Assembly (NCBI GenBank): GCA_019119185.1
Contig: DWXN01000005.1
Coordinates: 45,951 to 109,950, forward strand
Source: Candidatus Eubacterium faecale
GTDB lineage: Bacteria > Bacillota > Clostridia > Oscillospirales > Acutalibacteraceae
DNA length: 64,000 nucleotides
Reading direction: 5' to 3'
Every line of letters starts with the position of its first letter. Within the stretch, counting starts at the first letter, position 1. The notes under the pieces were generated by a model, which saw only the letters and a list, made by a program, of their open reading frames with translations, had not been told where the DNA came from and ran no database searches. This document shows, piece after piece, positions 1 to 64,000 of this stretch. The translations under genes and the position numbers were made by a program.

Positions 1-1522
1 GATAGTTGCCCACCCTGCCGGTCACGGTGATATTTACGGTTTTTGAAACGTTATTTGCCGCCGAGGTGGCTGTGATCTGCACCGTCTGCTGCGAATACTG
101 CCCGAGCGAACCGCCCGCGTCCCTGCCGGTGATGATGCCGGTAACGGGATCTACAGATGCGATAGACGGATCAGAAGAAGTCCATGTGATATCCGAAGTA
201 TCCGCCGCTTCCGGCTGTGCGTTTTCTATAGAGAGTTGGATCTCCGTTCCTTCACGCACGGTATTTGCACCGGTAATCTCAAAATCCGTAACGGGCACAC
301 CGTCCACTACGGTAAACGTGATCGAATCATTCGTTGTGAACTGATAAATAATATTCGCTATAATCTTAACGGCGGTTGCCGTAAGCTGAACGGGATCTGC
401 CGTATCGCCCACGATATCGGAAATGGCAAAGCAGGCGTCCAAAATGGCGGTGAGCACCGTTCTGTTGATATCCAGACCTACATATTTGATCAGAATGTCC
501 GCAATCTGGCTGGAATCTACCGTGCCAAGATTTTCCAGTTCATAAATATAATTGATATATTTTAGCAGATTTTCAATAAATCCGTCTGTATCCGGGGAAA
601 CCAAAATGGTAACTTCACCCGTATTTTTAAACGTAACAAGACCGCTGTCATCCACCGTGGCAATTACCTTGCCGCTGTCAAAAATGGAAGTGTTTTTAAC
701 GGAATAAATCACGCCCATATGCAGCCTGGTAGGTGTTGTGCAGGCAGAAAGCTGAAGGGTGGAACCAACCGCAACCGTGGTGGGCAGATCCTGTTTATTC
801 GTGATATGCGTGCCGTTCGGAATGAAATCCGCATAGATCTCCTGCGATTTCTGAACGGTAACGCTGAAACTGTCCGCATCCAGCACGTTGCCGTTTGCGT
901 CATACATGGTACAGGTAATCGTGGTATTAACCTTATCCAGATATTCTCTGAGAGAGTCGATCAGTTCCCCTTTATAGGAATCGATATACTGATCCAGCAG
1001 GGAATCCGAACCGAATGCCGCCTCAACAAGCGCAATAATCTCATCCGTATCCATTGTGTCCACATTAACGGTATCGTTGAACAGCGCCTTTTCAAATATG
1101 GTTTTAAGCAGTGAGCCGATCAGCGGCACCGTTGCCACCTCATTATCGATCCAGAGCCGTACCGCCGCGCCCTTTGAAGAGTCAAACGCGCGAACAAGGC
1201 CATCCTCCGTAACATCACATACGGTGGGAGTATCGCTTGTCCATTTCACATATCCGTTATCCGGCAGCGTGCAGTCGATAAACTGATAGGTAAACTGCTT
1301 TTTATCGCCTTCATACATGTATTCTATGTAGGCGGTTTCGCCGTCCTCCTGATAGGTGGGAACGAGCGTGCCGTCCTCATAAAAAATCTCAATATCATAC
1401 ACACCGATAACGCCGCCGCCCTCGTCGATCTCTGCGGCAAGCGCGGAAAGCCCCGGCAGTGTCATACTGATTACTGTAAGCGCAGCCAAGAAAACACTTA
1501 GCACTTTTTTGCCTGTTTTCAT
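1..1522 (-). CDS. Large secreted/surface protein with bacterial Ig-like (Big_2-type) domains; 3' end runs off the window
   Basis: Manual translation from ATG at 1522 (RBS GGAGG upstream) stays open to base 1. Signal peptide MKTGKKVLSVFLAALTVISMTLPGLSALA; Ig-like motifs VKWTSDTPTVCDVTEDGLV, VIATVDDSGLVTF, ITWTSSDPSIASVDPVTGIITG. Not listed in the ORF track. Confidence 0.8.
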   Translation of the reverse strand, partial: MKTGKKVLSVFLAALTVISMTLPGLSALAAEIDEGGGVIGVYDIEIFYEDGTLVPTYQEDGETAYIEYMYEGDKKQFTYQFIDCTLPDNGYVKWTSDTPTVCDVTEDGLVRAFDSSKGAAVRLWIDNEVATVPLIGSLLKTIFEKALFNDTVNVDTMDTDEIIALVEAAFGSDSLLDQYIDSYKGELIDSLREYLDKVNTTITCTMYDANGNVLDADSFSVTVQKSQEIYADFIPNGTHITNKQDLPTTVAVGSTLQLSACTTPTRLHMGVIYSVKNTSIFDSGKVIATVDDSGLVTFKNTGEVTILVSPDTDGFIENLLKYINYIYELENLGTVDSSQIADILIKYVGLDINRTVLTAILDACFAISDIVGDTADPVQLTATAVKIIANIIYQFTTNDSITFTVVDGVPVTDFEITGANTVREGTEIQLSIENAQPEAADTSDITWTSSDPSIASVDPVTGIITGRDAGGSLGQYSQQTVQITATSAANNVSKTVNITVTGRVGNY

Positions 1523-1835
1523 TTATTTTTCCTCCGGTTTAGGTGATGACAGTGTTACGGAAAATCCACTTACCCATATTAATCCATAATACTATGATTT
1601 TTATTATAATAATTTTTACATATTTATTCCATTGTGAATTTATACAAAATTTAGATTTCCGATTTGTATATTATTGTTATACAAATCGGGAATCCGCACA
1701 GAACAGATCCTTAAGCCGCTGTTTTCTAAAAAAAGCAGCATCAGAGTGTAACCCGGCGCTGCCGTTTCCGCAGCCGGCAAAAACATTAAAGCAGCCGGAA
1801 AGATGCAAAAACAAGAAACGTAAAACGCATAAAAA

Positions 1836-1872
1836 CAGCGCGTGTTCCGCCGGTAAAGCCAAACACACGCTG
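1836..1872 (-). terminator. Probable intrinsic terminator after the PAS gene
   Basis: Arms cagcgcgtgtt/aacacacgctg followed by a T-rich tract on the minus strand. Confidence 0.55.
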
Positions 1873-1920
1873 TAAGCAGATTTATAAAATTTTCAAGGGC
1901 ATAAGGATTAATGAATGCGT

Positions 1921-3051
1921 TCAGGTCTCGCAAATCTCCTCCAGCTCGCAGATCGCAGCCATGGAATCATCCTGCTGGGTGATCAGTTTTCTGATATCAC
2001 GAACTCTTTTCAGTTTGGAGCCGCGCGTCTTAATGGTATACTGCGCCTCGCATTTTCCCGCTTTCAGGATATCATCGTGAAGCTGTTTTTCAAGCGCCGC
2101 TTTGTCTCCGCTGATCAGACGGGAGAGATCGCCGTCAAATCTTTCAAAAAATTCTGCTCTGGAATAACCGGTCAGTTTCACGAAATCGCCGCTGATCAAA
2201 TCACATTCAAACGGCTTTTCCGGCGTGGTAAAGAAGATCGCGCCGTTCAGATTCTCCAGCAGGTTGATCAGGTTATCATTTGCCCTGTCCGCCCGTGCCT
2301 CCGCGTCTTTCACACGCGTAATATCCGTAAACATGGCATGAAATACCGGGCAGCCGTCCTCGTCCGTTTTATGCACCGCGGCGTTGCACTTGCACCAGAT
2401 ATACTGATCCTTGTGCTGGCAGATCCTGTATTCCAGATCAATGGGATCACCGGTTGCCATCGCCTTGCCCACCGCCTGATAAACAAGGGTCTTATCCTCG
2501 GGATGGATAATCTCATCCAGGCGGTAAGTCTGTTTTCTGCACGCCTCTTTCGTTGTGCCGAACAGGCGGCAGCCGCCCTCGTTTATGTAAAGCGTTTCAA
2601 AATGCATATTCGGCGTAACTTTAAACAGGCACACACCGCCGGTTACAAGATCAATTAGATGGTTGATCTCTTTTGCCTTTTCTTTTAAGATCCTGTTCTT
2701 TTCCCTGCTTTTTGAAACATCGGCAAAAACAAGGCGGCACAGCGGCGAATCTTCAATATTCTGCGCTGTGCAGTGCACATATACCTGCTCTCCGCTGCCG
2801 TTGATCATATCCAGATCCATATAAACGAACCGGGAATCTTTTTTGCATATTTTTTCTATAATTTCCTGCCTGTCTGCCGGAATGATAATATCCTGTAAAA
2901 ACAATTTTCCCTCTTTGATTTTGGAGGGATGAACGCCCGCGAATTCGGAAAAATGCGTATCGGAATCCACGATCCGGAAATCATCTTCCTTATCCACAAC
3001 ACAGTTTAAAAATTCAACTTCATAGGCTCTGTCCTCGTTGGTTTCGGTCAC
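1921..3051 (-). CDS. Tandem PAS-domain protein with no output domain
   Basis: PAS/PAC motifs IHPEDK..DLEYRI..YIWCKCNA..FTDIT and LTGYSRAEF; likely GTG start at 3051 behind GGAAAGGAG. Confidence 0.75.
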   Translation of the reverse strand: MTETNEDRAYEVEFLNCVVDKEDDFRIVDSDTHFSEFAGVHPSKIKEGKLFLQDIIIPADRQEIIEKICKKDSRFVYMDLDMINGSGEQVYVHCTAQNIEDSPLCRLVFADVSKSREKNRILKEKAKEINHLIDLVTGGVCLFKVTPNMHFETLYINEGGCRLFGTTKEACRKQTYRLDEIIHPEDKTLVYQAVGKAMATGDPIDLEYRICQHKDQYIWCKCNAAVHKTDEDGCPVFHAMFTDITRVKDAEARADRANDNLINLLENLNGAIFFTTPEKPFECDLISGDFVKLTGYSRAEFFERFDGDLSRLISGDKAALEKQLHDDILKAGKCEAQYTIKTRGSKLKRVRDIRKLITQQDDSMAAICELEEICET

Positions 3052-3310
3052 TGCTTTATTGCTCCTTTCCAAAGCGCTGCCGACGGGGTATCAACCCGAT
3101 AATATATTATATCGTCATTATAGCATAAAAATTATATTTTTGCGAATTTTTTGTTAATAAAACTGCCGAAAAATCCATTTACCTATAGGCAAAACGGAAA
3201 CATTGTGTTATTATACTAATTGGTAATTTTCTGCATTCCTTTACAACAGGAATATGAAAGAGCAAGCGGCAAACCTGCCGCGGTTTAGTTTGCTGAAAAG
3301 GAGTAGTAAT

Positions 3311-6300
3311 ATGGCAAAAGTTTTTCGCGTTTTCGTTGAAAAGAAAAAAGGAAACGATATAGAGGCAAGGCAGCTTTTGGAAGACCTTGTTTCCACAGTG
3401 GGCATAACGGCGCTTGAAGACCTCAGGCTTGTAAACCGATATGACGCGCAGGGCCTTTCAAAAGAGGAATTTGACAACGCCGCCAAAATGATCCTTTCGG
3501 AGCCGAACCTGGATAATATTTACACCGAGCTGGAGATCCCGGCAGGCTGGAAATATTTTGCCGCTGAATTTCTGCCCGGCCAGTATGACCAAAGAGCGGA
3601 CAGCGCCGCCCAGTGTATCCAGCTTTTAACACAAGGGGAGCGGCCGCTTGTTGCCAGCGCAAAAGTATATCTGCTGAAAGGCGGTATAACCAACGCGGAA
3701 TTTGAAAAGATAAAATCCTACATCATCAACCCGGTTGAATCCCGCGAAGCATCTATGGAAATACCGGAAAGTTTGGATATCACGGCGGACCGCCCTGCGG
3801 ATATTGCGCGCATTTCCGGTTTCACGGCGATGAGCGATGATGAAATTGCACAATATCACAAAAGCATGGGCTTTGCGATGAGCGTTGCCGATCTCTGCTG
3901 GGTAAGGGATTATTTCAAAACGGAAAACAGGGATCCGAGCCTGACCGAACTTAAAGTAATAGACACCTACTGGAGCGATCACTGCCGCCATACCACATTC
4001 AGCACCATATTGGATGATATCCATGTGGAAAAATCAAAATATGCCGCTGCTGTGGAGGATGCAATAAAAGAATATTTTGACCTCAGGAAAGAAGTGTACG
4101 GCAGCCGCGAAAAGAATGTTTGCCTGATGGATATGGCATGCATCGGCGCAAAGGCGCTTAAGAAACGCGGCATACTTGATAATCTTGATGAAAGCGACGA
4201 GATCAACGCCTGCTCCATTGAAGTGCCCGTTACTATTGACGGAAAAACGGAGCAGTGGCTTGTTCAGTTTAAGAATGAAACGCACAACCACCCCACGGAG
4301 ATCGAGCCGTTCGGCGGCGCGGCAACCTGCCTTGGCGGCGCAATAAGGGATCCGCTTTCCGGCAGGGCATATGTTTACCAGGCAATGCGCATCACCGGCT
4401 CCGGCGACCCGACCGTTTCTTTTGAGGATACGCTGGACGCCAAACTGCCGCAGAAGAAGATCACCACCGGCGCGGCGCAGGGCTATTCCAGCTACGGTAA
4501 CCAGATCGGTCTTGCCACCGGTCAGGTTGTGGAACTGTATGACGAAGGCTATGTTGCAAAGCGCATGGAGATCGGCGCTGTGATCGGCGCTTCCCCCAAA
4601 AAGAATGTTATAAGAGAAGTGCCGCAGGAGGGCGATATCATCGTTCTGCTTGGCGGGCGCACCGGCAGGGACGGCTGCGGCGGCGCAACAGGTTCCTCCA
4701 AAGCGCACAACAGCATGAGCATAGAGACCTGCGGCGCGGAAGTGCAAAAGGGTAACCCGCCTACGGAAAGAAAGATCCAGCGCCTGTTCAGAAACGAAGA
4801 GGTTGCCAGAATGATCAAAAGGTGCAACGATTTCGGCGCGGGCGGCGTATCCGTAGCCATTGGCGAACTGGCGGACGGGCTGGATATAGATCTTGATAAA
4901 GTACCTAAAAAATATGACGGACTGGACGGCACGGAACTTGCCATTTCCGAATCGCAGGAAAGAATGGCGGTTGTGCTGGATAAGAATGATGTTGATAAAT
5001 TTATAAAACTTTCAAATGAAGAAAATCTGGAGGCAACGCCCGTTGCCGTAGTCACTTCCACAAACAGGCTGACCATGACCTGGAGAGGAGACAAGATCGT
5101 TAATATCAGCCGCGATTTTCTGAACACAAACGGCGTAACGCAGCACGCGAGCGCCGTGATTGAGGCTGTGGACGAAAGCAGAAATTACAGAATGGATGTG
5201 CCGGCCGCGCTGGACGGAATGCGCCCGGCAGACGCGCTGAAAGCAAACCTGAAACGGCTGGAGGTATGCTGCCAGAAAGGTCTGGCGGAACGATTTGACG
5301 CCTCGATCGGCGCGGCAACCGTGCTGATGCCGTTTGCGGGCAAATACCAGCTGACTCCAGAAGAGGCAATGGCGGCGAAACTGCCGGTGCTGAACGGTGA
5401 AACAGACGACGCCACCGTTATGGCTTACGGCTTTATTCCGAAACTTTCCGAGTGGAGCCCGTTCCACTCCGCGGCATTCGCCGTTACGGAATCCCTTGCC
5501 AAACTTGCGGCTGTGGGATGTGACCCCTCCAAAGCGCGCCTTACTTTCCAGGAATATTTTGAAAGATTAAATGACGATCCCAAGCGCTGGGGCAAACCTG
5601 CCGCGGCTCTGCTCGGCTCCATAACGGCGCAGATCGGATACGGCGCGCCGTCCATCGGCGGTAAGGACAGCATGAGCGGTTCTTTCAACGAGCTGGACGT
5701 TCCGCCAACTTTGGTTTCCTTTGCTGTAGGTATGAGCAAGGCTTCCAAAACGGTTTCCGCCCGGTTTAAGAGAGCGGGATCAAAAGTGTATATGATCCGT
5801 ATCCCCATTTGCGAAGCGAGCGGTTTGCCCGATTATAAAAACGCCATGGCGGTCATGAAAGCCGTTTATGAAAGCGTCAGAAACGGCGCAGTCCTTGCCG
5901 CAGGCGTTGTAAAAGAGGGCGGCGCTGCCGCAAACGTGTGCAAAATGGCATTCGGCGATAAACTCGGCTTTACCTTTGAGCAGGGGCTGGATATGCAGAC
6001 TCTGTTCGCGCCGATGCAGGGCAACTTTGTTGTGGAATGCAGCGGCGAACTTCCGGAATGCTTTACCGATGCCGTGCTGCTTGGCACAACCAACGATAAC
6101 GGCGTATTTATCATAGACGGCGAAGTGCTTACCGTTGATGAACTGATAGACGCGTGGTGCGCAAAACTGGAAAAAGTATTTCCGCAAAACAGCGGCGTTC
6201 ATGCGGATATGCCGCAGGATATCGGCCTCTGCAAAGAGCGTTCCATCTTTATCTGCAAAAACAAGGTTGCAAAACCGCGCGTATTTATTCCGGCTTTCCC

Positions 6301-7069
6301 CGGCACCAACTGCGAAGTAGATACGGCAAGAGCCTTTGAAAAGGCAGGCGCCGAGGCGGAGATACTGGTTGTGAACAACCTCTCCCCCGCCGCAATCAAC
6401 GAAACGATCGATAAAATGGTAAAAGCAATAAACAACGCGCAGATCGTGATGCTGCCGGGCGGATTCTCCGGCGGTGACGAACCGGAAGGCTCCGGCAAAT
6501 TCATTGCCACCGCTTTCCGCAATCCGCGTGTTGCAGAGGCGGTTTCCAAGTTGCTCAACTGCCGCGACGGACTGATGCTCGGCATCTGCAACGGTTTCCA
6601 GGCGCTGATCAAACTTGGCCTTGTGCCTTACGGCGAGATCCGGGAGATCAAACCGAGCGACCCCACGCTGACCTTCAATACGATCGGCAGGCATATTTCA
6701 CAGATGGCTTACACAAGGGTTACAAGCGTGAAATCCCCGTGGCTTTCGGGTGTAAATGCCGGCGAAGTTTTCGCAGTGCCGATCTCACACGGCGAGGGCA
6801 GATTCACAGCGGATGCAGACACGATCAAACGCCTTGCCGAAAACGGCCAGATCGCAACACAGTATGTAAATCTGAACGGCACCCCGGTTTCCGATATGCC
6901 GTTTAACCCGAACGGCTCCGTATGTGCCGTGGAAGGCATCACGTCTCCGGACGGCCGCGTATTCGGCAAAATGGGCCACTGTGAAAGAAAGGGCACTGAC
7001 CTTTATGCCAACGTGCCGTTTGAAAAAGATATGAAGATCTTTGAAAGCGGTGTAAACTACTTTAAATAA
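3311..7069 (+). CDS. purL: Phosphoribosylformylglycinamidine synthase, fused large type
   Basis: WSDHCRH, KNETHNHPTEIEPFGGAATC, FPGTNCE, LGICNGFQ, GKMGHCER; ATG at 3311 behind AAGGAG. Confidence 0.97.
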   Translation: MAKVFRVFVEKKKGNDIEARQLLEDLVSTVGITALEDLRLVNRYDAQGLSKEEFDNAAKMILSEPNLDNIYTELEIPAGWKYFAAEFLPGQYDQRADSAAQCIQLLTQGERPLVASAKVYLLKGGITNAEFEKIKSYIINPVESREASMEIPESLDITADRPADIARISGFTAMSDDEIAQYHKSMGFAMSVADLCWVRDYFKTENRDPSLTELKVIDTYWSDHCRHTTFSTILDDIHVEKSKYAAAVEDAIKEYFDLRKEVYGSREKNVCLMDMACIGAKALKKRGILDNLDESDEINACSIEVPVTIDGKTEQWLVQFKNETHNHPTEIEPFGGAATCLGGAIRDPLSGRAYVYQAMRITGSGDPTVSFEDTLDAKLPQKKITTGAAQGYSSYGNQIGLATGQVVELYDEGYVAKRMEIGAVIGASPKKNVIREVPQEGDIIVLLGGRTGRDGCGGATGSSKAHNSMSIETCGAEVQKGNPPTERKIQRLFRNEEVARMIKRCNDFGAGGVSVAIGELADGLDIDLDKVPKKYDGLDGTELAISESQERMAVVLDKNDVDKFIKLSNEENLEATPVAVVTSTNRLTMTWRGDKIVNISRDFLNTNGVTQHASAVIEAVDESRNYRMDVPAALDGMRPADALKANLKRLEVCCQKGLAERFDASIGAATVLMPFAGKYQLTPEEAMAAKLPVLNGETDDATVMAYGFIPKLSEWSPFHSAAFAVTESLAKLAAVGCDPSKARLTFQEYFERLNDDPKRWGKPAAALLGSITAQIGYGAPSIGGKDSMSGSFNELDVPPTLVSFAVGMSKASKTVSARFKRAGSKVYMIRIPICEASGLPDYKNAMAVMKAVYESVRNGAVLAAGVVKEGGAAANVCKMAFGDKLGFTFEQGLDMQTLFAPMQGNFVVECSGELPECFTDAVLLGTTNDNGVFIIDGEVLTVDELIDAWCAKLEKVFPQNSGVHADMPQDIGLCKERSIFICKNKVAKPRVFIPAFPGTNCEVDTARAFEKAGAEAEILVVNNLSPAAINETIDKMVKAINNAQIVMLPGGFSGGDEPEGSGKFIATAFRNPRVAEAVSKLLNCRDGLMLGICNGFQALIKLGLVPYGEIREIKPSDPTLTFNTIGRHISQMAYTRVTSVKSPWLSGVNAGEVFAVPISHGEGRFTADADTIKRLAENGQIATQYVNLNGTPVSDMPFNPNGSVCAVEGITSPDGRVFGKMGHCERKGTDLYANVPFEKDMKIFESGVNYFK

Positions 7070-7134
7070 TTCTGCTGTGCGGGAAGAAGCGCGCCTGCGC
7101 CCATATCCCGCGCTTACAAAGGAGATCCTGATCC

Positions 7135-8343
7135 ATGAAATATGTTGTAGTTTTGTATGACGGAATGGCGGATTACCCCGTTCCGGCACTGGGCGGAAAA
7201 ACGCCGATGATGGTGGCGAAAAAGCCGAATCTGGACAGCCTTGCCCAGCGGGGCGAAGTTGGTCTGATCCGCACGGTCGCCCCCGGGCTGAAACCCGGCT
7301 CAGACGTTGCAAACATGAGCGTTATGGGGTTCGATCCCATGAAATATTATACAGGCAGAAGTCCGCTTGAGGCAGCGTCCATCGGCATCGATATGAAACC
7401 GACGGATGTTTCGCTGCGCTGCAATCTTGTTACCTTATCGGAGGACGACAAACCTTACGAGGAAAAAACGATAGAGGATTACTGCGCCGACGATATTTCC
7501 ACCGAGGAGGCGCAGGAGCTGATCGATGCCGTTCAGAAAGAACTCGGCAACGATACATTTCATTTTTACACCGGCGTTTCCTACCGCCACTGCCTGATCT
7601 GGCGCGGCGGCACAACAGATCTTGGCGCCATGACGCCGCCACATGATATCACGGGCAAAGTCATCACCGAGTATCTTTCAAAAAGCGAAAACGCAAAGCC
7701 GCTGATTGAAATGATGAAAAAATCTTATGATATCCTAAAGAATCATCCGGTCAATCAAAAGAGAAAAGCAGCGGGCAGGCGCCCGGCAAACTCCATTTGG
7801 CTCTGGGGTGAGGGCACAAGACCCGCCATGGGCAAATTTGAGGAGATCTACGGTATCAAAGGCGGCGTGGTTTCTGCCGTTGACCTGATCAAAGGCATCG
7901 GCCGCTGCGCCGGAATGGAAGTGGCGGATGTGCCCGGCGCAACCGGATATATCGATACCAATTTTGAGGGCAAGGCAAACGCCGCGCTTGACCTGCTTAC
8001 CAGAAATGATCTTGTTTATATTCATTTTGAGGCGCCGGACGAATGCGGCCACAGAAACGAGCCGGAAAATAAAGTAAAAGCGATTGAACTGATCGACCAA
8101 AAAGTGCTGCCTATCCTGTTCAACGGGCTTGCGCAGTACGATGATTACAAAATCATGTGCCTGCCGGATCACCCAACCCCGATCGTGACCAGAACACACG
8201 CATCAGACCCCGTGCCTTACGTGATCTACAGAAAGAGCAAAGAGATCGAAGGCGTTGTAACGATCAACGAGGAAACGGCAAAAGAAACCGGCATCTATAT
8301 CGACTTTGGCCCGGGCATCATGGAACATTTTTTGAAAGATTAA
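7135..8343 (+). CDS. apgM: Cofactor-independent phosphoglycerate mutase family (ApgM)
   Basis: YDGMAD, PGSDVANMS, EAPDECGH, PDHPTP, HASDPVP metal/phosphoserine motifs. Confidence 0.88.
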   Translation: MKYVVVLYDGMADYPVPALGGKTPMMVAKKPNLDSLAQRGEVGLIRTVAPGLKPGSDVANMSVMGFDPMKYYTGRSPLEAASIGIDMKPTDVSLRCNLVTLSEDDKPYEEKTIEDYCADDISTEEAQELIDAVQKELGNDTFHFYTGVSYRHCLIWRGGTTDLGAMTPPHDITGKVITEYLSKSENAKPLIEMMKKSYDILKNHPVNQKRKAAGRRPANSIWLWGEGTRPAMGKFEEIYGIKGGVVSAVDLIKGIGRCAGMEVADVPGATGYIDTNFEGKANAALDLLTRNDLVYIHFEAPDECGHRNEPENKVKAIELIDQKVLPILFNGLAQYDDYKIMCLPDHPTPIVTRTHASDPVPYVIYRKSKEIEGVVTINEETAKETGIYIDFGPGIMEHFLKD

Positions 8344-8365
8344 CCGGTTCTGAGGAAACATTAAA

Positions 8366-8887
8366 ATGAAACATGTTGTTACGGCAGCCTTAGCCGTGCT
8401 GTTGCTTGCGGCGTTACTGAGCGCCTGCTCAACCGCTGAAAATGATCCCGCGCAAGCGCAAACGCAGACCCAAACGCAGGCGCAAACTTCTGCACAGATA
8501 CCTGCGCCGGCGCAGGAACAGACGCAGCCGGCGCCAGAGCAAAGTGTGCAGGAGAGAGCCGCGGCAGCCTATGCGGCAGACCCTGATCACGTGCTGCCGG
8601 AGGAAGACGCAAAAGAAATCGCATATACCGCGCTGGAGCAGGAATGTAAGAATAAAACGTTTTCGGACGATATAAACCACTTTACGTTTGACAGCATCAA
8701 ACACTGCGATATAAGGGAAACCTACGGCGCTTTCAACCGCGGAAACGATATCTCCGCTTATAACACAAGCAGCCACCCTTACTATGCCGTAAGGTATAAC
8801 GACAGTTCTTTCCCCGGAAATTATGCCTATTTCTGCATAGACCTGCGAAACGGAGACCTGCTCTATACAGGATATATGGGAGATTAG
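8366..8887 (+). CDS. Lipoprotein of unknown function with Q/T/P-rich linker
   Basis: Lipobox LSAC; C-terminus YFCIDLRNGDLLYTGYMGD is paralogous to the next gene. Confidence 0.75.
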   Translation: MKHVVTAALAVLLLAALLSACSTAENDPAQAQTQTQTQAQTSAQIPAPAQEQTQPAPEQSVQERAAAAYAADPDHVLPEEDAKEIAYTALEQECKNKTFSDDINHFTFDSIKHCDIRETYGAFNRGNDISAYNTSSHPYYAVRYNDSSFPGNYAYFCIDLRNGDLLYTGYMGD

Positions 8888-8901
8888 CGTTAGGAGAAGA
8901 T

Positions 8902-9366
8902 ATGAAAAAATTTCTGACCTGCCTTGCCGTTTTAATAGCTGCGGCGTGCATTTTTTCCGCCTGCGGCACACAAAGCGGCAATGAGAAAAGCACACAAGAG
9001 CCTTCTTCAGAGCTTTCAACAACGCTAAGCAGTGATACGCACGAATCCATTTCTTATGCGATAACGCAGGAAGAGGCGCGCGGCATTGCGGATGAAGCCC
9101 TGAAGAACGCTATGGCGCAAAATGAATTCGGCATCGGCGAAGATGATGAAATCTTTGCATTTGAAAGCATAGAACTTCTGCCAAAAGATGAGCAGTATTC
9201 GGCATTCAACGCGGGATACGGCAACACAAGCGAAACCGAAAACACAACCGGCCACGCTTATTATGCCGTGGAATATACAGACACTTCACAAATTGCCGGC
9301 TTAGCCTATATTTGTGTGGACGCCGTTACCGGCGACGTGCTTTACACCGGATATATGGGCGATTAA
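8902..9366 (+). CDS. Lipoprotein of unknown function, paralogue of 8366-8887
   Basis: Lipobox FSAC; C-terminus YICVDAVTGDVLYTGYMGD. Confidence 0.75.
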   Translation: MKKFLTCLAVLIAAACIFSACGTQSGNEKSTQEPSSELSTTLSSDTHESISYAITQEEARGIADEALKNAMAQNEFGIGEDDEIFAFESIELLPKDEQYSAFNAGYGNTSETENTTGHAYYAVEYTDTSQIAGLAYICVDAVTGDVLYTGYMGD

Positions 9367-9400
9367 AAGCAATACTATAACAAACAAAGGAGAGAGACTT

Positions 9401-10669
9401 ATGAACTTGGATACCATATGCGTACAGGGCGCGTATCAGCCGAAAAACGGCGAACCGCGCGTGATACCCATCGTACAGAGCACCACATTTAAATACGATT
9501 CCAGCGATGAGATGGGCGATCTGTTTGACCTTAAGAAGAGCGGCTATTTCTATTCCCGCCTTCAGAACCCCACCTGCGATTACGCCGCCGGCAAAATTAC
9601 CATGCTGGAGGGCGGCTCCGCCGGAATGCTTACTTCCAGCGGGCAAGCGGCAAACTTTTATGCCGTTTTCAACATTGCGCAGGCGGGCGACCACGTTGTT
9701 TCCAGTTCTGCGATCTACGGCGGCACATTCAACCTGTTTAACGTAACGATGCGCAAACTGGGCATCGATTTCACCTTTATCTCCCCCACCGCAAGCGAGG
9801 AGGAGATCCAGGCGGCGATAAAGCCGAACACCAAATGTATCTTTGGTGAAACAATATCCAACCCGAGCCTTGACGTGCTGGATATTGAGACATTTGCAAA
9901 AGTTGCCCATAAAAACGGCATTCCGCTCATTATAGACAACACGTTCGCAACGCCCATCAACTGCCGCCCGTTTGAATTCGGCTGTGATATCGTTACCCAT
10001 TCCACAACCAAATATATGGAGGGGCACGCCTCCACCATCGGCGGCGCAATCATTGAAAGCGGCAAATTCGATTGGGAGCAGAATGATAAATTCCCCGGTC
10101 TCACAACGCCGGATGAAAGTTACCACGGCCTTACCTATACCAAAGCGTTTCCGGACGCGCCGTATATCACAAAATGCACCGTTCAGCTTATGCGTGACCT
10201 CGGCTCCATTCAGGCGCCGCAAAACGCTTTTCTTATTAATTTAGGCTTGGAAACGCTGCACCTCAGAGTGAAAAGGCACTGCGAAAACGCAAAGAAAGTT
10301 GCCGAATATCTGAAAAACAACGATAAGATCACTTGGGTAAAATGCGCAATGCTGGAGGATGACCCGCAGTATGAACTGGCTAAAAAATATATGCCGAACG
10401 GCACCTGCGGCGTTGTTTCATTCGGCATTAAGGGCGGAAGAAAGGCCGCAACGGTGTTTATGGATAGTTTAAGGCTTGCCGCAATCGTTACCCACGTTGC
10501 AGACGCGCGCACCTGCTGCCTGCACCCGGCATCCACCACGCACCGCCAGCTTACGGAAAAAGAACTGGAAGAGGCAGGCGTAACGCCGGATATGATCCGC
10601 TTTTCCTGCGGCATAGAAGATGCGAACGACATCATCGCCGACATCCAGCAGGCGCTTGATAAAATTTAA
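9401..10669 (+). CDS. metY: O-acetylhomoserine sulfhydrylase (Cys/Met metabolism PLP enzyme)
   Basis: YSRLQNPT, TSSGQAA, HSTTKYMEGH (PLP Lys), HVADARTCCLHPASTTHRQL; ATG at 9401 behind AAAGGAG. Confidence 0.9.
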   Translation: MNLDTICVQGAYQPKNGEPRVIPIVQSTTFKYDSSDEMGDLFDLKKSGYFYSRLQNPTCDYAAGKITMLEGGSAGMLTSSGQAANFYAVFNIAQAGDHVVSSSAIYGGTFNLFNVTMRKLGIDFTFISPTASEEEIQAAIKPNTKCIFGETISNPSLDVLDIETFAKVAHKNGIPLIIDNTFATPINCRPFEFGCDIVTHSTTKYMEGHASTIGGAIIESGKFDWEQNDKFPGLTTPDESYHGLTYTKAFPDAPYITKCTVQLMRDLGSIQAPQNAFLINLGLETLHLRVKRHCENAKKVAEYLKNNDKITWVKCAMLEDDPQYELAKKYMPNGTCGVVSFGIKGGRKAATVFMDSLRLAAIVTHVADARTCCLHPASTTHRQLTEKELEEAGVTPDMIRFSCGIEDANDIIADIQQALDKI

Positions 10670-10687
10670 AGTTAATTAAAAACAGCA

Positions 10688-10730
10688 AAAAAAGACTGCA
10701 AACCCTTATTAAAGGGAATGCAGTCTTTTT
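10688..10730 (+). terminator. Intrinsic terminator after metY
   Basis: aaaaagactgca...tgcagtcttttt. Confidence 0.75.
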
Positions 10731-10882
10731 AATATTCATGACTGAATCCGCAACTGCCGCTGGGTATTTGTTCTTTTACTGTTTGAATATGAATAACGCG
10801 GCAATTTTGTTGCTGCTTTTTATTGATTTTTGCCCGATATTCTGTTACCCTATATTAAACCGATCAAAAAAGAGGGAAAACC

Positions 10883-12154
10883 ATGTTTGTTGATATTGCC
10901 AAAATAAAGATCAAGGCGGGCAACGGCGGCGACGGCGCTGTTGCGTTTCACCGCGAAAAATACGTTGCCAGCGGCGGACCGGACGGCGGCGACGGCGGCA
11001 AGGGCGGAGATATTATTTTTGTTGTTGACGACAACCTTGCCACGCTTGCCGATTTCCGCTACAAACGCAAATACACGGCAAAAAACGGTTTGCCCGGCGA
11101 GGGCAGTAAAAAGCACGGCAAAAACGGCGCGGATCTGGAAATTCGCGTGCCGCGCGGCACCATAATAAGGGAAGTTTCAAGCGGCGCGGTAATGGCGGAT
11201 ATGAGCAAAACCGAGCGCTTTATTGCCGCAAAAGGCGGCAAGGGGGGCTGGGGCAACCGCCATTTTGCCACACCCACCAGGCAGGCGCCCCGCTTTGCAA
11301 AGCCCGGAACGCCCGGCGAGGAATGGGAAGTGAGCCTGGAGCTGAAGCTTTTAGCGGACGTTGGGCTGATCGGCTATCCATCTGTTGGCAAATCCAGTTT
11401 GATTTCCGTGGTTTCTCAGGCTAAGCCCAAGATAGCGGATTACCACTTTACCACGCTTTCTCCGAATCTGGGCGTTGTTTATATGGGAGAGGGCAATTCC
11501 TTTGTTATTGCCGATATTCCCGGCCTGATCGACGGCGCAAGTGAGGGCATCGGCCTCGGTCACGAATTTCTGCGCCATGTTGAGCGCTGCCGCCTGCTGA
11601 TCCATATTGTGGACGTAAGCGGATTTGAGGGCAGAGATCCCAAAGCGGATTTTGAAAATATAAATAATGAACTTAAAAAATTTGACCCCGAGCTTGCGGA
11701 AAAGCCGCAGATCGTTGCAGGCAACAAGATCGATATGGCGGAGCCGGAGCAGATAGAGGATTTCAAAGCCTTTATTGAATCGCAGGGGCTGGAATATTAT
11801 TCGATCTGCGCGCCGATCTCTGAGGGCACGCAGGAACTGATGAACGCGGCGTGGAAAAAGTTGCAGACTCTGCCGCCGATCAAAGAATATGCGTCCGAGG
11901 AAATCCCGCTTGAAAGTTTGGTTAAGCAGGATGGGGGCTTTACCATAACCGAACCGGAGAGCGGCACATTTATTGTGGAGGCGCCCTGGTTTCCGCGCGT
12001 GCTTAAGGGTGTGGATACCGAAGATTATGAAAGTCTGCAGTATATGCAGCGCGTGCTGGAAAAAAGCGGAATTTTTGACGCCCTGCGCCAACGCGGAATC
12101 AAAGAAGGAGACACGGTAATCGTATACGATATTGAGTTTGAATATGTGCCGTAA
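10883..12154 (+). CDS. obgE: GTPase Obg/CgtA
   Basis: Gly-rich Obg domain GGPDGGDGGKGG; GYPSVGKS, DIPGL, NKID. Confidence 0.97.
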   Translation: MFVDIAKIKIKAGNGGDGAVAFHREKYVASGGPDGGDGGKGGDIIFVVDDNLATLADFRYKRKYTAKNGLPGEGSKKHGKNGADLEIRVPRGTIIREVSSGAVMADMSKTERFIAAKGGKGGWGNRHFATPTRQAPRFAKPGTPGEEWEVSLELKLLADVGLIGYPSVGKSSLISVVSQAKPKIADYHFTTLSPNLGVVYMGEGNSFVIADIPGLIDGASEGIGLGHEFLRHVERCRLLIHIVDVSGFEGRDPKADFENINNELKKFDPELAEKPQIVAGNKIDMAEPEQIEDFKAFIESQGLEYYSICAPISEGTQELMNAAWKKLQTLPPIKEYASEEIPLESLVKQDGGFTITEPESGTFIVEAPWFPRVLKGVDTEDYESLQYMQRVLEKSGIFDALRQRGIKEGDTVIVYDIEFEYVP

Positions 12155-12160
12155 TGCAAT

Positions 12161-12556
12161 ATGAGATTTACAGATTATGATATAAATGCAAAAGCCCTAA
12201 GCCCTCTGAATCTTGCGTTTATCGGCGACTGCGTTTACGAAATGCTGGTGCGTGAAACGCTGGTGGCAAAAGCGAACCGACCGGTTAACGACCTGCACCG
12301 GGAAAGTGTAAAATTCGTAAGCGCAAAGGCGCAGACAGCGGCTTATGAAAAAATTAAAGATATGCTTACGGAAGAGGAGACCGCGCAGTTTAAGCGCGGC
12401 AGAAATGCCAAAACAGGGCATTCCCCGAAAAGCGCAACCGTTGCCGAGTATCACACCGCAACGGGAATTGAATCTCTTTTCGGTTATCTCTACATAAACG
12501 GCAGGCTTGACAGAATAAAAGAACTTTTTTCAGTCATAGACAATGAAAATGAATAG
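12161..12556 (+). CDS. mrnC: Mini-ribonuclease III
   Basis: LAFIGDCVYE, FKRGRNA, YHTATGIESLFGYLY. Confidence 0.93.
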   Translation: MRFTDYDINAKALSPLNLAFIGDCVYEMLVRETLVAKANRPVNDLHRESVKFVSAKAQTAAYEKIKDMLTEEETAQFKRGRNAKTGHSPKSATVAEYHTATGIESLFGYLYINGRLDRIKELFSVIDNENE

Positions 12557-12557
12557 C

Positions 12558-12592
12558 AAAAAGGCAGGAACGGAAAATCGTTCCTGCCTTTT
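12558..12592. terminator. Bidirectional terminator between mrnC and the GH5 gene
   Basis: aaaaggcaggaacg-gaaaat-cgttcctgcctttt. Confidence 0.8.
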
Positions 12593-12608
12593 CTTATCTA
12601 AATCGTAA

Positions 12609-13871
12609 TTAGTAGATTGCCGCCATTTCCTCTGCGTTGAAAGTAAACGAATCGGTAAAAAGCTCGTTTTGAAGAAAATCAAGTATTTCTTCATAAGACG
12701 CCGTTTTAATGTCAATTCTCTCGGTATCTTTGTTGAATATACCCCACTGCTCACCTGCATTGAAAGTTTTATAAGTCCATTTTGCGGTACTTATACCGTT
12801 ATCTTTATAAAGCATATCGGCATAAGCCTCATATTCACCGTTGTTGTACTCACCAACGAAAACGGCAACGCCCCACTTTTTGCGCATTTTAACCATTTCC
12901 CTGACACGTGAACGTATATCAGACGCCTTGGTATCATAAAGGTGCATCTGATAAAGCATATTTGTATAGCCGTTTTCTTCGGGGTCGGGGAGCACGTCGG
13001 CAGACCATATTCCCTCAAAGCTGATAATATGATTGTCACCCGTTTCCCTTACTGCTTTATAAAGTGTATCGTATGCCGAATTGGTCTTTTCAACTGCCTC
13101 ATCACTTTCAGCCTGCCATGCGTTTTCACCTTCGTATCCGCCGTTATTCTGCGGCTCATTGAGCAAATCATATGCGGCAATAACTTCTTCATCCTTATAA
13201 CGCTCAGCAATGCCTTTCCAAAGTTCAACGCAGGTGTCCATACAGGTATTATCTGTATAAAGCTCATTTCTGCCTGCTTTTCCCGTTGAATGGTTCATGC
13301 TCTGCCCGCCAGGTGCACCGTGCATATCAAGTATGATATATATGTTGCGCTCACGGCACAGTTCTATAAGTCTGTCTATCTGCCTGAAGCCCGGATTATC
13401 GTCAGGGTTTTCGGTTAGCCATTCCCCGTTTTCCGTCATAAAATTCCTGTACCAAAACGGCACACGCACACAATTGAAACCGAGTTTCTCTATCTGCTCA
13501 ATATCTGTTTCGCGGATAAAATTATTTTCATAGGTATTTATAAGTTCGGCTGTTTTCTCTGCCCCGAAACGCTCTGAAAGCACCTCAATTGTATCGTAAT
13601 ATCCCCACTCATCGGAATAGTTTTCAATCCAGCTCATCCATGTTTCGATAAGCAGCCAGTTGCCGAGATTAACACCGTGCAAAACAATCTCATTGCCGTT
13701 TTCATCAACAAGCACACCGTTCTCAACTCTTAACATTCCGCCTAAAAGGTCATTATTTTCCGCATAACGCGAAAGCTCGTAAACAGGTTTTTCAGGCGAT
13801 GAAGCACAGCCGCAGAAAGCAAAAACAACAGCCAAATACAATATCATAATGCGCACAGCATTTCTTTTCAT
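12609..13871 (-). CDS. Glycoside hydrolase family 5, probable lipoprotein
   Basis: GVNLGNWL, NCVRVPF, LDMHGAPGGQ, DLLNEP (acid/base), HLY, FVGEY (nucleophile); lipobox-like FCGC. Confidence 0.88.
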   Translation of the reverse strand: MKRNAVRIMILYLAVVFAFCGCASSPEKPVYELSRYAENNDLLGGMLRVENGVLVDENGNEIVLHGVNLGNWLLIETWMSWIENYSDEWGYYDTIEVLSERFGAEKTAELINTYENNFIRETDIEQIEKLGFNCVRVPFWYRNFMTENGEWLTENPDDNPGFRQIDRLIELCRERNIYIILDMHGAPGGQSMNHSTGKAGRNELYTDNTCMDTCVELWKGIAERYKDEEVIAAYDLLNEPQNNGGYEGENAWQAESDEAVEKTNSAYDTLYKAVRETGDNHIISFEGIWSADVLPDPEENGYTNMLYQMHLYDTKASDIRSRVREMVKMRKKWGVAVFVGEYNNGEYEAYADMLYKDNGISTAKWTYKTFNAGEQWGIFNKDTERIDIKTASYEEILDFLQNELFTDSFTFNAEEMAAIY

Positions 13872-13923
13872 AACAAACACCCCTTTACAATATTATAAAA
13901 AATCAAACACTTGTCCCGATTTT

Positions 13924-13952
13924 ATTATAGACCTAACTTTCAAGGAAATCAA
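13924..13952 (-). promoter_or_regulatory. SigA-type promoter for the GH5 gene
   Basis: TTGATT-17-TATAAT on the minus strand. Confidence 0.6.
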
Positions 13953-14050
13953 GTGCCTAATTAAATCATTATAAACTGAAAAGCAAAGCGCCCGCAGTTA
14001 TGTGCAGGCGCTTCGTTTAAAGGAGTATTATGCCTGAAACAGAAACGTAA

Positions 14051-14239
14051 TCAGCGTTTCTTTTCGGCGTTTTTTGTTTCTTGATCTATATTTCGGCAGG
14101 CGCCGCAAGCGCCCCCGCAGGACGAGCAATCTCCGCCGCAGGAAGATTTGCCGCTTTTTTTGTCTTTGATCATTTTGACGATAACGGCAGCAACGATAAC
14201 CGCAATAACCGCCAAAACAAGAATACTTCCCCAAGTCAT
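14051..14239 (-). CDS. FeoB-associated Cys-rich small membrane protein
   Basis: One TM helix then SCGGDCSSCGGACGAC; directly downstream of feoB. Confidence 0.85.
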   Translation of the reverse strand: MTWGSILVLAVIAVIVAAVIVKMIKDKKSGKSSCGGDCSSCGGACGACRNIDQETKNAEKKR

Positions 14240-14262
14240 AAAAACACCTTATTTCATACGAT

Positions 14263-16674
14263 TTATTTTACAGCGCCTGTTTTCTTTTTGCGCTTTACAT
14301 CCGTATAAGCAAGCCTGTTTTCATCATATTTGTTTTTCCTGAAGATAAGATACAGGAATCCGGCAAGTACGGCGATCGCAAGCACCGTCCAGAAAGAGAA
14401 CGATACGGCGCCCATGATCAGGCCGATGATCTGATATACCATAAGCGAAATGCAGTAAGCAAATACCGTTTGATAGCCGATTGCGATCCAGGTCCACTTT
14501 GCGCTGTTCATCTCCCGTTTGATTGCGCCGATCGCCGCAAAGCACGGTGCGCACAGCAGATTAAAGATCAGGAAAGAATACGCCGCGATGTAGGACATAC
14601 CTTCAAAATCCAAAACGCCGAATACGCCTACAACTTCCTCTTTTGCAACAAGCCCCATAACCGTTGCGATGGTTGCTTTAATGTTATCAAAGCCGAGCGG
14701 CAGGAAGATCCATTTTACAACATCCGCGATCATGCCGAGAACGCTGTTTTCCAGATCCATTTCCAGTTCAAATCCAAATCCGCCGGATGCGGTGGTGCCA
14801 AAATGCGAGCCTGCCCAGATGAAGATGGAGGAAAGCAGAATGATCGTGCCTGCCTTTTTGATGAATGATGAGCCGCGCTCCCACATAGATCTCATAACCG
14901 AACCGAATGTAGGCACGTGGTAGGCCGGCAGCTCCATAACGAACGGCGCCGGGTCGCCGGCAAAAATCTTTGTTTTCTTAAGGATGATGCCGGAGATGAT
15001 GATTGCCGCTATACCTATAAAGTATGCGCTTGGCGCAACCCACCATGCGCCGTGGAAAAGCGCCGTCGCAATCAGGGCAACGATCGGCATCTTTGCGCCG
15101 CAGGGAATGAATGTTGTGGTCATAACCGTCATTTTCCTATCCCTGTCATTTTCTATGGTGCGGCTTGCCATAACGCCGGGAACACCGCAGCCCGTGCCGA
15201 TCAGCATGGGGATAAACGATTTTCCGGAGAGCCCGAATCTGCGGAAGATCCGGTCCATAATAAACGCAACGCGCGCCATATAGCCGCAGCCTTCAAGAAT
15301 AGCAAGAAGAATAAACAGAACCAGCATCTGCGGCACGAAACCAAGTACAGAGCCCACGCCGCCTACAATGCCGTCCAGCACAAGGCTCTTGACCCAGTCT
15401 GTGCAGTGAATCGCGTCAAGCCCGCGCTCCACAAACACCGGAATGCCCGGCACGTAAACGCCGTAATCTTCCGTTGCGGGCACGCTGTCCATCTCAAGCG
15501 CCGCGTCCACCGCCGGAGAGATATCATAGCCCGCTTGCGCAAGTGAATCGGCATAGGAGCCGTAAGCCTCATCAAACGCGGCGTAATCGCCGTCCTCAAT
15601 CGCAGCCTGAATATCGCCTGCGCCGGCAACATCCGCAGCGGCGGCAGCGTCAACCGTGTCCACCACGCTCGGCGTCCAAATATATTCCGCCGCGAATTCG
15701 TTCATTGCGTCATCATAATCGCCCTGCCCGGTCAGATGCCATCCGTCGCCGAACGCGCCGTCATTTGTCCAGTCCGTCAGCACGGTGCCCACCGTGGTCC
15801 AGGAGATATAATACACAAGAAACATTACAACAACAAAGATCGGCAGTGCCAAAAATCTGTTTGTAACTATTTTATCAATTTTATCCGATACCGTCAACTT
15901 GCCTTTTTGCTTGTTTACATAGCAGGAGCCGATGATAGAGGCGATATACTCGTATCTTTCATTCGTGATGATGCTTTCGCTGTCGTCGTCAAACTCAGCC
16001 TCCGCCTCTTTCACGATATCTTCCACATTCGGCAGGCTTTCGCCGGTTTCTGCAATCTTGTCGTCCCGTTCAAAAAGTTTAATGGCGTAAAACCGTTTCT
16101 GCGCCTCGGGCACATTCAGCTGCGCCTCAATACGGGAAAGATAATCTTCTACGCCAACGCTGAACCTGTGCCGGATAGGCTGTTCTGTGCCGGCAGCGGC
16201 AACCACTGCCTCCGCCGCTTTCTTAACGCCCGTGCCTTTCAGGGCGGAGATCTCAACCACCAGGCAGCCGAGCGCCTGCGAAAGTTTTTCCGAATCGATC
16301 TTACTTCCCTGTTTGTTTACCACATCCATCATATTAACGGCAACCACAACGGGCACGCCCAGTTCCAGCAGCTGCGTTGTAAGATAGAGGTTACGCTCCA
16401 GGTTTGTGCCGTCCACAATATTCAGGATTGCGTCCGGCTTTTCATCCAGTATGTAGTTTCTTGCCACAACCTCTTCCAGCGTATAGGGTGAAAGGCTGTA
16501 AATACCCGGCAGGTCGGTTATGGTAACGGACTTGTCGCCCTTCCATTTGCCCTCTTTCTTCTCAACGGTTACACCGGGCCAGTTTCCCACAAACTGATTG
16601 GAGCCTGTGAGCGCGTTAAACAGCGTGGTTTTGCCGCTGTTCGGGTTCCCGGCAAGCGCGATCTTTATAGACAT
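14263..16674 (-). CDS. feoB: Ferrous iron transporter FeoB
   Basis: GNPNSGKTT, VGNWPGVTV, DLPG, NMMD, Gate motifs GTGCGVPG and PCGAK. Confidence 0.96.
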   Translation of the reverse strand: MSIKIALAGNPNSGKTTLFNALTGSNQFVGNWPGVTVEKKEGKWKGDKSVTITDLPGIYSLSPYTLEEVVARNYILDEKPDAILNIVDGTNLERNLYLTTQLLELGVPVVVAVNMMDVVNKQGSKIDSEKLSQALGCLVVEISALKGTGVKKAAEAVVAAAGTEQPIRHRFSVGVEDYLSRIEAQLNVPEAQKRFYAIKLFERDDKIAETGESLPNVEDIVKEAEAEFDDDSESIITNERYEYIASIIGSCYVNKQKGKLTVSDKIDKIVTNRFLALPIFVVVMFLVYYISWTTVGTVLTDWTNDGAFGDGWHLTGQGDYDDAMNEFAAEYIWTPSVVDTVDAAAAADVAGAGDIQAAIEDGDYAAFDEAYGSYADSLAQAGYDISPAVDAALEMDSVPATEDYGVYVPGIPVFVERGLDAIHCTDWVKSLVLDGIVGGVGSVLGFVPQMLVLFILLAILEGCGYMARVAFIMDRIFRRFGLSGKSFIPMLIGTGCGVPGVMASRTIENDRDRKMTVMTTTFIPCGAKMPIVALIATALFHGAWWVAPSAYFIGIAAIIISGIILKKTKIFAGDPAPFVMELPAYHVPTFGSVMRSMWERGSSFIKKAGTIILLSSIFIWAGSHFGTTASGGFGFELEMDLENSVLGMIADVVKWIFLPLGFDNIKATIATVMGLVAKEEVVGVFGVLDFEGMSYIAAYSFLIFNLLCAPCFAAIGAIKREMNSAKWTWIAIGYQTVFAYCISLMVYQIIGLIMGAVSFSFWTVLAIAVLAGFLYLIFRKNKYDENRLAYTDVKRKKKTGAVK

Positions 16675-16749
16675 AATGTTCCTCCTTATGTGCAGGCAAA
16701 CACGTTAGATTTGCCTAACTTATGCAGATAAATTAACGTTGATTCGGAA

Positions 16750-16971
16750 TTATTCCGCCACTTCAATGCTTGCAGCGTCTCCTTTTCTGAGCGAGAGTTC
16801 ATACCCTCTTACGGTTACTTCGATCGGATCGCCCAGCGGCGCCACTTTTCGGATATAAACAGATACGCCCTTGGTAATGCCCATATCCATGATCCTTCTT
16901 TTCAGCGCGCCTTCGCCGTTAATCTTTTTAACGGTAACGGTTGAGCCGATCTTTGCTTCCTTTAAAGTCAT
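16750..16971 (-). CDS. feoA: FeoA
   Basis: RRIMDMGIT, APLGDPIEV, RGYELSLR. Confidence 0.93.
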   Translation of the reverse strand: MTLKEAKIGSTVTVKKINGEGALKRRIMDMGITKGVSVYIRKVAPLGDPIEVTVRGYELSLRKGDAASIEVAE

Positions 16972-16984
16972 TGCAACTCCTCCA

Positions 16985-17194
16985 TTAAACTATGATTTTA
17001 TTTGCAATCGTGCGGCTGATGGCAACACGCGTGCCTTTCACGTTCACGATCAGATTGCCGCCAAGGCTGGATACAACGGTAACATCCGCGCCCTCTACAA
17101 AACCAAGGGATTCAAGGTGATGCCGTGTATCCTCTTTTCCCGTTATCCTGGCAATGGTCTTTTTCTCGCCGAAATCTGCCATGGAAAGAAACAT
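16985..17194 (-). CDS. feoA: FeoA-family protein
   Basis: HHLESLGF, GNLIVNVKGTRVAI. Confidence 0.88.
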   Translation of the reverse strand: MFLSMADFGEKKTIARITGKEDTRHHLESLGFVEGADVTVVSSLGGNLIVNVKGTRVAISRTIANKIIV

Positions 17195-17216
17195 ATTCGC
17201 ATCTCCTTATTATCAT

Positions 17217-17287
17217 GTTAGTTTGCGTTAACATTTGTTAGTTTTAACTAACATCACGGTAAAAAATATCGGTTAGCCCTTACTAAC
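17217..17287. promoter_or_regulatory. Three GTTAG-N6-(C/T)TAAC palindromic operators upstream of feo; a fourth copy at 16704-16719
   Basis: gttagtttgcgttaac 17217-17232, gttagttttaactaac 17237-17252, gttagcccttactaac 17272-17287. Confidence 0.75.
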
Positions 17288-17294
17288 CGATAAA

Positions 17295-17323
17295 ACTATA
17301 CCACAATTCAAAATGGATGTCAA
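17295..17323 (-). promoter_or_regulatory. SigA promoter of the feo operon
   Basis: TTGACA-17-TATAGT with TG extension. Confidence 0.8.
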
Positions 17324-17348
17324 CCTGTTTTTTACATTTTTAGAAAAT

Positions 17349-18131
17349 TCAGAATTGTTTTTTCGGCATATACATACCGCCAACAATCCGGTTCACCAGC
17401 CCGGCGGGCAGGATCTTTTGCAAAACGCAGAATACTTTGTATTTGCCGCCAAGGGTAGCAAGAACAGGCAGGCGCCGTTTCTGCGCGATCTTCACAATCC
17501 CTTCCGCCACCTGTTCGGGGCGCATACCGTTGATCTCGTCATTTTCCATAACTTTTACGCTGCGCGCAATTGCGCCGCCGTATACCTCGTCTCCGGCAAA
17601 ATCCTTTTGGCGCGCCGCCGTGAAGCCCGTTTTCACATCGCCGAGGCGAACGGCGCACACGGATATGCCAAACTGCTTTAGTTCGTTGGAAAGCGCAAGC
17701 GAAACGGATTCCACCGCCGATTTCGTTGCCGAGTAAAAGGACTGAAACGGAATGGAAAATACCGACGCCGCGGAGGAGATAAAGATCACGCGCCCCCGGC
17801 TTTCGCGCAGTTTTGGCAGCGCCGCTTTCGTAACGGCAATATGCGCAAAGAAATTCAGTTCAAACTGCGCGCGGATCTCGCCCATATCGGCAAACTCCAC
17901 GCATCCGGAAACGCCGAATCCCGCATTGTTGATCAGCAGATCGATCTTCTCTATTTTTGAAAACGCAGAATCTATATCAGCCTGATCCGTTATATCGCAT
18001 TTTATGTTTTCCGCTCCCGGCAAATCGCAGTCATGCCGCTGAAGGCAAATGACCTGCCAGCCCTCACGCAAAAGAACGCGCGCCGTTTCTTTTCCTATAC
18101 CGCCCGAAGCCCCCGTAATCACCGCAACCAT
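17349..18131 (-). CDS. Classical short-chain dehydrogenase/reductase
   Basis: TGASGGIG, NNAG, YSATK. Confidence 0.9.
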   Translation of the reverse strand: MVAVITGASGGIGKETARVLLREGWQVICLQRHDCDLPGAENIKCDITDQADIDSAFSKIEKIDLLINNAGFGVSGCVEFADMGEIRAQFELNFFAHIAVTKAALPKLRESRGRVIFISSAASVFSIPFQSFYSATKSAVESVSLALSNELKQFGISVCAVRLGDVKTGFTAARQKDFAGDEVYGGAIARSVKVMENDEINGMRPEQVAEGIVKIAQKRRLPVLATLGGKYKVFCVLQKILPAGLVNRIVGGMYMPKKQF

Positions 18132-18271
18132 AGTCTTTCCTCCGAACCCTCAAAAATGAAAACTTCCTATAAAAGCATGAATCAGATATAATATTTTTTC
18201 ATACCTAAGTATACCACTTACCCGGCGAATTGCAACAAAAAAGATCGGCTTTTATGCCGATCTTTTCAACA

Positions 18272-19312
18272 TTACTCATAATCATAATTCCAGAAAGAGA
18301 CGGAATAAAGCTCGCTGTTTTTAAACCGCAGTTCGGTATGATATCCGTTCATTTTCTCATAAGTATAGACGATAAGATCGCCGTCTGTATAGGTTGAGCC
18401 CCAGGTGATATTCTCTATATCCGAAAATTTGGTAAAACCGTTAAGTTCGCCGAATTTATACTTCTGTTTCTTTTCAAGGGTGTCATATTCCAAAGTGATC
18501 CTGTATATTTCATCGCTGCCGTAATAAGTGTAAATCTCCGCATCCGCAAAAGTATGCAGCACATAGGATTCAATATCCTGATTTGGCATCACTTCCCCGC
18601 CAAGGTAGTAAGCGGCTGTATATATATCCGGCAATAATTCTGTAAGGTCTCTTAAATATTGATTGTCAACAGACATCTTAACCAGTTCCTGATTTGTAAT
18701 ATCCAGCTGCCACATGGCATTTGGGTCACCGGCAGTAACCACAGTTTCAAGATATACATGATTACCCTGAAAAGTTATCGTTCCCTGCCCGGCGTTTCCC
18801 CAGCCGTCATCCTCAAAGGTAAACCTTGCCTTATCCTCATCCGCAACGGCTTTAATATGACTGATCTCTGCTACCCGGTTTGAAGGCGGCGCAGAGATCA
18901 GCGTAAGCGAAAGTTCAAACGAATCGTCAAAATCATCATACGAAAGCAGCCGCAGTTCAATGCCGCCGGTCTCCATAATGCTGCTGCTTGCGGAATTGTC
19001 GGAATCAAAATATACACCCGTATAACTTTCATAATCTATGCCGGAACCGTTTGAAACAGCGCCTTGCGAATTTCCGGAACCCCCGCGTATTGCCGGAACG
19101 CCGTATTTTACAAAAGCAAAAATTCCGGCCGCGATAACTGCCGCGCACAAAATAACAACTACGGCAGCCACGGCTTTTTTGACGGAACCCGCGTTTTTCT
19201 TGTGCTTATGATTTTTCTTTACATTCACCGTTTCAGTAAATCCGGTCATACAGTACGGGCAGAACTGCGCCTCATCCGGCAGTTCTTTACCGCAGTTTGT
19301 GCAATGCTTCAT
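18272..19312 (-). CDS. Zinc-ribbon, single-TM membrane protein with extracellular domain
   Basis: CTNC..CPYC at the N-terminus, Lys/His-rich stretch, TM helix, Gly/Ser linker. Confidence 0.75.
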   Translation of the reverse strand: MKHCTNCGKELPDEAQFCPYCMTGFTETVNVKKNHKHKKNAGSVKKAVAAVVVILCAAVIAAGIFAFVKYGVPAIRGGSGNSQGAVSNGSGIDYESYTGVYFDSDNSASSSIMETGGIELRLLSYDDFDDSFELSLTLISAPPSNRVAEISHIKAVADEDKARFTFEDDGWGNAGQGTITFQGNHVYLETVVTAGDPNAMWQLDITNQELVKMSVDNQYLRDLTELLPDIYTAAYYLGGEVMPNQDIESYVLHTFADAEIYTYYGSDEIYRITLEYDTLEKKQKYKFGELNGFTKFSDIENITWGSTYTDGDLIVYTYEKMNGYHTELRFKNSELYSVSFWNYDYE

Positions 19313-19434
19313 ATTGACTCCTCATATATAATCTGATTAAATTATACATCTTTGCGCATAAAAAAATCAAGCAATACAAAATACTGCTTGATTTTAGTTT
19401 ATGTATGTTGCCCTTTGCAGCAATTACGGTATTA

Positions 19435-19965
19435 TTAATTACAATAATATATTCCCCAGTTTTGGAAATCACTTAAAGCAGTACCGCCTGTTAACTCAGC
19501 ACTTTTTGAATCTTTATCATAATCGAATACCAATGTGCCGGAAGAGGTATTCCCGCTTGAAGTCTGGTAATCCAAATACACAGTGATTTCAAGATCGCCG
19601 TCGTCTTCTTTATCTTTTTCAACGGATGTGATGTTGTAATAATCAGCAAGCGATCCGAAATATACGTTCTGCACAGCGCCGAATGACGCGGCAGATTGCA
19701 AATCTGATGGTAGAACGCTGCATACAAGCACAGCATTTGCCTGCTCATCCGTTAACCCGTTTGTTGATCCCCCACCTGCATTAGCCGCTATTGCTATGAT
19801 CAGCACAATAACTATAGGAAACGCTATGTGCTTGATTTTGCTTTTCTTGGGCAGATCTTTAAACCTTTTATAATTTTTTAAAAACTTCAAAAATCTGCCT
19901 GTTAGAAATTCTTTGATTTTTAAGCCGGTTTTCGATACAGTGCTTTTGATATTTTCAGCATCCAT
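19435..19965 (-). CDS. Hypothetical single-TM membrane protein
   Basis: Basic N-terminus, TM IAFPIVIVLIIAIAA, acidic C-domain; likely ATG at 19965. Confidence 0.65.
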   Translation of the reverse strand: MDAENIKSTVSKTGLKIKEFLTGRFLKFLKNYKRFKDLPKKSKIKHIAFPIVIVLIIAIAANAGGGSTNGLTDEQANAVLVCSVLPSDLQSAASFGAVQNVYFGSLADYYNITSVEKDKEDDGDLEITVYLDYQTSSGNTSSGTLVFDYDKDSKSAELTGGTALSDFQNWGIYYCN

Positions 19966-20110
19966 TATTGATTTTCCTTTCCTCATAAGATATGCCGGCA
20001 TATTCAGCCTGTTGTTTCACTATATTTCACGGATTATATGTAACACAACAGATGGGGTATAAGCAATTATCTTTATAAAGATAATTAATTGAGACAGCCC
20101 TTTTATCACT

Positions 20111-20830
20111 CTATAAATATTTTGCGATTTCAAAAAAGTGCCTCATATAACAATCCACATTTCTGTCTTTTGAGATTTTTGGATTTTCCGATCTTTTTTG
20201 ATTCGGCATTTTGTAAGCCGTATGCCACATAGTGATAACTTTATCACCATATTTGGATCTTATTTCGTTTGCAAAATTTGTTTTTCCCAAAACTATAATA
20301 TAATCAGGATCAATCAATTCAATTTCCTTAAATATAAACTCTTTGTACCGCTGAACATAAGCAGGGAATCGTTTGACGTCAACGCTTTTGCCGCCTCCTC
20401 TTTTATTAAGGTTCATAAACGCAACGCTTTTAAGCGCTTTTTTATATTCCTCCTCGGTCGGCGTTTCACGGCTTTGTAAGTTGTTTTTATTAAAAAGGTA
20501 AAACGCCATTCGCCCCATTTTTTCTCTTTGCTTAGGAATATTGTCGTTTACTTTTCCCCCAATAAAATCTTTATACCAGCATATCTGATCATCTTCGCCT
20601 GACGGTCTGTCGTCCTGATAATCCAATATATTTGGTTCTTTCAGTATAAACAAAATTTTGCATTTTGCGTTTTTATAGCACTCTTCGTTAATAATTCCGT
20701 CTTTAATAAATGAATTTTTCTCTATTCCGCCAATAGTGGTTTTATAAAAATCTTTTTCATTATTTTGTTTTTCCTGCCATAATTTGAACAGGCTGTTAAG
20801 ATTGCTGCAGTTTGTTAATTCACCATGCAT
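20111..20830 (-). CDS. Uracil-DNA-glycosylase-like fold protein (putative)
   Basis: KILFILKEP, AFMNLNK, ELIDPDYIIVLG and WH motif order resembles the UDG superfamily; AT-rich. Confidence 0.55.
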   Translation of the reverse strand: MHGELTNCSNLNSLFKLWQEKQNNEKDFYKTTIGGIEKNSFIKDGIINEECYKNAKCKILFILKEPNILDYQDDRPSGEDDQICWYKDFIGGKVNDNIPKQREKMGRMAFYLFNKNNLQSRETPTEEEYKKALKSVAFMNLNKRGGGKSVDVKRFPAYVQRYKEFIFKEIELIDPDYIIVLGKTNFANEIRSKYGDKVITMWHTAYKMPNQKRSENPKISKDRNVDCYMRHFFEIAKYL

Positions 20831-20972
20831 TGCCTAATTACCTCTACTCAAAAAATCATTTGTTTTTCAGCACGCTGCCACAATATCCACAAACCCCGAT
20901 CTGGGTATCCGAACGTCTGTCTGCACTTACGATATTTTTAGCATTAAACCTTGCGGCTTTAAAGTTTTTCTT

Positions 20973-21893
20973 TTATAATTCAACATACGCCACATCGGCG
21001 CCTTCAGCCTGTTGTTTCATTGTATTCCACTGCTCGTCTGTAACACGGCGAATACCACATTCTATAAAATTATTATCATCAATAAAGAATTGTAATAGAA
21101 TACCATCTTTATAAAATCCTACAGTACCTTGGTTTATATAATCTAACATTTCAACATTGATGTCTTCTATCTCGTCATAATCTATAATTCCAAACGCGTG
21201 CAACGCATGACTAGCAACTAAAGCGGATAAAAAAACAGCATCACCTTCGTCGTTACCATAATTTTTCAGCATTTCGATATCAGCAACAGACCTGACTTGG
21301 TAAATACCAGAATCTTTTGTATCTATATAACAACCATACATGCCATGCCCGTTTTCAGATGTATAAGTATATGTAGTAACTGTATCGGTATCAGAAGCTT
21401 CAACATCCACCGTGTCTGAATATTCTAATAGCGAAGATTCGTTGAGTTCCTCGCCATTTTTGTCTTTCGATTGTTGCTGAAGGGTTGAATTAATTTCATT
21501 AATAAAATCATTGGGACTCATATTATAGGCATAGTAATAATCAGAAACACCGTCTTTACTGTCTAACAATCCCGATTCATAATAGATCCAACCGTCATTC
21601 TGGGAAACGCCGCCTGTCCCTTCAGAATCTTCTGAATAATCGGAAGTTACGGCGGAATTTTCATCTGCTGTATCAGTGTCATCCGAAAATACTGCCGCTG
21701 CGAATCCAATGATCATGGGAATGACAAACACCAAGATAAAAACGATAAGCAGCGCTGTTAAAACTTTCTTTTTCTTGGATTTTTTATTACTTTTGGTAAT
21801 CGCTTCGGAAGTATTGCCAACGGGCTGCCCGCAATTGCTACAAAACGATTCCGTTTCGTTTAATTCTTTACCGCAATTTGAACAGTATCTCAT
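20973..21893 (-). CDS. Zinc-ribbon, single-TM membrane protein with acidic extracellular domain
   Basis: CSNC..CSNC, KKSKKKK, TM helix, D/E/S-rich linker. Confidence 0.75.
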   Translation of the reverse strand: MRYCSNCGKELNETESFCSNCGQPVGNTSEAITKSNKKSKKKKVLTALLIVFILVFVIPMIIGFAAAVFSDDTDTADENSAVTSDYSEDSEGTGGVSQNDGWIYYESGLLDSKDGVSDYYYAYNMSPNDFINEINSTLQQQSKDKNGEELNESSLLEYSDTVDVEASDTDTVTTYTYTSENGHGMYGCYIDTKDSGIYQVRSVADIEMLKNYGNDEGDAVFLSALVASHALHAFGIIDYDEIEDINVEMLDYINQGTVGFYKDGILLQFFIDDNNFIECGIRRVTDEQWNTMKQQAEGADVAYVEL

Positions 21894-21993
21894 AAGCTTC
21901 CCCTTTCATAAGTCATTAATATATGTATTTCTGCAACAATTCTATACTAAAAAAAGAGTATCAAAACAAGTAAAAATACTACTATTTGTCATT

Positions 21994-22023
21994 ATTATAT
22001 ACATATAGTAAGTGTTTTGTCAA
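21994..22023 (-). promoter_or_regulatory. SigA-like promoter for the 21893 gene
   Basis: TTGACA-18-TATAAT on the minus strand. Confidence 0.55.
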
Positions 22024-22092
22024 GTTGATTTTGTTTATAATATTAGAGGACTAATATATTGATTAGCAGGACTTCTATTTTGGTGGTAAAAA

Positions 22093-22431
22093 ATGAAACG
22101 GATCAACAACAAAGCGGTAGGCAGGCGCATCAAAGAGCGCCGTATGGAACTTGGATACACGCAGGAACAGCTTTCAGAACTCTGCGGCATTTCCACATCC
22201 TATTTGGGGCACATTGAAAGAGGCGCGCGAACAATTTCCGTAAATATGCTTTATACGCTTTCAGAAGTGCTGAATATGAGTACGGACGAAATTCTGTTTG
22301 ATTCATTTACCACAGATGATTCGCTTTTGGTGCACGTAAGCGCCGTGCTTGAAAAATGCGACGACGAGAAGAAAAAACAATTCTTTTATAACTCGGTAAA
22401 AACGCTTGCAAGCCAAATAGATGAACTGTAA
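22093..22431 (+). CDS. XRE-family HTH transcriptional regulator
   Basis: GRRIKERR..TQEQLSE..ISTSYLGHIERG. Confidence 0.9.
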   Translation: MKRINNKAVGRRIKERRMELGYTQEQLSELCGISTSYLGHIERGARTISVNMLYTLSEVLNMSTDEILFDSFTTDDSLLVHVSAVLEKCDDEKKKQFFYNSVKTLASQIDEL

Positions 22432-22476
22432 AAAATTACCCGTATGCTCATTATAGAGCATACGGGTTTTAAAGTC

Positions 22477-23196
22477 TTAAGCCGCCGGCTTAATTTTATT
22501 AAACTGCTTTTTCAATTCAAAAACGGATGCATAGCGGTTATCCGGAATCGTTTCTATACATTTTTCTATGATTTTTCTGTATCTGCCCGGGTAAAGATAT
22601 GTAAGCGGGTGCTGCCCGGTAAGCAAAATATTCAGCAAAATCCCAAGAGCGTAAATATCGGTTCTGGCATCGGACTGATCTATGCCGTACTGTTCGGGCG
22701 CGGCAAATCCTATGGTGCCAAGCGCCTTTGTGTCGTTAGATTTATATCTGCTGAATATTCTTGCCGCCGAAAAATCAATCAGTTTTACCACGCCGTCTGA
22801 AGAAATCATTATGTTTTCCGGCTTTATATCCCGATGCACAATATTTTCAGAATGCAGCACTGCAAGCACCTCAAAAAGCTGATTCATGATATTTGCGGCG
22901 GCGGATTCCGAATAAGCCCCTTCGCTGAGCACATCTGCAACACTGATACCGTTTATATATTCTTCAACCACCAAACTTTTTTCGCCGTCAAACGATGCCT
23001 GATAGATCTTTGGCAGATGGATATTTACAATCTTTCGCACCAGCGCATACACTTCACACTGCCCGGTAAATTTTTTAAACACGATTTCCTGTTTTGTTTT
23101 TTTATGCCTGTATCTGAGCACAACAGAAGATTCCGTTTTTTTAAGCGCCTGTAAAAATTCAAATTCGCTGTTCAGCGCCTGTTCAAGCCATTCCGT
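22477..23196 (-). CDS. Small Hanks-type Ser/Thr protein kinase; frame open upstream of the track start, to an ACG at 23196
   Basis: VEEYING, HRDIKPEN, DFS, GTIGFAAPE, DIYALG; in frame for 25 codons upstream of the GTG at 23121. Confidence 0.85.
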   Translation of the reverse strand, partial: TEWLEQALNSEFEFLQALKKTESSVVLRYRHKKTKQEIVFKKFTGQCEVYALVRKIVNIHLPKIYQASFDGEKSLVVEEYINGISVADVLSEGAYSESAAANIMNQLFEVLAVLHSENIVHRDIKPENIMISSDGVVKLIDFSAARIFSRYKSNDTKALGTIGFAAPEQYGIDQSDARTDIYALGILLNILLTGQHPLTYLYPGRYRKIIEKCIETIPDNRYASVFELKKQFNKIKPAA

Positions 23197-23265
23197 TTTT
23201 ATTCACCTGCCGCCACTTGTTTTTTTCATTATAACATGATAGACTTTTTTAGGGAAGTGATTGAT

Positions 23266-23694
23266 TTGCCATCATTTAAAAAAAGCACGAATGAGTTGCT
23301 GAGCGCACTGCTTAAAAGCGCAAGCGTTAAAAATTATATTCAGGAAAATAAAACGGAACTTATAGACATCTCGCTCAGTGAATATCTGAATGCAGTGGTT
23401 GCAGAAAAGAACCTGAAGATCTCACAGATTCTAAAAGACGCACAAATCAATCAGATCTACGGCTACCAGATATTTCAGGGAAAGAAACACCCGTCACGGG
23501 ACAAACTGATCTCTATTGCCATAAGCATGAATCTGGAACTTGAAGATATGCAAAAAATGCTTAAGGCGCTTAAGTATCAGCCGCTTTACGCAAGAATTGC
23601 GCGCGACTGCGTCATTATTAAAGGCATTACAGACGGAAATTCCGTTTGCGAAATCAATGAAGAATTATACAACAACGGCTTTGATACACTATAA
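23266..23694 (+). CDS. HTH (XRE-like) DNA-binding protein divergent from the kinase
   Basis: YGYQIFQGKKHPSRDKLISIA; TTG start at 23266 preferred because the ATG at 23236 lies inside a predicted promoter. Confidence 0.7.
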   Translation: MPSFKKSTNELLSALLKSASVKNYIQENKTELIDISLSEYLNAVVAEKNLKISQILKDAQINQIYGYQIFQGKKHPSRDKLISIAISMNLELEDMQKMLKALKYQPLYARIARDCVIIKGITDGNSVCEINEELYNNGFDTL

Positions 23695-23831
23695 AAGCCA
23701 TAAAAACACGCACACATAAAAAAGCACGGACCCGCTGTTGCAGGCCCGCGCTTATGGATAAAATAATGTTAAGAAAAACAGGGCTTTTGCAAATCTGCGA
23801 AAGCCTTGTTTTTTTATTTCATGTATTTCGG

Positions 23832-24116
23832 TTACTGCTCAACAGGGTAAACAGAAACCTTTTTCTTGTTTTTGCCCATTCTCTCAAACTTAACCGTGCC
23901 GTCGATCAAGGCAAAGAGGGTATCGTCTGAACCAATGCCAACATTATTGCCGGGATGGATATGCGTGCCTCTCTGGCGGTAAAGGATATTGCCGGCAAGA
24001 ACAAACTGACCGTCCGCTCTTTTCGCGCCAAGGCGCTTGGATTCGGAATCACGGCCGTTCTTGGTTGAACCCATACCTTTTTTATGAGCAAAAAGCTGAA
24101 TATCTAACTTAAGCAT
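23832..24116 (-). CDS. rpmA: 50S ribosomal protein L27 with N-terminal Prp-cleaved extension
   Basis: LDIQLFA|[14 protein letters not shown]. Confidence 0.97.
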
Positions 24117-24434
24117 TTACTGCACCTCCGAAATTTTAATTTTGATGTTTTCAGGATAATCTTTCTGCAACTCGCTCAAATGGAGCAGCAGCCCTTTCAG
24201 AATATCCTGAGCCGGGATCGGATCATCTTTAATAACCAGTTTCAAATAGCCTTTCTCCGCCTCTGCCGCTGCGGAAAGACCGATCACATCCGTAATGGTG
24301 TTTGCCGCCATAAGGCAGGCGCTTGAAACGAACGCACACAGGATATCCTGCCCGCTCGGCGCGGTCAGCGCGTGGCCTTTTGAAACAAAGCCCGTGTAAA
24401 GATCATGCGATCTGAAAAATTCTGTTTCAATCAT
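24117..24434 (-). CDS. prp: Ribosomal-processing cysteine protease Prp (YsxB)
   Basis: GHA..DILCAFVS; lies between rplU and rpmA. Confidence 0.9.
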   Translation of the reverse strand: MIETEFFRSHDLYTGFVSKGHALTAPSGQDILCAFVSSACLMAANTITDVIGLSAAAEAEKGYLKLVIKDDPIPAQDILKGLLLHLSELQKDYPENIKIKISEVQ

Positions 24435-24439
24435 TTGAA

Positions 24440-24748
24440 TTAAGCGTTGATCTTGGTGATCTCAACCTTGGTATACGGCTGGCGATGACCCATCTTGCGC
24501 TTTTCGTTCTTCTTCGGCTTATAAGTAAATACAGTGATCTTCTTAGCCTTGCCGTTTTTAAGAACCTTGGCGGTAACGGTTGCCTTTGCGCAGTCTTTGC
24601 CGGTTTTGATGCCCTTGTCATTGCTTACAGCAAGAACGTTATCAAAGGTGACTTCGGCATCTGCCTCGGCGCCGAGCTTTTCAACGTAAACAACGTCTCC
24701 CTCGGAAACCTTATACTGCTTGCCGCCGGTTACGATAACAGCGTACAT
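24440..24748 (-). CDS. rplU: 50S ribosomal protein L21
   Basis: [21 protein letters not shown]. Confidence 0.98.
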
Positions 24749-24830
24749 AGATTTTACCTTCCTTTATTCAAACTCGCTATGGCAGGTGAACACGCGTTTC
24801 TTACATACCTGCAATATGCGGCTTAATAAT
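24749..24830 (-). promoter_or_regulatory. Possible L21 leader RNA
   Basis: Position upstream of rplU and a CACC...GCGAGU-like segment before the RBS; resemblance recalled, not computed. Confidence 0.4.
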
Positions 24831-24869
24831 TATATCATATAAAATAATAATGTCAAGATCTATTTTAAA

Positions 24870-25088
24870 TTATTTATTCACTTCGGGGTTGTCCGTGCGA
24901 CCTAAAATATAATCAGTTGAAACACCGTAAAAATCCGCAAGTTTTATCAATATATCCGACGGAATATCTCTAAGCCCTGTTTCGTAACGATAGTACTGCG
25001 GTTGTTTCATTCCAAGAAAAGACGCTACTTCTGTTTGAGTTTTATCGCTGTCCTCCCTCAAGTCCCTTATTCTTTTGTAAAAAGCCAT
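24870..25088 (-). CDS. Small XRE-family HTH regulator
   Basis: RIRDLRED..TQTEVA..YYRYETG..LADFYGVSTDYILGR; ATG at 25088 behind AAGGTG. Confidence 0.9.
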   Translation of the reverse strand: MAFYKRIRDLREDSDKTQTEVASFLGMKQPQYYRYETGLRDIPSDILIKLADFYGVSTDYILGRTDNPEVNK

Positions 25089-25101
25089 TTTGAACACCTT
25101 T

Positions 25102-25173
25102 ATAACTAATTGGTTATTGACACATTAGCATAAGTATGGTATATTCAAATTAAATTATAACCATTTGGTTATA
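25102..25173 (+). promoter_or_regulatory. SigA promoter flanked by two ATAAC-N6-GTTAT operators
   Basis: TTGACA (25117)-17-TATATT (25140); ataactaattggttat 25102-25117; tataaccatttggttata 25156-25173. Confidence 0.75.
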
Positions 25174-25196
25174 TAATTATGTCTGGAGGTTTTTAT

Positions 25197-26084
25197 ATGG
25201 ATGAAGATATTGAAAAAGAAATATTGAAATGTGAGGAAGAAATAAAAAAGGCTTGGAAAAAAGAGGAATTTTTTATTATATCATATTTTATATCTATAAT
25301 TGCTACTATATATATTTCTTATCGTCTCTTAGGGGATGGATATTTATCTGATTATTTAGCTGAAAAATGGTGGCTTAACTTAATTATTATAATAGTATTA
25401 ACTATTATATCATTAAAAGTTTCTTCCCCTTATTATGATAAGCGAAAAGCTGCTATGCAGAAAAAATTTGAATTACAAAATAAAAAGTCTATTGAATTGG
25501 AAGATAAAAGATACACCAGATACTTAAACGCTTATAAGAGGGACTGTTCAAAATATTCAAAATTTAAATCTTATAAGGGATTAAAAATCGGAGTGCTGGA
25601 TGGACATTTTATGATTATCAGCCTTACCCCTCCTAAAGAACCACAGCATAAAGATGATGGGATGAATATTAAATTAATTAATGCGGTTAAACATGTCCTT
25701 GATATACATCTTGATATACCTTTAAAAGATTTTATTTATTTCAAAAAAGAAGGTTCTGTGCAGTACACAACAGAAGTATCGGGAGGAGGAACTTCTCTTG
25801 GCGGCGCTATTATAGGCGGACTAATAGCAGGCGGCGCAGGTGCAATAATCGGCAGCAGAAAGTCCGTTAAATCTAAAACTGTTGAGCACGATAACAGAGT
25901 AACTATAATAAAAACAAGAAAAGGAGAATATACAGGAGAAGCAGACTTGTACAAGGTATTAATGAAAGTTGTTCCCGAAAAAGAACTAACTCAAATTCTT
26001 GTTACCGAAAAGGAAAATAATAATTCTGCCCTTTCAAACAACGATACCGCCACTTTGCAGGAAAATACAAGCAGTAACAAATAA
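25197..26084 (+). CDS. AT-rich hypothetical membrane protein with two TM helices and a glycine-zipper segment
   Basis: Two N-terminal TM helices; GGAIIGGLIAGGAGAIIG; ATG at 25197 behind GGAGG. Confidence 0.7.
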   Translation: MDEDIEKEILKCEEEIKKAWKKEEFFIISYFISIIATIYISYRLLGDGYLSDYLAEKWWLNLIIIIVLTIISLKVSSPYYDKRKAAMQKKFELQNKKSIELEDKRYTRYLNAYKRDCSKYSKFKSYKGLKIGVLDGHFMIISLTPPKEPQHKDDGMNIKLINAVKHVLDIHLDIPLKDFIYFKKEGSVQYTTEVSGGGTSLGGAIIGGLIAGGAGAIIGSRKSVKSKTVEHDNRVTIIKTRKGEYTGEADLYKVLMKVVPEKELTQILVTEKENNNSALSNNDTATLQENTSSNK

Positions 26085-26159
26085 AGACAAGACAAAAGTT
26101 CATAATTATTAACAATATAAAATAATACTTTACATTTCTGTTTTTGTATGCTATAATGC

Positions 26160-26271
26160 ATTCGCTGAATACGAATTACTCGGATACGGGCGCAGGCGCC
26201 TTTGGCGAGATCACCTACCCGTTTCTGTGTTTTGCGCTTATCGGCAAATAATTTTGAAGAGGTGAAATGAA
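26160..26271 (+). promoter_or_regulatory. Probable S15 leader region
   Basis: Structured leader of about 110 nt before rpsO; inferred from position. Confidence 0.4.
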
Positions 26272-26547
26272 ATGACACAGGCAGAAAAGCAGGCGATCAT
26301 CAAAGAGTACGCAACGCACGAGAACGATACCGGTTCTCCGGAGGTTCAGATTGCAGTTCTTACAACAAGAATCAACGAACTTACCGCGCACCTGAAGATC
26401 CACAAGAAAGATAACCATTCCCGCCGCGGCCTTCTGAAAATGGTTGGTCACAGAAGGAATCTTCTTGCTTATCTTTACAAAACGGATATTAACAGATACC
26501 GTGCGCTTGTTGCAAAACTCGGCATCCGTGATACTCTTGACAGATAA
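26272..26547 (+). CDS. rpsO: 30S ribosomal protein S15
   Basis: [21 protein letters not shown]. Confidence 0.98.
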
Positions 26548-26728
26548 TTTTTTGCAGGCGGCAGAAATTGCCGTCTGCTTTTTATCTTTAAAACCGCCCG
26601 CAAGGGCTTAAAATGACCGTAAGGAGGCAGAGAAATAGTAGTAAATTGAGGGCGTAAACCGCTTTGCGCATTGAATTTATTACTATTGCGCCTCCTTTGG
26701 AATATAAAAACAAAAGTGAGGTAAAATT

Positions 26729-28918
26729 ATGTTTTTCAAGAATTACGAAAAATGGGAAACAGAATTTGCGGGCCGTAAATTTACGCTGGAAACCGGCAAA
26801 ATGGCAGGCCTTGCAAACGCCGCGTTTTTAGCAACTTACGGCGAAACACAGGTGCTCTGCACCGTAACCGCTTCCGCAAAGCCGAGGGAGGGCATTGATT
26901 TCTTTCCGCTTTCCGTGGACTATGAAGAGAAGATGTATTCCGTGGGCAAAATCCCCGGCTCATTCCTGCGCCGCGAGGGCAGAGCAAGCGAGCACGCTAT
27001 TTTGACCAGCAGGTGCATAGACAGACCGATCCGTCCGCTTTTCCCAAAAGACCTTAGAAACGACTGCTCCGTTGTTGCAACGGTTATGAGCGTTGACCCG
27101 GACTGCTCGCCGGAAGTTACGGCGGCTATCGGCGTTTCCGCCGCGATCGCGGTTTCCGATATTCCGTGGGACGGCCCGATCTCTTCCGTAAACATTGGTC
27201 TTGTGGACGGCGAGATCGTTCTGAACCCAACGCTTGAGCAGAGAGAAAAGACGGATCTGACCCTTACCGTTGCCTCCACGGCAGACCTGGTTGCGATGAT
27301 AGAGGCAGGCGGTAACGAGATCCCGGATGACGTGATGTTTGACTGCATCATGGCAGGCCATGAAGAAAACAAAAAGATGGTTCAATTCATTCAGGGCATT
27401 GTGGATGAAATCGGCAAGCCGAAGTTTGCATATGAATCCTCCGATCCCGATCCCGAAATTCTTGCCGAGATCGAAGATTTCTGCATTGAAGACGTTAAAA
27501 AGGCGCTGGATACGGATGATAAACTTGTTCGTGACGAGGCGCTTCTTCCGATTTACGCAGCAGTTCATGAGAAATTTGACGAGAAATTTGAGGGCTGCGA
27601 AGAAAAGATCGACGAGATCATGTATCTTGTTCAAAAGCACGTGGTTCGCTCCTGGCTCAAGGACGAGCACAAGCGTGTGGACGGCAGAGGAATCGATGAG
27701 ATCCGCCCGCTTAATGCGGAGATTGACCTGCTGAAGAGAGCGCACGGCTCCGGCATGTTCACAAGAGGCCAGACGCAGGTGCTTTCCGTTACCACGCTTG
27801 GCCCCATGAGCGACTGCCAGCAGCTGGACGGGCTGGACGAGCAGAAAGAAAAGAGATATATCCACCACTACAACTTCCCGTCTTTCAGCGTTGGCGAAAC
27901 AAAGCCTTCCAGAGGACCGGGCAGACGTGAGATCGGCCACGGCGCGCTTGCTGAAAAAGCGCTGCTCCCCGTTATTCCGAGTGTGGATGACTTCCCGTAC
28001 TGCATCCGCGTAGTATCCGAAGTGCTTTCCTCCAACGGCTCCACATCCCAGGGCTCCGTATGCGGCTCCACCCTTTCCCTTATGGCGGCAGGCGTTCCGA
28101 TCAAGGCGCCGGTTGCAGGCATCAGCTGCGGTCTGATTACCGGTGATCAGGGCGTTTACGGCGATTTCATGACGATGGTTGATATTCAGGGCCTTGAAGA
28201 TTTTTACGGCGATATGGACTTTAAAGTTGCCGGCACCAAAAAAGGCATTACCGCGATCCAAATGGATCTGAAAGTACACGGCCTTACGCCGGAGATCATC
28301 AAAGAGGCATTCGCTAAAACACACAAAGCCAGAAATTATATTCTTGACGAGATCATGCTGCCCGTTATCAGCGAGCCGCGCAAGGAACTTTCCAAATACG
28401 CGCCGAAGATGGTTACGCTTTCCATTGATCCCGATAAGATCGGCGATGTGATCGGCAAAGGCGGCAAAGTAATTCAGGAGATCCAGAGCGACTTTGACGT
28501 TAAAGTGGATATAGAAGAGGACGGCCGCGTATTCATCAGCGGTATTGATATTGACAAGTGCAACAGCGCAAGAGACGTTGTTAAACTGATTGCCACGGAT
28601 CCCGAAGTCGGCGCGTTCTACAACGGCGTTGTAACAAGACTCATGAACTTCGGCGCGTTCGTAGAGATCGCTCCGGGCAAAGAGGGCTTGGTTCACATCT
28701 CCAGACTGGACGTCAAGAGAGTGGATAAGGTTGAAGATGTTGTAAAAGTCGGCGACACAGTGGTTGTAAAATGCATTGAGATCGATGATCAGGGCAGGAT
28801 CAACCTTTCCAGACGCGACGCGCTGATTGAACTGGACGGCTTAAAGCCCGAAAACGATATCGACGAGGCGCCGAGAAGGCCAAGAAGAGACGGCCACCGC
28901 CGCCCGCGCAGAGACTAA
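26729..28918 (+). CDS. pnp: Polyribonucleotide nucleotidyltransferase
   Basis: FFPLSVDY, RGQTQV, RREIGHG, SNGSTS, GDMDFKVAG, KH and S1 domains. Confidence 0.98.
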   Translation: MFFKNYEKWETEFAGRKFTLETGKMAGLANAAFLATYGETQVLCTVTASAKPREGIDFFPLSVDYEEKMYSVGKIPGSFLRREGRASEHAILTSRCIDRPIRPLFPKDLRNDCSVVATVMSVDPDCSPEVTAAIGVSAAIAVSDIPWDGPISSVNIGLVDGEIVLNPTLEQREKTDLTLTVASTADLVAMIEAGGNEIPDDVMFDCIMAGHEENKKMVQFIQGIVDEIGKPKFAYESSDPDPEILAEIEDFCIEDVKKALDTDDKLVRDEALLPIYAAVHEKFDEKFEGCEEKIDEIMYLVQKHVVRSWLKDEHKRVDGRGIDEIRPLNAEIDLLKRAHGSGMFTRGQTQVLSVTTLGPMSDCQQLDGLDEQKEKRYIHHYNFPSFSVGETKPSRGPGRREIGHGALAEKALLPVIPSVDDFPYCIRVVSEVLSSNGSTSQGSVCGSTLSLMAAGVPIKAPVAGISCGLITGDQGVYGDFMTMVDIQGLEDFYGDMDFKVAGTKKGITAIQMDLKVHGLTPEIIKEAFAKTHKARNYILDEIMLPVISEPRKELSKYAPKMVTLSIDPDKIGDVIGKGGKVIQEIQSDFDVKVDIEEDGRVFISGIDIDKCNSARDVVKLIATDPEVGAFYNGVVTRLMNFGAFVEIAPGKEGLVHISRLDVKRVDKVEDVVKVGDTVVVKCIEIDDQGRINLSRRDALIELDGLKPENDIDEAPRRPRRDGHRRPRRD

Positions 28919-28978
28919 AACCGAATATTCCAAAACCTTTTTAAGGCTGTGGATTTTTCTGAGCAACGCTTACTTTTC

Positions 28979-29010
28979 GCCACATAACCGCTTTGGTTAT
29001 GTGGCTTTTT
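28979..29010 (+). terminator. Intrinsic terminator after pnp
   Basis: gccacataacc-gcttt-ggttatgtggc-ttttt. Confidence 0.8.
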
Positions 29011-29059
29011 TACGCATACCGAAAAGTATTTCAAATAAAACAGCATACCGGAGGAAAAA

Positions 29060-30406
29060 ATGGAGCAGACTTTTATGAAAGAGCGGAAGATCGTGCCGCT
29101 CGTGATCACGATGGCGCTGCCGATGACGGTTTCCATGCTCATCAATTCATTATACAATATCGTAGACAGTTATTTCGTTGCAAAGATAAGCGAGGACGCG
29201 ATGACGGCGCTGTCTCTTGTTTACCCTGTTCAAAATCTGGTGACTGCCGTTACCGTCGGTTATGGAATCGGCGTAAACGCCGTGATCGCGTTCTACCTCG
29301 GCGCCGGCAGACAAAAGCATGCGGATACTGCTGCCTCTGCAGGCATGCTCTTTAACCTGCTGCACGGCGTGATACTGACCGGCTGTATTTTTATCATGCC
29401 GGTGTTTTTGCGCATGTTTACGGACAACAGTGTGGTTCTGGATTACGGCATCCGCTATTCCAATATTGTTTTCCTGTTCAGCATTCCCATTGCCGCCGGG
29501 ATCAGTTTTGAAAAGACCTTTCAGGCAGTCGGCAAAATGACGGTTTCCATGATTGCCATGCTGGCGGGCTGCGTAACGAATATCATTCTGGATCCCGTTC
29601 TGATATTCGGCTGGTGGATCTTTCCCGAAATGGGCATAGAGGGCGCGGCGCTTGCCACGGGAATCGGGCAGGTCGTTACGCTGGTGATCTATCTTGTGAT
29701 CTATTTTACAAAGGGGCTTGCCGTGCAGATCCGTTTTAAAGATTTTACGGAATTTGCAAAGATCAGCCGCCGCACCTATTCCATAGGCATTCCGGCGGCG
29801 CTGAACATGGCGCTTCCCTCCCTGATGATCTCCGTGCTCAACTCGATCCTTTCCGTGTTTTCGCAGACTTACGTGCTTGTGCTTGGCGCGTATTACAAAT
29901 TGCAGACCTTTTTGTATCTGACGGCAAACGGCATTGTGCAGGGCATGCGCCCCGTATTGAGTTACAACTACGGCGCGGAAGAATACAAGCGTGTGCGCGG
30001 CATCTTCGGCGTAAGCCTTTCCTTTATTGTGTGCGTTATGGTGCTGGGCACCGTGCTTTGCGCCGCCATCCCGCAAAACCTGATCGGTCTTTTCAGTTCG
30101 GGAAGTGAAACGATCCGGATCGGCGTTCAGGCGCTGCGCATCATCTGCATCGGGTTCATTCCGTCCGCGCTGAGCGTAACGGTATCCGGCGCGCTGGAGG
30201 GGCTTGGAAAAGGCGGCACATCGCTTTGGATCTCTCTGTTCAGATATGTACTGATCATTCTGCCGGCAGCGTTTTTGTTAAGCCGGGCGATCGGCGCAAG
30301 CGGCGTATGGAACGCGTTTTGGATCACGGAAATCATCACCGCGCTGTTTTCGGTAATCGTTTTCATGTTTGTATCAAAAAAGAATTTAAAGAAAAAAACG
30401 GTCTGA
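29060..30406 (+). CDS. MATE-family efflux transporter
   Basis: MALPM..SLYNIVDSYFV, NIILDPVLIFG, GAALATG; about 12 TM helices. Confidence 0.92.
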   Translation: MEQTFMKERKIVPLVITMALPMTVSMLINSLYNIVDSYFVAKISEDAMTALSLVYPVQNLVTAVTVGYGIGVNAVIAFYLGAGRQKHADTAASAGMLFNLLHGVILTGCIFIMPVFLRMFTDNSVVLDYGIRYSNIVFLFSIPIAAGISFEKTFQAVGKMTVSMIAMLAGCVTNIILDPVLIFGWWIFPEMGIEGAALATGIGQVVTLVIYLVIYFTKGLAVQIRFKDFTEFAKISRRTYSIGIPAALNMALPSLMISVLNSILSVFSQTYVLVLGAYYKLQTFLYLTANGIVQGMRPVLSYNYGAEEYKRVRGIFGVSLSFIVCVMVLGTVLCAAIPQNLIGLFSSGSETIRIGVQALRIICIGFIPSALSVTVSGALEGLGKGGTSLWISLFRYVLIILPAAFLLSRAIGASGVWNAFWITEIITALFSVIVFMFVSKKNLKKKTV

Positions 30407-30534
30407 GAAATCAGGCCGTTTTTGGCATGCCATTTTAAACACCACATCACCATGCACGCATGTTTCATGAAAATACTTGCGCACCGGCAGAAAAACAAAC
30501 GAAAAAATTTCCAAAAAAACCTTTCATAATCATC

Positions 30535-30563
30535 GCATACTGCGCCCGAATATGTGCAAAATA
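30535..30563 (+). promoter_or_regulatory. Possible SigG-type promoter of spoVT
   Basis: GCATA-17-CAAAATA resembles the forespore sigma consensus. Confidence 0.4.
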
Positions 30564-30601
30564 TTACAGATAAAGTTACAAATTAAGGGAGAAAGATGTA
30601 T

Positions 30602-31138
30602 ATGAAAGCAACAGGAATTGTCAGACGAATCGACGACCTGGGAAGAATCGTGATTCCAAAGGAGATCCGCCGTTCCTTTCGCATCAGAGAGGGCGACCCG
30701 CTTGAGATATTCACCGATGCGGAAGGCGAAGTGATCTTTAAAAAATATTCGCCGATAGGCGAACTTTCCAATTTTGCAAACCAGTATGCCGAAGTGCTGC
30801 ACAAAAGCGGCGGACTGCCGATCGCGATCATGGATAATGACCACGTGATCGCCGCCTCCGGGCTGAGCAAACGGGAAGTGCTGGAACGGCGCGTTACAAA
30901 GAATTTAGAAGAACTGATGGAAAACCGGGCGATCCATATCTCTACAAAAGAGGTGCCGCCCATGAACGCCATAGAGGGATTTGACAGAAAAGCAAACGTT
31001 GTTTACCCCATCATTTACGGCGGGGATGTTTCCGGCGCGGTTGCGCTGATGCAGAGCGACGAAAGCCACCTGCCAACCGAAACGGAAATCAAACTGGTTC
31101 AGGTTGCCGCAGCATTTCTCGGCAAACAAATGGAATAA
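30602..31138 (+). CDS. spoVT: Stage V sporulation protein T (AbrB-like domain plus GAF domain)
   Basis: MKATGIVRRIDDLGRIVIPKEIRR, FKKYSPIGEL, AAAFLGKQME. Confidence 0.93.
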   Translation: MKATGIVRRIDDLGRIVIPKEIRRSFRIREGDPLEIFTDAEGEVIFKKYSPIGELSNFANQYAEVLHKSGGLPIAIMDNDHVIAASGLSKREVLERRVTKNLEELMENRAIHISTKEVPPMNAIEGFDRKANVVYPIIYGGDVSGAVALMQSDESHLPTETEIKLVQVAAAFLGKQME

Positions 31139-31192
31139 AACGCAAAGAAATCGGCAGGGCTTTTACAAGCCCTGCCAAACTTTTTCAACGCA

Positions 31193-32011
31193 TCATGTTC
31201 TGTTTTTTCTGTATTTAAGCGGACTGATACCGTTTGCACTTTTAAAATACGCCGAAAAATAATGGGCGTCCCCAAAACCCAGCCGGTGTGCGATCTCCTC
31301 AACAGAAAGATCCGTGTTGCGCAGATAGAGTTTTGCCGTGCGCATTTTATTGTCAATATAATATTTATAAGGCGTAATCCCGTATCGCTCGCGAAAGATA
31401 CGTATGATATGGTTTTTGGAATAGCCGTATTTTGTGCAAAGCAGATCCAGCGAAAAATGTTCGCCCGTAAACGCATGAATATCTGCGCAGATCTTTTTGC
31501 AAACGTCTGCGCTTTTATCTTCCACCGCACGTTTTACGGTAATGATCATTTTGTACAGAACAACGGCAGCGGCGTCGCACATGGCGGAATAATCATCCGC
31601 ATAGTTATCAGCAAGCTCCTCTAACTCGCAAAACGCGTCTGAAAGATCGCAGTCATGAAAGCAATACTCGCTGCCGGGCAGATAAAAATCCGCAAGATTT
31701 GTCAGAATATCCGAATCAAAAACCACCCAACGCTTTTTCCACCTGTTTTGCTTATCGGTATAATATCTGTGGCTGCTGCCCTTGGGCAGGATCACGGCGC
31801 AGCCGGCGCAAGGCGTATATTTTTTCTCATTCACCTGCAAAAAGCCGCTGCCGCTTTCTATATATTCAAATGCGCTGATTGAGGAATGCTTGCGTTGCAC
31901 AAAGTAACCCGGCTCGCAAACCGTTTTTCCGATCACCATAATATTTACAGGGAGCTGAGGGTCGTAGTTTTGCCAATATGCCCTGCCGTTATCCGTTTCG
32001 CGCTTTTCCAT
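31193..32011 (-). CDS. AraC-family regulator
   Basis: Cupin N-domain; C-terminal EEIAHRLGFGDAHYFSAYFKSANGISPLKYR. Confidence 0.92.
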   Translation of the reverse strand: MEKRETDNGRAYWQNYDPQLPVNIMVIGKTVCEPGYFVQRKHSSISAFEYIESGSGFLQVNEKKYTPCAGCAVILPKGSSHRYYTDKQNRWKKRWVVFDSDILTNLADFYLPGSEYCFHDCDLSDAFCELEELADNYADDYSAMCDAAAVVLYKMIITVKRAVEDKSADVCKKICADIHAFTGEHFSLDLLCTKYGYSKNHIIRIFRERYGITPYKYYIDNKMRTAKLYLRNTDLSVEEIAHRLGFGDAHYFSAYFKSANGISPLKYRKNRT

Positions 32012-32119
32012 GTTGATTTTCCTAACTTTTTTGAGTATTTATATAATTTTATCCCTTTTTATAATGTGATAATATATATTATAGTGCATTCTGCCATTCA
32101 TTTTCAAGGGGGTAATATC

Positions 32120-33778
32120 ATGAAATACAAGATAGAAATGGTTTATGAAAGCGCCGGCGGCACATCTGTGCTTACCGGTATGCAAGACGACATATGCAAG
32201 CTAAGTTCCGGCACGGACGGCGGCATTACAAAAATAGAACTGCATGCAGCAGAAGAGATCCGAATCAAAAAATTCAGACTCATTCTGCCGTATCGTTTTT
32301 CACAAAACAGCAGGATCTTTGCAAACGGCTTTCAGAGCTGGACGGATTCACGCGAATATATGCCGTATGAAAAGATGAGCGAACTCAGCAGGCCGGTGGA
32401 GCTCTTTATCAATTCGCCGCTTGCGGCCGGCACAGGGCTGAACCGCTCAGGCGACGGCACATTTCATAAATATCCAAGAAAAAAAGGTGTTTTTTACGGT
32501 TTTTCATACGGATATGTGCGTGACGGGGAACGGACGGAACTGTTCGGCTCTATCAGCGAAAGAACCGGCTACACGATTATCACCTTTGACACAAACAAAA
32601 ATCTGATCTGCATAGAAAAAGATCTTGCAGGCAAAACGTTTAAAGAAAGCGGCGAGCTTCTGTCGTTTGCTGTTATTGCCGGGGATTATGAGGCAGTGTT
32701 CAACAAATATTTTGACCTGATGAAGATACCCGCACCCAGGGCAAAAAGATCCTGCGGCTACACCACCTGGTATAACTATTACGGGAATGTAACAGAAGAA
32801 GTGGTAAACCGCGATCTGGAATCCATGAGCAAATGCAATATAAATATAGATTTTTTCCAGATAGACGACGGCTATCAGAATGCCATCGGTGATTGGTTGA
32901 TCACGGATAAGGTTAAATTTCCCTCCGGCATGAAAGCCGTTGCAGATGCGATCCACAGCCGCGGCATAAAGGCAGGCTTATGGCTTGCGCCCTTTGCCGG
33001 AGTAAAGAAGAGCGCGCTTTTCCAAAATCACCCGGACTGGTTCATCACAGACCAAACCGGCAAGCACTATATCACCGGGCCTAACTGGGGAACATTTTAC
33101 GCACTAGATATTTATAACGAAGACGCGCGTAATTACATAAAAAAAGTGTTTGATACCGTTTTAAACGAGTGGGGCTACGATCTGGTGAAACTGGATTTCC
33201 TTTATGCCGCCGCCGTTTTACCGATCCACGGGAAAACACGCGGAGAGATCATGTGCGACGCGATGGATCTTCTGCGGGAATGCTGCGGAGAAAAACTGAT
33301 TCTCGGCTGCGGCGTGCCGCTTATGCCCGCTTTCGGCAAAGTGGATTACTGCCGTATCGGCGCGGACGTTACAAACCATTGGGTTCCCAGAAAATTCACA
33401 ACAAGGGAGGATGTTTCCACACCGCACGGCGTAAATAACTCCATCTTCCGCCGCCATTTGGACGGCAGAGCCTTTATGAACGATCCGGATGTATTCTTTT
33501 TGAGAAATGAAAACATGAAAATGGACTTTAAAAAGCGCACCCTGCTTGCTAAAATCGATTCTCTGTTTGGATCTCTTCTATTTGTTTCGGATAATGTGGG
33601 CAATTACGACACAGAGCAGATGCGCGCTCTGAAAGATGTTTTTACCAGCCAAAAAGCGGACATTCTGTCTGCCGAATACACCGCAAAAAAACAAATCACG
33701 GTAAAATACAGGCTTAATGATACCGAGCACACGCTTGTTTTCAACCCGGATAACGGCAATATTTTTGAGGAAAACTGA
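32120..33778 (+). CDS. Alpha-galactosidase, GH36-type
   Basis: GYTTWYNYY, QIDDGY, GLWLAPF, VKLDF, CRIGAD, NDPD; ATG at 32120. Confidence 0.85.
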   Translation: MKYKIEMVYESAGGTSVLTGMQDDICKLSSGTDGGITKIELHAAEEIRIKKFRLILPYRFSQNSRIFANGFQSWTDSREYMPYEKMSELSRPVELFINSPLAAGTGLNRSGDGTFHKYPRKKGVFYGFSYGYVRDGERTELFGSISERTGYTIITFDTNKNLICIEKDLAGKTFKESGELLSFAVIAGDYEAVFNKYFDLMKIPAPRAKRSCGYTTWYNYYGNVTEEVVNRDLESMSKCNINIDFFQIDDGYQNAIGDWLITDKVKFPSGMKAVADAIHSRGIKAGLWLAPFAGVKKSALFQNHPDWFITDQTGKHYITGPNWGTFYALDIYNEDARNYIKKVFDTVLNEWGYDLVKLDFLYAAAVLPIHGKTRGEIMCDAMDLLRECCGEKLILGCGVPLMPAFGKVDYCRIGADVTNHWVPRKFTTREDVSTPHGVNNSIFRRHLDGRAFMNDPDVFFLRNENMKMDFKKRTLLAKIDSLFGSLLFVSDNVGNYDTEQMRALKDVFTSQKADILSAEYTAKKQITVKYRLNDTEHTLVFNPDNGNIFEEN

Positions 33779-33779
33779 T

Positions 33780-35264
33780 ATGAAAGGCAAAAAGTTTTCT
33801 TTATCCGCGGTTCCGGCGCTTGCCAAGGGATTCGTAAAAGACGTTAAAGAACACTGGAAAACGCCTGCGGAAAGCAAATATATCTCCTATAAAGAATTCA
33901 CCGCCTACAGCGTTGGCGGAATCGGCGTAAACACAATCAATTCCATTTTCGGCTACGTTGCATTAAACGCAAACTGCCTGCTGCTTGGTTCCGCATACGG
34001 GATAGACCCCGTGCATCTGGTATGGATGTCCACCATCGTAAACATCCTAAATCTCGCCAAATCGCCGTTTATCAGCATGCTGATCGACAATACCAACACA
34101 AAGTTCGGCAAGTTCAGACCCTATCTGATCATCACGGGCATTCCCACGGCGGTTTTAATCTGCCTGATGGCATTTATTCCAAGCAGCATAAATTACACGC
34201 TGAAATGCGTGCTGCTGTGCCTGATCTATGCGCTTGCCATGCTGTTTCAGTCCACCTATTCGCTGGCATACTCCAGCCTTGCGCAGGTGCTTACCCCCAA
34301 CAGCGCGGAGCGCACTTCGCTGCTTTCCATAAGCGCGTTTATCTATAATCTGGGGCCAAGCATCGTAAATATGATCCTGCCCATCATCGCCGAATTGTTT
34401 GACGGCGGTATGCGCGGCTTTGCCGTTTACCGGGTCATGTTCCCCGTTTTTTCCGTTGCCGGCATTCTGCTGAGCATCTGGACTTTTAAAGACACAAAAG
34501 AAAAGATCATCGTGCCCAAAACCTATGTTGCAAAAGTAAAATTCTCAGACGGCATCAAGGAGATCAAAAACAACAAATATTTCTGGCTCTTATATCTTTA
34601 CCAGATCTTTGGCGTTATGAAAGGCGGAATCAGCAGCATTCTTGCCTGGTACTGTTCTTATGTGATCATGAGCGACAGCGTTCTCGGCATTATGAACACC
34701 GTAATGGGAACCGCGTCCGTTCCCGGCATGCTGCTTGCGCCCGTGCTGGCAAAAAAATTCGGAAAGCGCAATTGTTTGATCGTATTTAATGTGATGCGCG
34801 CTGTTTTTGCCGCGCTGATGCTTTTCACCTCAAACAGCCCGGTTCTTTTCCTCGCAAGCCTGTACATCGCTACGCTGGCTACAGGAGGGGATGCAGTGAT
34901 CACTTCTGCCGCCACAGCGGACATCTTTGATTACCAGCAGTGGAAAACCGGAAAACGCCTGGAAGGGTTTATCACGCAGTTCGGCGGCATGCTCGTGACC
35001 GCGGCAACCATGGGATCTGCCTTTATCCTGCCGTATTTTTACAGGCATTACGGCCTTGGAACCGATTATACCGTTCTTTATGAAGCATCCATACGAACTC
35101 CTATTTTCAATATCATGATCATCACCTCTGTAATATCCAGCCTGCTGGCAGTGATTCCGATCCTGTTTTATAACTTAACGGAAAAGAAACAAAAGCAGAT
35201 CATAGAGGATCTGAAACAGAGAGCGCAGGAGAACGACAGCAATGAAACTGTATCCGCTGATTAA
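33780..35264 (+). CDS. MFS glycoside-pentoside-hexuronide (GPH) symporter
   Basis: IDNTNTKFGKFRPYL, DYQQWKTGKRLEG; multiple TM helices. Confidence 0.88.
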   Translation: MKGKKFSLSAVPALAKGFVKDVKEHWKTPAESKYISYKEFTAYSVGGIGVNTINSIFGYVALNANCLLLGSAYGIDPVHLVWMSTIVNILNLAKSPFISMLIDNTNTKFGKFRPYLIITGIPTAVLICLMAFIPSSINYTLKCVLLCLIYALAMLFQSTYSLAYSSLAQVLTPNSAERTSLLSISAFIYNLGPSIVNMILPIIAELFDGGMRGFAVYRVMFPVFSVAGILLSIWTFKDTKEKIIVPKTYVAKVKFSDGIKEIKNNKYFWLLYLYQIFGVMKGGISSILAWYCSYVIMSDSVLGIMNTVMGTASVPGMLLAPVLAKKFGKRNCLIVFNVMRAVFAALMLFTSNSPVLFLASLYIATLATGGDAVITSAATADIFDYQQWKTGKRLEGFITQFGGMLVTAATMGSAFILPYFYRHYGLGTDYTVLYEASIRTPIFNIMIITSVISSLLAVIPILFYNLTEKKQKQIIEDLKQRAQENDSNETVSAD

Positions 35265-37263
35265 ACATAAAATTTTAAATTCTTTCGCGTTTGCCGTATG
35301 GGCAAAACCATCCGTTAAGCATATGAGTGACGGAAGAATTAAAAAACTTTGCACGGATAAAAGCGTCCTTTGGGAGATCGGGCGCGAATCCGGCGCCTGC
35401 AGCGATCATATGGAGATGAGCGGTTTCAGATCCGATTCCATCCTATGCGTGGGCAAAAGCGCAAGCGGAAAACTGCTTGTGCACAGGCACATCACGATCC
35501 CGGCATTGAGAACATTGCCGAACGATACGCGCGGCAGTTTCTGCTTTAATGTTTCGGGAAGCGTATGCAAAATCAAAGCAAACGGAAAGCGGCAGGCGGA
35601 ACGCCCGCAAAAGGTCTGGATGCGCGGCAATCTGACCGTAGTTTCCGACAGCAGTGAAACAGAGATCACAAGAACCTTTATAAACTGCGCGGACGCGCCC
35701 GCTTTGATCGAAAAAGTGGAGGTCAAAATGAAAAGGCACGGTTTGCTGGACATTTCCGTTCCTTATTCAAAAAGCGTTTATCCGGCAGAATATTGCGTAG
35801 GCGGTGAGATCGAATACGGCGTTTGCGCCTGCGCGGAAGGCTCCGTTTCTTTCACCAGAGCCTATGACCTGAAGCAGAAAAAAGATATGCACGCCGGGGA
35901 AACCTGTACCTTTTATCTTGTTTATTTTGCAGGCAGAGGCAAAACGGTGATAAATATTTCCAAACAGATACAACAGCGCAGCCAACTGATTGAAAGCATG
36001 TTTTCCTCTATGACGCTGCAAAGCGGAAACGCATATCTTGACGCGGAATTTTCACACTGCCTGCTCCGGGGCAGTGAAAGCATATACAAAACAAAAGCCG
36101 GTCTTTTCCACAGCCCCGGCGGTGGGAATTATTATGCCGCGCTTTGGACGAATGACCAGTGCGAATACGCAAATCCGTTTTTTGCTTTTTCCGGCTACGC
36201 GCCGGGCATAGAGAGCGCGCTCAACTGCTACCGCCTTTATGAAACCTATATGGATAAAAGCGACACGCCTTTTGCATCCAAACGTGCGCTTGTAACCAGT
36301 ATCGTTGCCGAGGGCGAAGATTTCTGGAACGGCGCCGGCGACCGCGGTGACGGTGCTATGTACGCCTACGGCATATGCCGGTTTTTGCTTGGGCTGGGCA
36401 GCAAGGCGCTTATGGAAGAATTTTTTGAAAGCATCAAGTGGTGCATAGACTTCTGCCTTTCCAGAAAGAATGCGCAGGGCGTGATCTGCAGCGATTCAGA
36501 TGAACTGGAAAACCGCTTTGAATCCGGAAACGCAAATCTGAACACAAGCTGCCTGACCTATGACGCGCTTTTGAACGGCGCGCTGATCTGTGAAATTCTG
36601 AATAAAGCCGAAACTGCGCAAGCATGGAAAAAAGAGGCTGAGCGCCTGAAAGAAAGCATAGAAACCTATTTCGGCGCAAATGTGGAGGGTTTTGACACTT
36701 ACGCCTATTATAAAGGCAATGATCTGCTGCGCTCCTGGATCTGCACCCCGCTTACGGTGGAGATCTTCAGCAGAAAAGAAGAAACGCTGAAAGCCCTTTT
36801 CAGCCCGAAATTATACAAAAACGGCATGCTGCGCAGCGTTTCAAACAACCCCACAACCTGGGACCGCAGCCTGCTTTTTGCACTGAGAGGCGCTTTTCTT
36901 GCCAACGATCCGGATGCGTTTTATAAAGTGTGTTCATACAGTGAAAGCCGCTTGACCGGCAACCACTCCCCCTATCCGTTTGAGGCGTTCCCGGAGGGAA
37001 ACCGAGCGCACCTAAGCGGGGAAAGCATTCTGTTTTGCCGTATCATAACGGAGGGATTATTCGGTCTGCGCGTAACAGGGTGGAAAAAACTGCGCGTCTC
37101 TCTTAAGAAAAGGAACATTTCCCTTTCCGGTCTGAAACTGTTTGGGGAAACCTTCAGTATTTCCGAAAACGGAAACGGAATTGTGATTACAACGGAAACC
37201 GAAATGTATCAGACCGATCAGCTTGAAGCCGTATTTGATTTTGAAAAGCGTAATTTCATTTAA
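35242..37263 (+). CDS. Six-hairpin (alpha/alpha)6 glycosidase-like protein, family unassigned
   Basis: YYAALWTNDQCEY, DRGDGAMYAYG, SDSDELENRF; overlaps the transporter stop codon. Confidence 0.65.
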   Translation: MKLYPLIKHKILNSFAFAVWAKPSVKHMSDGRIKKLCTDKSVLWEIGRESGACSDHMEMSGFRSDSILCVGKSASGKLLVHRHITIPALRTLPNDTRGSFCFNVSGSVCKIKANGKRQAERPQKVWMRGNLTVVSDSSETEITRTFINCADAPALIEKVEVKMKRHGLLDISVPYSKSVYPAEYCVGGEIEYGVCACAEGSVSFTRAYDLKQKKDMHAGETCTFYLVYFAGRGKTVINISKQIQQRSQLIESMFSSMTLQSGNAYLDAEFSHCLLRGSESIYKTKAGLFHSPGGGNYYAALWTNDQCEYANPFFAFSGYAPGIESALNCYRLYETYMDKSDTPFASKRALVTSIVAEGEDFWNGAGDRGDGAMYAYGICRFLLGLGSKALMEEFFESIKWCIDFCLSRKNAQGVICSDSDELENRFESGNANLNTSCLTYDALLNGALICEILNKAETAQAWKKEAERLKESIETYFGANVEGFDTYAYYKGNDLLRSWICTPLTVEIFSRKEETLKALFSPKLYKNGMLRSVSNNPTTWDRSLLFALRGAFLANDPDAFYKVCSYSESRLTGNHSPYPFEAFPEGNRAHLSGESILFCRIITEGLFGLRVTGWKKLRVSLKKRNISLSGLKLFGETFSISENGNGIVITTETEMYQTDQLEAVFDFEKRNFI

Positions 37264-37476
37264 TATGGCGTCTGAACAAAAGCGTTCCGTCCGCAAGATC
37301 CGCTAAAATTCATTACAAGAAAAAATCTTACTATAATTGTGTATTTTGCACAAATTTTAAAGCTGTATATTGTGCAATATATTTAATACATAGAAGTTTG
37401 CACAAAAATATTGATTTTTAAAAACAAGCGTATATAATGTATGGCAAGAGAGGAAAAAACAGGCGGGATCTTGTTG

Positions 37477-38301
37477 ATGAAAGCATTTAAGCGTGAAGCA
37501 TACGGCTACATAAAAGATATGTTTATCCAGCACAATATGGTTAAACGTACGGTGCTTTCCCTTATAAGCGTGCTCATCACGGGATTCGCAGTTTCGCTCT
37601 TCTCCCTTTCCGGATTCGGGGTTGACCCCTTCACCTCGATGAATATGAATGTTTCCTCCGTTGTGGGCATCGGCTACGGCACCTATCAGCTTATGATCAA
37701 TCTGGTTATTCTGATTTTTGTTGTGATCGTTGCGCACCGCGGGCTCGTTGGAGTAGGCACGGTATTCAACATGATATTGGTGGGCTACACCTGCGAGTTT
37801 TTCGAAAAGCTTTTCTCTCCCCTCGGAAACAGCAGCCTTCCGGTAAGGCTTTTGATTCTCGCTGCCGGAATCGTTGTAATGTGCTTTTCAAGCAGCCTGT
37901 TTTTTACGGCAAATGTGGGCGTTGGGCCTTATGACACCCTTGCGTTTATGCTAACCAGAAGCACAAAGATTCCTATGAAGTGGACCCGTGTTATGACGGA
38001 TGTATCCGTTGTGCTGATCGGTCTTGTTGCAAGCGGCGGATTGACGGCGCTGTTCCGCGGAAACTTTTCGGAAATCAAAAATATCGGGATAGGCACGGTA
38101 ATTACGGCATTCTGTATGGGGCCTCTTGTTAATTTCTTCAACAAGCATTTAAGTTCCAAAATACTGAATGTAGATTACGAGGGCATGAGTCGTGATATCG
38201 CGTTCTTTCTGATCAAAGGCGCGCTGATCAAAAATTCACTCCGCCCGGTAACGGAAGGCAGAAACACGGATTTCACCTCCGATACGCGCAGATCCCGTTA
38301 A
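37477..38301 (+). CDS. YczE/YyaS/YitT-family membrane protein
   Basis: GFGVDPF..MN, GVGTV, VGPYD, GIGTVI repeats. Confidence 0.8.
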   Translation: MKAFKREAYGYIKDMFIQHNMVKRTVLSLISVLITGFAVSLFSLSGFGVDPFTSMNMNVSSVVGIGYGTYQLMINLVILIFVVIVAHRGLVGVGTVFNMILVGYTCEFFEKLFSPLGNSSLPVRLLILAAGIVVMCFSSSLFFTANVGVGPYDTLAFMLTRSTKIPMKWTRVMTDVSVVLIGLVASGGLTALFRGNFSEIKNIGIGTVITAFCMGPLVNFFNKHLSSKILNVDYEGMSRDIAFFLIKGALIKNSLRPVTEGRNTDFTSDTRRSR

Positions 38302-38370
38302 TTATACGAGCGTTTTCGCTCCATATTTACCAGCAAGCAAGCAATTGCTTCACATAAATTTTTACCCCTT

Positions 38371-38411
38371 AAAAGAAAAGAGCTGTCGGTCTCCGGCGGC
38401 TCTTTTCTTTT
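38371..38411. terminator. Bidirectional terminator
   Basis: aaaagaaaagagc...gctcttttcttttg. Confidence 0.7.
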
Positions 38412-38517
38412 GTTCTGATCACACCGGCAGAGCACTGTCCGCAGTTCACGGGCAATCTGCGCCCTACTATGTTAAAATTGATTGTTTTCGCGGCATATAG
38501 TATAATGGGATCAAGAG

Positions 38518-39363
38518 GTGATAATCATGCTGAAAATCTACAGAAAAAATATTATTTTCTTTTATATTCTCTGCGCCGCGGCGCTCGTTGCCGCCATATT
38601 TGCGGATCTGAAACTGGACATATGGCTCAACGCGCCCGATAACGCGTTTGCCGTATGGTTTTATAACACCGGGGAAATTCCCTGCCGGCTGATCTGCCCG
38701 CTTGCCGGTGCGGCTCTATTCTATTGCTGCCGCTCAAAATTTGCAAGATTCGTTGGCGCCTGCATTTCCATCGGCGGCGGCGCTTATTTCGGGTATTATT
38801 TTGCAGAACATTTTTTCGTTGCGGAAAACCAACTGATCTTCGGCGTTGTTTACGGGATCGGCTTTTCACTCACCCTGATTTTTGCAGGAAGATTTATAAA
38901 AATACCCGAACAGATGAAAAAGCCCATCGCTGCGCTTGCGATTGCGGGAATCGCCGTTATGGCGGCACAGCTTTTGGCAGTGGAAGGCATGAAATACCTT
39001 TGGGGGCGTGTGCGATTCCGCGATCTGCTTGCCGCCGGCAGTTATGACGCGTTTACCCCCTGGTACATCATAAACGGGATCAACGGCAACAAATCGTTCC
39101 CGAGCGGACATACCGGCGGCGCGGCAATGAGTTTTCTTGCCATGTTGCTGCCCTATGTCAGCCAAAAAGCATATAAACACAGGCAATTATGCTTTTATCT
39201 GCCGTTTTTCTACACCTGCGTCGTTGCCGTTACACGTCTGATCATGGGCGCGCATTACCTTTCAGACGTTGCCATGGGCGGCGCAGTGGGCATGCTTACC
39301 GTTGTGATCGCCATGGCAGTGCTGGATAAAAAGATTTTTAACTATAAAAAAACAGCTTTATAA
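38518..39363 (+). CDS. PAP2-family membrane phosphatase
   Basis: KYLWGRVR, SFPSGH, TRLIMGAHYLSDV; promoter TTGATT-17-TATAAT at 38478-38506. Confidence 0.88.
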   Translation: MIIMLKIYRKNIIFFYILCAAALVAAIFADLKLDIWLNAPDNAFAVWFYNTGEIPCRLICPLAGAALFYCCRSKFARFVGACISIGGGAYFGYYFAEHFFVAENQLIFGVVYGIGFSLTLIFAGRFIKIPEQMKKPIAALAIAGIAVMAAQLLAVEGMKYLWGRVRFRDLLAAGSYDAFTPWYIINGINGNKSFPSGHTGGAAMSFLAMLLPYVSQKAYKHRQLCFYLPFFYTCVVAVTRLIMGAHYLSDVAMGGAVGMLTVVIAMAVLDKKIFNYKKTAL

Positions 39364-39378
39364 TCAGGGATGATCAAA

Positions 39379-39621
39379 TCGAATCTCTTCTATTATATTA
39401 AAAAAAAGAACAAGCACAAAAGTGCTTGTTCTTTTCTTGGCGCAGATGAAGAGTTCGCCCGGCTCGCTTTCGCGCTCGCCGGCACGCACCCGGGCACCGA
39501 AACAGTCCACCGGACTGTTTCTATGCTTCGCATTGCCCTTTTCGAATCTCTTCTATTATATTAAAAAAAGAACAAGCACAAAAGTGCTTGTTCTTTTCTT
39601 GGCGCAGATGAAGAGATTCGA
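39379..39621. repeat. Two 79-nt direct repeats (tRNA-Ser 3' end, terminator and inverted T-arm) around an 84-nt hairpin spacer
   Basis: 39379-39457 and 39542-39620 are identical apart from two single-base indels. Confidence 0.95.
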
Positions 39622-39692
39622 ACTCTTGAAACGGTGGTTGCCGTTTACACGATTTCCAATCGTGCTCCTTCGGCCAGCTCGGACACATCTGC
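39600..39692 (-). tRNA. tRNA-Ser(GGA)
   Basis: Acceptor GCAGATG/CATCTGC, anticodon arm CACGA-TTGGAAA-TCGTG, long variable arm, TTCGAAT loop, encoded CCA; own promoter TTGACT-17-TAAATT at 39722-39750. Confidence 0.96.
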
Positions 39693-39778
39693 ATATAAGG
39701 CGGAATAATCACCGCCCATATAATTTACTATATTTTCGGCAATTAGTCAAGTACTGATTTAAAATTATTGCATAATCT

Positions 39779-41233
39779 TTAATCCAAAACCTGATAATAT
39801 GCCGAGAACTGATTGAGTTTTGTTTCAAACTTATCCTTTGGCTGTTCTTTAGGTACTTCAACCGGGTATTTACCCGTAAAGCAACCGTCACAAAAGCCCA
39901 TTCCGGTATTTTCCGCAAGGTGGTGCGTTGCCTCTACAGAAAGATACGCAAGGGAATCCGCGCCGATCACCTGCGCAATCTCCTCCACCGTATTATACTT
40001 ACAGGCAATCAGATGATCACGGCTGTCCACATCCGTGCCGAAATAGCACGGGAATTTAAACGGCGGAGACGAAACGCGCATATGCACTTCTTTGGCGCCC
40101 GCCTCGCGCAAAAGGCTGACGATCCGGGCACAGGTTGTGCCGCGGACGATGGAATCATCTATCATAATCACGCGTTTATCTTTGATATTTTCCCGAATAA
40201 CATTCAGTTTGATTCTTACGGCATCCTCCCGCATATCCTGGCTTGGCTGAATAAAACTTCTGCCGATATACTTGTTTTTGATAAAACCAACGCCATACGG
40301 AATGCCGCTTGCTTTGGAGTAGCCAAGCGCCGCATCCAGCCCGGAATCAGGCACGCCGATCACGATATCCGCATCCACAGGGCTTTCCTTGGCAAGAAAT
40401 TCGCCTGCCTTCATTCTTGCATGCTGCACAGACGCGCCCTCTATCACGGAATCCGGGCGCGCAAAATAGATATATTCAAAAACGCACAAGCCGCACGGCT
40501 TTTCCACACAGTGCGACGTATCGGATTTTATGCCGGATATACTGATCGTCAGGATCTCACCGGGTCTGATATCCCGAATAAAATGCGCTCCGATGGTTTC
40601 AAGCGCGCACGATTCAGACGCCACAACATAAGCGCCGTCCTCCGTTTTGCCGAGGCAGAGCGGGCGAAAGCCCATAGGATCTCTGAACGCGATCAGTTTG
40701 GTAGCGGTCATAACCACGCAGGAATACGCGCCTGTCAGCCTGCTCATGATTTTGGAAACTGCCTCTTCCGTGCTGTTGCTGGTAAGCCGTTCCTTTACGA
40801 TCGAATAGGCAATGGATTCCGTATCCGAAGTGCCGTGAAAAATTGCGCCCTGAAGTTCAAAACTTTTTCTGAGTTCCGCCGCGTTCACAAGATTGCCGTT
40901 GTGCGCTATGGCAAGATTGCCCTTGATGTGGCGGATAACAAGCGGCTGTATATTATTGTGGTTTTTGCCGCCCGTTGTGGAATAGCGCACGTGCCCGATT
41001 GCCATATTGCCTGTGCCGAGCGCATCCAGCTTTTCCTTGGTGAAAACATCGGGAACAAGGCCGTCGCCGCGGTGATGCGTAAATACGCCGTCATCATTTA
41101 CGGCAATGCCGCAGCTTTCCTGGCCGCGGTGCTGAAGCGCAAAAAGCGCAAGATAAGCGGACCTTGCAACCTGGGTCGTTTTATTTTCAAATATTCCGAA
41201 AACGCCGCACTCTTCGTGAATACTGTTAAACAT
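39779..41233 (-). CDS. purF: Amidophosphoribosyltransferase
   Basis: EECGVFG, LQHRGQE, GHVRYST, AHNGNL, VPDSG, DDSIVRGTT. Confidence 0.97.
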   Translation of the reverse strand: MFNSIHEECGVFGIFENKTTQVARSAYLALFALQHRGQESCGIAVNDDGVFTHHRGDGLVPDVFTKEKLDALGTGNMAIGHVRYSTTGGKNHNNIQPLVIRHIKGNLAIAHNGNLVNAAELRKSFELQGAIFHGTSDTESIAYSIVKERLTSNSTEEAVSKIMSRLTGAYSCVVMTATKLIAFRDPMGFRPLCLGKTEDGAYVVASESCALETIGAHFIRDIRPGEILTISISGIKSDTSHCVEKPCGLCVFEYIYFARPDSVIEGASVQHARMKAGEFLAKESPVDADIVIGVPDSGLDAALGYSKASGIPYGVGFIKNKYIGRSFIQPSQDMREDAVRIKLNVIRENIKDKRVIMIDDSIVRGTTCARIVSLLREAGAKEVHMRVSSPPFKFPCYFGTDVDSRDHLIACKYNTVEEIAQVIGADSLAYLSVEATHHLAENTGMGFCDGCFTGKYPVEVPKEQPKDKFETKLNQFSAYYQVLD

Positions 41234-41256
41234 ATATATGAACGCCCCCGTTTTGA

Positions 41257-41991
41257 TTAGTTTGGTGTATAAAGATTTGCATAAGGCCTTGAAGTTGCCG
41301 GAGAAAGTTTTTTAAACGGCTTTGCCATGACCTCCTGAAAATCCGCGCCGAAATATTTGCAATATTTCTTGACGTAACTTTCCAGTTCCTTTTCATCCTC
41401 TTTTGTAAGTGAGGAAACTTTGATGTTGGGAGAAAGATTTTCTTTTGGGAACGTACCGCGCACGAAGATTTTGCCGCCGTGCATGCCGGACGCGCAATGC
41501 GTGCCGAAAAGTTTTTCGCCGCGTTTCAGCCCAAGCCCGAGCAGAACGATCGTGCCACCCGCCATATATTCGCCAAGAAATGATCCGGCGCTCTGGCCGA
41601 TCACGATTACCGGTTTCATCTTTTCAAATTCCTTGATATGGATTCCGCCGCGGCAGGCAACATTATCCCGAACATAGATACTGCCGTCCCGCATACCATA
41701 GCCGAGCGCGTCTCCGCTGTGGCCGTGAATAATGATCTCGCCGCCGTTCATCGTATTGCCCACGGCGTCCTGACCGCTGCCGTACACCACGATCTTTCCG
41801 CCGTTCAGATAACACGCAAGGTCATTGCCCGGCGTGCCGTGAATCTCTATGGTCTTGCCGCTGTCCAGCGCACAGCCGATATATCTTTGGCCGTTTACAT
41901 CTTTAACGGTAACTTTATTGCGTTTGGAAAGTTCCGCCTTGATCAGGTTGTTTACTGTTTCATATCTCTGAAGTCCCGCTTCAATACTCAT
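41257..41991 (-). CDS. Glutamate synthase GltB3-like (GXGXG beta-helix) subunit
   Basis: VNGQRYIG, GTPGNDL, GEYMAGG, GMHGG repeats. Confidence 0.88.
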   Translation of the reverse strand: MSIEAGLQRYETVNNLIKAELSKRNKVTVKDVNGQRYIGCALDSGKTIEIHGTPGNDLACYLNGGKIVVYGSGQDAVGNTMNGGEIIIHGHSGDALGYGMRDGSIYVRDNVACRGGIHIKEFEKMKPVIVIGQSAGSFLGEYMAGGTIVLLGLGLKRGEKLFGTHCASGMHGGKIFVRGTFPKENLSPNIKVSSLTKEDEKELESYVKKYCKYFGADFQEVMAKPFKKLSPATSRPYANLYTPN

Positions 41992-43253
41992 AAGGCAATC
42001 CCTCCCGTCAGTTTCTGCGTTCTGGTTTTCCTGTCAAACAGGAACAGGGACGGCGTTTCCATAATATCGCCCTCAAGCGTGCTGAGATCCACTTTCTTTG
42101 CGATCAGATCCGTATAGATCCCGGCATTTTCGCTGGAATTGATCAAAACGAATCCAACAAGCCGCGTGCCTTCAAAGATCAGGCGTTTATAGGCGTTGCC
42201 GTCTGTCTTTACCCGGTCGCTGTACTGCGCCCCGGTTGCGTTGATCAACCCGCAGGTGCAGATGCGCAGACCGTAAAAATCAATCGCGTTTACGCTGTAT
42301 GCGCCGCCTGTTTCCGGATCTCCGCCCGCCATATGCGAGCCTGCCGCCATACCCTGATAAACGGCGTTTGGCCAAAGGGCAATGATCTTATTTGATCCGT
42401 CCAGCATATCCACGGAAACGGTGCAGTCGCCGGCGGCATAAATATCCCTGTCGCTCGTTTGCATGGTGGTTTGATCTATAAGGATGCCTCTGTTCACTTC
42501 CAGACCCGCTTTTTCAGCAAGTTCCGTTTCCGGCCTTACGCCTACGGCGATCACAAGCACACTGCACTCCAGTGTTTTGCCGCTTTTCAGTTCAACAGAC
42601 TGCACGGCGCCGTTTTTCACATTTGCCTTTACAACCGTATCCTTAAGGTGGAAAGAAATGCCGTGTTCCTCCAGATACTTCTTTACAAAAACTGCGCTTT
42701 TTTCATCCAGAATAGACGGCAGAACACGAGGGGAAAGCTCCGCAACATCCACGCTTTCGCAGATCTTGGAAAGACCCTCTGCCGCTTTCATGCCGATCAG
42801 ACCCGCGCCGATCACAACGGCTTTGGTATTTTTGTTTACCGCTTTTTTCAGCGCTTTGGCGCTGGCGAGATCCAAGAATGTAAACACATTTTTGCACCCC
42901 TGCGCGTTTTCAACATGGGGAACAAAGGGTTTGGAGCCGGTGGCAAGGCAAAGTTTATCATAAGGATATTCTTTCCTGCCGGCTTTTACAACTTTCTTTT
43001 CCCGGTCTATCTTACTGACGCGTGTGCCTGTAATTACATTTATATTATGATCTGCATAAAACTGCGGCTTTTTCAGAAACATTCTTTTTTCTTCAACCGT
43101 GCCCTTAAGCAGATAGCTGATAGACGGACGGCTGTAAGGATAATACTTTTCACCGGTGAGCACAGTGATCTCGCCGTTTGGATCCGTCTCCCGAATCGTC
43201 TGCGCAGCGGAAAGCCCCGCCGCTGACGCGCCTATAATAACGTACCGCATCAC
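41988..43253 (-). CDS. NAD(P)H/FAD-dependent oxidoreductase
   Basis: GASAAG, LATGS, GAGLIG, YAAGDC. Confidence 0.9.
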   Translation of the reverse strand: MMRYVIIGASAAGLSAAQTIRETDPNGEITVLTGEKYYPYSRPSISYLLKGTVEEKRMFLKKPQFYADHNINVITGTRVSKIDREKKVVKAGRKEYPYDKLCLATGSKPFVPHVENAQGCKNVFTFLDLASAKALKKAVNKNTKAVVIGAGLIGMKAAEGLSKICESVDVAELSPRVLPSILDEKSAVFVKKYLEEHGISFHLKDTVVKANVKNGAVQSVELKSGKTLECSVLVIAVGVRPETELAEKAGLEVNRGILIDQTTMQTSDRDIYAAGDCTVSVDMLDGSNKIIALWPNAVYQGMAAGSHMAGGDPETGGAYSVNAIDFYGLRICTCGLINATGAQYSDRVKTDGNAYKRLIFEGTRLVGFVLINSSENAGIYTDLIAKKVDLSTLEGDIMETPSLFLFDRKTRTQKLTGGIAL

Positions 43254-43687
43254 TGCTCACCTCCTGCTTCTGCCCACACAAGGGCGTGATTCGGGCAGTT
43301 TTTCACACAGGCAGGCTCATCGCCGCCGCAAAGATCGCACTTAAAGGCGATCCTGCCCGGTTTTATACAGCCGTAAGGGCAGACCGCAAGGCAGGTCATG
43401 CAGCCGATACATTTATTTTCATCCACCGAAACAATGCCGGTTTTCGGATCCTTATGCATAGCGCCTGTAATACACGCCTTAACGCACGCCGGATCCTCAC
43501 AATGGCGGCAGTTTACGGCAACGGAATCCTCCCGGTCTCCGTAAACGGAGATCCTTGCAACGGGAGCGGGATCCTCCTCTTTATAAGCCGTAACGATATC
43601 TTTGGATTTGCTGTGCGCCGTTTTGCAATACACTTCGCACAGGCGGCAGTTTATACAAAGATCTTCACGAGCAAAAACTTTTTTCAA
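43250..43687 (-). CDS. 4Fe-4S dicluster electron-transfer protein
   Basis: CINCRLCEVYC, CRHCEDPAC, CIGCMTCLAVCP, KCDLC; TTG start behind GGAGG. Confidence 0.9.
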   Translation of the reverse strand: MKKVFAREDLCINCRLCEVYCKTAHSKSKDIVTAYKEEDPAPVARISVYGDREDSVAVNCRHCEDPACVKACITGAMHKDPKTGIVSVDENKCIGCMTCLAVCPYGCIKPGRIAFKCDLCGGDEPACVKNCPNHALVWAEAGGEQ

Positions 43688-43700
43688 CCGTAACTCCTCC

Positions 43701-45206
43701 TTATTCTCCCGCGTGCTTGATACCGAGTATCTCAAGCTCCTTTTCGTTTAAGCCTATGCCTCTTAACATCAGCCTGTTGCCGCGCAGCGAATCAATGGAA
43801 TTGATGCCCATGCCGCCCATGATCTCTTTGATCTCATGGTTCCATGCCTTAACAAGATTGATCACACGCTGATGGGCAATTTCCGGATTCAGCCTTCTGG
43901 TAAGATCGGGGCGCTGTGTGGCAATACCCCAGTTACATTTGCCGGTATTGCAGGTCTGGCACATATGGCAGCCCATTGCAATCAGCGCGGCAGAGGCAAT
44001 ATAGCAGGCGTCCGCGCCGAGCGCGATGGCCTTGACGATATCCGCCGAGCAGCGGAACGAACCGGCAGCAACCAGCGAAACATTGGAACGTATGCCCTCG
44101 TCACGCAGCCTTTGATCCGCCGCGGCAAGCGCAAGTTCAACGGGGATGCCTACATTATCCCGGATGCGGGTAGGCGCTGCGCCTGTGCCGCCCCTGTAGC
44201 CGTCTATTACAACGATATCCGCGCCCGCCCTTGCAACGCCGGAGGCGATAGCCGCAATATTGTGCACTGCCGCTATCTTTACGGAAACGGGCTTTTCTCC
44301 GTTTGTTGCCTGCTTTAAAGACCAGATCAGCTGGCGCAGGTCTTCAATGGAATAGATATCATGATGCGGCGCAGGGGAGATCGCGTCCGACCCTACAGGG
44401 ATCATTCTGGCATTTGAGACCTCCACATTCACCTTTTCGCCGGGCAGATGGCCGCCGATACCGGGCTTTGCACCCTGGCCGATCTTGATCTCTATAAATT
44501 TGGAATTTAAAAGGTAATCTTTATATACGCCAAAGCGGCCGGACGCCACCTGAACGCCGGCATATTTGCCGTATTCTTTCAGTTCGCTGTGCAGACCGCC
44601 CTCACCGGTGTTAAATACAGTGCCGAGTTCCTTTGCCGCCATGGCAAGGGATTTCTGCGCATTCAGGCTGATTGAGCCGAAAGACATGGCAGAAAACATG
44701 ATCGGCGTTTCCAGCACCACCTGAGGCGGCATTTTGGTTAAGGATTTGCCCTTTTTCTCCACCGCCATTTTATCCGGCTTTCTGCCCAGAATGGTGCGGA
44801 TCTCCATGGGCTCTCTGAGCGGATCTATGGAAGGATTGGTAACCTGAGAGGCATTCAGCAGCATTTTATCCCAATAGATCGGATAAGGCTTTGGATTGCC
44901 CATTGCCGAAAGCAGCGTGGAGCCCGTGTTTGCCTGGCGGCAGATCTCCTGCTGGTAATCCGGAGTCCAGTTGGCGTTTTCCCTGTAATCACACACATAT
45001 TTTTCAATTCTTAACGCGCCTGTGGGGCAAAGATCCACACACCTGTGGCACGCAACGCAGTTATCCGATTTGGAAACTACGGTTTTGCCGTCTTTCGGCG
45101 AATAAAAATGGCATTCGTTTGCGCACTGCCGCACACAGCAGCCGCAGTTTATACAAAGATCCCTGTCTCTTACAACGGTAAATCTTCTGGGGATATAATT
45201 GATCAT
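43701..45206 (-). CDS. Glutamate synthase GltB2 (FMN-binding) subunit with N-terminal 2x[4Fe-4S]
   Basis: AMSFGSIS, NTGEGG, QVASGRFG, EIKIGQGAKPGIGGHLP, SPAPHHDIYSIEDL, CHMCQTCNTGKC. Confidence 0.93.
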   Translation of the reverse strand: MINYIPRRFTVVRDRDLCINCGCCVRQCANECHFYSPKDGKTVVSKSDNCVACHRCVDLCPTGALRIEKYVCDYRENANWTPDYQQEICRQANTGSTLLSAMGNPKPYPIYWDKMLLNASQVTNPSIDPLREPMEIRTILGRKPDKMAVEKKGKSLTKMPPQVVLETPIMFSAMSFGSISLNAQKSLAMAAKELGTVFNTGEGGLHSELKEYGKYAGVQVASGRFGVYKDYLLNSKFIEIKIGQGAKPGIGGHLPGEKVNVEVSNARMIPVGSDAISPAPHHDIYSIEDLRQLIWSLKQATNGEKPVSVKIAAVHNIAAIASGVARAGADIVVIDGYRGGTGAAPTRIRDNVGIPVELALAAADQRLRDEGIRSNVSLVAAGSFRCSADIVKAIALGADACYIASAALIAMGCHMCQTCNTGKCNWGIATQRPDLTRRLNPEIAHQRVINLVKAWNHEIKEIMGGMGINSIDSLRGNRLMLRGIGLNEKELEILGIKHAGE

Positions 45207-46309
45207 TTTGCGCCGCCCTCCTCTTCATCAAGTTCCAGCGGTACGAAAACCGGCTCCGCGCCGCTTACGGACCAAACTTTTTCCGGATCCGGGCATATGA
45301 TTCGGATTGCTGATTCTTCAGACGCGAAATACGCCCTTGTGCCCTTTGTTGCCGCTGTTAGGGAGCGGAGCTTCAGGCGGTCGTTGATAGCAAGAAGGCC
45401 CTTGTTTGAACCGAGAATAACAGAAAACGGGCCGTTTACGAGCGCGGCGTTATAAATGGAGCGCAAAGTGGTAAAATACTCTTTTCTTTCCGGATCCATT
45501 CTGTCTATCTCCTCCCACTCGGGAGCGGTCAGAACATCCGCGGCAACCTCAATCGGCAGCCCGTGGTGGCGGATCAGATGATCAAAAAGATAGGTGATGA
45601 CCTCTGTATCCGTCTGCATGGTGCAGACATAGCCGAACTGCTCTATGTAGCGCCTGTTGGCGTCATAGGAAGAGATCTCACCGTTATGCACGATGGACCA
45701 GTCCAGAATATTGAACGGATGCGAGCCGCCCCACCAGCCGGGGGTATTGGTTGGGAATCTGCCGTGCGCCGTCCAGAGATAGGCGTTGTATTGATCCAGC
45801 ATGTAAAATTCGCCCACATCTTCCGGATAGCCCACCGCTTTAAAGCAGCCCATGTTCTTGCCGCTGGAAAAGATGAACGCGCCGTCAATATGCTGATTAA
45901 CATGCATAACGCACTGAACGGTATATTCTTCCTCGTCCATACGGGATTCCCGCATTCTCACCTTATTCGGCTTGGCAAAATAGCGCCAGATATCCGGCCC
46001 TATTGCAATGGATTCCACTTTTTTGGTGGGTATTTTTTCCGAAACATCCACATTAAAGTGTTTAAACAAAAAATCCTCACATTCGCTTTTGGCTTTTGCA
46101 TTATCATAAAAAACGTGAAACGCATAATCATCCGCGTGTTCGGGATAGATTCCGTAAGCGGCAAAACCGCCGCCGAGACCGTTTGAACGATCATGCATCA
46201 GCGCAATGGACTTGATGATTTCAGAGCCGTTGATCTTTCCGCCTTTGCGGTCTATGATTGCAGCGATCGCACAGCCGGACGGGATCCTTACCTGACCCTC
46301 TTTAAGCAT
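45203..46309 (-). CDS. Glutamate synthase GltB1 (class II glutamine amidotransferase) subunit
   Basis: SGCAIAA, DRSNGLGGG, AHGRFPTN, HNGEI, TDTE, DRLKLR. Confidence 0.9.
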   Translation of the reverse strand: MLKEGQVRIPSGCAIAAIIDRKGGKINGSEIIKSIALMHDRSNGLGGGFAAYGIYPEHADDYAFHVFYDNAKAKSECEDFLFKHFNVDVSEKIPTKKVESIAIGPDIWRYFAKPNKVRMRESRMDEEEYTVQCVMHVNQHIDGAFIFSSGKNMGCFKAVGYPEDVGEFYMLDQYNAYLWTAHGRFPTNTPGWWGGSHPFNILDWSIVHNGEISSYDANRRYIEQFGYVCTMQTDTEVITYLFDHLIRHHGLPIEVAADVLTAPEWEEIDRMDPERKEYFTTLRSIYNAALVNGPFSVILGSNKGLLAINDRLKLRSLTAATKGTRAYFASEESAIRIICPDPEKVWSVSGAEPVFVPLELDEEEGGAK

Positions 46310-46582
46310 GAAAACTCCTCCTTCAGAAGCTTTTTTACAAAGCAATTATACGGCGTTAAAACAACTTTTACAATGAAAATCATACAATTTCATCATTTTA
46401 TAAAAAAATACGGCGATCCTTTGCCCCAGATATAGAATAATTCACAAAATTCAAAAATATTTGTAAGTTCTTAACAATAATTTGTTTGTTTATAACGCCT
46501 AAAATATCATTTTTTAGTAAATACTGATAAAATTTCAGGATGAATCAAACAACACGAAAACCCTAAAACCGATTTTCGGCAT

Positions 46583-46611
46583 TTGACGGGGCGAAATTTT
46601 GAATTTATAAT
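46583..46611 (+). promoter_or_regulatory. SigA promoter of the GDPD gene
   Basis: TTGACG-17-TATAAT. Confidence 0.7.
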
Positions 46612-46650
46612 TTTGGTAGAACAAACATATCTTTCAAACAGGTGATACTT

Positions 46651-47691
46651 ATGGCAGTTTGTGCAGAACCAAAAAAGAAAAAATTACCGAAAGCGATAAA
46701 GGCAGTACTCGCCGTTCTGTGCGTGATCGCAGTGATCGTTGGCGCAGAACTGATCTCCTACGGCTACCGTTCCGATCCGGAAAAAGTAAAAGAATTTGAA
46801 ACACAAAACCCCTATATTGCCGAAAACGGAATAACGCAGATCAGCGCCCACCGCAGCGGCGGCGGGATCATGCCGGAAGAAACGATGATGGCATTTAAAA
46901 ACTGCGCTGAAAATCCCGATTTTTCGGTGGACTGGTTTGAATTTGACCTGCACATCACAAAAGACGATGTGCTTGTGCTTTTGCACGACGATACATTGGA
47001 CAGGACTTCGGACAGCGAAACCGTTTTTGGTGAGGAAGATGTGCGCCCGGAAGACAAGACCTACGAAGAACTCAGAACACTGAACATGGGCGCGGACTTT
47101 GAAACCGAAGACGGCGAAAAACCCTACGCCGCGCTCAGCGGCGCGCAAGTGCCGGACGATCTGAAGATCGTTCGCGTTGATGATGTGCTGGACTATCTGG
47201 AAAGCGTTGGCGGCGGAAGATATCACTATATCATTGAGATCAAAAACAGCGATGATCTTGGCAAAAGAGCGCTTGATGTGCTGTATGGCATCCTAACCGA
47301 AAAAGGGCTGCTTAGCCGTGTGATCTTCGGCACATTCAACGAGGAAGTTTCGATCCATGCCGATGAAAACTACCCCGATCTGAACCGCAGCGCAACCATC
47401 AAGGAAGTTTTGGAGTTTTATTCCGCAGCCGTTACGAATGACGAAGATTTTGAGCCCGCTTACACGGCGCTTCAGATTCCGTACAGCATGCCGTTTCGGC
47501 TGATCGCGAATCTCGGCACCGCGCAGGTAGTAAACTACGCACACGAACACAACCTTGCCGTGCAATACTGGACGATCAATGACAAAGAAGATTATGATTA
47601 CCTCGGCTCTATTGGTGCGGATTGCATTATGACGGATTATCCCGATGTGATGTCTTCCGGAAGCGAAGAAACGCCGGCGGAAATAGAATAA
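46651..47691 (+). CDS. Glycerophosphodiester phosphodiesterase, membrane-anchored
   Basis: SAHRSG, PEET, EFDLH, LLHD, IEIK, WTIN, IMTDYP; N-terminal TM helix. Confidence 0.9.
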   Translation: MAVCAEPKKKKLPKAIKAVLAVLCVIAVIVGAELISYGYRSDPEKVKEFETQNPYIAENGITQISAHRSGGGIMPEETMMAFKNCAENPDFSVDWFEFDLHITKDDVLVLLHDDTLDRTSDSETVFGEEDVRPEDKTYEELRTLNMGADFETEDGEKPYAALSGAQVPDDLKIVRVDDVLDYLESVGGGRYHYIIEIKNSDDLGKRALDVLYGILTEKGLLSRVIFGTFNEEVSIHADENYPDLNRSATIKEVLEFYSAAVTNDEDFEPAYTALQIPYSMPFRLIANLGTAQVVNYAHEHNLAVQYWTINDKEDYDYLGSIGADCIMTDYPDVMSSGSEETPAEIE

Positions 47692-47830
47692 GATACAGTG
47701 TAACGGTTAATAGAAAAACAAAAAAACGGGGTTTGCCGCTTTTGCGGTGAGCCCCGTTGTGCTTTTATTCGGCCGACGCGGAATAAACCGCGCCGACCTT
47801 AACGGCATTGCTGCCAAAGAGAGGGTAAAT

Positions 47831-49171
47831 TTATTTTTTAAGATATCTGTTTACTTCCCACTGAGAAACCTGGGTTCTGTATTCATCCCACTCGCTCTTT
47901 TTGCCCTCGATATAGGCATTGAAAACGTGGTCGCCAACCGTTTCTTTAACGAACGGATCTTTCTCAGCCTCATAAACAGCCTCAATCAGGCTGCCGGGAA
48001 GGCATTCGATATGTTCTTCCTCTATTTCGTTGGAATTGAGTCCAAATACATTATAATCCACAGGGGCAGGCGGTGTCAAACCTTTTTTTATACCGTCCAG
48101 TCCGGCGGCAAGGCAGAGCGCCATTTCAAGATACGGATTACAGGTTGGATCCGGGCAGCGAAGTTCTACACGGGTTCCTTTTCCGCGTGCCGCAGGAATC
48201 CTTACAAGGCAGGAACGGTTGGATGCGGACCAGGTAAGATAACACGGCGCCTCATAGCCGGGAACAAGCCTTTTATAGGAGTTGACCGTTGGATTAGAGA
48301 AAACCGCGATGCCTTTTACGTGCTCCATAACGCCGGCAATGAACTGATATGCCGTCTTTGAAAGGCCAAGTTCATCAGAGGGATCATCAAACGCGTTGGA
48401 GCCGTCTTTCAGATTGAACAGGCTCATATTGGTGTGCATACCCGAACCGTTTATACCAAAAATCGGTTTCGGCATAAACGTAGCGTGCAGACCGTGCTTT
48501 GTGGCATATGTTTTAACCACGTGCTTAAAGGTCATTACCCTATCCGCCGTTGTCATAACATCATCAAATCTGAAATCAATCTCGTGCTGAGATTCCGCAA
48601 CCTCATGGTGGGAAGCCTCGATCTCATAACCCATATCTTCAAGAGCAAGGCAGATATCACGGCGGCAGTTTTCGCCCGCATCGTTGGGGTTCAGATCAAA
48701 GTAGCCGCCTGCATCCGTAAGTTCTGTGGTGGGGTTTCCGTTTTCATCGCGCTTGAAAAGGAAAAATTCAAGTTCGGGGCCAACATTAAAGCCGAATCCC
48801 ATTTCATTTGCCTCTTCAATTACTTTTTTCAGCACGTTTTTCGGATCGCCCATAAACGGCGTTTTGTTATCCGCCATATAAACCGAGCAGATCAGACGCC
48901 CTGTTGTTTTACCGCCGAAAGTCCTCCACGGAAAGATTGCCCAAGAATCCAAATCCGGATGCAGATACATATCCGATTCATCAATTCTTACAAAGCCGTC
49001 AATGGAAGAGCCGTCAAACATGCACTCGTTATCCAGCGCTTTTTCAAGCTGTGATACCGTTACGGCAACATTTTTCATAAGGCCGAAAACATCGGTAAAC
49101 TGCAGCCTTACAAATTCAACGTTTTTTTCTTTTGCGTCTCTTAAAATGTCCTCTTTGGTAAGCTTGCTCAT
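47831..49171 (-). CDS. glnA: Glutamine synthetase type I
   Basis: FDGSSI, GPELEFF, HHEVA, FMPKP, GSGMHTN, ELRCPD. Confidence 0.96.
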
Positions 49172-49191
49172 AAACATATACTCCTTTAAAA

Positions 49192-49277
49192 AATATAAAA
49201 AGGCATTCCGAAAAAACTCCGGAACGCCTTTGTTCTGAATACAATATCATTATATTTTTCTGCTGCCGAAAAGTCAA
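49192..49277 (-). promoter_or_regulatory. glnA promoter and leader attenuator
   Basis: TTGACT-17-TATAAT at 49249-49277; leader terminator at 49197-49231; hairpin AAC-AAAGGC-GTT overlaps its 5' arm. Confidence 0.7.
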
Positions 49278-49351
49278 CTGTTTTTCTGAATTTTGTTTGG
49301 ATTGTAATTTTTACACAATAATATATCTGTTCATTTGTGCACTTTTTACAG

Positions 49352-50545
49352 TCAGCCCAGATTCAAAAATTCCTCGCTTACGATATCCGTTGCATATTCG
49401 GTAAAATACTCCGGTGTGGCGCCGCTCTGCGCGTGGGATTCGCCGAGCGCATCCGTATAATCGGAAAGTTTGTAAACCGAAAACTCGTAATTGCCGCCTG
49501 ATGAGCTGTACCAGCACACTACCGGAGTAAGTTTAGCGGAAGTGATGGAAACTTCATCATTGCGTTTTTCTATCTTGATCTCCGCCATACCGCCGCAAAG
49601 CTGGTTCAGACTGGTCTGGTGAGAGATGAAATTGCCCAGTGAATAATAAACAAGCATTTTTTTGCCCGTTGTTTCATTTTGCACCCACTCCACAGGCTGC
49701 AACACATGCGGATGCGTGCCGATCACAATATCCACGCCAAGATCCGAAAACAACTGCACATATTCACGCTGGTAATCAGAAACAGATGTGTTGTTTTCCG
49801 TGCCCCAGTGCGGGAAAACGATCACCACATCGGCATTCTGCCTTGCCGTATTCACATCGGAAGTGATCTTATCCTTATCCATCATATTTACGCACCACGG
49901 GCTGCTTTCCGGGATAGGGATCCCGTTCGTGCCGTAGGTATAATTCAGAATTGCAAAACGGATGCCGTTTTTTTCATAATAAACAATGGAATTATAATCT
50001 TCCTCGCTGTCATTCGTGCCGACGTGCACCACTTCCGGGTGCTGATCAAAAAACGCGCATTCCTGCTCTATGCCGGCATAGCCCTTATCCAGCGCATGAT
50101 TGGTGGCGCAGGTAAAGATATCAAACCCGGCGTCTATTGCCGCCGTGCCAACCTCCCACGGAGAGTTAAACGTGGGATAGCCGGTATACTCAAACTCACT
50201 GCCGCCCAAAATGGTTTCCTGATTGATCACGGCAACATCGGCGGAGGAGATGTCATTTTTAATATGCTCGTAAAACGACGTGTAATTGAGAGTTCCGTCC
50301 TCCTGCTCGCCAGCGGAGATCAGTGTATTATGGATCAGATTATCCCCAACGGCAACAAGGGAAACACTGGAAACGGCATTCGTGGTTGCCTGGGTTGTTA
50401 CCTGGGTTGTGGTCTGCGCGGTGGGCATTTCACTATCCATATTTTTTGTAATATGCCCGCTTACGGCAAAGCCGCATATCACCAGCACGGCAAGCACAAC
50501 GGGAACAATCACGCCCGCGATTTTCTTTTTATTTGCATTTTCCAT
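49352..50545 (-). CDS. CapA-family (PGA_cap) metallophosphoesterase-like protein
   Basis: VGDNLIH, INQET, ATNHALD, HWGTE, GTHPHV, YSLGNF; N-terminal TM helix. Confidence 0.88.
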   Translation of the reverse strand: MENANKKKIAGVIVPVVLAVLVICGFAVSGHITKNMDSEMPTAQTTTQVTTQATTNAVSSVSLVAVGDNLIHNTLISAGEQEDGTLNYTSFYEHIKNDISSADVAVINQETILGGSEFEYTGYPTFNSPWEVGTAAIDAGFDIFTCATNHALDKGYAGIEQECAFFDQHPEVVHVGTNDSEEDYNSIVYYEKNGIRFAILNYTYGTNGIPIPESSPWCVNMMDKDKITSDVNTARQNADVVIVFPHWGTENNTSVSDYQREYVQLFSDLGVDIVIGTHPHVLQPVEWVQNETTGKKMLVYYSLGNFISHQTSLNQLCGGMAEIKIEKRNDEVSITSAKLTPVVCWYSSSGGNYEFSVYKLSDYTDALGESHAQSGATPEYFTEYATDIVSEEFLNLG

Positions 50546-50666
50546 ATCAGCACATCTTTCAGATCTAATTTTTTCTATTTTAACATATATACGCTTCCTT
50601 GGCAAGCGCGCAAAAAAACTGCCCGCTGAAAGCGGGCAGGGTGTTACCTGTTTTTATAAGTAAAAA

Positions 50667-51107
50667 TTAAAGATCCACTTTTCCGGTCTCGCCGTTTGCA
50701 AGCACATAATAAGCGGCATGGTCTTCTGCTTTTACATAAACCTTAACGCCTTTTACATCTGCGCTTTTAACGCCGTTAGCCTTGCACGCGGCCTCAACTG
50801 CCTTGGTTGCGTCCGCGGCGCTGATCTGCCTGCCGGCAAATTCAAAATAAACTTCGCTTTCCGCTTTAACCGTTTTCTTAGCGGGCTTTTTCGCTGGCGC
50901 TTTCTTTACGGCTTTTTCTTCTTTAGCCGCCTTTGCAGGTTTCTTTTCTTCTTTCTTTTCAGCAGGCTTTTCCGCTTTAACTTCCGCTTTCTTGCTTTCC
51001 GCCTTTACTTCTGCGGGCTTTTCTTCCTTTACAGCCTTAACCGGAGCAGCCGTCTCTTTTTTTACGCTTTTTTCAACAGATTTAACATCATTTTTCTTTG
51101 CAGCCAT
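50667..51107 (-). CDS. Lys/Ala-rich protein with DUF6465-like C-domain
   Basis: PAKK-type repeats then YVKAEDHAAYYV; domain name recalled, not searched. Confidence 0.65.
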   Translation of the reverse strand: MAAKKNDVKSVEKSVKKETAAPVKAVKEEKPAEVKAESKKAEVKAEKPAEKKEEKKPAKAAKEEKAVKKAPAKKPAKKTVKAESEVYFEFAGRQISAADATKAVEAACKANGVKSADVKGVKVYVKAEDHAAYYVLANGETGKVDL

Positions 51108-51279
51108 AACTAAAATCCTTTCCAAATAATAATACAGATGGGTAAAGTAAATCGCTTTACAGTGTTATATTAGTATTTTTGCATAAAAAAGTCAATGATT
51201 TTTAGGTATAATCTACAATTCGCCGCTATAATTTACAATGTTAAAGCGTGTTTTTGGGCAGTTTGCATAAAATATTATG

Positions 51280-52107
51280 TCAAAATTTGTTTAACATTTT
51301 TGCAACACCATCCTGTTCATTGGTGTCTGCAACCACATTCGCCTGCGATTTAAACTCCTCTGCCGCGTTGCCCATAGCAATGAAAACGCCTGCCGCCTTA
51401 ACCAAGGAAAGATCATTTGCATTATCGCCGAATGCGGCTGTGTGTTTCCGGTCTATACCCAGCAATGCACAAAGGTGCAGAAACGCGGTGCCCTTTTCCG
51501 CCCCGCGGCGTGTGATCTCCAAAAACGTATCTTCAAGCCGGCACAGCTGGATCTCCCTGTCTGCTGCGAACTTTTCGGCAAGGCGATCCCTCTCCTCCCT
51601 GCGCTTGCAGGAAATGAAGATCTCGTCCGCACATTTTTCTTCGTCTGAAAACAGCTGCAAAGGATCTTCCGCGATTTTTCTTGAAGAATGGATATAATCG
51701 CCGACCGGAGTGTTTTTATACTTGTGATCATACCTTTCCATCAGTTCCGGTTTCAGAAAGCCGAAACCGTCCGCAAAGGCCTCAAACAGCACGCCGTTTT
51801 TCTCCAGCGTTTTCATAAGCAGCACGGTTTTTTCATGCCCTATCGGCGCGCTGTAAACGCGCTTTCCCGTTTTCAGATCGGTGATTGCCGCACCGTTGGT
51901 TGTGATTGCGTAATCACAGACCCCAAGTTCCGTTACGCATTTCGGGATTCCGGAAAGCGGTCTGCCGGTAACGGGCACAAGCTGTATACCCCGTGTGCGG
52001 GCAGATCTCATGGCAGCAGCGGTAAAAGCGCTGATTGTTTTATCGTTTTTCAGCAAAGTGCCGTCCAGGTCAAGGCCTGCCAACAGAATTTTATTTTCAA
52101 AAGCCAT
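51280..52107 (-). CDS. Cof-type HAD hydrolase
   Basis: DLDGT, TGR, KG..FGDNAND, MGNA. Confidence 0.92.
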   Translation of the reverse strand: MAFENKILLAGLDLDGTLLKNDKTISAFTAAAMRSARTRGIQLVPVTGRPLSGIPKCVTELGVCDYAITTNGAAITDLKTGKRVYSAPIGHEKTVLLMKTLEKNGVLFEAFADGFGFLKPELMERYDHKYKNTPVGDYIHSSRKIAEDPLQLFSDEEKCADEIFISCKRREERDRLAEKFAADREIQLCRLEDTFLEITRRGAEKGTAFLHLCALLGIDRKHTAAFGDNANDLSLVKAAGVFIAMGNAAEEFKSQANVVADTNEQDGVAKMLNKF

Positions 52108-52108
52108 C

Positions 52109-53254
52109 TTATATGCCGCTTTCTTTTTTAAATATTTTTTGATCTAATACGTTTCTTGCTTTTTGTTCGATCCATTCAGTGAATGGATCTACCTTAAGCC
52201 ATTTAAACAGCGTCATACGCAGCCACTCAATCAAAGAGCAGGCAAGATAGATTGCAAGCGCCGTTGCGGTCACGGCAAGCACCAGCACGGGGGCGGACAT
52301 GGAGGAGAAGAACCCAAACGCCCCTTTCAGCACGTGATCCCATATATATTCGCTGGTATGAATAATATAAACGCCGAATGTAAGCGGCGCGAGCGCGCGT
52401 ATGATGTTTACCGGCGCTTGCCGTTTGATCTTCGTTTTTGCACCGGCAAGCAGCAGACACACGGAAGCCAAAAGTATATTAAAAGCGTAATAAGACAGCA
52501 AATTATTTCCGATTACAGGCCAATCTAATTCTTCAGCCGCCGTCATAAACACCATCCCGGCAAGGGTCAAAATAAAATATAACGCAACCATCAAACGTTT
52601 ATTGACCCGCTTATACAGCCCGAGTTTACGAACGCATCCGCCCAGCAAATACAGCAAAGACAGCCATAAAAACGAATAGCCGTTGTTCAGTTTCATAATA
52701 TCCGTCTGCCAAACCGTTGGCCAAAGAGAAGCAAATATAAAAATAATGCCAAACAGATATTTCATTTGCCTTTCATGCAGGGACTGAAGCAGTTTGTTGA
52801 ACACCGGGGTAAAGAAAAACATAATGAAATATGCAGTAAAATACCAGTATCTGTTTGTAGAAACCGGCGCAAGGCGGTTGATCAGTTCTGCAAAATCAAA
52901 CGTATCGGTTTTTGTGCAATACAGAATAACCGTAGAAATAATGCAGTAAAACTCCACCTGGATCCACATGGACAGAATCTTATAAAAGCGAGCGGATCCG
53001 GAGGAAACGCCCACAAAGCCGCTGATCAAGGCGTAAATATTTACTGCGCATAATGAAAGCGATTCCAAAGTCCACGCCGTAAAATATTTCACCGTGCCCG
53101 TATCCAGCACCTCAAGAATACCGCCCTGCCGAAGCACATGCAGCGTTACGATCATGATCATGGAAAGAATGCGCAGCAGATCTATGCCGTAATTTCTGCC
53201 ATGTTCATGCAAAGAAACACTGCGGTTTTCAAGACAGACTGATTCTGTAGTCAT
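52109..53254 (-). CDS. Acyltransferase family 3 (OafA-like) membrane protein
   Basis: RNYGIDLLRILSM..H, AVNIYALISGF, YWYFTAY. Confidence 0.88.
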   Translation of the reverse strand: MTTESVCLENRSVSLHEHGRNYGIDLLRILSMIMIVTLHVLRQGGILEVLDTGTVKYFTAWTLESLSLCAVNIYALISGFVGVSSGSARFYKILSMWIQVEFYCIISTVILYCTKTDTFDFAELINRLAPVSTNRYWYFTAYFIMFFFTPVFNKLLQSLHERQMKYLFGIIFIFASLWPTVWQTDIMKLNNGYSFLWLSLLYLLGGCVRKLGLYKRVNKRLMVALYFILTLAGMVFMTAAEELDWPVIGNNLLSYYAFNILLASVCLLLAGAKTKIKRQAPVNIIRALAPLTFGVYIIHTSEYIWDHVLKGAFGFFSSMSAPVLVLAVTATALAIYLACSLIEWLRMTLFKWLKVDPFTEWIEQKARNVLDQKIFKKESGI

Positions 53255-53297
53255 ACCCTCGTCTCCCCTTGTCGCTCTCCGAAATCAGTCTCTTATA

Positions 53298-54455
53298 TCA
53301 GTCTGCCAAAAGTTCGTCTGCAAGCGTTTCGAGCGCTGCTGTATCGCTGTCTTTCAGCGCGGATTTGATCGTTACGGTGCTTTCGCAAACGGAGATATTT
53401 TTCATGCCCTCCAGGGATGCTTTCATCACTCTGCCGGCACAGGGCGCCCAGGAGCCGTTTTCAAGGATTCCGGCTTTTCTGTTTTGAAACGCCTTGGCTT
53501 TCAGATGGCAGAGCAGTGTTTCCATAGGCGGGAACACACCGCCGTCATAACTGGATGCAGCCAGCACGATTCTGGAATATTTAAACGCGTCTTCAACCGC
53601 TTCCGCCATATCGTCCCTTGTAATATCAGAAAACGCAACCTTAACGCCTTTGGATTCAAGGATCTCCTTGAGTTTCAAAGCGGCGTTCTTTGTGTTGCCG
53701 TAAATAGACGCACAGGCAATGAATACGCCGTCCGTTTCCGGCGCATAGGAGGACCATGTGTTGTAAAGACCAATATAATAATCCAGATCTTCCGTAAGCA
53801 CAGGGCCGTGCAGCGGGCAGATCGTTTTGATATCCAGCTTAGCCGCTTTTTTCAAAAGGGTCTGCACCGGCCCGCCGTATTTGCCCACGATGTTAAAATA
53901 GTAACGCCTTGCCTCGCACGCCCAGTCCTCTTCCGTATCCAGAGCGCCGAATTTGCCGAATGCGTCTGCGGAAAAAAGGATCTGCTCGCTCTTTTCATAT
54001 TCCACCATAACCTCCGGCCAATGCACCATGGGCGCCATAATAAAAGTGAGTTCATGGCTGCCGAGGGAAAGCGTATCGCCCTCCTTAACGGCGATCTTTT
54101 CCACAGCGTCATCTACAGCAAAAAACTGCGGCAGCATGGCAAAGGTCTTGGCGCTGCCGACGAGCGCCGCCGAAGGATATTTTTTTGTAAAAGACAAAAT
54201 ATTCGCTGCGTGATCCGGCTCAAGATGAGAGATCACAAGATAATCCGGCGTTCTGCCGCCAAGCTCCCTTTCCAGATTGGTATACCATTCATCCGTTTTA
54301 TGAACGTCAATCGTATCCATGACCGCAATCTTTTCATCCAAAATAACATAGGAGTTATAGGAAATACCGTTCGGAACCGCATACTGGCTCTCAAACAGAT
54401 CGATTTCCTTATCATCCGCGCCGATATATTTTACAGAATCTGAAAATTTTTTCAT
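53298..54455 (-). CDS. fprA: FprA-type flavodiiron protein
   Basis: SHLEPDH, HWPE, FSADAFG, CPLHGP, flavodoxin domain ASIYGNT. Confidence 0.92.
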   Translation of the reverse strand: MKKFSDSVKYIGADDKEIDLFESQYAVPNGISYNSYVILDEKIAVMDTIDVHKTDEWYTNLERELGGRTPDYLVISHLEPDHAANILSFTKKYPSAALVGSAKTFAMLPQFFAVDDAVEKIAVKEGDTLSLGSHELTFIMAPMVHWPEVMVEYEKSEQILFSADAFGKFGALDTEEDWACEARRYYFNIVGKYGGPVQTLLKKAAKLDIKTICPLHGPVLTEDLDYYIGLYNTWSSYAPETDGVFIACASIYGNTKNAALKLKEILESKGVKVAFSDITRDDMAEAVEDAFKYSRIVLAASSYDGGVFPPMETLLCHLKAKAFQNRKAGILENGSWAPCAGRVMKASLEGMKNISVCESTVTIKSALKDSDTAALETLADELLAD

Positions 54456-54670
54456 AATTTCCTCCTTGTATTTATCTCCATAAAATTTACAGATATATAA
54501 TAATATATTGTTTATAAAATCTCAACACAAAATTTTAAAAGTTCGCAAAACCGCTTGATTTTTTATGCTTTTTTGCGCAGCATGCCTTTTTTTCGCCGCG
54601 TTTTATTGACATTGCTTACTAATGGTAGTAAAATTATTACAATAAAAATTAAAGGAAAGAAGTCTTTTTT

Positions 54671-55705
54671 ATGGAAAAGAAAAATCTTGACTGGTCCAAT
54701 CTTGGCTTCGGCTATATGCCGACCGATGCAAGATACGTATCAAATTTTAAGGACGGCAAATGGGATGACGGCACCCTGACTTCCGATCCGAATATCACAA
54801 TGAATGAATGCGCGGGCGTACTTCAATATTCCCAGTCCGTATTTGAGGGCCTTAAGGCATATACAACGGCAGACGGCAGAACGGTATGTTTCCGCCCTGA
54901 TCTTAACGCCGCTCGTATGAAAGCTTCCGCGGAAAGACTTGAGATGCCTGTGTTCCCGGAAGAGAAATTTGTTGACGCAGTTGATCAGGTTGTTAAGGCA
55001 AACTATGCGTGGGTACCGCCTTACGGTTCCGGCGCAACGCTTTACATCCGCCCGTATATGTTCGGCTCTAACCCCGTTATCGGTGTAAAACCTGCGGACG
55101 AATATCAGTTCAGAATGTTCTGCACACCGGTTGGCCCCTATTTCAAGGGCGGCGCAAAGCCGATCACCATCCGCGTTTCGGATTATGACAGAGCCGCTCC
55201 GCACGGCACAGGCCATATCAAAGCCGGCCTGAACTACGCCATGAGCCTGCACGCCATTGTGGAGGCGCATAAAGAGGGCTATGACGAAAATCTGTACCTT
55301 GACCCGGCAACCAGAACTTATGTTGAGGAAACCGGCGGCGCAAACTTCCTGTTCGTAACCAAAGACGGCACCGTTGTTACACCCAAATCCGGATCGATTC
55401 TGCCGTCTATCACAAGGCGCTCTCTCTGCTACGTTGCAGAACATATGCTTGGCATGAAAGTGGAGCACAGGCAGGTTACCCTTGAAGAAGTGAAAGACTT
55501 TGCGGAATGCGGTCTCTGCGGCACGGCGGCAGTAATCAGCCCGGTTGGCAAGATCGTTGACCACGGCAAGGAGATCTGTTTCCCGAGCGGAATGGAAAAA
55601 ATGGGCCCCGTTATCCAGAAACTTTACGATACACTTACCGGGATCCAAATGGGCACGATCGAAGGCCCCGAAGGCTGGGTTCACGAGATCAAAATGGACG
55701 AATAA
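54671..55705 (+). CDS. ilvE: Branched-chain amino acid aminotransferase
   Basis: LQYSQSVFEGLKAY, LYIRPY, KAGLNY, ILPSITR; promoter TTGACA-17-TAAAAT at 54606-54634. Confidence 0.95.
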   Translation: MEKKNLDWSNLGFGYMPTDARYVSNFKDGKWDDGTLTSDPNITMNECAGVLQYSQSVFEGLKAYTTADGRTVCFRPDLNAARMKASAERLEMPVFPEEKFVDAVDQVVKANYAWVPPYGSGATLYIRPYMFGSNPVIGVKPADEYQFRMFCTPVGPYFKGGAKPITIRVSDYDRAAPHGTGHIKAGLNYAMSLHAIVEAHKEGYDENLYLDPATRTYVEETGGANFLFVTKDGTVVTPKSGSILPSITRRSLCYVAEHMLGMKVEHRQVTLEEVKDFAECGLCGTAAVISPVGKIVDHGKEICFPSGMEKMGPVIQKLYDTLTGIQMGTIEGPEGWVHEIKMDE

Positions 55706-55730
55706 TCCATCGCCCCTCAACAAAGGATTT

Positions 55731-55761
55731 AAGCGGTCTGAACAAATTGTTCAGACCGCTT
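55731..55761. terminator. Bidirectional terminator between ilvE and the S4 gene
   Basis: aagcggtctgaac-aaatt-gttcagaccgctt. Confidence 0.75.
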
Positions 55762-55785
55762 TTATTTAAACCGGAATCGCCGGGA

Positions 55786-56514
55786 TTATTGATACACAAA
55801 AAGCTGCACAATGAGGCGGCCTTTTTTCGTTTTGCCAAGGGTTTCGCCGTATTTGAATCTACCTTTGCCGCGCACGGAGATCACATCCCCCTCTTTCGGG
55901 ATAAACGAAAAATTCTCGCAAAGCGCGGAATTAACAAATATTTTTCTTTGGTTAAACAGTTCTTTTACCGCATTTCTGGAAAGATGATAAACCGCCGCAG
56001 TAAGGACGTCTATACGCAGCGATGCAACGATCTCCTCCTGTTCCTGCGGCTCGCTCTGCATTCCCTCTGGCAATGCGCTGACTGCGTTGCATTTTACACT
56101 TGTGTGCTTAACCCTTGTAAGATCGTTCGCGATAAAATCAGCAACGGTATCAAGGCATATCAGATACCCGGTATTGTCTTTTATGATGATATCGCCCAGC
56201 GTTTCTCGCTTTATGCCGAGGTTCATAAGCGAGCCTAAGAAATCACGGTGTGTCAGTTTATCCGCAAATTTCTTTGCCACGGGCTCGATCTTTATATAAG
56301 AAATAGGGAAATCAGCGTTTTCGCAATCCTCGCCGAAAGCAGCAACGCAGCGCTCCGCGCCCTCATACCCGCCGAATAATTTAAACGGCGATTCAAGGCG
56401 CAGAGAAAGCAGTTCGCTCTGCTCTTCCATAGTAAGAAAATCTGAAAAGGCGGTATAATACCGCTGTGCGGCACGCGAAGATAATTCCTCAAATCTTTTT
56501 TGCATAAAATTCAT
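55786..56514 (-). CDS. ylmH: YlmH/Sll1252-family S4 RNA-binding protein
   Basis: FGGYEGAER, THRDFLGSLM, SLRID, ISVRGKGR. Confidence 0.85.
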   Translation of the reverse strand: MNFMQKRFEELSSRAAQRYYTAFSDFLTMEEQSELLSLRLESPFKLFGGYEGAERCVAAFGEDCENADFPISYIKIEPVAKKFADKLTHRDFLGSLMNLGIKRETLGDIIIKDNTGYLICLDTVADFIANDLTRVKHTSVKCNAVSALPEGMQSEPQEQEEIVASLRIDVLTAAVYHLSRNAVKELFNQRKIFVNSALCENFSFIPKEGDVISVRGKGRFKYGETLGKTKKGRLIVQLFVYQ

Positions 56515-56576
56515 AAAACTACCTGAAAACTCAAAACGGTCCGAGCAATGCCCGGACCGCTGAAAAATATACAATG

Positions 56577-57626
56577 TTACGCGTTTTTGCGCGCTTTAAC
56601 AGCCTCTGTAATCAAAGGAACGATCTTGTTGAGATCGCCTACGATGCCGTAATCGGCAACATCAAAGATTGGGGCGGATTCATCCTTGTTGATCGCAATG
56701 ATGATATCGGATTCCTCCATGCCGGCCGTGTGCTGAATAGCGCCGCTGATGCCGATTGCGAAATAAACATTCGGGCGAACGGTTTTGCCGGTCTGGCCAA
56801 CCTGAAGGTCTTTTGGCATCCAGCCGTTATCCACAACGGCTCTGGAGCAGGAAACCGTGCCGCCGAGCGCATCCGCAAGATCCTGAAGAATCTTGAAATT
56901 CTCTTTGCTGCCAACGCCTCTGCCGCCGGAAACCAGGATCTTTGCCTGCTGGATATCTGCAACTTCCGCAACTTCCTTCACAATATCAAGGATCTCTACA
57001 TAGCAGTTGTTTTCCTTGAGTTCGGGATTGAATTCAACCACTTCCGCCTTTGCGCCCTTTACGGGATCAATCTTCTGCATAACACCGGGGCGAACGGTTG
57101 CCATCTGCGGGCGGTTGTCCGGGCAGGCGATTGTTGCGATCGTATTGCCGCCGAAAGCAGGGCGGGTCATAAGAAGCTGGTTGTGTTTCTGCTCTTTACC
57201 GGGAAGCGGATTGAGCGGGAAATCACCGATCTCAAGCTTTGTGCAGTCCGCAGTTAAGCCTGTGCCCACTCTTGCAGAAACGCGGGGGCCGAGGTCACGG
57301 CCGATCGCCGTTGCGCCCACAAGCATGATCTCCGGCTTATATTCGTTGATCACAGCGGTGAGCGCCTGCGCATAAGGCTCCGTTCTGTAAACTTCCAGAA
57401 CGGGATCGTCAACAACGATAACTCTGTCCGCGCCGTATTCGGCAAGCTGATCTGCAAGGCCTTTTATCTTGCTGCCGAGCAGAACGGCGGTAACATCCGT
57501 ATCCAGATCTGCCGCAAGATCCTTTGCCTTTCCAAGAAGTTCAAAAGCGATCGGGCTGATCTCGCCGTCTACCTGCTGCGCATAAATGAAAACGCCCTTA
57601 TACTGTTCCATATTTTCTGTAACCAT
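56577..57626 (-). CDS. etfA: Electron transfer flavoprotein alpha subunit
   Basis: GLTADC, TRPAFGG, QVGQTGK, GISGAIQH. Confidence 0.96.
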   Translation of the reverse strand: MVTENMEQYKGVFIYAQQVDGEISPIAFELLGKAKDLAADLDTDVTAVLLGSKIKGLADQLAEYGADRVIVVDDPVLEVYRTEPYAQALTAVINEYKPEIMLVGATAIGRDLGPRVSARVGTGLTADCTKLEIGDFPLNPLPGKEQKHNQLLMTRPAFGGNTIATIACPDNRPQMATVRPGVMQKIDPVKGAKAEVVEFNPELKENNCYVEILDIVKEVAEVADIQQAKILVSGGRGVGSKENFKILQDLADALGGTVSCSRAVVDNGWMPKDLQVGQTGKTVRPNVYFAIGISGAIQHTAGMEESDIIIAINKDESAPIFDVADYGIVGDLNKIVPLITEAVKARKNA

Positions 57627-57639
57627 GATGCAGCCCTCC

Positions 57640-58425
57640 TTAAATGATGTGTTTTTCTTCCAGTTTGGAAAGAATGTAATCCGCGGATTCCTGAGGCGTA
57701 TCCAGCTGAACTTTCTCGCCCGCGCCTTTTCTTACCTTATCCGATGCCTTGGCAATTTTGGTGGGTGAGCCGCTCAGACCAAGATTGGAATCATCCACAT
57801 CTTTCAGATCTGCTCTGCCCCAAACTGTTATATCTTTTTTATACGCGTCAAAAATGCCGCCGGGCGTCATATATCTGGGGTCATTAAGTTCAGAAAGCGC
57901 CGTGATCAAAACGGGCATTTTTGCCTTCAGCATATGATATCTGTCGTCAAACTGGCGCTTAACGATCACGCTGTCGCCGTCCAGTTTAATACCTTCCGCA
58001 TAGGAAATGACCGGAATGCCAAGATGCTCCGCAATCTGCGGGCCTACCTGCGCGGTATCGCCGTCGATTGCCTGACGACCCGTAATGATGATGTCATAAT
58101 CAATATTTCTAAGCGCGCCGGCAATCGTGGTTGAGGTTGCCCATGTATCCGCGCCGCCGAGCACTCTGTCAGTTACCAAAATGCCGTCGTCCGCACCCAT
58201 TGCCATAGCCTCGCGCAGAACTTCCTCTGCCTTGGGCAGACCCATGGTGAGCGCCGTTACATGCGCGCCTGTTTCATCCTTTATGCGAAGCGCGGCTTCC
58301 AGACCGGCTTTGTCATCCGGATTCATGATAGAGAGCATGGCCGCTCTGTTCAAAGTACCGTCCGGGTTAAACTGAACGCCGCCCTTTGTATCCGGCACCT
58401 GCTTAATACAAACTACTATATTCAT
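57640..58425 (-). CDS. etfB: Electron transfer flavoprotein beta subunit
   Basis: CIKQVPD, GADTWAT, AIDGDTAQVGP. Confidence 0.96.
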   Translation of the reverse strand: MNIVVCIKQVPDTKGGVQFNPDGTLNRAAMLSIMNPDDKAGLEAALRIKDETGAHVTALTMGLPKAEEVLREAMAMGADDGILVTDRVLGGADTWATSTTIAGALRNIDYDIIITGRQAIDGDTAQVGPQIAEHLGIPVISYAEGIKLDGDSVIVKRQFDDRYHMLKAKMPVLITALSELNDPRYMTPGGIFDAYKKDITVWGRADLKDVDDSNLGLSGSPTKIAKASDKVRKGAGEKVQLDTPQESADYILSKLEEKHII

Positions 58426-58437
58426 TATTAACCCTCC

Positions 58438-59592
58438 TTATTTGAGCAGACTTCCGCTGATAACCATACGCTGAACTTCGGAAGTGCCCTCGTAGATTTC
58501 GGTAATCTTGGCATCACGCATCATGCGCTCAACTTCATATTCTCTGATATAGCCGTAGCCGCCGAAGAGCTGAACCACCTTTGTTGTAACATCCATAGCC
58601 GTTTCCGCCGCAAAGAGTTTTGCTTTTGCAGCCTCAACCGAATAGGTCTTTTGCGTAGCCTTTGCCATTGCCGCTTTATAAACAAGCAATTGCGCAGCCT
58701 CTACTTCCGTTGCAAGGTTTGCAAGCTGGAACTGCGTGTTCTGGAACGCGCCGATTGCTCTGCCGAACTGCTTTCTTTCCTTAACGTAATCCACAGCCCT
58801 TTCCAGCGCGCCCTCTGCAATGCCGAGCGCCTGCGCGGCAATACCGATACGGCCGCCGTCCAGCGTGTGCATGGCAATGCCGAAGCCCTTGCCCCTTGCG
58901 CCAAGAAGATTATCCTTGGGAATTCTGCAATCCTGGAAGATCAGTTCATAAGTGGAAGAACCGCGGATGCCCATCTTCTTTTCCTTGGTTCCAAAAAGGA
59001 AACCGGGTGCGGTTTTGGGAACGATAAATGCGGAGAAAAGCTTTTTCTTTCTGCCTCTTTTATCCTCCACAACATCGGTAACGGCGATCACAATATAGAT
59101 ATCCGCCTCTTTACCGTTTGTAATAAAGCATTTGGAGCCGTTGAGCACCCATTCATCACCGTCCAGCACCGCCTTGGTCTGCGCGCCCTGCGCATCCGTG
59201 CCGGCGCCCGGTTCGGTAAGTGCGAACGCGCCCAAAAGTTCGCCGCTTGCAAGCGGTTTCAGGAACTTCTGTTTCTGCTCTTCCGTGCCGTAAGTCAGTA
59301 TGGGATCACAGCACAGGGATGTGTGCGCAGAAACGATAACGCTGGTTGTTGCGCACGCCTTTGCAAGTTCCTCTACACACATAACATAAGTAAGCGGATC
59401 GCAGCCCTGACCGCCGTACTCCTTGGGGATCGGAATGCCGAGGAAACCGAGTTTCTGCATTTTTGTAACCGTTTCTCTTGGAAAGGTTTCGGTTTCATCC
59501 GTTTCGATTGCAAGGGGCTTTACTTCATTTTCAGTGAAATCGGCAAACAGTTTTCTTGCCATTTCATGCTCTTTGCTGAATGTAAAATCCAT
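58438..59592 (-). CDS. bcd: Butyryl-CoA dehydrogenase
   Basis: FALTEPGAGTD, GSKCFITN, KMGIRGS, RKQFG, TEIYEGT; position in the thl-crt-hbd operon. Confidence 0.92.
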   Translation of the reverse strand: MDFTFSKEHEMARKLFADFTENEVKPLAIETDETETFPRETVTKMQKLGFLGIPIPKEYGGQGCDPLTYVMCVEELAKACATTSVIVSAHTSLCCDPILTYGTEEQKQKFLKPLASGELLGAFALTEPGAGTDAQGAQTKAVLDGDEWVLNGSKCFITNGKEADIYIVIAVTDVVEDKRGRKKKLFSAFIVPKTAPGFLFGTKEKKMGIRGSSTYELIFQDCRIPKDNLLGARGKGFGIAMHTLDGGRIGIAAQALGIAEGALERAVDYVKERKQFGRAIGAFQNTQFQLANLATEVEAAQLLVYKAAMAKATQKTYSVEAAKAKLFAAETAMDVTTKVVQLFGGYGYIREYEVERMMRDAKITEIYEGTSEVQRMVISGSLLK

Positions 59593-59704
59593 TAAAAATA
59601 TCCTCCGTATACATTTTGCATCCTATATTGCCGCGGGCACAGCCCGTTACAGCCTAAAGGCTTTCGCCCTGCTGCAGGCGAAAGCCTTTATCCTCTTTTG
59701 CGCA

Positions 59705-60544
59705 TTACTTGCGGTAATCGTAAAATCCAACACCGGTTTTGCGGCCGAGCTTGCCTGCGCGCACCATCTTCTTAAGAAGTGTTGCCGGGCGGTATTTCGG
59801 ATCGCCTGTTTCCGTGTAGATCGTTTCCATGATCGCAAGCACGATATCAAGACCTACATAGTCGCCGAGTTCCAGCGGACCCATAGGATGATTTGCGCCA
59901 AGTTTCATGGCGGTATCAATATCCTCTACGCTTGCAATACCCATTTCATAAACGGTGATGCCCTCATTGATCAGAGGAATCAGGATTCTGTTTACAACGA
60001 ATCCGGGAGCCTCTTTCACCTCAACCGGTGTTTTGCCGATCTCAACTGCAATAGCCTTGATCTTTTCCACCATTTCAGCAGGTGTATTCGCGCCGGCAAT
60101 CACCTCAATCAGTTTCATGACCGGTGCCGGGTTAAAGAAATGCATGCCGATCAGCGGTCTGTCCAGACCTGCGCCGATCTCCGTAATGGAGAGGGAAGAA
60201 GTGTTTGTTGCGAACATGCATTCCGGCTTAACGATCGCCTGCAGTTCCTTAAAGGTCTGCTTCTTCACATCCATAACTTCAAGAGCTGCCTCAACGATCA
60301 GATCACAATCTGTGCAGATCTCTTTTGTGCCTGTTGTGATCTTAGCAAGAACGGCGTCTGCCGCTGCCTGATCCATCTTGCCCTTTGCAATTCTCTTTTC
60401 AAAGCCTTTTGCGATCTTTGCCTTGCCTTTTGCAGCAAGTTCATCATTGATATCGCAAAGTGCAACTTCATATCCGTCTACCTGCGCAAATGCCTGCGCG
60501 ATGCCGGAACCCATTGTGCCGGCGCCTATAATTCCAACTTTCAT
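59705..60544 (-). CDS. hbd: 3-hydroxybutyryl-CoA dehydrogenase
   Basis: [27 protein letters not shown]. Confidence 0.96.
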
Positions 60545-60561
60545 TCTGATTTCCTCCCTGA

Positions 60562-61353
60562 TTATTTGTTTTTAAATGGCTCTTTGACCTTATCTTTATT
60601 TCTGTCCAGGAAAAACGCCATGCCGTATCTCTGATCTTCCGTCTCAAAGCAGTCGCCGAACAGTTTTTCCTCAATTGCAACGCCGCTTTCAATATCCGTC
60701 TGCAAGCCGTCATTGATCGCCTTTTTGCAGTTTCTTACTGCGATCGGCGCGTTTGACGCAATCATGGAAGCCATTTTCTTAGCCGCGACCATAAGTTCTT
60801 CTATCGGATAAACCGCGTTTACCAGACCGATCCGGAGCGCCTCCGGCGCCTTGATGTTTCTTGCCGTGTAGATCATCTGCTTTGCCATGCCGACGCCTAC
60901 CGTGCGCGCAAGGCGCTGTGTGCCGCCGAATCCCGGCGTAATGCCAAGGCCGACTTCAGGCTGGCCGAAAACAGCGTTTTCCGAGCAGATTCTGATATCG
61001 CAGGCAAGCGAGATCTCGCACCCGCCGCCGAGTGCAAAGCCGTTTACCGCCGCGATAACGGGAATCGGCAGAGTTTCAATCTTTCTGAAAACATCGTTGC
61101 CCTTTTTGCCGAATGCCTCGCCCTCTGCCTTGGTAAGCGTGCTCATTTCGCCGATATCGGCGCCGGCAACAAAGGATTTTTCACCTGCGCCGGTAATAAT
61201 CAGAGCGCGAACTTCATTCAGATCAATCGCATCCAGCGCGGCATTCAGTTCATCAAGCACCGCGCTGTTTAAAGCGTTGAGCGCCTTAGGACGGTTTATA
61301 GTAAGCACCGCAACCGCTGAATCAACTTCATAATTAATAAATTCCATCTTCAA
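60562..61353 (-). CDS. crt: Crotonase (enoyl-CoA hydratase)
   Basis: [31 protein letters not shown]. Confidence 0.95.
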
Positions 61354-61376
61354 AGTCCTCTTATATCAAATTAAAA

Positions 61377-62558
61377 TCAGTCTCTTTCCACAACGGTTGC
61401 ACAGCCCATACCGCCGCCGATGCAAAGCGTTGCAAGACCTTTCTTTGCGTCTCTCTTCTGCATTTCATGAAGCAGGGTTACCAGGATACGGCAGCCGGAA
61501 GCGCCTACCGGGTGGCCGAGTGCGATTGCACCGCCGTTTACATTGAGCTTGGATTCGTCAAACTTCAGATCCCTTGCAACGGCAATGGACTGCGCGGCAA
61601 ATGCTTCGTTCGCCTCGATCAGATCCATATCATCCACCGTCATACCGATCTTCTTCATCAGCTTGTTCGTTGCGGCAACAGGACCGATACCCATGATCTT
61701 GGGATCTACGCCTGCAAGTGCGCCGCCTACCCACGTTGCCATCGGTTTAACGCCGAGTTCCTTAGCCTTTTCTTCGCTCATAACAACGATTGCGGCTGCG
61801 CCGTCATTGATGCCTGAGGAGTTGCCGGCTGTAACGATGCCGTCTTTCTTGAAAGCGGGGCGGAGTCTTGCAAGGCTTTCCGCCGTAACGCCCGCTCTTG
61901 GGCCTTCATCCGTGTCAAATACGATTGTTTCTTTCTTTTTCTTTATTTCAACGGGAACGATCTCGTCCTTGAATTTGCCCTCTTCTCTTGCTTTTTCGCA
62001 TTTCTGCTGGCTGTTTGCAGCAAATTCGTCAAGTTCTTCACGGGTAATACCGTATTTTTCGCATACGTTTTCTGCAGTGATGCCCATATGATAATCATTG
62101 AATGCATCCCAAAGCGCATCTTTGATCATTGTATCCACTGCCTGCGCATGGCCCATGCGGTAGCCGTAACGGCCCTGCATCAGCGCATAGGGCGCCATGC
62201 TCATATTTTCCATACCGCCGGCAACAACGATATCCGCATCGCCTGCCTGGATCATCTGCGCCGCAAGGTTTACACAGTTTAAACCTGAACCGCAAACAAC
62301 GTTAACGGTAACAGCGGGAGCCTCGATCGGAAGACCGGCTTTCAGGGAAGCCTGGCGCGCAACATTCTGGCCAAGACCTGCCTGAATTACGCAGCCCATA
62401 TATACGTGATCCACCTGATCTGCGGGCACGCCTGCTCTTTCCAGAGCATTCTTGATAACGATTGCGCCGAGATCAACAGCCGGAGTGGTGCTGAGTGTGC
62501 CGCCCATGGTGCCGATAGCAGTACGGCATGCGCCGGCAAGAACTACTTTTTTAGACAT
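61377..62558 (-). CDS. thlA: Acetyl-CoA acetyltransferase (thiolase)
   Basis: [25 protein letters not shown]. Confidence 0.96.
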
Positions 62559-62646
62559 ATTGATTACCTCACATTCATTATTTGCGCCCCTAAAAAACAG
62601 AGGCGGGTTTCAAACCTTGCTTATATAATAATATAGGAATTTGCGA

Positions 62647-62664
62647 TTGTCAATATTTTAACAA
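62647..62664. promoter_or_regulatory. Rex operator overlapping the -35 of the butyrate operon
   Basis: TTGTCAA-TATT-TTAACAA, one mismatch to TTGTTAA-N4-TTAACAA; contains TTGACA on the minus strand. Confidence 0.8.
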
Positions 62665-63005
62665 ATTTTCGGCAAACATAATAAAATTATCGTTTATAAA
62701 CGTGTATTTTCGTGCATTTTGAAAAGGTAAAAAATCCGAAAAAAGCGTGCTGTTAAGCCGTTTTTATAACTTCGTGCCGTTTTTATCATTCTTTTAACAT
62801 TTTTTGGCATTCGCCTATATTATTGATTCGTGACGTGGAAAAATCTTTGCATTTTCGTTTTACACTGTGCCAAGCGCGGCGCGTGTTTTTCCGCTTAACG
62901 CAAGTCATTATATTATAACATCAAATACACCCTGCGCCGGAAAAATCCCTGCAACTCAGTAAAAAAATAAGCGGCAATTTTGCTTGCCGCTTAAGTTTTA
63001 TGATT

Positions 63006-63932
63006 TTATGCCGCAGTGATACCTTTTTCCGTAAGCTGCTCCGTAGTAGCAGGGAACGTGTTTGTATAAACGATATCAAGAGACGCGCTCTTATCCTTAA
63101 GAACCAGTACATTTGCATGTGTTACATCAACATGAACGTTCATCGTATAGTCACCTGAAACTATCTCATTCGTTGCCGTGTTGATCGTAACTGTACCCGA
63201 ACCGCCTTTATAAGTTACCACAAAGTTATCACTGATAGAACCGGAAGAGAAAGAAAGTTGCTCAATGGATTCAACCGTAGAAGTAATATCGCCGAGTGTG
63301 TTGAAGAAATGACCCTGCGCGTCAGAACCGGGCATGGAAAGCTCAACCGCCTTGGGCTGGATCGTGATATTAATTGTGCCGTCACCGTTATCCACAACAT
63401 TTGCCATAAGCACATCGTCTGCCGTAAGAAGTGACTGAGTAACATTTATTCCGTCACCAACTGTATCCGCGGTGGGGCTGATATTGCCGCATGGCGGCAG
63501 ACCTTTAAGACCGCCTGTGAACAGACCGCCAACTATTGTGGGAACAAGTTGATTGATAAGATCATTTGAGTTGCCCTCTACCATAATGTTTTCTACTTGA
63601 AGGTTTTCCATGCCAAGCAGTTTGTAATAGGTAGCCGTAGTGCCGTTGTCATTATACTGCGCGGTAAGAGATTTTGTATAGTTATAACTTTCAACGTAAT
63701 AATTTACAACATCTTCAACTGAGTTAAATTCAATTCCACCGTATGTGCCCGCTACGAATTCATCAATCGTGGCAACATCTTCGCCACTGGAAGCGTTTGC
63801 ATCCACGGGAGCTGCTTCATAAGCGCCGCCCGGTTTAATAACGGTAACTACAAGTACTAAGAAAATGATAGCCAGTACTAATAATACAGCTAAAAATTTA
63901 TTAAAATTGCCGAGTTTTGAATTAGCTTTCAT
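63006..63932 (-). CDS. Membrane-anchored extracellular hypothetical protein
   Basis: N-terminal TM helix followed by an acidic, beta-rich domain. Confidence 0.7.
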   Translation of the reverse strand: MKANSKLGNFNKFLAVLLVLAIIFLVLVVTVIKPGGAYEAAPVDANASSGEDVATIDEFVAGTYGGIEFNSVEDVVNYYVESYNYTKSLTAQYNDNGTTATYYKLLGMENLQVENIMVEGNSNDLINQLVPTIVGGLFTGGLKGLPPCGNISPTADTVGDGINVTQSLLTADDVLMANVVDNGDGTINITIQPKAVELSMPGSDAQGHFFNTLGDITSTVESIEQLSFSSGSISDNFVVTYKGGSGTVTINTATNEIVSGDYTMNVHVDVTHANVLVLKDKSASLDIVYTNTFPATTEQLTEKGITAA

Positions 63933-64000
63933 AGTGAATTCCCCCTTGCCATATAATAATAACCTATTTGAAACACTTTTTCAACAATTTTTTAAAATTA

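What the first reader, a model, noticed from the sequence alone, without database searches (positions are those of the whole stretch)
18272..23694. Accessory island: zinc-ribbon membrane sensors, XRE regulators and a soluble kinase
The block is more AT-rich than its flanks. It holds two CxxC-CxxC/TM/extracellular-domain proteins with unrelated ectodomains, a third single-TM protein, a UDG-like gene, an XRE divergent from the membrane genes, and a kinase/HTH divergent pair. The kinase has no TM or sensor domain of its own. One hypothesis is a split signalling system: variable ectodomain receptors signal through cytoplasmic zinc ribbons to the kinase, which phosphorylates the HTH regulators.
Basis: inference. 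Interest (0 to 1): 0.65.

Follow-up and report, generated by a model that had tools for sequence, protein, structure and literature searches.

The report
Split receptor kinase module in island
A small, strain-variable gene island in a gut Clostridia genome carries a conserved but undescribed signalling set (a membrane protein with a special zinc-ribbon tail, a stripped-down Ser/Thr kinase and a DNA-binding partner) that seems to split the job of a one-piece receptor kinase among separate proteins.

Summary
All seven genes are real. The 5.4-kb block has 38.7% GC against 46.4% for the genome. It is missing from the same site in a related species, and its middle 2.6 kb is swapped out in strains of the same species.

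The conserved core is the 346-aa zinc-ribbon membrane protein, the roughly 241-aa kinase and the 152-aa XRE-fold protein.

- In a sample of 399 Clostridia genomes, 47 of 63 homologues of the 152-aa protein lie within 400 bp of a Hanks kinase.
- 39 of 41 long kinases carry their own membrane segment(s).
- The short kinases form one clade, and all 17 short-kinase loci examined have a zinc-ribbon membrane gene nearby. That gene has a distinctive ribbon subtype, which the 346-aa protein has and the 306-aa protein lacks.
- The 306-aa protein, the 188-aa membrane protein and the UDG-fold gene are strain-variable cargo.
- The XRE gene is a recurrent but optional neighbour.

Phosphorylation, docking and the signal are inferred, not shown. 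The kinase lacks a glycine-rich loop and a canonical start codon, yet it shows purifying selection.

This scan has noted the same kind of module on other genomes. I found no paper describing it.

The parts
18272..19312 (-). Z346: membrane protein with an N-terminal cytoplasmic zinc ribbon of the 'type A' subtype (C-x2-C, then L-P-D-E-A-x-F-C-x2-C-M), a Lys-rich linker, one TM segment (~res 50-68) and a ~275-aa orphan ectodomain. Proposed cognate partner of the kinase.
   Evidence: Pfam Zn_Ribbon_1 32.7 bits. TM segment. Retained in conspecific strains L019-L021. The ectodomain has no homologue outside the species among 5.8e9 clusters. It is the best hit of the type-A ribbon profile in the genus, though it was a training row (62 bits). 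The type-A motif occurs only 3 times in the six-frame genome.
19405..21970 (.). Strain-variable cassette (36.2% GC). In conspecific strains it is replaced by 848 bp holding two small TM ORFs.
   Evidence: blastn against L019-L021 keeps 17001-19404 and 21971-24834 at 96.7-98.4% identity, with no match between them.
19435..20001 (-). 188-aa single-TM protein (cassette cargo).
   Evidence: ORF. TM segment at ~59-77. Only a weak DUF4352 hint, E 0.08.
20111..20830 (-). 239-aa protein with a distant UDG-superfamily fold (cassette cargo).
   Evidence: Pfam UDG 18.6 bits, below the cut-off of 24.3. Small family of 44 clusters with no Pfam domain. AF2 pLDDT 89.8. Foldseek top hits are family-4 UDG, UdgX, TDG and SMUG1. 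Flanked by a 68-nt imperfect direct repeat exactly 1000 bp apart.
20973..21893 (-). Z306: zinc-ribbon/TM/ectodomain protein with the generic ribbon (type B: C-x2-C-G ... F-C-x2-C-G). Cassette cargo, not the conserved partner.
   Evidence: Pfam Zn_Ribbon_1 32.2 bits. Absent from conspecific strains. Scores only 23.8 bits on the type-A profile, against 62.3 for Z346. Classified type B.
21994..22023 (-). Perfect sigma-70-type promoter (TTGACA-18-TATAAT) facing Z306, divergent from the XRE gene.
   Evidence: 12 of 12 matches. It lies just inside the part shared with conspecific strains.
22093..22431 (+). 112-aa XRE-family regulator (HTH_3 plus a ~45-aa C-terminal extension). Optional accessory of the module.
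   Evidence: HTH_3 E 1.4e-16. 4 synonymous and 1 nonsynonymous change against strain L019. Similar XREs lie beside HTH-like genes in L026 (35% over 101 aa) and L086 (33% over 94 aa). A different XRE subtype holds the same position in L013, L083 and L084.
22438..22467 (.). Hairpin that can act as a bidirectional terminator between the convergent XRE and kinase genes.
   Evidence: 12-pair stem followed by a T-run.
22477..23202 (-). Short soluble Hanks-type Ser/Thr kinase. The frame is open for 241 codons (called start GTG 23121 = 214 aa). Present: beta3 Lys43, HRD 123-125, DFS 143-145, activation-loop DT 157-158, APE 168-170. No Gly-rich loop and no TM segment.
   Evidence: Pkinase 118 bits, profile positions 26-198, with the extension; positions 57-198 without it. 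45% identical to the ATG-started 241-aa L013 kinase over 237 aligned columns, including the extension. 6 synonymous and 0 nonsynonymous changes against strain L019, one of them in the extension. Motif positions.
23203..23229 (-). Eight-codon mini-ORF (ATG ... TGA) in frame with, and directly upstream of, the kinase frame. It also contains an AGGTG Shine-Dalgarno-like site.
   Evidence: Translation. Identical in four conspecific strains. Its role in starting the kinase is unresolved.
23236..23694 (+). HTH-like partner: divergent XRE/Cro-C1-fold protein with extra N- and C-terminal helices. Thr18 is kept in 248 of 255 sequences. Likely true start is TTG 23266 (142 aa).
   Evidence: AF2 pLDDT 87.5. 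Foldseek hits to XRE HTH domains. Profile against PDB gives only XRE-type hits. Family size: 474 representatives at E<=1e-30. Residues 3-13 are gaps in at least 89% of 255 aligned sequences, and Thr18 is kept in 97%.

Best explanation
The island carries one copy of a conserved three-part Ser/Thr signalling module, plus unrelated strain-variable cargo.

The core has three parts:
1. Z346, a single-pass membrane protein. Its short cytoplasmic tail is a specialised ('type A') zinc ribbon. Its outer domain is a fast-evolving orphan.
2. A minimal soluble Hanks-type kinase.
3. A 142-152-aa XRE-fold DNA-binding protein, transcribed divergently from the kinase.

In most Clostridia the same HTH partner is paired with a one-piece kinase that has its own membrane segment(s) and outer domain. 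In one kinase clade the membrane part was lost, and a zinc-ribbon membrane protein is always encoded nearby.

Inferred mechanism:
- The ribbon tail recruits or activates the kinase at the membrane when the outer domain meets its signal.
- The kinase then phosphorylates the HTH partner. The candidate site is the near-invariant N-terminal Thr18.
- Phosphorylation changes the partner's DNA binding and so the expression of the locus.

The XRE gene is a second, optional local repressor of the divergent membrane genes. Z306, the 188-aa TM protein and the UDG-fold gene are cassette cargo.

Shown: the gene linkage, the folds, the single origin of the short kinases, and purifying selection.
Inferred: docking, direction of signal flow, the phospho-site and the target genes.

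My odds: about 0.8 that the three genes form a functional unit, and about 0.45 for the full mechanism as stated.
For: 1. Kinase/HTH linkage.
- Same-genus relatives carry HTH-like and short-kinase genes in that order with 4-nt overlaps. So does this genome's own paralogous operon on contig C6.
- Distant homologues, including an Olsenella-type genome, keep the pair.
- In a 399-genome class sample, 47 of 63 strong HTH-like genes have a Hanks kinase within 400 bp. Three more sit one gene further off, and at least 4 of the rest are cut by contig or fetched-region ends.
- One kinase-less HTH-like gene is followed by a PP2C phosphatase.

2. Complementarity.
- 39 of 41 long kinases have TM segments.
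- The 16 true short kinases form one clade nested among the long ones (SH-aLRT 88).
- 17 of 17 short-kinase loci have a zinc-ribbon/TM gene within 3.3 kb, against 11 of 41 long-kinase loci within 1.5 kb.

3. Enrichment.
- This 1.875-Mb genome has only 7 zinc-ribbon+TM ORFs, and 3 of them lie beside the two short-kinase pairs.
- Density is 15 per 130 kb within 1.5 kb of the pair, 5 per 221 kb further out, and 1 spurious hit per 161 kb in control loci.

4. Ribbon subtype.
- The partners of short kinases share a type-A motif. The extra ribbon genes in the same loci and all 12 ribbon genes beside long kinases lack it.
- A type-A profile searched across 31 genus genomes ranks kinase-adjacent genes on top. 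Within G000-G024, the genomes with kinase positions on hand, 11 of the best 16 hits are kinase-adjacent. Five of those 11 were not in the training set. Only 1 of the next 26 hits is adjacent.

5. Same layout elsewhere. L013, L083 and L084 share the window's layout: ribbon genes, XRE, short kinase, HTH-like gene, type-A ribbon gene. L085 has the same layout without the XRE.

6. The genes are functional.
- The kinase shows 6 synonymous and 0 nonsynonymous changes against a conspecific strain.
- HRD, Asn, the DF(S) Asp, beta3 Lys and APE are present.

7. Candidate phospho-site. Thr18 of the partner is Thr in 248 of 255 family members.
Against: - There is no experimental or structural evidence for any contact or phosphorylation.
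- The short kinases have a single origin. The pattern 'short kinase goes with ribbon gene' is therefore one ancient event that was kept, not many independent events, and the Fisher p-value of 1e-7 overstates it.
- I defined the type-A motif from these same sequences. Only the held-out profile hits are independent.
- No ectodomain similarity links ribbon proteins to the outer domains of long kinases, so there is no domain-fission trace.
- In the window, Z346 lies 3.2 kb from the kinase with a variable cassette between them, unlike the tight operons elsewhere.
- The kinase lacks a Gly-rich loop and has no canonical start codon.
- Several clade members, including this genome's C6 paralogue, have lost the beta3 Lys. 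Catalysis may therefore not be the conserved activity.
- The HTH partner shows 2 synonymous and 7 nonsynonymous nucleotide changes between strains.
- I found no shared operator in the window's intergenic regions.
Confidence: 0.5

Rival explanations
1. Output rather than input. The zinc-ribbon membrane proteins are variable surface proteins whose expression, or whose cytoplasmic tails, are controlled by the kinase/HTH pair. They would be regulon members or substrates, not sensors.
For: - The ectodomains are orphan, unrelated to one another and strain-variable.
- Some loci hold several ribbon genes (L083 has four, L085 has four).
- Ribbon genes also accompany 11 of 41 kinases that already have their own TM and sensor part.
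- The Lys/Ser/Thr-rich linkers next to the membrane could be phospho-acceptors.
Against: - The TM-less kinase clade always keeps exactly the type-A ribbon partner. The extra ribbon genes are of another subtype. This fits a dedicated docking partner better than a set of targets.
- The canonical operons co-transcribe the ribbon gene, the HTH gene and the kinase gene in that order.
Confidence: 0.2
2. Non-catalytic kinase. The short 'kinase' is a pseudokinase or scaffold (or, in this species, a gene with a crippled start). It binds the HTH partner as an anti-repressor, tethered to the membrane by the ribbon protein, without phosphotransfer.
For: - There is no Gly-rich loop anywhere in the family.
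- The beta3 Lys is replaced by Arg, His, Glu, Leu or Ile in many clade members, including the C6 paralogue.
- DFG reads DFS, DFN or DLS.
- This species has no ATG, GTG or TTG at the homologous N-terminus, in four strains. All 36 cluster members are called at a shortened start of 214-219 aa.
Against: - HRDxKPxN, the DFx Asp, the activation-loop DT...GT.GYAAPEQ and the subdomain IX Asp are kept throughout the family. The window's kinase also keeps Lys43.
- Strict purifying selection, 6 synonymous and 0 nonsynonymous changes.
- A PP2C phosphatase sits next to one HTH-like gene, which points to real phosphorylation.
Confidence: 0.15
3. Defence or toxin-antitoxin-like element. The kinase is a growth-arresting or abortive-infection effector (as in HipA, Stk2 or PD-T4-6), held in check by the HTH protein. 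The island is a defence islet, and the UDG-fold gene is a further defence gene.
For: - Canonical operons have the HTH gene before the kinase gene with a 4-nt overlap, as in HipBA.
- PADLOC kinase models PD-T4-6, mad6 and Stk2 hit at E 1e-25 to 8e-38.
- The island is accessory and AT-rich.
- Related loci sit beside ParE/Phd pairs, serine recombinases and a JetD-like gene.
Against: - The PADLOC hits cover only the generic kinase domain. The HTH partner and the ribbon proteins hit no PADLOC model.
- 39 of 41 relatives are membrane receptor-type kinases with outer domains, mostly divergent from the HTH gene. That is not a TA or Abi design.
- The kinase is a Pkinase, not a HipA-family protein.
- The own-genome paralogue lies among ordinary chromosomal genes.
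Confidence: 0.1
4. Chance mosaic. The seven genes are unrelated accessory genes that merely accumulated in a permissive slot next to the rplU-rpmA operon.
For: - The middle cassette is swapped between strains.
- The slot is empty in G012.
- A second variable islet lies just beyond rplU.
Against: - The kinase, the HTH partner and the type-A ribbon gene recur together in many genomes and in several gene orders.
- The expected number of ribbon+TM genes in a 7-kb window of this genome is about 0.03.
Confidence: 0.05

Closest known systems
GlnH-GlnX-PknG-GarA/OdhI pathway of Mycobacterium and Corynebacterium (PMC6069109, PMC9769921)
   Same: A soluble Hanks-type kinase has no membrane segment of its own. 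It is encoded next to membrane or extracytoplasmic proteins that convey an outside signal to it, and it phosphorylates a small dedicated regulator. A zinc-binding ribbon/rubredoxin element is part of the system.
   Different: - In PknG the rubredoxin and a TPR scaffold are parts of the kinase itself.
- The sensor is a solute-binding lipoprotein plus a four-helix membrane protein.
- The substrate is an FHA protein that controls an enzyme, not a DNA-binding protein.
- There is no sequence relationship to GlnH or GlnX. The only hint is a weak PknG_rubred hit on Z306 (E 0.005, below cut-off).
One-piece receptor Ser/Thr kinases (PrkC, PknB, StkP; PASTA type) and the TM kinases paired with the same HTH partner in other Clostridia
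   Same: The catalytic domain is of the same family (NCBIfam PknB_PASTA_kin domain hit, E 3.8e-37). The TM kinases beside HTH-like genes are the phylogenetic parents of the short clade.
   Different: There is no TM segment, PASTA domain or any other sensor domain, and no Gly-rich loop. The membrane and outer part is a separate gene product with a zinc-ribbon tail.
HipBA toxin-antitoxin (XRE-type HipB plus kinase HipA)
   Same: A small XRE-fold protein is encoded with a Ser/Thr kinase, in some relatives as an overlapping two-gene operon with the HTH gene first.
   Different: The kinase is a Hanks-type Pkinase, not a HipA-family protein. Most relatives are membrane receptor kinases. There is a third, membrane partner. 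Toxicity has not been tested.
Defence kinases Stk2 (Staphylococcus) and PD-T4-6
   Same: They are Hanks-type kinases found in accessory islands. PADLOC models for them hit the kinase domain.
   Different: Similarity is limited to the generic catalytic domain. The partner proteins are unknown to PADLOC. The family is mostly made of chromosomal receptor-type kinases.
Listeria monocytogenes Lmo0618 (putative protein kinase) with a divergent ~151-aa neighbour. This is a lead from an earlier scan report (e1-3018470).
   Same: According to that report the pair is a member of the same module. An lmo0618 mutant replicated about 11-fold less in Caco-2 cells (PMC3091722).
   Different: I could not test homology here because no Listeria sequence was on hand. 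Lmo0618 is 380 aa (PMC4379056), so it would be of the long type.
TcaA of Staphylococcus aureus (zinc ribbon, TM segment, ectodomain)
   Same: Same overall architecture as Z346 and Z306. There is a weak N-terminal NCBIfam hit (E 1.5e-3 and 2.8e-5).
   Different: Scores of 17-23 bits are far below the family cut-off of 550. Only the ribbon and TM part aligns. No kinase link is known for TcaA (from my own knowledge).

Membership tests
Hanks-type (eukaryote-like) Ser/Thr protein kinase, Pfam PF00069 | Whole-protein score above Pfam's gathering cut-off | tested here: met
   116.5 bits (214 aa) and 118.1 bits (241 aa) against a cut-off of 31.7.
Hanks-type (eukaryote-like) Ser/Thr protein kinase, Pfam PF00069 | Catalytic loop HRDxKxxN, Mg-binding Asp of DFG, and APE | tested here: met
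   HRDIKPEN at 123-130, DFS at 143-145 (Asp kept, Gly lost), APE at 168-170.
Hanks-type (eukaryote-like) Ser/Thr protein kinase, Pfam PF00069 | Beta3 (VAIK) lysine | tested here: met
   Lys43 aligns with the VAVK Lys of this genome's PrkC. It is lost in several clade members, including the C6 paralogue.
Hanks-type (eukaryote-like) Ser/Thr protein kinase, Pfam PF00069 | Glycine-rich loop GxGxxG | tested here: not met
   The aligned stretch reads KKTESS. The loop is absent from nearly the whole HTH-associated kinase family.
XRE / Cro-C1 helix-turn-helix family (the 152-aa protein) | Sequence match to HTH_3 or related Pfam models | tested here: not met
   No HTH family at E<=0.1 in Pfam or NCBIfam. 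A family profile gives only weak XRE hits in the PDB (best E 0.041).
XRE / Cro-C1 helix-turn-helix family (the 152-aa protein) | Five-helix Cro/C1-type fold | tested here: met
   AF2 pLDDT 87.5. Nearly all of the top 50 Foldseek hits are XRE-type HTH domains (DdrO TMt 0.82, rmsd 2.3 A; ClgR; C.Esp1396I; 434 Cro), with probability ~1.0.
Zn_Ribbon_1 (PF13240) membrane proteins | Four-Cys ribbon above the Pfam cut-off, followed by a TM segment | tested here: met
   32.7 and 32.2 bits against a cut-off of 25. TM segments at ~50 and ~44.
Uracil-DNA glycosylase superfamily (the 239-aa protein) | Pfam UDG score above the cut-off | tested here: not met
   18.6 bits against 24.3. No PDB hit by sequence.
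Uracil-DNA glycosylase superfamily (the 239-aa protein) | UDG alpha/beta fold | tested here: inconclusive
   The first 21 Foldseek hits are all UDG-superfamily enzymes (probability 0.84-1.0). TM scores are only 0.38-0.48 and rmsd is 7-8 A. I did not assess catalytic motifs.
HipBA toxin-antitoxin | Kinase of the HipA family | tested here: not met
   No HipA model among the Pfam or NCBIfam hits. The best hits are Pkinase and PknB-type.
HipBA toxin-antitoxin | Kinase toxic to the cell and neutralised by the HTH protein | not testable with these tools
   Needs expression experiments.
PknG / GlnX / GlnH system | Kinase with its own rubredoxin and TPR domains, with glnX and glnH neighbours | tested here: not met
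   The kinase is a bare catalytic domain. No solute-binding protein or GlnX-like four-helix membrane protein is present.
PADLOC defence kinases (PD-T4-6, Stk2, mad6) | Match to the system's models beyond the generic kinase domain, and presence of the system's partner genes | tested here: inconclusive
   Kinase-domain hits at E 8e-38 to 7e-25. The other six proteins have no meaningful hit, apart from generic XRE models.

The most novel reading that the evidence does not exclude
The type-A zinc ribbon is a portable docking tag. It plugs fast-evolving, interchangeable outer domains into one minimal cytoplasmic kinase. This would be a bacterial counterpart of receptor-associated kinases such as cytokine receptor/JAK, with a dedicated XRE-fold transcription factor as the phospho-target (Thr18). 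Species and strains could then re-tune what they sense in the gut by swapping or inventing ectodomains, without touching the kinase or the regulator.
Probability: 0.3. Interest if true: 0.8.

Novelty: new variant of a known kind. Interest (0 to 1): 0.6.

Why it matters
For most bacterial Hanks-type kinases, both the activating signal and the way phosphorylation reaches gene expression are unknown.

This family offers a compact, widespread case. The partner family has 474 representatives at E<=1e-30 among 50%-identity clusters. A kinase has a dedicated DNA-binding partner, and one clade has a separately encoded sensor. Input, kinase and output can therefore be handled as three small proteins.

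If the zinc-ribbon tail proves to be a kinase-docking tag, it would give a function to a subset of the very common 'zinc-ribbon domain-containing' membrane proteins of Firmicutes. It would also give a rule for finding their kinases.

The organisms are abundant gut and rumen Clostridia. The exact kinase sequence is seen on 230 public contigs.

Tried and rejected
1. Domain-fission trace. blastp of 26 ribbon/TM and related neighbour proteins against 45 long kinases found nothing at E<=1e-3.
2. Shared operator.
   - Repeat search, palindrome search in kinase/HTH intergenic regions of eight loci and 11-mer sharing among the window's seven intergenic regions gave no convincing site.
   - An 11-nt inverted repeat at 19363-19395 looks like a terminator.
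   - I therefore did not reproduce the 'conserved operator' reported by earlier scan reports on other genomes.
3. Z346 ectodomain. Only the species' own cluster turned up among 5.8e9 clusters, so I did not attempt a structure prediction.
4. Alternative genetic code for the in-frame TGA. Rejected, because neighbouring genes read full-length under table 11.
5. Frameshift or slippage at the A5 run upstream of the kinase. All four conspecific strains have the same five A's. The idea is unsupported.
6. The search for related loci with the family alignment failed because no stretch was conserved enough. The single-protein scan gave 10 named loci from Lachnospiraceae, Eubacterium and Clostridium MAGs. 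I did not analyse them further.
There are therefore no transcript data for the kinase start.
8. Literature. Full-text searches found no description of the kinase/HTH/ribbon module.
9. The Listeria Lmo0618 lead could be read about but not tested by sequence.
10. L065 looked like a second origin of short kinases. It is a long-type kinase cut by a contig end.

Full report
**What is there**

The window is contig C12:45951-109950 of a 1.875-Mb, 46.4% GC genome. By the name on a near-identical L21 protein, the genome is labelled Eubacterium sp. (MAG).

| Gene | Coordinates | Strand |
|---|---|---|
| Z346 | 18272-19312 | - |
| 188-aa TM protein | 19435-20001 | - |
| 239-aa protein | 20111-20830 | - |
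| Z306 | 20973-21893 | - |
| XRE | 22093-22431 | + |
| Kinase | 22477-23121, as called | - |
| 152-aa protein | 23236-23694 | + |

The island is 38.7% GC. The left flank is 50.7% GC and the right flank is 47.2% GC.

**Domains and folds**

- Both Z proteins pass Zn_Ribbon_1. Each has one strong TM segment after a Lys-rich linker, so the ribbon is cytoplasmic. Only their first 21 residues align with each other.
- The XRE gene is a standard HTH_3.
- The kinase is a clear Pkinase with no TM segment.
- The 152-aa protein has no family in Pfam, NCBIfam or PADLOC. Its AF2 model (pLDDT 87.5) is an XRE/Cro-C1 HTH with extra helices on both sides. Nearly all of the top 50 Foldseek hits are XRE-type domains; the DdrO N-domain scores TMt 0.82.
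- The 239-aa protein is below the Pfam UDG cut-off. It folds confidently (pLDDT 89.8), and its first 21 Foldseek hits are all UDG-superfamily enzymes, at modest TM scores of 0.38-0.48.

**Accessory status**

Four conspecific metagenome contigs (96.7-98.4% nucleotide identity) share 17001-19404 and 21971-24834. Where the window has 19405-21970, they have an unrelated 848 bp with two small TM ORFs. The 188-aa protein, the UDG-fold protein and Z306 are therefore strain-variable cargo. Z346, XRE, the kinase and the HTH-like gene are kept.

In G012, the one syntenic species of the genus, rpmA and the SDR gene are 155 bp apart. The whole island is missing there. Eighteen other genus members that I checked are not syntenic at this site.

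**The kinase gene**

- The minus-strand frame stays open upstream of the called GTG as far as an in-frame TGA.
- The 27 extra codons align with the N-terminus of the closest non-conspecific homologue, the 241-aa ATG-started L013 kinase. That kinase is 45% identical over 237 aligned columns.
- With the extra codons, the Pfam match extends from profile position 57 down to position 26.
- No ATG, GTG or TTG lies in that stretch. Upstream of the TGA sits an eight-codon ATG mini-ORF that contains an AGGTG. All four conspecific strains are identical here apart from one synonymous change.
- Against strain L019 the 241-codon frame has 6 synonymous and 0 nonsynonymous changes. The gene is under purifying selection and is not a pseudogene.
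- How translation starts is unresolved.
- Catalytic motifs are intact: Lys43, HRD 123-125, Asn, the DFS Asp, the activation-loop DT and APE. There is no Gly-rich loop, and this holds for nearly the whole kinase family discussed below.

**Kinase and HTH-like protein are a conserved pair**

- In the genus, short kinases of 236-247 aa (39-47% identical) are preceded by a homologue of the 152-aa protein with 4-nt overlaps (L003-L007, L009). In L010-L012, longer kinases are paired with the same protein.
- The window's own genome has a second, canonical copy on contig C6: ribbon/TM protein of 496 aa, then HTH-like of 141 aa, then kinase of 245 aa.
- The HTH-like family is large. There are more than 466 clusters at 90% identity. 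Among 50%-identity representatives there are 474 at E<=1e-30 and 2232 at E<=1e-10.
- Contigs carrying diverse members all showed a Pkinase gene next door, including an Olsenella-type genome.
- In an even sample of 399 genomes of the class, 127 had a match. I fetched about 5 kb on each side of 60 strong-tier matches, which held 63 HTH-like genes.
  - 47 genes have a Hanks kinase within 400 bp.
  - 3 more sit in the same cluster one gene away.
  - At least 4 are cut by contig or fetched-region ends.
  - 1 is followed by a PP2C phosphatase.
  - About 8 have no kinase.

**Short kinases go with zinc-ribbon membrane genes**

- Of 41 long kinases (280 aa or more) beside HTH-like genes, 39 have predicted TM segments.
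- A maximum-likelihood tree of 65 kinase domains puts the 16 genuinely short kinases in one clade (SH-aLRT 88), nested within the TM kinases. The seventeenth, L065, is a contig-end artefact. This means one loss of the membrane part, followed by deep divergence.
- Every short-kinase locus examined has a ribbon/TM gene nearby, 17 of 17: the window, C6, G002 (two loci), G005, G011, G012, G014, G021, G024, L013, L040, L041, L045, L083, L084 and L085.
- For long kinases the figure is 11 of 41 within 1.5 kb. The Fisher p-value of 1e-7 overstates the case because the short kinases are kin.
- Ribbon+TM ORFs are rare in the background.
  - The whole genome has 7, and 3 of them are at the two short-kinase loci.
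  - Control DNA gave 1 spurious hit in 161 kb.
  - Within 1.5 kb of the pair there are 15 in 130 kb.

**A ribbon subtype marks the cognate partner**

- The ribbon proteins immediately beside short kinases share a motif: C-x2-C-x3-[LIMV]-P-[DE]-[DE]-A-x-F-C-x2-C-[ML] ('type A').
- Z346 has this motif.
- Z306 does not. It has the generic C-x2-C-G ... F-C-x2-C-G form. The supernumerary ribbon genes of L083-L085 and all 12 ribbon genes beside long kinases also lack type A.
- The motif occurs three times in the six-frame translation of the genome: in Z346, in the C6 operon protein, and in an orphan paralogue on C9.
- I defined the motif from these same sequences, so I made a 35-column profile (A3) and searched 31 genus genomes.
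  - Kinase positions were on hand only for G000-G024, so I scored adjacency there.
  - Of the 16 best hits (E<=2.6e-9), 11 lie 1.4-3.3 kb from a family kinase.
  - Five of those 11 were not in the training set: G005:C326, G002:C6:117767, G021:C81, G000:C6 and G012:C36.
  - Only 1 of the next 26 hits is kinase-adjacent.
  - Z306 scores 23.8 bits against 62.3 for Z346.
- The closest non-conspecific loci (L013, L083, L084) repeat the window's layout. Ribbon or other membrane genes lie on one strand, an XRE gene is divergent from them, the short kinase is convergent with the XRE gene, the HTH-like gene is divergent from the kinase, and a type-A ribbon gene completes the set. L085 shows the same layout without an XRE gene.

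**The XRE gene**

- XRE genes of the window's subtype lie next to HTH-like genes in L026 and L086.
- A different XRE subtype holds the same position in L013, L083 and L084.
- The canonical operons have no XRE gene.
- I read it as an optional local repressor of the divergent membrane genes. A perfect TTGACA-18-TATAAT promoter (22023 to 21994) faces away from it.

**Mechanism**

The best-supported reading is a split receptor kinase. Z346 would be the membrane sensor or anchor, the short kinase the transducer, and the HTH-like protein the output.

A candidate phospho-acceptor is Thr18. It sits at the N-cap of the first helix, is Thr in 248 of 255 family members and Ser in 4. Residues 3-13 of the annotated protein are gaps in at least 89% of those sequences. 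Residues 1-11 are disordered in the model. The real start is therefore probably TTG 23266.

None of the contacts or the phosphotransfer is shown. Several facts keep the rivals open:
- There is no ectodomain homology to long kinases.
- There is no Gly-rich loop, and several clade members have lost the beta3 Lys.
- Strains differ by 2 synonymous and 7 nonsynonymous nucleotide changes in the partner.
- I found no shared operator.
- Z346 lies 3.2 kb from the kinase.

The rivals are that the ribbon proteins are outputs or substrates, that the kinase is a non-catalytic scaffold, or that the locus is a defence or TA-like element. The PADLOC hits to PD-T4-6, mad6 and Stk2 cover only the generic kinase domain.

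**Comparison with known systems**

- The nearest functional analogue is GlnH-GlnX-PknG-GarA/OdhI. There a soluble kinase takes its cue from neighbouring membrane and periplasmic proteins (PMC6069109, PMC9769921). The parts are not homologous, and the output there is an FHA protein.
- The module is a derivative of ordinary single-chain receptor kinases.
- It resembles HipBA only in pairing an XRE fold with a kinase.
- I found no paper describing it.
- Earlier reports of this scan describe the same kind of module on other genomes (e1-3652158, e1-3018470). I reached the same reading independently, before seeing them.
- Their Listeria Lmo0618 lead (PMC3091722, PMC4379056) and their 'conserved operator' could not be confirmed here.

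**Verdict**

The core module is real and conserved, half of the listed genes are cargo, and the mechanism is inferred.
- This is a new variant of a known kind of system, Hanks-kinase signalling.
- Interest: 0.6.

Noticed in passing
L087:2999-4069 (-), L088:2988-4013 (-), L089:2417-3418 (+): The weaker tier of hits to the HTH-like profile (E about 1e-9 to 1e-14) consists, in the three I inspected, of ~340-aa proteins. In them an N-terminal Macro (ADP-ribose-binding/hydrolase) domain is fused to a C-terminal copy of this same HTH-like domain. No kinase lies nearby. The domain therefore also pairs with a second kind of protein-modification enzyme.
   Followed up: partly
L038:4986-6222: One HTH-like gene without a kinase neighbour is followed directly by a PP2C-type Ser/Thr phosphatase gene (PP2C_2, E 5e-18).
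   Followed up: partly
window 23121-23229 (-): The kinase has no ATG, GTG or TTG at its homologous N-terminus. An eight-codon ATG mini-ORF ends in a TGA that is in frame with the kinase and contains an AGGTG. This is conserved in four strains. In one public variant an internal ACG is ATG, which gives a 219-aa call.
   Followed up: partly
window 19979-20046 and 20979-21046: A 68-nt imperfect direct repeat (72% identical) lies exactly 1000 bp apart around the UDG-fold gene. The right copy is the 3' end of Z306. The left copy runs into the start of the 188-aa gene. This suggests a cassette duplication or insertion event.
   Followed up: partly
window 24870-26084: The XRE gene and 301-aa membrane-protein islet just beyond rplU is also strain-variable. 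It is absent in L019 and L022, where rplU is followed by rpsO. In L020 it is replaced by a 72-aa XRE gene plus a 198-aa gene.
   Followed up: partly
G000:C6:43721-46384 (own genome, outside the window): A paralogous canonical operon (ribbon/TM protein with a repeat-like ectodomain, 496 aa; HTH-like, 141 aa; kinase, 245 aa). Its kinase has Glu in place of the beta3 Lys.
   Followed up: partly
G000:C9:180351-181847 (own genome, outside the window): An orphan type-A ribbon/TM protein (498 aa, 36% identical to the C6 one) with no kinase or HTH gene nearby. GNAT and sigma-factor genes resembling those that flank the kinase operon in G012 lie about 2-3 kb away.
   Followed up: no
G012:C36:8345-8434 with L009:2677-3570: In G012 the type-A ribbon piece lies in an open frame of only 56 aa, upstream of a 297-aa ectodomain-only ORF. 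The partner gene seems split or frameshifted there.
   Followed up: no
L083:1989-3317 (-): One of four ribbon genes in this related locus is a double zinc ribbon fused to a nine-TM PrsW-type protease domain. Another joins a ribbon to an SH3_3 domain. The range of ribbon-tagged membrane proteins around the kinase is therefore wide.
   Followed up: no
window 20111-20830 (-): The UDG-fold protein belongs to a small unannotated family (44 clusters at 90% identity, no Pfam domain). Its invariant residues include W18, D44, G45, E65, K143, G146 and H203.
   Followed up: partly
window 19363-19395: An 11-nt inverted repeat (AAAATCAAGCA / TGCTTGATTTT, 11-nt spacer) overlaps the -35 element of the Z346 promoter. 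It reads as a terminator for the upstream gene but could also serve as an operator.
   Followed up: no

What the first reader, a model, noticed from the sequence alone, without database searches (positions are those of the whole stretch)
19981..21050. 70-bp ungapped duplication exactly 1000 bp apart brackets the UDG-like gene
19981-20050 and 20981-21050 match at 48/70 positions by hand count, with a perfect 17-mer core TTCAGCCTGTTGTTTCA. The right copy is the 3' end of the zinc-ribbon gene (RRVTDEQWNTMKQQAEGADVAYVEL). The left copy is a decayed version (CCVTYNP*NIVKQQAEYAGISYEE) that runs into the RBS of the 19965 gene. This suggests a 1-kb cassette entered by recombination at the gene's 3' end and supplied a replacement C-terminus, making a cargo slot with no adjacent integrase.
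Basis: partly seen in the sequence, partly recalled or inferred. Interest (0 to 1): 0.65.

Follow-up and report, generated by a model that had tools for sequence, protein, structure and literature searches.

The report
Fossil gene tail in swap-prone island
The 70-base repeat is real, but it is the decayed tail of an older gene left behind when genes were swapped in a strain-variable chromosomal island, not the edges of a mobile 1-kb cassette.

Summary
Window 19981-20050 and 20981-21050 match at 48/70 with an exact 17-mer that occurs only at these two places in the 1.9-Mb genome (chance about 2e-4). The right copy is the last 24 codons of a 306-aa zinc-ribbon membrane gene (ZnR306). The left copy is a dead version of it just upstream of the 188-aa gene.

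Conspecific metagenome contigs (flanks 98-99% identical) show that the stretch from the rpmA terminator to the SDR gene (window about 18148-23717) is a strain-variable island. I saw at least five layouts, one of them empty. No polymorphism seen has its boundaries at the repeat pair.

One layout (L107) keeps the UDG-fold gene and the left copy but has no ZnR306 and no right copy. There a 379-aa and a 215-aa gene follow the same promoter. In the window, the "spacer" between ZnR306 and the UDG-fold gene is the 3' stub of that 215-aa gene. So the 1 kb between the copies is a composite of two blocks, not one cassette.

The spacing is 997 bp in most strains, so "exactly 1000" is coincidence.

Best reading: serial gene displacement behind a shared promoter, leaving 3' stubs, as in Rhs/T6SS C-terminal displacement. 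No integrase, empty allele or excision product was found. This is an ordinary scar in a well-documented variable island.

The parts
20979..21046 (-). Right copy: the last 23-24 codons (RVTDEQWNTMKQQAEGADVAYVEL) of the resident 306-aa zinc-ribbon membrane gene ZnR306. It is identical in both alleles of that gene.
19979..20046 (-). Left copy: decayed relic of a ZnR306-family 3' end, with an in-frame TGA and 11 amino-acid changes. It lies directly upstream of the RBS of the 188-aa gene. It is also present in strain L107, which lacks ZnR306.
20973..21893 (-). ZnR306: N-terminal CxxC...CxxC zinc ribbon, one TM helix, an extracytoplasmic domain and a conserved C-terminal tail.
21048..21560 (-). Hypervariable central block of ZnR306. 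Alleles A (window) and B are about 45-58% identical in DNA here, between flanks that are 98-100% identical. The 3' edge of the block coincides with the inner edge of the right copy.
20943..21975 (-). ZnR306 cassette: the segment that strain L107 replaces with a 1789-bp block (a 379-aa Band_7_1/zinc-ribbon gene plus most of a 215-aa gene).
20859..20942 (-). 3' stub of the 215-aa membrane/zinc-ribbon gene (AKNIVSADRRSDTQIGVC(G/E)YCGSVLKNK*). It is in frame after the ZnR306 stop and has no start codon of its own. It is 76/87 identical to the intact gene in L107 (86/87 in strain L018).
20111..20830 (-). 239-aa accessory gene with a divergent UDG-superfamily fold.
20065..20086 (.). Perfect 22-nt AT-rich palindrome between the stop of the 239-aa gene and the left copy. 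It is unique in the window and its function is unknown.
19435..19965 (-). Single-TM protein gene of 176 aa from the ATG at 19965. Gene callers use the ATG at 20001, giving 188 aa. It is broken in some strains.
18272..19312 (-). ZnR346: a second zinc-ribbon/TM/ectodomain gene with its own promoter-like site (19370-19341).
21994..22023 (-). Consensus promoter-like site (TTGACA-18-TATAAT, 12/12). It is shared by the ZnR306, 379+215 and 125/366/257 layouts. Homology between layouts ends 20-45 bp downstream of its -10 box.
18148..23717 (.). Strain-variable island between the rpmA terminator and the SDR promoter/RBS. In conspecific strains it is absent (L103, L108), replaced by other genes (L102, L105), or partly replaced (L107, L123).

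Best explanation
The two copies are not the product of one insertion or duplication. They are the same 3'-terminal segment of two different ZnR306-family genes that occupied this locus at different times. The locus is part of a 5.6-kb strain-variable island between rpmA and an SDR gene. In this island, gene blocks behind a shared promoter are replaced by recombination with DNA from other strains. The anchor is homology on the upstream side (XRE gene and promoter), or homology on both sides. Where the downstream join is illegitimate, it falls inside the 3' end of the resident gene and strands a short promoterless stub in front of the next gene.

Two such stubs lie in the window. The older is the ZnR306-like tail in front of the 188-aa gene (the left copy), now decayed. 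The younger is the last 28 codons of a 215-aa gene in front of the UDG-fold gene.

Most parsimonious order of events (inferred):
1. Promoter, then a ZnR306-like gene, then the 188-aa gene.
2. A block containing 379 + 215 + the UDG-fold gene displaces all but the tail of that gene. This gives the L107 layout.
3. A ZnR306 cassette of 1033 bp displaces 379 and most of 215. This gives the window layout and brings a fresh copy of the tail 1 kb upstream of the fossil one.

Shown: the repeat; the island polymorphism; the two stubs; the shared promoter anchor; the absence of a recombinase. Inferred: the order of events and the recombination mechanism (homology-facilitated illegitimate recombination).
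For: The repeat is real and in frame.

Five island layouts occur in conspecific contigs whose flanks are 98-99% identical. They include an empty one (L103, L108) and L107, which has 379+215 in place of ZnR306.

L107 carries the left copy but not the right one.

Window/L107 homology ends just after the shared -10 box, at about 21975, and resumes at 20942 inside the 215-aa gene's last 28 codons. That stub is 86/87 identical to the intact gene in some strains. Its polymorphism falls at codon position 3 (0/4/15 and 0/1/9; synonymous:non-synonymous 14:4). This fits a gene that is functional in other strains.

At the 11 sites where the window tail and the divergent L034 tail differ, the relic agrees with each 5 times. 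It is therefore an outgroup to both, not a recent copy of the right tail.

The called genes and their Pfam hits list no integrase or transposase in the island or about 6-8 kb either side.

Both stubs end about 10-30 bp before the RBS or start of the next gene.

The 239-aa family is rare in the genus (2 of 144 species) and sits in unrelated contexts elsewhere.
Against: The presumed starting state, a ZnR306-family gene directly abutting the 188-aa gene, was not found in any contig or in 144 other species of the genus.

The order of events is not forced. L107 could derive from the window layout by ordinary homologous recombination with a 379-215 donor.

Similarity of the relic to ZnR306 upstream of 20046 is not significant (p about 0.06), so the relic's true length is unknown.

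The exact 17-mer inside a 69% match is somewhat longer than uniform decay predicts (my rough estimate, not a tool result: about 0.03-0.04). This might reflect constraint, because it overlaps the alternative start region of the 188-aa gene.

No read-level data could be examined.
Confidence: 0.7

Rival explanations
1. A fragment carrying a ZnR306 3' end plus the UDG-fold gene recombined into a resident ZnR306 gene that sat directly before the 188-aa gene. It supplied a new C-terminus and pushed the old one downstream in a single step (C-terminal displacement).
For: Direct repeats of a gene's 3' end that flank extra DNA are what C-terminal displacement produces. The left copy is decayed and the right one intact. 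The 239-aa gene is an accessory gene found in unrelated contexts elsewhere. The ZnR306-to-239 block is more AT-rich (0.31-0.38 G+C) than the 188-aa gene, ZnR346 and the core flanks.
Against: The interval holds the 215-aa gene stub and an internal illegitimate joint at 20942/3, so it was assembled in at least two steps. L107 has the 239-aa gene and the left copy without the right copy. The polymorphic unit that carries the right copy is 20943-21975, not 20047-21046. No empty allele was seen in the contigs read. The model survives only if the composite formed first in another lineage and L107 arose later by a further exchange, which needs one more event.
Confidence: 0.15
2. The left copy is what remains of a second, tandem ZnR306 paralogue that coexisted with the present gene and was later deleted except for its 3' end.
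For: The island and its relatives are full of tandem zinc-ribbon/TM paralogues: ZnR346 here, three in G047 and in the L123 layout, and a fused 436-aa form in G011. The relic is equidistant from the two known functional tails.
Against: No strain shows two ZnR306-type genes. In practice this differs from the best explanation only in whether the two genes ever coexisted, and the data cannot tell.
Confidence: 0.1
3. The repeat is functional: either a pair of recombination sites for excision or inversion of the 1-kb segment, or a shared regulatory or RNA element.
For: There is an exact 17-mer core. The left copy is invariant across strains (1 SNP in 32 contigs) and lies in the 5' leader of the 188-aa gene.
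Against: No recombinase gene lies nearby. Identity outside the core is only about 60%. The left copy exists without a partner in L107. No deletion allele is seen among 31 two-copy contigs. The invariance is no greater than that of neighbouring sequence, which is 100% identical over 20046-20585. The right copy is simply coding sequence.
Confidence: 0.03
4. The repeat is a chance similarity.
For: The region is AT-rich and of lowish complexity. A 46/70 match exists elsewhere in the window.
Against: P is about 2e-4 for the window-wide search. The 17-mer is unique to the two sites in the genome. The match is in frame and ends at the stop codon. The relic shares the variant GCCGGCATA with the divergent L034 tail.
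Confidence: 0.02

Closest known systems
C-terminal displacement in rhs/CDI loci, and sequential displacement of T6SS effector-immunity modules in Vibrio cholerae (Kirchberger et al. 2017, PMC5361080, read; Jackson et al. 2009 as cited there)
   Same: A conserved upstream stretch anchors incoming DNA and the other end joins illegitimately. The old 3' part is pushed downstream and remains as a promoterless orphan. Repeated events build a string of stubs. Strains of one species carry different modules. No dedicated recombinase is involved.
   Different: No toxin-immunity logic is evident here. The stubs are short (70-110 bp), decayed or non-coding, and are not retained as functional orphan immunity genes. 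The displaced units are whole genes behind a promoter, not tips of one long gene. The proteins are zinc-ribbon/TM/ectodomain proteins and a UDG-fold protein.
Homology-facilitated illegitimate recombination in transformable bacteria (de Vries & Wackernagel 2002; Prudhomme et al. 2002; Meier & Wackernagel 2003, as cited in PMC5361080; PMC3240628 for conjugation)
   Same: There is a one-sided homology anchor (XRE gene and promoter, identical up to about 21975) and a non-homologous downstream joint (20942/3).
   Different: The mechanism is inferred from sequence scars only. Competence or transformation in this organism was not examined.
Replacement-type flexible genomic islands between conserved core genes (own knowledge: Rodriguez-Valera and co-workers' concept of strain-variable islands encoding surface-exposed structures)
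   Same: The island has a fixed chromosomal position between core genes (rpmA and SDR/feo). It has several unrelated gene sets and an empty state within one species. Its boundaries lie at a terminator and at a promoter. The products are mostly predicted surface or membrane proteins.
   Different: The island is small (0-5.6 kb). It shows nested sub-replacements and an intragenic hypervariable block.
Integron or site-specific gene cassettes
   Same: Alternative promoterless gene blocks sit behind one fixed promoter.
   Different: There is no integrase and there are no attC-like sites. The junctions are not at a repeated recombination site. The repeat copies are 69-72% identical and do not bound any observed polymorphism.

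Membership tests
Site-specific mobile cassette (att-flanked or integron-like) | A recombinase or integrase gene in or next to the element | tested here: not met
   The called genes and their Pfam hits for the island and about 6-8 kb on each side list no integrase, transposase or resolvase. The window ORFs give kinase, XRE HTH, zinc-ribbon and weak UDG hits only.
Site-specific mobile cassette (att-flanked or integron-like) | The repeats bound the unit that is present or absent among strains (an empty site exists) | tested here: not met
   Polymorphism boundaries are at 23718/18147-18235, 21975/20942 and 21950/19384, never at the repeat pair. L107 has the left copy only. None of the contigs read that carry the 188-aa gene has an empty allele.
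Site-specific mobile cassette (att-flanked or integron-like) | An excised circle or deletion joint in sequencing reads | not testable with these tools
Gene or C-terminal displacement scars (HFIR type) | Alternative modules in conspecific strains share an identical upstream anchor | tested here: met
   Window, L107 and L123 are 98-99% identical through the XRE gene and the promoter, and diverge 20-45 bp after the -10 box.
Gene or C-terminal displacement scars (HFIR type) | A 3' fragment of the displaced gene lies, without a start, downstream of the incoming module | tested here: met
   The 215-aa gene stub at 20859-20942 is intact in L107. The ZnR306-like tail relic at 19979-20046 has an internal stop.
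Gene or C-terminal displacement scars (HFIR type) | The ancestral undisplaced arrangement is observed | tested here: inconclusive
   For the 215 stub it is met (the L107 layout). For the left copy it is not found: no ZnR306-type gene directly abuts the 188-aa gene in the contigs read or in 144 genus genomes.
Tandem duplication | The whole unit is repeated head to tail, with similar divergence along its length | tested here: not met
   Only 68-70 nt match. At offset 1000 the flanks are unrelated.
Uracil-DNA glycosylase superfamily (for the 239-aa gene) | Pfam UDG (PF03167) at or above the gathering score | tested here: not met
   18.6 bits against a cut-off of 24.3. Of 39 homologues, 20 give weak hits, the best at E = 2e-4.
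Uracil-DNA glycosylase superfamily (for the 239-aa gene) | UDG alpha/beta fold | tested here: met
   The AlphaFold2 model has pLDDT 91.5. All top Foldseek PDB hits are UDG-superfamily enzymes (family 4 UDG 1ui0 at E 2.4e-4; UdgX, TDG, SMUG1), but TM-scores are only 0.41-0.48.
Uracil-DNA glycosylase superfamily (for the 239-aa gene) | Catalytic motifs and glycosylase activity | not tested
   The invariant residues of the family (D44 G45 L60 E65 K143 G146 I170 H203) were not mapped onto UDG motifs.

The most novel reading that the evidence does not exclude
The XRE gene plus the consensus promoter at 22023-21994 might act as a fixed, integrase-free expression platform. Different first cassettes (ZnR306 allele A, allele B, 379+215, 125+366+257) would be exchanged in the population behind it by one-sided homologous recombination. 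The conserved ZnR306 tail and the stubs would serve as downstream homology handles. In particular, the 17-bp identical core could allow rare deletion of the UDG-fold gene by recombination between the two tails.
Probability: 0.12. Interest if true: 0.5.

Novelty: new member of a known kind. Interest (0 to 1): 0.3.

Why it matters
This is a clean, datable example of how small accessory genes are shuffled in a gut-type Firmicute chromosome without mobile-element machinery. Two nested 3' stubs record successive replacements behind one promoter.

It also has a practical lesson for annotation. A short direct repeat that brackets an accessory gene need not be an att site. An "intergenic spacer" with codon-like conservation can be the stub of a gene that is intact in sister strains.

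Surface-protein variability at this site (two roughly 50%-identical ectodomain alleles and five layouts) marks it as a candidate target of phage- or host-driven diversifying selection.

Tried and rejected
1. Stop-codon readthrough, or a micropeptide started at a non-AUG codon, for the 37 in-frame codons after the ZnR306 stop. I considered this because substitutions fall at codon position 3, there is no suppressor tRNA, and TAA is the commonest stop. I rejected it once L107 showed that the stretch is the 3' end of an intact 215-aa gene in other strains.

2. Scans of genome contigs and metagenome contigs with the tail pattern TGAAACAACAGGCTGAANNNGCCG. These gave only chance LKQQAE hits plus one more contig of the same locus.

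3. Cross-species synteny. The G011 contig ends 43 bp upstream of its homologue of the 188-aa gene, and its kinase contig is not syntenic. G047 has a different arrangement. The genus-wide protein search for ZnR306 found only distant relatives (at most 30% identity; the tails of the hits were not inspected). The stub has no significant match in the genus.

4. Extension of the relic upstream of 20046 into 20047-20110. A weak YKDNCL/YKDGIL match is not significant (p about 0.06).

5. The idea that the 188-aa gene lost an N-terminal zinc ribbon (G047 comparison). I dropped it because the 366-aa protein of the L123 layout has the same N-terminal module without a ribbon.

6. PADLOC gave no hits for the 239-aa, 188-aa, 379-aa, 215-aa, 642-aa and 334-aa proteins or for ZnR346. 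ZnR306 gave only a marginal PD-T4-6 match (E 0.009) that I disregard. A PDB sequence search for the 239-aa protein gave nothing below E = 0.1.

8. The 22-nt palindrome as a repeated operator. It occurs only once in the window.
Full report
**1. The observation**

All genes of interest lie on the minus strand:
- ZnR346, 18272-19312.
- A single-TM gene, 19435-19965 (or to 20001). It is 188 aa as gene callers call it.
- A 239-aa gene, 20111-20830.
- ZnR306, 20973-21893.

Upstream of these lie a divergent XRE gene (22093-22431, plus strand) and a kinase (22477-23121, minus strand).

The repeat finder delimits the pair as 19979-20046 and 20979-21046, at 72%. The translations are as stated.

The 17-mer occurs nowhere else in the 1.875-Mb assembly. 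The chance of such a pair is 6e-13, or about 2e-4 after allowing for all pairs within 5 kb in the window. Only a tRNA-Ser repeat does as well.

The repeat is therefore real homology. The "exactly 1000 bp" is not meaningful: among 31 conspecific contigs with both copies the spacing is 997 in 25, 998 in 3 and 1000 in 3.

**2. What the right copy is**

ZnR306 has a zinc ribbon (Pfam Zn_Ribbon_1), a TM helix and an ectodomain. A search of 5.8 billion proteins found only its own cluster and a second allele.

The two alleles are identical over residues 1-110 and over the last 24 residues. They are only about 35% identical in between. At DNA level the flanks are 98-100% identical and the block at about 21048-21560 is 45-58% identical.

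The 3' edge of this block (21047/8) coincides with the inner edge of the repeat. I read this as follows. A block of strong heterology stops heteroduplex extension, so recombination endpoints pile up at its edges. For the same reason, any older allele is recognisable only from the tail onwards. This is an inference.

A more divergent lineage (L034) has a tail variant...AEDAGIEYAEL. At the 11 sites where this tail and the window tail differ, the left copy agrees with each five times. The left copy therefore behaves as an outgroup, not as a recent copy of the present right copy.

**3. The interval is a composite**

The 142 bp between the ZnR306 stop and the start of the 239-aa gene contain 37 further in-frame codons that end in ...VC(G/E)YCGSVLKNK*. 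Between strains, substitutions here fall on codon position 3: 0/1/9 and 0/4/15, with synonymous:non-synonymous 14:4. No canonical start codon is available.

I first considered readthrough. TAA is the commonest stop and no suppressor tRNA exists.

The answer came from contigs anchored on the conserved FeoA protein. In strain L107 the same promoter is followed by a 379-aa Band_7_1/double-zinc-ribbon gene and then a 215-aa membrane protein. That protein's C-terminus is ...CPCCGAKNIVSADRRSDTQIGVCEYCGSVLKNK*. The 239-aa gene follows directly.

Window/L107 homology ends about 20 bp after the shared -10 box (about 21975) and resumes at 20942. So 20859-20942 is the 3' stub of the 215-aa gene. It is 86/87 identical to the intact gene in strain L018 and 76/87 in the window. 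The ZnR306 cassette is 20943-21975.

L107 also carries the left copy between the 239-aa and 188-aa genes, although it has no ZnR306 and no right copy.

**4. The island**

The same look-ups, plus one anchored on the XRE protein, show at least five layouts between the rpmA terminator and the SDR promoter/RBS. All are in contigs whose flanks are 98-99% identical to the window:
1. The window layout, with ZnR306 allele A or B.
2. XRE-113 + 642-aa + LRR_5 protein.
3. Empty (83 bp).
4. The L107 layout.
5. 125-aa + 366-aa + 257-aa zinc-ribbon genes followed by ZnR346.

The boundaries against the window are 23718/18235 (layout 2), 23718/18147 (layout 3), 21975/20942 (layout 4) and 21950/19384 (layout 5). 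None lies at the repeat pair.

The contigs read that carry the 188-aa gene all have the 239-aa gene before it. None shows ZnR306 directly before the 188-aa gene.

No integrase, transposase or other recombinase is called in the island or about 6-8 kb around it. No intrinsic terminator is predicted between the promoter at 22023-21994 and the 188-aa gene. ZnR306, the stub, the 239-aa gene and the 188-aa gene may therefore be one transcript. This is an inference.

**5. The cargo gene**

The 239-aa protein scores below the Pfam UDG threshold, but 20 of 39 homologues give weak UDG hits. An AlphaFold2 model (pLDDT 91.5) finds only UDG-superfamily structures at the top of a PDB fold search: family 4 UDG, UdgX, TDG and SMUG1, with E down to 2.4e-4 and TM-scores of 0.41-0.48. 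"UDG-like" is fair at fold level. Membership of a known UDG family is not shown.

The gene was found in only 2 of 144 other species of the genus. Elsewhere it lies in unrelated contexts: alone, after a KAP NTPase, and overlapping a reverse transcriptase next to WYL and UvrD genes. That fits an accessory gene, possibly defence-related. PADLOC has no model for it.

**6. Explanation**

The simplest history has two displacement events behind one promoter.
- First, a block ending in 215 + 239 replaced an older ZnR306-family gene. Its last 70 bp or so remained in front of the 188-aa gene. This is the left copy, now with a stop codon and 11 changed residues.
- Later, a ZnR306 cassette replaced 379 and most of 215. 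This left the 215 stub and placed a fresh tail 1 kb upstream of the fossil one.

Both stubs end about 10-30 bp before the next gene's ribosome-binding site or start codon. That is expected if only joins that spare the downstream gene's translation signals survive.

The pattern matches homology-facilitated illegitimate recombination and the C-terminal/effector displacement described for rhs, CDI and T6SS loci (PMC5361080): an identical upstream anchor, a non-homologous downstream joint and an orphaned 3' piece.

A tandem-paralogue origin of the relic is a minor variant that the data cannot separate. A functional att-like role and chance are both unlikely.

**7. Limits**

- The ancestral arrangement for the left copy was not found.
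- Cross-species comparison failed. The locus is not conserved in the genus, and the one relevant contig (G011) ends 43 bp short.
- Reads could not be examined.
- Only the 24 longest-contig blocks per anchor protein were sampled.

**8. Verdict**

The repeat is real and correctly described. It is best explained as an ordinary evolutionary scar in a small, strain-variable replacement island. It is a new example of a known kind of process and is of modest interest.

Noticed in passing
window 20859-20972 (minus strand): The 'spacer' after the ZnR306 stop reads on in frame for 37 codons and shows codon-position-3 polymorphism. Its last 28 codons are the 3' stub of a 215-aa membrane/zinc-ribbon gene that is intact in strain L107.
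   Followed up: yes
window 18148-23717: The whole block (152-aa gene, kinase, XRE, ZnR306, 239-aa gene, 188-aa gene, ZnR346) is a strain-variable island between the rpmA terminator and the SDR promoter. Conspecific strains have it empty, replaced by XRE + 642-aa + LRR_5 genes, or partly replaced.
   Followed up: yes
window 21048-21560: ZnR306 exists as two alleles with about 50% DNA identity in the ectodomain block, between identical flanks. Among 31 contigs, 20 carry allele B and 11 carry allele A. This is a candidate target of diversifying selection.
   Followed up: partly
window 20586-20945: A second mosaic block (215 stub plus the 5' third of the 239-aa gene) is only 70-91% identical between the window and other strains. 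It shows at least three haplotypes, while 20046-20585 is 100% identical.
   Followed up: partly
window 24838-26116: A 1.28-kb AT-rich insert (XRE plus a small membrane gene) between rpsO and rplU is missing in most conspecific contigs. It is present in L110/L126, and a different insert lies there in L125.
   Followed up: partly
L101/L111 and L119 (equivalent to window 19435-20001): The 188-aa gene is split into two short ORFs (46+98 aa, 58+123 aa) in some strains, so it is dispensable or decaying. In some strains the 239-aa gene is called as 229 aa.
   Followed up: no
window 20065-20086: A perfect 22-nt palindrome, AATTATCTTTATAAAGATAATT, lies between the stop of the 239-aa gene and the left copy and is unique in the window. 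A perfect TATAAT lies inside the left copy (about 20030-20035, minus strand), but no -35 box sits at a standard spacing.
   Followed up: partly
L040 (ERR13982867 contig) and L037: Homologues of the 239-aa UDG-fold protein (about 50% identity) overlap the 3' end of a reverse-transcriptase gene next to WYL and UvrD-helicase genes. In another organism one follows a KAP-family NTPase by 5 bp. This hints at a role in defence systems.
   Followed up: no
L013 147-1457 (G011): A 436-aa zinc-ribbon protein in a sister species combines a ZnR306-like N-terminal ectodomain (25% identity, E 7e-22), including a counterpart of the conserved tail helix (my by-eye alignment; the BLASTP match ends at ZnR306 residue 266), with a ZnR346-like C-terminal domain. 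The tail is thus an integral helix of the domain and not a separate module.
   Followed up: partly

Follow-up and report, generated by a model that had tools for sequence, protein, structure and literature searches.

Repeats of 178 bp behind the Escherichia coli tyrT and tyrV genes were reportedly described by Egan and Landy in 1978, and tRNA-linked repeats (TLRs) are said to have been treated again by Rudd in 1999. Their RNA, RtT or RttR, is Rfam family RF00391. TLRs have since been defined by 18–19 bp of 3′ identity to an upstream tRNA or rRNA gene and by a position in a tRNA or rRNA operon, immediately downstream, where a locus has between one and five of them (Stenum et al. 2021, PMC8144298). 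The same study lists 22 E. coli TLRs in ten loci, stated to be without known function, and describes three of them (the rrA, rrB and rrF small RNAs) between dual rRNA-operon terminators, where they arise by read-through transcription and processing and bind Hfq and CsrA; its authors suggest that the repeated 3′ end directs processing (PMC8144298). The E. coli repeats have been unexplained since 1978; small-RNA production has been demonstrated for only three members, whose phenotypes are modest. In E. coli K-12, we found that the region downstream of tyrV is made of three units, each consisting of a spacer, GGGGAAGGAT, a GC-rich hairpin core and the last 19 nt of the tRNA, and that GGGGAAGGAT is the reverse complement of tRNA-Tyr positions 59–68 (T-stem and acceptor segment).

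Other systems that copy, target or fold near tRNA genes are also relevant. Integration within tRNA genes is said to fall into sublocation classes, T-loop crossover among them, following Williams in 2002, and the bridge RNAs of IS110/IS1111 elements reportedly carry target-binding loops, as described by Durrant et al. and Hiraizumi et al. in 2024. To our knowledge, REPs and attC sites never copy arms from a neighbouring gene. Gene-less derivatives (CIMEs) of integrative elements in tRNA and tmRNA genes stack by accretion; reviews of such elements include PMC5704250 and PMC7563491. Our literature search found the hairpin sequence described below in no paper, and nothing relevant on miniature tRNA-targeting elements.

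Here we analyse a window of 64,000 nucleotides (C12:45951–109950) from a genome assembly of Candidatus Eubacterium faecale (1.88 Mb, 13 contigs, 96.5% complete). The window probably contains one full tRNA-linked repeat cassette and the stub of a second, members of a family in gut and rumen Clostridia that is analogous to the TLR/RtT repeats of E. coli.

A repeat unit behind tRNA-Ser(GGA)

The original prediction described a tRNA-Ser repeat array, and every element that it listed was recovered by ARAGORN, by repeat search and in the sequence. On the minus strand, from 39692 down, the order is tRNA-Ser(GGA), terminator 1, AT-rich spacer, left arm, core, right arm, terminator 2 with spacer, and stub. 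The features of the locus are as follows:

39779–41233, minus strand: amidophosphoribosyltransferase-like (purF-like) gene with GATase and PRTase domains (Pfam)
39722–39750, minus strand: promoter-like site TTGACT-17-TAAATT upstream of tRNA-Ser(GGA), a pattern match only (consensus scan)
39600–39692, minus strand: tRNA-Ser(GGA), intact, CCA encoded (ARAGORN; Rfam tRNA, 51.4 bits)
39563–39599, minus strand: terminator 1, a 10-bp stem GAACAAGCAC/GTGCTTGTTC with a 4-nt loop and a T-run (inverted repeat I3 and reading of the sequence)
39554–39562, minus strand: AT-rich spacer AATATAATA with a −10-like hexamer and no matching −35 (sequence)
39541–39553, minus strand: left arm GAAGAGATTCGAA, reverse complement of tRNA positions ~54–66, that is, T-loop and 3′ strand of the T-stem (inverted repeat I4, 13/13)
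39458–39540, minus strand: structured core of type A, 83 nt (folds; covariation on alignment A1)
39523–39533, minus strand: mini-hairpin ATGC-GAA-GCAT (sequence; helix 3 of the covariation alignment)
39499–39521, minus strand: near-invariant hairpin GAAACAGTCC-GGT-GGACTGTTTC with a 10-bp stem, the hallmark of the family (relatives; compensatory variants)
39459–39482, minus strand: hairpin CCGGCGAGC/GCGAGCCGG with a tandem purine-purine mismatch and GAAA loop, CCGGC..GCCGG (alignment; fully Watson-Crick in ssrA-linked copies)
39438–39457, minus strand: right arm, the last 21 nt of the tRNA (position 56 to CCA) minus one T, hence 20 nt (sequence, repeats)
39401–39437, minus strand: terminator 2, a duplicate of terminator 1 (direct repeat D1, inverted repeat I2)
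39379–39400, minus strand: stub of a second unit, consisting of spacer and the 12-nt GAAGAGATTCGA (39390–39379) and broken off at the start of the core (direct repeat D3)
38518–39363, plus strand: PAP2-family phosphatase gene, convergent (Pfam PF01569)

The direct repeat that underlies this layout (39379–39453 versus 39542–39615, 75 and 74 nt) differs solely by one A in an A-run and contains the last 16 nt of the tRNA, the terminator hairpin with its T-run, the AT-rich spacer and motif GAAGAGATTCGA, which is the perfect reverse complement of the tRNA T-loop and 3′ T-stem strand. The stretch between the two repeats measures 88 nt (39454–39541), not the 84 nt originally given for the spacer, and the hairpins named for it (GGGCA/TGCCC, ATGC-GAA-GCAT, the 10-bp GGT stem and CCGGC..GCCGG with GAAA) were all found, all on the tRNA strand. 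The inverted T-arm copies described there are also present, but what had been taken as a second copy belongs to a further unit, of which only a stub is left: the real unit is an inverted arm, a core and a copied tRNA tail. The first unit begins 46 nt past the end of the tRNA. Its left arm (39541–39553) is complementary to tRNA positions 39610–39622 at 13 of 13 nucleotides, and its right arm matches the tRNA 3′ end exactly over 16 nt and at 20 of 21 nt overall, with one deletion. Within the type A core, a GGGCA/TGCCC helix encloses two hairpins and is followed by a single-stranded GTGCGTG and a 9-bp hairpin with tandem G.A/A.G pairs.

Neighbouring ORFs and Pfam assignments revealed no recombinase within 3 kb of the unit. 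A consensus scan of the tRNA strand found no full sigma-70 promoter for the unit, and terminator 1 was not among the calls of an automatic terminator scan. Between the end of the stub and the PAP2 stop codon lie 15 nt of unrelated sequence. Terminator 2 (39401–39437) is symmetric and could act bidirectionally for the convergent PAP2 gene, which ends at 39363, and the duplicate terminator may have been retained for service to that gene.

Further units in the same genome

Seven units were found at five loci in this genome, including the window. The loci outside the window are:

C6: unit behind tRNA-Ser(GCT), 87–94% identical to the window unit, with the same first terminator and a different second one
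C8: unit behind tRNA-Ala(GGC)
C9:9590–10090: two tandem units of different core types behind a 5′-truncated tRNA-Arg(ACG)-like fragment
C9:20715–20830: unit with arms matching the 3′ end of tmRNA (ssrA)

The hairpin of terminator 1 thus also occurs behind tRNA-Ser(GCT) on contig C6. Variant stems, in which GCCC/GGGC or GTTC/GAAC replaces GTCC/GGAC, preserve pairing. The tRNA-Arg(ACG)-like fragment at C9:9590–10090 lacks its 5′ third, and ARAGORN found no intact tRNA-Arg(ACG) in the whole assembly.

The ssrA-matched unit is separated from the tmRNA gene itself (C9:34600–34948) by a 13.8-kb integrative mobilisable element (C9:20857–34600). This element encodes a MobA/VirD2 relaxase and a two-component system with an ABC/FtsX transporter, and has KAP NTPase, QueC-like and TatD-like genes; its 485-aa large serine recombinase adjoins an 8-nt repeat, CTCCACCA, of the ssrA end.

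One hairpin and a constant plan in relatives

The genomes of relatives that we searched are species representatives, and counts in relatives are samples. In 31 of the 36 congeners that were sampled, the 25-nt hairpin is present in multiple, near-invariant copies. An exact search with its 19-mer returned 47, 21 and 9 copies in three congeners and none for the reversed control; a chance origin is excluded because the repeat is 75 nt long and the control gave 0 matches against 9–47 real ones per genome in these three congeners. Overall, the 19-nt hairpin core was present in at least 120 genome contigs, mostly from Oscillospirales. Among the contigs listed, most belong to Ruminococcus, Faecousia, Acutalibacteraceae and Oscillospiraceae and few to Lachnospiraceae, and the few 19-mer matches in Proteobacteria look like chance. 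Carriers of the layout include one complete isolate chromosome. The original prediction had named a spacer that is unique and never tRNA-linked elsewhere as evidence against it; we found the spacer to be multi-copy and tRNA-linked at other loci and in other genomes, and its picture of a repeated, tRNA-linked, non-coding and hairpin-rich module with no recombinase nearby was borne out. With a covariance model of the window core type (R1, 119 positions, cut-off E ≤ 1e-3), matches were obtained in 68 of 101 genomes of the genus, with about 70 full-length matches above 80 bits and usually one to a few per genome.

The anatomy of the family was derived from 54 non-redundant units behind tRNAs of about 20 isoacceptors. 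All follow one plan: the tRNA with its CCA, usually a terminator, 5–25 AT-rich nt, left arm, hairpin core, right arm and terminator. Reverse-complemented tRNA positions ~51–54 to 62–68 form the left arm, and the right arm repeats positions ~55–59 to 76 including CCA, exactly over 18–22 nt in about 40 of the 54. Units are ~100–190 nt long, non-coding and placed directly behind a tRNA, a tmRNA or, less often, a protein gene, and the right arm comprises the last 16–22 nt of the host gene (25–52 nt for protein genes), up to the CCA or the stop codon. The left arm inverts host-gene sequence from around the point where this right-arm copy begins, which in tRNAs is the T-loop and T-stem. There are at least eight unrelated core types, which have only the hairpin and the plan in common. 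The type A core alone serves tRNA-Ser(GGA), Ser(GCT), Ser(TGA), Ser(CGA), Gly(GCC) and Glu and, in a shortened form, ssrA, and its arms match the local gene each time. Orientation is equally constant: in all 44 hairpin-containing stretches with a tRNA upstream, the loop has GGT on the sense strand of that tRNA. A tRNA was present in just one other stretch, from a Planctomycetota MAG, and lay there on the opposite strand.

Protein-gene units come after the stop codon of their host gene, with rubrerythrin-like, gyrB-like and rpsI genes among the hosts, and their left arm is an inverted copy of 8–20 nt at or just upstream of the point where the right-arm copy starts. At two rpsI units (L036 and L240), the last ~21 nt of the gene are duplicated and two terminators flank the unit; the hairpin module there is inverted relative to rpsI, unlike in tRNA-linked copies. 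Most units other than those inside operons are flanked by two terminators. The in-operon units have none (Arg(TCT)-unit-His and Val-unit-Asp) and, lying within tRNA operons, must therefore be co-transcribed there.

Fold and constraint

Folded as RNA, the tRNA strand of the window unit reached −50 kcal/mol (z = −3.3 versus shuffles), and folded as DNA −27.7 kcal/mol (z = −3.25 versus shuffles); the opposite strand as RNA gave −44.3 kcal/mol (z = −2.85). In an alignment of 17 type A and ssrA-type units, 85.4% of the helix cells pair compared to 75.2% in column shuffles, none of 500 shuffles reaching the observed value, and 19 of 38 pairs had changed on both sides. When the register was slid by 1–3 columns, pairing was only 32–41%. 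Helix 3, the mini-hairpin, was 96.5% paired, with three of its four pairs changed on both sides, and the single-stranded GTGCGTG between helices was nearly invariant. Ten of the 17 sequences retain the tandem G.A/A.G of the 3′ hairpin, and the ssrA-type copies have Watson-Crick pairs in its place. Because the mismatch would be one between pyrimidines on the other strand, the tRNA-sense strand is the folding strand. A strand count gave 16 G:T versus 23 A:C cells, the A:C cells sitting in misaligned outer columns. Judged from the sequences, fold and covariation fit an RNA as well as a single-stranded DNA.

Different parts of the unit appear to be under different constraint. In ssrA-linked units from four species, the core is ~90% identical and the preceding terminator is unalignable, which looks like constraint on the core. 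The right arm decays, with 1-nt and 2-nt deletions in this genome and three mismatches in one relative (L243), and in 40 of 41 units the complementarity of the left arm extends further with the tRNA gene copy than with its own right arm. Together these make the outer stem look less constrained than would be expected of a processing signal.

Presence, absence and neighbouring mobile elements

Using the neighbouring purF-like gene as anchor, we located the orthologous tRNA-Ser(GGA) locus in 17 cases. It was empty, with tRNA and terminator only, in 11, held a type A unit in two (this genome and one congener) and a type B unit in four. Arrays of two to three units are common in relatives, often with a partial last unit; the window array and an independent array in another genome (G120) both end exactly past the left arm, and other arrays end in or after the hairpin. 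Unit number and presence thus differ between relatives, as the original prediction had proposed to check. Its notion of a mobile cassette is supported in part, by this variation in presence and copy number, but not in the HUH/RAYT mobilisation that it had suggested: PF01797 (Y1/HUH) is absent from this genome and was found in 20 of 46 congeners, unrelated to hairpin copy number, and the 47-copy genome gave only sub-threshold Y1_Tnp matches. PF01548 (IS110) was found in five of 46 congeners, is absent both from this genome and from the 47-copy genome and showed no correlation with units.

In the 47-copy genome (G032), most exact hairpin copies lie away from tRNAs, in composite MITE-like intergenic repeats of ~300 bp. 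These repeats (for example, L113:4068–4365) combine terminal inverted repeats of the AAATTATAGTTTA type with other hairpin modules, sit between ordinary genes and are found in many cases at contig ends. Such copies point to the spread of selfish DNA over an RNA function.

The hairpin was also found in 45 'viral' contigs. In IMG/VR contigs, seven of the eight ORFs just upstream of the hairpin encode tyrosine integrases. At the junctions, a prophage attR, its crossover in one case located in the anticodon loop, precedes the host terminator, the unit and the tail. At three of these loci (L252, L255 and L263), predicted viral contigs run past attR into host DNA. As viral contigs overrun the prophage attR, the occurrence of the hairpin in them largely reflects prophage boundary calls. 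Prophages sit between a tRNA or ssrA gene and the unit, as does the 13.8-kb element of this genome. From this placement, we conclude that units are resident host features and that other elements integrate into the upstream gene.

Comparison with described systems

The closest published analogue is the tRNA-linked repeats of E. coli, closer than the REP/BIME or attC elements with which the array had first been compared. As in TLRs, the site is directly behind a tRNA or stable-RNA gene, the copies are tandem, the 3′ end of the gene is copied, the core is a GC-rich hairpin, two terminators are often present and no protein is encoded; the order of inverted arm, core and copied tail is also that of the E. 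coli tyrV repeats. In position, 3′ identity and copy number the Clostridial units agree with the TLR definition: they lie immediately downstream (54 units), share the 3′ identity and fall within the copy number (one and a stub in the window, two to three in relatives). However, they lack sequence or covariance-model similarity to E. coli RtT. The RF00391 model gave no match at E ≤ 10 in the window region and none in the whole genome, with the E. coli control above the cut-off, and the Clostridial family is therefore TLR-like in build and not a sequence relative of RtT. It differs further in being defined by a near-invariant hairpin of its own, with eight or more core types, in occurring also behind tmRNA and protein genes (rpsI, gyrB, rubrerythrin-like) and in reaching up to 47 copies in one genome, partly MITE-like. 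Lastly, transcription has been shown for E. coli members (rrA/B/F and RtT) and is predicted for the Clostridial units.

Integrative elements and CIMEs resemble the units in their direct repeats from the T-loop to the gene 3′ end, in leaving the tRNA intact, in tandem stacking and in having filled and empty sites. In contrast to these elements, a unit measures 100–190 bp rather than kilobases, has no linked integrase and combines one core with many targets and matched arms; its inverted arm, too, has no counterpart in att sites. REP/BIME/REPIN elements and attC sites are likewise short, intergenic, multi-copy imperfect palindromes with structure conserved over sequence. Unlike a REP/REPIN-RAYT system, however, this genome is without Y1/RAYT, and Y1 is uncorrelated with copy number; unlike attC, the units have no cassette ORF or integron integrase context. 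Bridge RNAs offer a geometric parallel, in which two segments flank a structured RNA, one antisense to a target's left half and the other identical to its right half. Here, though, the IS110 transposase is scarce (5/46) and absent from this genome, the unit arms are 10–20 nt long and overlap, and the 'target' is the unit's own neighbour.

Several specific candidates were rejected on other grounds. Rfam families including T-box, riboswitch and small ribozyme classes were dropped after permissive scans of the window region, as had been proposed for it, and of 16 loci with other cores, which returned tRNAs and chance-level matches only. IS91 targeting of the T-loop GTTC was rejected, with protein-gene units having no such tetranucleotide at the junction, and an integron attC was rejected with a T-loop only 6/7 like the core site and no GTT at the right junction. 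The repeats are too short for the template and variable repeats of a DGR and show no adenine-specific differences. An origin from phage attP was discarded, the integrases upstream in seven of eight cases being a boundary effect (attR, then host terminator, unit and tail), as were HUH/RAYT mobilisation, PF01797 being uncorrelated, and an IS110 bridge-RNA element, PF01548 being rare.

Interpretation of the window unit

The family itself, its plan, its fold with compensatory changes, its variation in copy number and presence, and the lack of a known transposase travelling along with it are direct observations. Any model must explain the geometry of the arms, of which one is antisense to the left half of a single contiguous target and the other has the sense of its right half, and also that they end exactly at the gene end. 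With a likelihood that we put at a little under even, the window unit would be transcribed from the tRNA-Ser promoter through terminator 1 and then trimmed near the copied CCA to a stable RNA, with the hairpin as its functional handle, by analogy with the E. coli repeats. This small RNA would be structured as well as stable, and a putative factor would bind its conserved hairpin. The cassette itself would spread and be lost as a duplicative module with arms written from the local gene, for which template switching, gene conversion or a trans-acting recombinase are candidate routes.

We consider it unlikely that the unit is instead, along the lines of the original prediction, a non-autonomous integrative mini-element of the CIME kind, in which replacement tRNA tail, own terminator, inverted arm and core were inserted at the tRNA T-loop by a recombinase acting in trans. 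A variant of this idea involves a folded single strand, of the kind used by CTX phage or attC, on which pairing of the inverted arm with the tRNA tail might restore a double-stranded att core; as single-stranded DNA the element is nearly all hairpins. Direct repeats that run from the T-loop to the exact gene end are like those of T-loop-type integrase islands, the 3′ ends of tRNA, tmRNA and rpsI genes are classical integrase targets, and sites are present or absent among congeners and stack in tandem. Moreover, two tRNA-Ser loci of this genome share a terminator hairpin and are 87–94% identical over the unit, as if the terminator had travelled too. However, the units have no linked recombinase, the Y1 and IS110 transposases are uncorrelated with them, and the integrases beside units in viral contigs are owned by prophages and use a different crossover, in the anticodon loop. 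A single core type with perfectly matched arms at many tRNAs is also a poor fit to a sequence-specific integrase, and the attR side has no second half-site. The ssrA-linked units, with cores ~90% identical in four species and differing terminators, suggest old constrained residents over recent integrations.

More doubtful still is a functionless relic, produced by tandem duplication and replication slips at a strong palindrome next to a highly transcribed gene and kept only as the terminator of PAP2. The indels in the right arm, the partial units cut at varying points at which arrays end, and the symmetry of terminator 2 and its location 15–40 nt from the PAP2 stop codon would all fit such a history. 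Yet slippage cannot give a near-invariant hairpin of 19–23 nt in at least eight unrelated core types and many genera, and it leaves unexplained both the compensatory changes in four helices and the recurrence of one three-part plan behind over 20 different genes.

A further reading, which we offer as a long shot, is that the cassettes are programmable, nucleic-acid-guided insertions: the two arms would serve as a bipartite guide with the geometry of bridge-RNA target loops, and a putative hairpin-binding factor would direct the cassette to the 3′ ends of highly expressed genes of any kind, where it would provide a new gene end. If true, this would account for how a single core type comes to have arms that match perfectly at over 20 tRNAs, at ssrA and at several protein genes with no linked transposase. 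An assembly artefact of this metagenome-assembled genome, which might be suspected from its 13 contigs and from the frequent location of such repeats at contig ends in relatives, is so very unlikely as to be negligible, because the layout recurs with different sequences in dozens of independent assemblies, including a complete isolate chromosome, and here the two repeat copies differ by an indel and unique genes flank the unit.

A second family on the TLR plan

Beyond the single locus and its reading as a tRNA-linked cassette, the Clostridial family is a second, sequence-unrelated family built on the three-part plan of TLRs, in a distant phylum, far more diverse and sometimes at high copy. This argues that the plan has come up repeatedly at stable-RNA genes with high expression, whether as a solution or as a parasite, and against an enterobacterial accident. 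It also provides a comparative handle beyond E. coli, with many core types around one hairpin, arms that track the host gene, empty and filled orthologous sites and copies behind protein genes, and so brings two questions within reach of testing, the way in which arms are written and the nature of the hairpin's binding partner. On the practical side, units in gut and rumen genomes look like att scars, disrupt assemblies and lead to false partial-tRNA calls.

In a relative (L022:1440–1560 on G024:C117), a hairpin module with a closing stem and no gene-end copy lies between two arginine-biosynthesis genes, where it directly precedes the ribosome-binding site of an N-acetylglutamate-kinase-like ORF.
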